Source: Octopus sinensis (lineage: Eukaryota). Taken from it: a DNA stretch of 10,449 nucleotides. Below are positions 1-10,449 of the stretch, in pieces. The stretch's first letter is position 1, and every line of letters starts with the position of its first letter. The notes beneath the pieces are model-generated. The model worked only from the letters and a program-made list of their open reading frames with translations, was not told the DNA's origin and did no database searches. The stretch spans positions 1-10,449 of the forward strand of contig NW_021827410.1 in assembly GCF_006345805.1 (NCBI RefSeq). The letters run 5' to 3'. Both the position numbers and the translations under genes were made by a program.

Positions 1-118
1 TATATGTAATAATAGGTTTTGTAAAAAATATCTCAGAATATCATACTATAGTCAAATTTACCTTCATTGATTACAGTAAGTATGCATTTGTAAAGGAGTT
101 AAAAATAAATCTGCATAA

Positions 119-147
119 GTATATTTATGTTTTATATTGGAATTTAG
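119..147 (+). other. Putative 29-nt spliceosomal intron (GTATAT...TTTAG)
   Basis: GT-AG bounded. Removal gives KSAINICEAFEEICSEIG, the same length as KNAIEISKLIKSIFCTIG in element B, but this needs two nearby 1-nt corrections. Confidence 0.55.
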
Positions 148-307
148 ATATTTGTGAGGCTTCGAAGAAATTTGTTCAGAAATCGGCTTTTGCGAGATTC
201 TACAAACAGATAATGGAACTGAGTTTAGGAATAAATATCTCGATTCTTTTTGCACGAAAAACAAAATCCAACATATTTACGGAAGACCAAATCATCCTCA
301 ATCACAA

Positions 308-335
308 GTAATGACACAATATTTATCTGTTTCAG
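308..335 (+). other. 28-nt spliceosomal intron (GTAATG...TTTCAG)
   Basis: Removal joins HPQSQ to GIVERFNQTL in frame and restores exact D35E spacing. The equivalent in copy A2 is 2668-2694 (27 nt). Confidence 0.85.
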
Positions 336-638
336 GGTATCGTGGAAAGATTTAATCAAACTTTAACACGAAATCTTTCAAAGCTGATGAGTGAAGAATC
401 AACTAAAAACTGGATCCAATTTATTAAACGAAGCACTTTTACATATAACACGACTATTCATTCTTCTATAATGAAACACCATTTAAAAAACAAAGAGGAG
501 TTTCTGGTATAAACATCGTCATTCATGATGATAAAAGTTTTTTTAATTTTTTTAATTTCAAAGAAAGTGAGTGTTCGGATGATTTTTATCATGTATCATC
601 AGAGGATATGGATGTAGAAAATATTCTAGATGTTTCAG

Positions 639-663
639 GTAAATTTTGAATAAAATATGCTAG
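639..663 (+). other. 25-nt spliceosomal intron (GTAAAT...TGCTAG)
   Basis: The unspliced frame stops at GKF*. The spliced frame continues open into the C-terminal domain. Conserved in A2 at 2349-2373. Confidence 0.7.
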
Positions 664-791
664 AAAACTTGTATGCTAGTGATTTTATATTGAATTTTAC
701 TCCACCTAATTTAAATTCACCATATTTTAAACGCATGAATAAAAAAATGAATGTTTCATCAATCGAAATACGATTTTTAATTGGGAGCGGG

Positions 792-815
792 GTATTTTTA
801 GTGAATAATTGTTAG
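792..815 (+). other. 24-nt spliceosomal intron (GTATTT...TGTTAG)
   Basis: Removal deletes an in-frame TAG and gives FLIGSG|VRVLKDF, matching INVGDSVIIRHD in element B. The donor is mutated to AT in copy A2 (2200-2223). Confidence 0.7.
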
Positions 816-1344
816 GTTAGAGTTCTAAAGGATTTTGGGACAAATCCTTCCCTAAGGCTAAACCGATTTGAATCCCCATATGGAGAACCTGCTGAAGTTG
901 TTCAATTTTGTCAAACAATCGACTAGGGTCTATTTTATTATTATTTTATTTAACAGATTAAAACAAGTTCAGGGAAGTCTAAAATAGTTAATATGAATCA
1001 AGTTAAAAAAACGTAGACGCTTATTTTAATAAATTTTTATTGTTGAAACGATTATTGATTAAAAATCAATGCAATTAAATTAATTATTAAATTTGACAGT
1101 CACCATGACAGGCATTATTATTTATTGACAGGTGACATGTAACCACCATGGGATGGGTAGCTCGTGTGGGACGCGACATATTAACTATTTACTTGAGTTT
1201 TTCGTAAAGATAGAATTTATTTTCGGTATGCCTCTTTTCCTAAACTTTTTATTATTCAAAAATAATTTTTTAAATAGATAACCGAAGGAGGAAAAACGAA
1301 GCTGAAGAAAAAACGGTCAGCTTAATAAGGTAATTAATTAAATC

Positions 1345-1444
1345 TTTTTTGTGTGTCGCTTTTTTTGTGTGTCGCTTTCTTGCCTGCCGCATCTCTGCCT
1401 GCCGCATTTCCGCCTGCCGCATCTCCCCCTGCCCCATTTCCGCA
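1345..1444 (+). repeat. Short tandem repeats inside the Helitron (TTTTTTGTGTGTCGCT x2; ~15-bp GCCTGCCGCATYTCY x4)
   Basis: Read directly from the sequence. Copy 2 has only one and two units respectively. Confidence 0.85.
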
Positions 1445-1523
1445 GTAAAAAATAAAAAAAGAAAAAAAGGAAATTACAAAGGAAAAATGAAAAAATTAAA
1501 TATAAAAAAATAAACCACAAAAA

Positions 1524-1725
1524 ATGAAAAAAAAAAAGTTTGCAATGACAATAAACAAGGCCCAGGGACAGTCATTAAAGGTAGTTGGGTTATTTTTAGA
1601 GTGAGTGCTTTTCACATGGACAGCTGTATGTGGGATGCTCGAGGGTAGGCAGAAGAGAAAATTTATTCATATATGCCAAGGAAGGACGGACGACAAACAT
1701 CGTTTATCAACAGGCGATAGAATAG
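1524..1725 (+). pseudogene. Helitron PIF1-like helicase C-terminal fragment (frameshifted)
   Basis: FAMTINKAQGQSLKVVGLFL / CFSHGQLYVGCSRVG motifs. A 2-nt deletion relative to copy 2 lies near 1600. Confidence 0.9.
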
Positions 1726-1846
1726 GGTTACATTAAACCAGGTAGTTTTATACATCTACATAAACTTATAGTTGTTTGATGAAACAGGCCCTCCGCAGGA
1801 GCTAGGTCGCGGTGAGCGAAGCGAGCTGCCGAGCTAGTATTTATTA

Positions 1847-3035
1847 TGTCGCGTCCCACACGAGCTACCCATCCCATGGTAGTTACATGTCACCTGTCAA
1901 TAAATAATAATGCCTGTCAAATTTAATAATTAATTTAATTCCATTGATTTCTAATCAATAATCGTTTCAACAATAAAAATTTATTAAAATAAAGCGTCTA
2001 CGTTTTTTTAACTTGATTCATATTAACTATTTTAGACTTCCCTGAACTTGTTTTAATCTGTTAAATAAAATAATAATAAAATAGACCTCTAGTCGATTGT
2101 TTGACAAAATTTGAACAAATTCAGCAGGTTCTCCATATGGGGATTCAAATCGGTTTAGCCTTAGGAAGGATTTATCCCAAAATCCTTTAGAACTCTAACC
2201 TAACAATTATTCACTAAAAATATTCCGCTCCCAATTGAAAATCGTATTTCGATTGATGAACATTCATTTTTTATTCATGCGTTTAAAATATGGTGAATTT
2301 AATTAGGTGGAGAAAAATTCAATATAAAATCACTAGCATCCAAGTTGTCTAGCATATGTTATTCAAAATTTACCTGAAACATCTAAAATATTTTCTACAT
2401 CCATATCCTCTGATGATACATGATAAAAATCATCCGAACACTCACTTTCTTTGAAATTAAAAAAATTTTTATCATCATGAATGACGGTGTTTATACCAGA
2501 AACTCCTCTTAGTTTTTTAAATGGTGTTTCATTTATAGAAGAATGAATAGTCGTGTTATATGTAAAAGTGCTTCGTTTAATAAATTGGATCCAGTTTTTA
2601 GTTGATTCTTCACTCATCAGCTTTGAAAGATTTCGTGTTAAAGTTTGATTAATCTTTCCACGATACCCTGAAACAGATAATATTGTGTCATTACTTGTGA
2701 TTGAGGATGATTTGTCTTCCGTAATATGTTGAATTTATATTTTATTTGTCTTGAAGATGTCTGTACAGGTTGGCCATTTAAAATATTGACTATAGTATGA
2801 TATTCTGAGATATTTTTTACAAAACCTATTATTACATATACAGGGGAATACATTTTAAAGAGGAAATGTTGAAAATTGAATAATAACGCTAAAAATATTA
2901 AATATGCCCACACGAGTAACGAATGATTAAACCACATTAATTATGACATCTGACAGCCAATGACCTCGTAAAAATGATTTATTGACAGGTGACATGTAGC
3001 CAGCATGGGATGCGTAACCACCACGGGACGCGACA
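1847..3035 (-). mobile_element. Ginger/TDD-like transposon family A, copy A2 (complete non-autonomous deletion derivative, 1189 bp)
   Basis: TGTCGCGTCCC...GGGACGCGACA termini, ~59-bp imperfect TIRs (1847-1905 / 2977-3035), and a 5-bp direct repeat TATTA at 1842-1846 and 3036-3040. Confidence 0.9.
2089..2853 (-). pseudogene. Integrase remnant of copy A2 (core up to the second catalytic Asp deleted)
   Basis: ORF-track pieces 2638-2937 (...HPQSQVMTQYYLFQGIVER) and 2363-2617 (SEESTKNWIQFIKRSTFTYNTTIHSSINETPF). Collinear with A1. Confidence 0.8.
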
Positions 3036-3429
3036 TATTAAAAGTAATCTTTAGGGAATGTTAAAGAGAAAATAAAATACAGAATAAAAAAATTTACAAA
3101 CTTAGAATGGAAAAATACTATACATTGTATGGTATACAATATATTGAAAAGATGTATAGATGGTATTGATTGCAAGAACTAAAGTCTAAATTCAGAGCCA
3201 TTTAGCAGCAAAAGAAGAGACCTATAAAAAATAGCGGAGCGAATGGTTTAAACTCAACCAATTAAATTCAAAATTCTGGAAAATTTACCACCGTTTAAAC
3301 GCAAGGGTTGGATATAATTTTGAAAGATAAAGTTGATCACTTTATTTAAAAAAGATGTTACACCTCTTTTCCGAAAACATCTGAAAAAGATCCAAGGAAT
3401 TAACCCTGAAAAATTAGTTTCATCACACA

Positions 3430-4320
3430 CTGTTGAAGATATAATAGGAAACTGGAAGAATCACTACAGTTTTTACTTATCAATAATGCGAAAATTATTA
3501 AAGATCAAATTGTTAGTACGATCAAAAAGTGCAAAAATAGTTCATCTCGCTATGACATGATTTTATTAGTTTTTCAATTCAAGTTGGTTTTTAGGCCACT
3601 TACCAAAATGTTTTGTGAATGATTTCAAAACCCGCGAGAAGTAAAAACAACTCTCTTTATTACAGACCAATTAATTTTTATTTGCACACTGGAAAGAATA
3701 AAGGGAATAATTGTGCTTAACAAATTTTCTAGCCACACAGAGAATAACCTCACTATTGGTCATAATTTCCTTGTGACCAAAAGATCATATGGAGATTGTC
3801 TTTATGAACTATGCCGTAAGATTGTTATTAACAGCTCGAATGATATTACACTAACTGCTATTTGTTTGGACATCAGGAATTTATTTGATAATGTAGGAAA
3901 TTTAGAACTTTTGGTCAGTTGCGAAGACAAAAAAACCTGAAATTTCTTAAAAGATAAAAACTTTAATTCCAAATTTACGTGGTGGATATTTCAAAACCAG
4001 CGCATTATAACTACCGTTTAATTATCTTCACTGAGGATATCTTAATAACAAATAGATAATGGAATTTTGATGATTCACAGCGAGTTGATCAAACTAATAT
4101 TTGAAATAAAATGCCGATACTCAAAAAAAGTCTATTTCTAGGACCATACACAGTTATGGATATATCTTGGAAGAAAAATAATAAAAAGCTAAAAGTCTAC
4201 TATCTGAATTTGCACAATTTTGAAATTAATTGCTTTGGAATGGTATTTCAAAATAATGGTAAGTTACTTAAAAGATATACAATTAGAAAAAAGAAAACAA
4301 ATTCATTTAAAAATGAATGC
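3430..4320 (+). pseudogene. Highly decayed non-LTR retrotransposon (LINE) reverse transcriptase remnant
   Basis: RT-like motifs occur in the expected order across shifting frames: IVSTIKKCKNSSSRYD (~3510), YYRPIN (~3660), RSYGDCLYELCRKI, AICLDIRNLFDNV (LDxxKAFDxV-like, ~3860), IDNGI (~4050). Many stops and frameshifts. Boundaries are approximate. Confidence 0.6.
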
Positions 4321-4323
4321 AAA

Positions 4324-4349
4324 TATAGTCAACCCTCTCTATAGTTAAC
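4324..4349 (+). repeat. Candidate terminal repeat of the Tigger/pogo element (TA|TAGTCAACCCTCTCTATAGTTAAC)
   Basis: Resembles TA|CAGTC... pogo/Tigger termini and lies ~130 bp past the transposase stop. No convincing partner was found at the other end. Confidence 0.45.
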
Positions 4350-5177
4350 AAAATGTTTAGTTCAAAACATTATCTTCACTATTGGCTATAGTGAACAAAA
4401 AAATAGAACAAGGAATCAAAATAACAATAAACAATATTAAAGTATAATTAAAAAGATTATTTAGAGATTTTAATCATGTAATCGGTGATTTTTTGAGAAT
4501 GATTAGTTTGATAATTTCTTAAAATTTTTTTGTAATTCTTATACCTTTTTTTGTACATCAAGAAACCATAATTCAAGCGCCTTCGAATATTCACTAGCTT
4601 CATATAGTGTTGGAACATAAATGTTTTCATTTTCCTCTTTAACTTAGTTTTGCTGTTTTAGTTTTTTCAAAAAGTTCTGTATAAAGTTTTCATCGTCAAT
4701 TTGATCAAAAGAATATCAAAATTTTCCTCATCTATTTCTTCTATTTCTGTCAGGTTCTGTACAGTCCCATTGCCATTATTGGTATAAAATTTAATCAAGT
4801 GTGCACATAGAAGTTGTCTGTGCCTGTCTTTGAATGATTTTATTAATCCTTGCACAAATGGTTGTAACTTCGATGTTGTATTTAAAGATAGTTTGCTGTT
4901 ACTAAACTCTAAATCATGTGAGTGTACAATAGCATTATTATGTAAAATTAGTAAAATTTTGTAAAATTATTTTTTTGTTCAATTCTATAAGCCATTTTGA
5001 GAAATAACCATAAGTAATCCATGCTTTTTTATTTGATTTACTCTACTAGTAAATTACTAATGAAATTTCTTCTTTCTTTGAAGCAGCGTGAATTTTTGGC
5101 TTTTCCAATACCAAATGGGTCAGGTTTTTTTCCAAAAAACATAAAAATTACTCTTTCTTTTATAGGTTTATTAAACA

Positions 5178-5906
5178 TCGAATCAACACCGTAGAACATG
5201 TTTGCTTGCCGGGAGGTCCACGGGGAGTGGAGAATGGTTGGAAGCCTTCCCGATCGGAAGCTTGGGGACTCTCTTGGATTCTGACACACTGCGAGTTGGT
5301 GTCTGTCTACGTATCGGTCTCAAAGTTTGTGAACCACACAAATGCCGCTGTGGTGCATCGATTGATCAATTTGGACTCCACCCTCTTTCCTGTCGAAAAA
5401 GCGCTGGTAGATTCCCGAGGCATTCAGCTCTCAACGACGTTATAAGAAGAGCTCTCGATTCAATCGGATTCCCATCAGTGCTGGAACCACCTGGATTGGA
5501 CCGAGGACATGGAAAACGGCCAGACGGGATGACTATCTTTCCGTTTTTGGAAGGAAAGCCTCTCGTATGGGATTCAACATGTTCCGACTCCTTGTCCAAG
5601 ACAAACATGTTGGAAAGTGCCTGCAATGCCGGCACAGCTGCGGATAAAGCAGAGGACATCAAGAAGAAGAAATATGATGGGCTCACCGATCGCTACGTTT
5701 TCCGGCCGGTTGCCGTCGAAACCCTGGGATCGATTGGGAAGGAGTCGTTGCGCTTCCTCATGTGTATTGGACGTCTCAAGACCCTGAGAACGCACAATCC
5801 TCTGGAGACGAGATGGCTCCTCCAGAACGTGTCCCAAGCAATAGTGAGGGGAAACTGGATCGCCATCAGTTCTTCTTCTTTTTCTGAATTAATTATATCT
5901 AATTAA
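5178..5906 (+). CDS. C-terminal zinc knuckle + restriction-like endonuclease domain of a CRE-like retrotransposon (5'-truncated, frame open)
   Basis: SGEWLEAFP..LG, CRCG..D..GLHPLSC (CCHC), RH, LEP.GL, KRPDG, VWDSTC, KKKKY, VAVETLG, AIVRGN. The frame is open from the junction at 5178. Confidence 0.85.
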   Translation, partial: SNQHRRTCLLAGRSTGSGEWLEAFPIGSLGTLLDSDTLRVGVCLRIGLKVCEPHKCRCGASIDQFGLHPLSCRKSAGRFPRHSALNDVIRRALDSIGFPSVLEPPGLDRGHGKRPDGMTIFPFLEGKPLVWDSTCSDSLSKTNMLESACNAGTAADKAEDIKKKKYDGLTDRYVFRPVAVETLGSIGKESLRFLMCIGRLKTLRTHNPLETRWLLQNVSQAIVRGNWIAISSSSFSELIISN

Positions 5907-5931
5907 CTTGAATTCCGAAAATCAAATCATT
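5178..5931 (+). mobile_element. 5'-truncated CRE-like (RLE-type) non-LTR retrotransposon, copy 1
   Basis: GC-rich insert flanked by the 13-bp direct repeat GGTTTATTAAACA (5165-5177, 5932-5944). Its removal restores the Tigger reading frame. No poly(A) tail. Confidence 0.88.
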
Positions 5932-6156
5932 GGTTTATTAAACAGATTTTTGTCCGAGTCAACAGCTAATGTTCGACAAAAGTATAAAAAAACATATCTA
6001 TTTTCGTCCAAATTAAAAAAAATTTTTGAACAATGTTGTTCTAATTTTCTATTGAGACTTTCTGTAAAATTTTGAATCAGAGAGGTTTCGAAAAATTAAT
6101 TTTTAGAGACATTGACTTCAAAAAGTATTCATTGATTGTAAATCCAAATAATCGTT

Positions 6157-6199
6157 TGTTCACCGGCCGTAGGATGGACGGCGCCGTTGAGTGGACACT
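6157..6199 (+). repeat. Left TIR of element B
   Basis: TGTTCACCGGCCGTAGGATGGACGGCGCCGTTGAGTGGACACT, a near-perfect inverse of 8382-8423. Contains the palindrome ACGGCGCCGT. Confidence 0.92.
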
Positions 6200-6318
6200 A
6201 AGCAATATTTTTAATTAAAAATATTTTTACAATAATAATCTCCATTAAAAAATCAAAAATTATTTAAATAATTTATTAAATATTCCTAATTTTTGTTTAA
6301 ATTAAGAATCGCGTGAGA

Positions 6319-7675
6319 ATGGTTTTGTTGTATCCTTTGTTGAAAAATTAATTAATATATTGAAACTGGCTTGATAGAAGATGAAACACAGAGGAAAGAA
6401 CGTTTTAAAATACGTTCTCTCTCAAAAAATTTTATTTATGAGCAATCTGTGCTTTTCATTGTGAAAAATGGTAAAAACTAAGATTCTTCACTATCGAACA
6501 AAATGAATTTAAGATGAAAACAATTGAGGTAAACATAAAATCAAATTTTGTAGGCTGAACACATTTAAACCATTTTGGTCGTGATAGGCTTTATTCCAAA
6601 CTCTGTGAAGAAATTTATCCGATTACGAGAAAAGAGGTCCTTACTGTGTGTAAGCCGGTGTGAAGTTTGCCAGGTTAATATTTATGAGCAATATAGGCGA
6701 TGCGTTGATGGCCACTAAACCAACTATTACTCCTATTATTGCTTATGAACCACGAGATCGTTATCTCATAGATCTAATTGACTTAAGAAGATATGCTGAT
6801 ATTAATGATGGGTATTCATGGGTATTCGTGATTTAATATTGTAGTTGTTAGTATTAATAGACTCATTTTCAAAATTTGGAGTCGTTGAACCTGCAAAGAC
6901 AAAAAATGCTATTGAAATTTCAAAATTAATAAAATCAATTTTTTGCACCATTGGACATCCAATTCTTTTGCATAGTGACAATGGAAAGGAATTTAGAAAC
7001 TCCTTGTTAGAGAATGTATGCAAGGAGTTTGGAACTAAACAAGTTTTCGGCAGGCCAAGAGCACCTTGGATTCAGGGCCAAGTAGAAAGGTCGCTTAAGA
7101 AAAATTAATTATATAGATTCAATCAATCTATAAAAAGATGGATATCGGCTACTAGTGCTACGAATGGAACATTTGGGAGATATTTGGATATTATTAAGAA
7201 AATTGTGTATGACTATAACACAACAAAACATGATACTACGAAACACAAACCATTTGACGTGTTTATGAGAATTACTAAAAACCAAACAATTCATAATAAA
7301 ATTAAATCACTTGAAATGTTTACTGCAGACGATATAAATGAAGAAATACTATACGAAGACATTACAGAAGAAAATACAGTCGCAATATTAGAACAGAGAA
7401 ATAATGTAGTAGAAAATTTAGAAAAAGCAGGAGCGAAAATGTCTAACAAAAGGAAATGGAAATTCGACGAAGAGGATATAAATGTCGGAGATTCTGTTAT
7501 TATCCGACATGATAGAGACGCAAATGTGAATAATAGGAAATATCCTCTTCACGATGAAATATCTTCAGAGAAATTTTATATCGTCGACAAAAAAAATAAT
7601 TTATGTGTGTTAAAAGATGAAAATGGAACAGAAATTGAATCCATTCACATTAGTAGACTCAAACGATTAGTTTAA
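6319..7675 (+). CDS. Integrase-type transposase (H2C2 zinc-binding, rve DD35E core, SH3-like C-terminus), five exons; 1-nt frameshifts in the 5' third
   Basis: Spliced reading ...KMKTIE|AEH(IL)NHFGRDRLYSKLCEEIYPITRKEVLTV.SRCEVCQ|AMR.MATKPTITPIIAYEPRDRYLIDLIDLRRYADINDGYSW|LLVLIDSFSKF...LHSDNGKEF...WIQGQVER|FNQSIKRWI...IVYDYNTTKHDTTKHKPF...NVGDSVIIR...IHISRLKRLV*. Open without any correction from 6708 to 7675 after splicing. The start codon at 6319 is tentative. Confidence 0.85.
6529..6553 (+). other. 25-nt intron (GTAAAC...TTGTAG)
   Basis: GT-AG bounded. Joins KTIE to AEH, just before the HxxxxH motif. A nearby 1-nt frameshift weakens the frame test. Confidence 0.7.
6674..6696 (+). other. 23-nt intron (GTTAAT...ATATAG)
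   Basis: CAG|GT donor directly after CEVCQ and a TAG|G acceptor. A further 1-nt correction near 6705 is needed. Confidence 0.65.
6822..6844 (+). other. 23-nt intron (GTATTC...TTGTAG)
   Basis: Removal joins DGYSW to LLVLIDSFSKF exactly in frame. The unspliced frame hits TAA. Confidence 0.88.
7090..7116 (+). other. 27-nt intron (GTCGCT...ATATAG)
   Basis: Removal deletes an in-frame TAA, gives the canonical GQVERFNQSIK, and fuses ORFs 6845-7108 and 7184-7675. Confidence 0.88.
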
Positions 7676-7738
7676 ATTTTTGGTTAATAAAATTTTAAAA
7701 ATTGTATAAAAAGTTTTTCAACTTAAAATAAGAAGCAA

Positions 7739-8002
7739 ACACACCGCGGCCGAAGGCCGCATAGGGGAATAGTTGGATTCCAAAAAAAATCCGGCCGTAG
7801 GCCAATTGGTTTAGGTTGGACTTTAAAAACTACACACCGCGGCCGAAGGCCGCATAGGGGAATTTGGATTCCAAAAAATCCGGCCGTAGGCCAATGGTTT
7901 AGGTTGGACTTTAAAAACTACACACCGCGGCCGAAGGCCGCATAGGGGAATAGTTGGATTCCAAAAAATCCGGCCGTAGGCCAATTGGTTTAGGTTGGAC
8001 TT
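7739..8002 (+). repeat. Three tandem ~88-93-bp GC-rich repeats with hairpins, inside element B
   Basis: Units start at 7739, 7832 and 7920. Each contains GCGGCC-GAA-GGCCGC, GGATT-CCAAA(A)n-AATCC, CCGGCCGTAGGCC and GGTTTAGGTTGGACTT. Confidence 0.95.
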
Positions 8003-8381
8003 ACTACCTGAAAGCCTAAGGCTGGATAAGAAGTAATACGTGTGCAGCAATTAAGGTTTGGTTAGGGTTCCCTTTAGAAATTTGTACTGGTCATCTCTAA
8101 AATTGCTGTTAGGATACCAACGTCTATTTTATTTAATAAATTTTACAAATAAATTCGATTTTATAACTATTAAAAAGTATTATTTTAAAATGGTAAACCT
8201 CGAAATATAATAAACATTATGATTTTTAATCAATAATCGTAGAAAAAACGGTGTGGTTGGTTTGTTAGCTCTCTTATTTTCTCAAAAGTCACCAAATTCA
8301 TCGAAAATAGGCTTAAAATGGGACTTGGAAAAAATTAAGGTATGTTTTATATGAGCAAATTGAAATAAATGAGATTTTGAA

Positions 8382-8423
8382 AGTGTCCAACGAACGGCGC
8401 CGTCCATCCTACGGCCGGTGACA
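8382..8423 (-). repeat. Right TIR of element B
   Basis: AGTGTCCAACGAACGGCGCCGTCCATCCTACGGCCGGTGACA followed by the TSD TCGTT. Confidence 0.92.
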
Positions 8424-8836
8424 TCGTTTTTAACGAACCATTCAAATATATCTCTGTCGAATGGGTGAGACTTGGGCAAGTAAATTTTCTTCTTTTTTTG
8501 GTCATTATGAAAAGTTATTATTCCCACAGAATTCTGTTTATGCAGCCCAGAAAAACGTTGAAATAAAGGGTAAATCACGCTGTGTAATGTCTATTTTTAT
8601 GATAAAATTCGATAATTTCCTTCTTTTGAAAAAATGACAAACGTTTTCGATTATCCACCATGCTAACAACTATAGAACTTGTAATTTATTCATTTTAAAG
8701 AATTTTAAATTTACAGATGTAAAAATATTAAATTCAATATTTTTATGTTCACAAAAATTTGAAGTTCACTATTTTTAATTCTTTAACAATTTTCATATTA
8801 TTAGAAGTAAATGATTGTTTCAACTATATTTTAGAA

Positions 8837-9453
8837 CTAGCTCGGCAGCTCGCTTCGCTCACCGCGACCTAGCTCCTGCGGAGGGCCTGTTTCATCAAAC
8901 AACTATAAGTTTATGTAGATGTATAAAACTACCTGGTTTAATGTAACCCTATTCTATCGCCTGTTGATAAACGATGTTTGTCGTCCGTCCTTCCTTGGCA
9001 TATATGAATAAATTTTCTCTTCTGCCTACCCTCGAGCATCCCACATACAGCTGTCCATGTGAAAAGCACTCACTCTCTAAAAATAACCCAACTACCTTTA
9101 ATGACTGTCCCTGGGCCTTGTTTATTGTCATTGCAAACTTTTTTTTCATTTTTTGTGGTCTATTTTTTTATATTTAATTTTTTCATTTTCCTTTGTAATT
9201 TCCTTTTTTTTCTTTTTTATTTTTTGTTTTTTACTGGCGGAAATGGGGCAGGGGGAGATGCGGCAGGCAAGAAAGCGACACAAAAAAGATTTAATTAATT
9301 ACCTTATTAAGCTGACCGTTTTTTCTTCAGCTTCGTTTTTCCTCCTTCGGTTATCTATTTAAAAAATTATTTTTGAATAATAAAAAAGTTTAGAAAAGAG
9401 GCATACCGAAAATAAATTCTATCTTTACGAAAAACTCAAGTAAATAGTTAATA
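8837..9453 (-). mobile_element. Non-autonomous Helitron, copy 2
   Basis: Inverted near-copy of 1179-1837. Minus-strand 3' CTAG at 8837-8840 followed by T. It may extend beyond 9453. Confidence 0.85.
8949..9149 (-). pseudogene. Helitron PIF1-like helicase C-terminal fragment (frame open)
   Basis: FAMTINKAQGQSLKVVGLFLESECFSHGQLYVGCSRVG, the helicase motif V-VI region. Confidence 0.9.
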
Positions 9454-9563
9454 TTTTTACGCAAATTCTTCTGATTGCGCGTCAATGTGGTAGGTGGTAA
9501 ATTGTGTTAATGGTTGGCTAATGTGGTTTTCAAACTATCAAAGTGTTTTTCAAAATCTGTTAA

Positions 9564-9565
<2 letters not shown>

Positions 9566-9594
<29 letters not shown>

Positions 9595-10112
9595 TACAAA
9601 CAAGACAAAAATTACAGATAGCTAAGTTAGTTAAAGGCCTCACGAGACACCCGACCAGCCGCGCGAATGGCGAAGACGTTCCCTCGGATCACAGCAATCG
9701 ACAGACGTTCCAGGAGCCAAGAAAAACTCTTGGATCGTGACTAGTCCTTGAAATCCGTCGACCGAGCGAGCGAAGGAAGCGGAGTGTCTTGGGACCGAAG
9801 ATCCCGGAGGACTCCAAGGCAATGGAGTAGTAAAGAGCAGCGAGTTGGACAGGTGGCCGTACTTGAGAATCTTTCGCTCCTCGGCCTGCCTGGAAGCGTG
9901 CCCAGGATTGGCGGCGGACAGCGCGAGATTTCCCAGCGAGAACGTTTCCGAGCAGGTAGAATCCCAAATAAGGGATTTCCCCTGCTCGTAGGGGAAGGTG
10001 GACATGCCGTCAGGCGTTTGCCATCCCCTCTATCCAATCCAACAGGTTCAAGGATAGACGGGATGCCTGCTGAGGCGAGGGCTCTCTGTACGACTGAGTT
10101 GAGTTCAAAGTG
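9566..10112 (-). mobile_element. 5'-truncated CRE-like (RLE-type) non-LTR retrotransposon, copy 2 (different family, frameshifted)
   Basis: LNSVVQRALASAGIPSILEPVGLDRGDGKR / DGMSTFPYEQGKSLIWDSTC / IALESSGIFG / WLLERLSIAVIRGN across three frameshifts; stop at 9627-9629. A 25-T run at 9564-9588 is the poly(A) tail. 21-bp TSD GTTTTTCAAAATCTGTTAATT at 9545-9565 and 10113-10133. Confidence 0.9.
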
Positions 10113-10449
10113 GTTTTTCAAAATCTGTTAATTGCACACTCTATTCAAAGTCGTGCAATCTGTGATTGCACATTCTGTCAAAGTCAATATGATAATAGCT
10201 TTAATTTGATTCATGGTCGATAATGATATAGCATTTAATTTTAAAGAGAAAAACATAGGATGAATTGAATTTCTTTATCGCGAATAATTGGGAGTTCATC
10301 ATTGTTAATATTCTCGCTGTCGTTTTCATCAAGGATATTCTTAATACGTGAGATTTTTGCCTTGAAGGTTTTAATGGACCTCATCATGAATGTCGAGGAC
10401 ATTCGCGTTGTTCATTTTAATCAAAATGCAGAAAATATTTTTTGATTTT

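Follow-up and report, generated by a model that had tools for sequence, protein, structure and literature searches.

The window analysed here (the whole stretch of DNA, 10,449 nucleotides in length) carries, at positions 6157–8423, a transposon of ~2.3 kb in which one integrase gene can be read, and this gene is interrupted by four segments of only 23 to 27 nt that begin with GT and end with AG. This locus raises the question of whether such short segments can be introns and, if so, in which kind of genome a transposon would come to carry them. Our preferred answer, which rests on sequence comparisons and to which we give a probability of roughly 0.7, is that the locus is a defective copy of a Ginger2/TDD-like family residing in a dicyemid genome, and that its four ultra-short introns, typical of this host, were once spliced. 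Briefly, a retroviral-type integrase (H2C2, DD35E, SH3-like barrel) would bind the TGT-tipped inverted ends and, probably, the copies of this end motif found inside the element, while insertion would proceed through a 5-bp staggered cut. The element would reside in the genome of a dicyemid, part of which would be publicly filed as octopus and in which almost all introns would measure ~21–30 nt. The transposase gene of the sub-family would have gained four to five such introns, presumably spliced out while the sub-family diversified.

Structure of the element and of its integrase gene

The initial annotation had described a complete Ginger-like DNA transposon, and its end-to-end structure is borne out by the terminal inverted repeats (TIRs), the target site duplication (TSD) and the presence of a single rve gene between the TIRs (Table 1). 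TIRs and a 5-bp TSD are present, as had been proposed; the former are 42 and 43 nt long, with a 40-nt core that is 93% complementary and a single additional base in the left tip. Altogether, the tips of the element follow the TGT...ACA scheme, even though the fifth base of the left one is off the TGTNR pattern, which the right one fits. No empty-site paralogue of the insertion was found among the loci compared. Within the element, every unit of an internal tandem array includes a copy of the TIR core (five matches vs. 0.01 expected) and a GC-rich hairpin. These 88-nt units are probably extra binding sites for the transposase, and the Rfam and tRNA scans run on the window for these hairpin-rich repeats returned no match.

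Table 1. Features of the element, in window coordinates.
Feature	Position	Strand	Evidence or remark
Left TSD copy TCGTT, 5 bp	6152–6156	.	direct reading
Left TIR, tip TGTTC, contains core CCGGCCGTAGG	6157–6199	+	repeat search and tip reading
Integrase/transposase gene, five exons under the splice model, broken	6319–7675	+	profile search, homology
Putative intron 1, 25 nt, GT..AG	6529–6553	+	codon position shared with a 25-nt GT..AG insert of L011
Putative intron 2, 23 nt, GT..AG	6674–6696	+	codon position shared with a 30-nt GT..AG insert of L011
Pfam rve (integrase catalytic core), spans intron 3	6801–7066	+	E 1.9e-11, residues 39–119 of the 312-aa product
Putative intron 3, 23 nt, GT..AG, phase 0	6822–6844	+	L009 has a 27-nt and L011 a 25-nt insert at this site
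Putative intron 4, 27 nt, GT..AG, phase 2, in-frame stop inside	7090–7116	+	matched in position and phase by a 26-nt GT..AG insert of L009
C-terminal small beta-barrel (SH3/Tudor-like), predicted	7493–7666	+	AlphaFold model and Foldseek
Internal tandem array, 2.9 units of 88 nt, 95% matches	7739–8002	+	repeat search
Right TIR, tip TGTCA on the reverse strand	8382–8423	-	repeat search and tip reading
Right TSD copy TCGTT, 5 bp	8424–8428	.	direct reading

Two relatives of the element, L001 and L011, display the same layout, i.e., TIRs around a single transposase gene. In the first (2272 bp), both ends read TGTCA (TGTCACCG tips) and the ORF, of 413 aa, is intact; no TSD was found for it, and its contig may be chimeric. 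The second (1764 bp) has TGTGA and TGTCA tips and a 5-bp TSD, AATTA. Among the protein relatives, P0001 is intact over 413 aa and shares 49% identity with the integrase of the window. Further relatives occur in amphipod-infecting microsporidia and in metagenome and SRA contigs of no assigned origin, while several copies of the family are diverged and damaged.

Once the exons are joined, the last 312 codons of the gene are open; they form its longest open stretch, the chance of which is ~2e-12, and encode both the DD35E core and the SH3-like barrel. The catalytic codons are found at positions 6771–6773 (D), 6977–6979 (D) and 7085–7087 (E), and the corresponding residues (D29, D90 and E126) are invariant in the family alignment. 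Matches of the integrase in the PDB are to PFV integrase (E 9.5e-14) and to Ty3. The structure model was computed from the contiguous exon-5 product, and the predicted barrel, for which the block-mean pLDDT is mostly 60–89, has the Ty3 integrase 7q5b (E 7e-5) as its best Foldseek match; next come Tudor and SH3 domains and the C-terminal domains of retroviral integrases. Hence, of the H2C2-DD35E-SH3-like organization first suggested for the protein, the catalytic core is recovered and the barrel predicted, but the H2C2 domain is undetected in this copy. No N-terminal piece yields a Pfam match, and the finger region, which is broken, can be recognized only by eye and from the relatives, where Pfam PF17921 is found with nearly invariant H, H, C and C columns. 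Across the window product and 11 relatives, the GP[YF] motif is absent and YP.Y is seen once, in a single relative. No reverse transcriptase (RT), RNase H, protease or polymerase was found in the element.

Removing the four segments had been expected to yield a single protein of ~420 aa, which is not what we obtain: the distance from the ATG at 6319 to the stop at 7675, minus 98 nt, amounts to 1259 nt, which three does not divide. Within the initial ~110 codons, to which the zinc finger belongs, there are at least three in-frame stops (three lie within the first 25 codons of the gene) and about four frameshifts, as counted by following the intact relatives (3–5 depending on the relative). Because its zinc-finger third is broken, the present copy is defective and cannot encode the full enzyme as it stands. 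Further hidden introns do not account for the N-terminal frame changes, as no GT..AG segment of fitting length is available and the intact relatives are collinear in this region. The tiny introns had also suggested a ciliate host with a variant code (Paramecium or Euplotes), considered together with TGA read as Cys/Trp and with programmed frameshifting. This reading was rejected, as it disagrees with the 312 codons, in which Gln is written CAA or CAG, no TAA, TAG or TGA is in frame and the final TAA coincides with the ends of the relatives, as well as with the N-terminal stops, which include both TAA and TGA.

The genome hosting the element

Dicyemids are kidney parasites of Octopus sinensis. 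In the window, positions 5175–5883 are 97.5% identical to a retroelement fragment (L010) on a contig filed under the name of this octopus, while positions 9616–10107 are 89.7% identical to L013. The same contig, 1.29 Mb in length, also bears (in L013) a clathrin heavy chain gene with five GT..AG introns of 25, 24, 26, 25 and 21 nt, the joined exons of which align to residues 1148–1604 of bovine clathrin (E 6e-142). Because of these five introns, the 1.29-Mb contig is not octopus-like. Moreover, the window contains another integrase family, which has a GT..AG insert of 27–28 nt. A carboxypeptidase (peptidase S10) gene adjoining L011 is compact, with interruptions that GT..AG introns do not explain; it may be a pseudogene and neither helps nor hurts the identification of the host.

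The median intron of dicyemids is 27 bp (PMC6543705), and the animals known to have sub-30-bp introns are the dicyemids and the myxobolids only, whose splice signals have shrunk to GTa...AG (PMC13644364). Furthermore, D. japonicum, 49% of which consists of repeats, was collected from O. sinensis (PMC6736024). Considering the repeats and the transposon family that it shares with a contig carrying introns of this type, we regard a dicyemid as the probable host of the window. Since short introns are the norm in a dicyemid-type genome, those of the transposon are not unusual, and the initial annotation, which had singled out their size, does not hold on this point when the context is considered, as the clathrin gene of the closest public DNA has introns of 21–26 nt. 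A microsporidian host, as could be suggested by a match in Nosema granulosis, was rejected: the Nosema copy is intron-less, and an 'octopus' contig has DNA in common with the window at 97.5% identity.

At least two contigs of the RefSeq-annotated 'Octopus sinensis' assembly appear to be dicyemid DNA. The gene models on those contigs either run on into the tiny introns or jump over them; they comprise a 1380-aa clathrin, integrase fragments and a 'KRAB-A domain-containing protein 2-like'. The last name is the one given by NCBI to the relative P0016, while others are called 'Pro-Pol polyprotein' in their source records, and the NCBI models of relatives also include fragments that read into introns. 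Mis-annotation by gene finders had been predicted from the window, down to the KRAB-A names, and this prediction proves correct. In the literature searched, we found no report of Ginger-like elements in dicyemids or of dicyemid DNA in an octopus assembly.

Alternatively, the window might be true octopus germ-line DNA, into which the transposon and the second integrase family would have been horizontally transferred from a dicyemid. Introns of 23–27 nt could not be spliced in an octopus, so that the copies would have been dead on arrival, with the introns marking their origin. This explanation would agree with the broken state of the present copy and with the fact that all named public sequences in which repeats of the window recur are filed under Octopus sinensis, while the relatives found in the parasites Nosema granulosis and Dictyocoela muelleri hint at movements between parasites and hosts. 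However, it would require several independent transfers, and it has to face the clathrin gene of the 1.29-Mb contig, with its five introns unlike those of an octopus, the recurrence of at least three other window repeats on that contig and the similar insert of the second integrase family. Consequently, we consider both the transfer and the fate of the introns that it entails improbable, and retain a dicyemid genome as the preferred location of the element.

The four short segments

All four segments are bounded by GT and AG, and inserts occupy the same codon positions in two diverged copies, L009 and L011, with exons only ~61–68% identical at the nucleotide level. Positions 1 to 4 are common to the window and L011, and positions 3 and 4 to the window and L009. 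GT..AG bounds are observed in both inserts of L009 and in four of the five inserts of L011, the exception being the insert at position 4 (25 nt, without GT/AG); one of the five, of 26 nt, is an extra insert beyond the four shared positions. In the element, ~0.24% of the 21–30-nt windows start and end with these dinucleotides, which puts the chance of four out of four at ~2e-8, placement slack included. Insert lengths in the window, L009 and L011 are 23, 27 and 25 nt at position 3 and 27, 26 and 25 nt at position 4; they vary by non-multiples of three, and the exons stay collinear with the intron-less relatives. Removal of intron 3 produces a gapless alignment to 10 relatives, and once intron 4 is taken out the invariant GQVERFNQ motif reappears, again with a gapless junction. 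Introns 1 and 2 agree with L011 in their position, but other breaks disturb the frame of the present copy; when intron 2 is cut at its GT..AG bounds, exons 2 and 3 do not share one uninterrupted frame. Intron 1 is absent from P0001, P0003 and P0006, and intron 2 from L009 and L006. Altogether, the four segments behave as spliceosomal introns, presumably removed by splicing.

Small copy-specific insertions in a decaying pseudogene would be another way to account for these segments, especially as the copy is plainly decaying in its first third and as the segments are lacking in P0001, P0003, P0006 and P0016 (the closest intact relatives) and in the microsporidian copy. Yet, insertions of this kind would have to bear GT..AG bounds in four cases out of four, fill the same codon positions in copies as diverged as these, differ in length by non-multiples of three while leaving the exons in frame, and spare 312 downstream codons. 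Since L009 and L011 share the positions, the inserts are not specific to one copy, and we hold this explanation to be very unlikely.

Slightly less credible still is a transposase-derived host gene comparable to GIN1, KRBA2 or SCAND3, which would account for the introns and for the preserved C-terminal ORF, and with which their conservation among paralogues, the length of the intact C-terminal ORF and the KRBA2-like NCBI name of a relative would be consistent. Against it, the gene is flanked by matched TIRs and a TSD, copies located elsewhere are delimited by TIRs and a TSD of their own, several copies are diverged and damaged, and the N-terminal third is broken. Finally, a fragment of an LTR retrotransposon or of a Polinton, as opposed to a cut-and-paste element, is the least probable origin: among solved structures, integrases of retroviruses and of Ty3 match best, and some relatives are named 'Pro-Pol polyprotein', but the ends are inverted rather than direct, the integrase gene stands alone in 2.3 kb, two relatives share this compact architecture, RT, RNase H, protease and polymerase are absent, and the TSD is 5 bp vs. 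6 bp in Polintons (PMC6839031).

Significance and comparison with known systems

The introns of the dicyemid-hosted transposon favoured here resemble published dicyemid introns (Ogino 2010; PMC6543705; PMC6736024; PMC13644364) in being 21–30 nt long, AT-rich and of the GT(a)...AG type with little else conserved, and the only one with a length multiple of three holds a stop. They differ in that they lie within a transposon gene and are absent from the closest intron-less relatives, one of which is on the same contig. Their absence from these relatives points to introns gained or lost in particular lineages, and not to ancestral ones that became shorter. Tentatively, and with somewhat less confidence than an even bet would express, insertion within dicyemids may have given the transposon lineage its four to five new ultra-short introns. 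If so, because an intron-less sister family lies on the same contig, the family would document intron gain, dated and in multiple copies, in an animal of which otherwise only the shrinkage of introns is known. In any case, intron-bearing and intron-less sister families in one genome would constitute a natural series on the gain and loss of ultra-short introns. The intron oddity itself would be explained, as it was extreme only as long as the host was unknown, and it would not amount to a new splicing phenomenon. From a practical point of view, dicyemid-like contigs in the 'Octopus sinensis' RefSeq assembly yield wrong gene models.

Regarding its class, the family fits Ginger2/TDD and not Ginger1, judging from its tips, TSD and motifs, and from the KRBA2-like name of a relative, the integrase of KRBA2 being Ginger2-derived (PMC3575427). 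The Ginger1 elements (PMC2836005) also have an integrase-type transposase and TGT tips, and some of their families have 1–4 GT-AG introns, but their TSD is a 4-bp CCGG/CCGT, whereas it has 5 bp here and is AT-rich or of mixed composition (TCGTT in the window). Moreover, their proteins of 500–800 aa, a size not seen here, exhibit YPYY and GPY/F motifs and often extra Ulp1, OTU or PHD domains, none of which were found in our element. KRBA2 and SCAND3 (ZBED9) would share a Ginger2-clade integrase core with the family (PMC3575427), in agreement with the name of P0016; however, they are TIR-less genes of the host, present in one copy and fused to KRAB or SCAN, whereas the present family is TIR/TSD-bounded, multi-copy and decaying. 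GingerRoot, like Polinton/Maverick, has a transposase akin to the Gypsy integrase, but with a 6-bp TSD, TA...TA tips and TIRs of 100–150 bp (PMC6839031), as opposed to 5 bp, TG...CA and ~42 nt. As for Polintons, they are 15–20 kb long, with a 6-bp TSD and polymerase and capsid genes.

With Ginger2/TDD, the family has in common a cut-and-paste element bounded by TIRs, of ~2–3 kb (about 1.8–2.3 kb here), with TGT...ACA tips resembling LTR ends and a single transposase that has a DDE core (preceded, in the relatives, by an H2C2 finger) and is devoid of YPYY and GPY/F motifs. TGT tips with a 5-bp TSD are known from TDD-4/5 (PMC2836005), the TSD length of which is matched here (TCGTT in the window, AATTA in L011), whereas metazoan Ginger2 elements have a 4-bp TSD at RTATAY. 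Published Ginger2 TIRs range from 45 to 297 bp and are thus slightly longer than ours (40–43 nt). Finally, the present copy differs from Ginger2/TDD by its internal array repeating the TIR core, the family by its four to five ultra-short introns, and Dicyemida are not among the published host phyla, so that Ginger2/TDD would gain both a host phylum and a compact lineage with a 5-bp TSD.

Short segments of the integrase gene

The four segments interrupting the integrase gene (25, 23, 23 and 27 nt) all start with GT and end with AG, while only 0.24% of the 21–30-nt windows in the main element are bounded in this way; with five placements allowed for each insert, the probability that all four are so bounded by chance is about 2e-8. 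When introns 3 and 4 are removed, the junctions align without gaps to all 10 relatives compared. Moreover, two diverged copies in contigs filed as O. sinensis (L009 and L011) carry inserts at identical codon positions, even though their exons share only ~61–68% nucleotide identity with those of the window. In L009, a 27-nt GT..AG insert directly follows the Trp codon shared with intron 3 of the window, a 26-nt GT..AG insert splits the Arg codon of intron 4, and position 2 has no insert. In L011, positions 1, 2 and 3 are occupied by GT..AG inserts of 25, 30 and 25 nt, position 4 has a 25-nt insert without GT/AG, and an additional 26-nt GT..AG insert lies within the C-terminal domain. The differences in insert length are not multiples of three, but the exons on either side stay in the frame of the intron-less relatives. 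Such a pattern would be expected if the segments left the mRNA during sub-family divergence and unexpected for copy-specific insertions, which the occupied matching positions and in-frame exons of L009 and L011 argue against. From these shared positions and length differences, we read the segments as introns, and the four-intron claim of the initial annotation is supported by comparison (positions 1–3 matched by GT..AG inserts in L011, positions 3–4 in L009).

Architecture and coding state of the element

The element was described as a transposon complete from end to end, which its terminal inverted repeats (TIRs) and target-site duplication (TSD) bear out (see table): the TIR core is 40 nt long and 93% complementary, with one extra base at the left tip, and the tips read TGT...ACA. 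An 11-nt part of this core, CCGGCCGTAGG, recurs in each unit of the internal array, giving five exact copies in the window (two in the TIRs, three in the array) where 0.01 would be expected. Each unit also contains a perfect GCGGCC-GAA-GGCCGC hairpin and a TIR-core variant, and TRF additionally reports a 48-nt sub-period. Rfam and tRNA scans of the window returned no match, including no Rfam family for the 88-nt repeats.

Features of the window and of the linked contig VCDQ01000492.1
Feature	Position (strand)	Remarks
Main element	6157-8423	inverted repeats at both ends
TSD TCGTT	6152-6156, 8424-8428	5-bp direct repeat flanking main element
Single gene between TIRs	ATG 6319, TAA 7673-7675 (+)	
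Introns 1-4	6529-6553, 6674-6696, 6822-6844, 7090-7116	
Tandem array inside main element	7739-8002	88 nt x 2.9
Second integrase family copies	264-1187 (+), 1838-2736 (-)	94.5% identical, inverted
Second-family GT..AG inserts	308-335 (+), 2668-2694 (-)	28 nt, 27 nt; between HPQSQ and GIVER
Retroelement-like fragments	5175-5906 (+), 9616-10131 (-)	~51% GC in otherwise ~30% GC window
Further inverted repeat pair	1178-1838, 8836-9454	90.8% identity over ~660 nt
Clathrin heavy-chain gene (VCDQ01000492.1)	L013 35-1703	last ~550 codons in 1.7 kb

Judging from the further inverted repeat pair, the element inserted amid a patchwork of repeats. The insert site of the second integrase family lies a few codons away from the site of intron 4 in the main element, and the minus-strand copy of this family has extra frame breaks. 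The GC-rich retroelement-like fragments, one of which holds a 234-aa ORF, have no Pfam match; one matches L010 at 97.5% identity and the other L013 at 89.7%, both being loci that share repeats with the window. Their protein relatives (44–63% identity) are common in ENA assemblies, the few named matches being arthropods.

The predicted exons were joined unedited, with breaks left uncorrected. The single intact protein of ~420 aa that had been claimed is absent from this copy: the longest open stretch covers 312 codons (chance at this base composition: ~2e-12), taking the four segments out of the ATG-to-stop span leaves 1259 nt, a length not divisible by three, and three stops fall within the first 25 codons past the ATG. 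When the spliced model is aligned to intact relatives with frameshifts permitted, about four of these are needed (3–5 by relative), all in the N-terminal third. In the window copy, damage is confined to the zinc-finger third, the remaining three quarters being clean, and in its present form the copy cannot produce this part of the protein; some of the breaks fall within short homopolymer or repeat runs and could be assembly errors. Of the two domains expected in the spliced translation, Pfam rve lies within the 312 codons (E 1.9e-11), while N-terminal pieces gave no Pfam match and the H2C2 finger went undetected. The 312-codon product matches the solved structures of PFV integrase (E 9.5e-14) and Ty3 integrase, and its residues D29, D90 and E126 are invariant in the family alignment (DD35E). 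The contiguous exon-5 product was modelled with AlphaFold at modest overall confidence (mean pLDDT 69, higher in the barrel). The model shows a C-terminal beta-barrel that most closely resembles Ty3 integrase (E 7e-5), with Tudor, SH3 and retroviral integrase C-terminal domains ranking next.

Judged by its homologues, the Ginger2/TDD elements and retroviral integrases (PMC2836005), a full-length integrase would bind the TGT-tipped inverted ends, excise the element and insert it at a target cut with a 5-bp stagger; the end-core motifs of the internal array probably supply extra binding sites. The host spliceosome would remove the four ultra-short introns (five in relatives) from the primary transcript.

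Host of the window

Window positions 5175–5883 are 97.5% identical over 709 nt to VCDQ01000492.1 (GCA_006345805.1, filed as Octopus sinensis), which also encodes the related integrases P0016 and P0028, and positions 9616–10107 are 89.7% identical to a different part of it. The clathrin gene of this contig is interrupted by five GT..AG segments (25, 24, 26, 25 and 21 nt); once the first four are taken out, the translation can be aligned to residues 1148–1604 of bovine clathrin with hardly a gap (E 6e-142). Since a conserved housekeeping gene has 21–26-nt introns, an octopus-type genome is ruled out for this contig. Among animals, introns below 30 bp have been reported only for dicyemids and myxobolid myxozoans, whose splice signals have shrunk to GTa...AG (PMC13644364). 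The median dicyemid intron is 27 bp (PMC6543705), and Dicyema japonicum, in whose genome repeats make up 49%, inhabits the O. sinensis kidney (PMC6736024). We therefore infer that VCDQ01000492.1 is dicyemid DNA, as the window would be through the shared repeats. The second integrase family, with its own tiny insert at a different codon, lends added support to a dicyemid host. Near-minimal introns, initially annotated as unusual, are ordinary for such a host.

Two contigs filed under Octopus sinensis, VCDQ01000492.1 and VCDQ01011016.1 (the latter carrying L011 and L012), appear to be of dicyemid origin, and NCBI models on them read through or skip tiny introns (the 1380-aa clathrin, LOC115227152, LOC115228165). 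In L012 (14410–18147, minus strand), NCBI predicts a serine carboxypeptidase (S10) gene of 217 aa over 3.7 kb. The stretch collinear with yeast CPY residues 136–417 fits into ~870 nt and is interrupted by stops and a single frame change, all unexplained by GT..AG introns; the gene may be a pseudogene.

Relatives and known systems

Among public proteins the closest, each an intact single ORF, come from short SRA or metagenome contigs: P0001 (413 aa, 49% identity), P0003 (430 aa) and P0006 (463 aa). The element around P0001 is 2272 bp long with window-like tips (TGTCACCG), and the architecture is therefore a family trait; TGT-tipped TIRs also bound the L011 element, whose own duplication, AATTA, confirms a 5-bp TSD for the family. 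L009 and L011 are damaged copies too, L009 being split by ~1.7 kb (about 6480–8100) past the start of exon 5, by a nested insertion or a long intron. A profile search added "Pro-Pol polyprotein" fragments from two microsporidia, Nosema granulosis and Dictyocoela muelleri, and three Octopus sinensis-filed proteins (P0016, P0028 and P0030). The warning that such families may be mis-annotated proved apt: NCBI models of P0028 and P0030 run on into the short inserts, and P0016 (397 aa, without introns) is named "KRAB-A domain-containing protein 2-like". The well-kept intron-less relatives at L003 (N. granulosis) and L006, L007 and L008 (ENA metagenomes) each have 1–2 in-frame stops with homology continuing past them, probably an ascertainment effect, as only long-ORF copies enter the protein database.

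Altogether, the earlier observation is partly confirmed and its interpretation partly supported. Of interest are a new lineage of Ginger2/TDD-like elements in what would be a host phylum new to them, sister families with and without introns side by side, and a public octopus assembly holding apparent dicyemid contigs with mis-modelled genes; our literature search found no paper on such a lineage in that phylum, the sister families, or dicyemid contigs in the octopus assembly.

Introns are already known from Ginger genes, with 1–4 in Ginger1 (PMC2836005). Ginger1 differs from the main element by its 4-bp CCGG TSD and its YPYY and GPY/F motifs, GingerRoot by its 6-bp TSD and TA tips (PMC6839031), and the features of Polintons are likewise missing. 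In contrast, TIRs, TGT tips, a short TSD of TDD length and a family in which GPY/F is absent and YPYY essentially so are shared with Ginger2/TDD; the H2C2+DDE transposase of that group is seen in the relatives of the element, the window copy having the DDE core. For membership by descent, the KRBA2-like name that NCBI gives P0016 is the only, indirect support, KRBA2 being of Ginger2 origin (PMC3575427). By its structural features, the main element is Ginger2/TDD-like.
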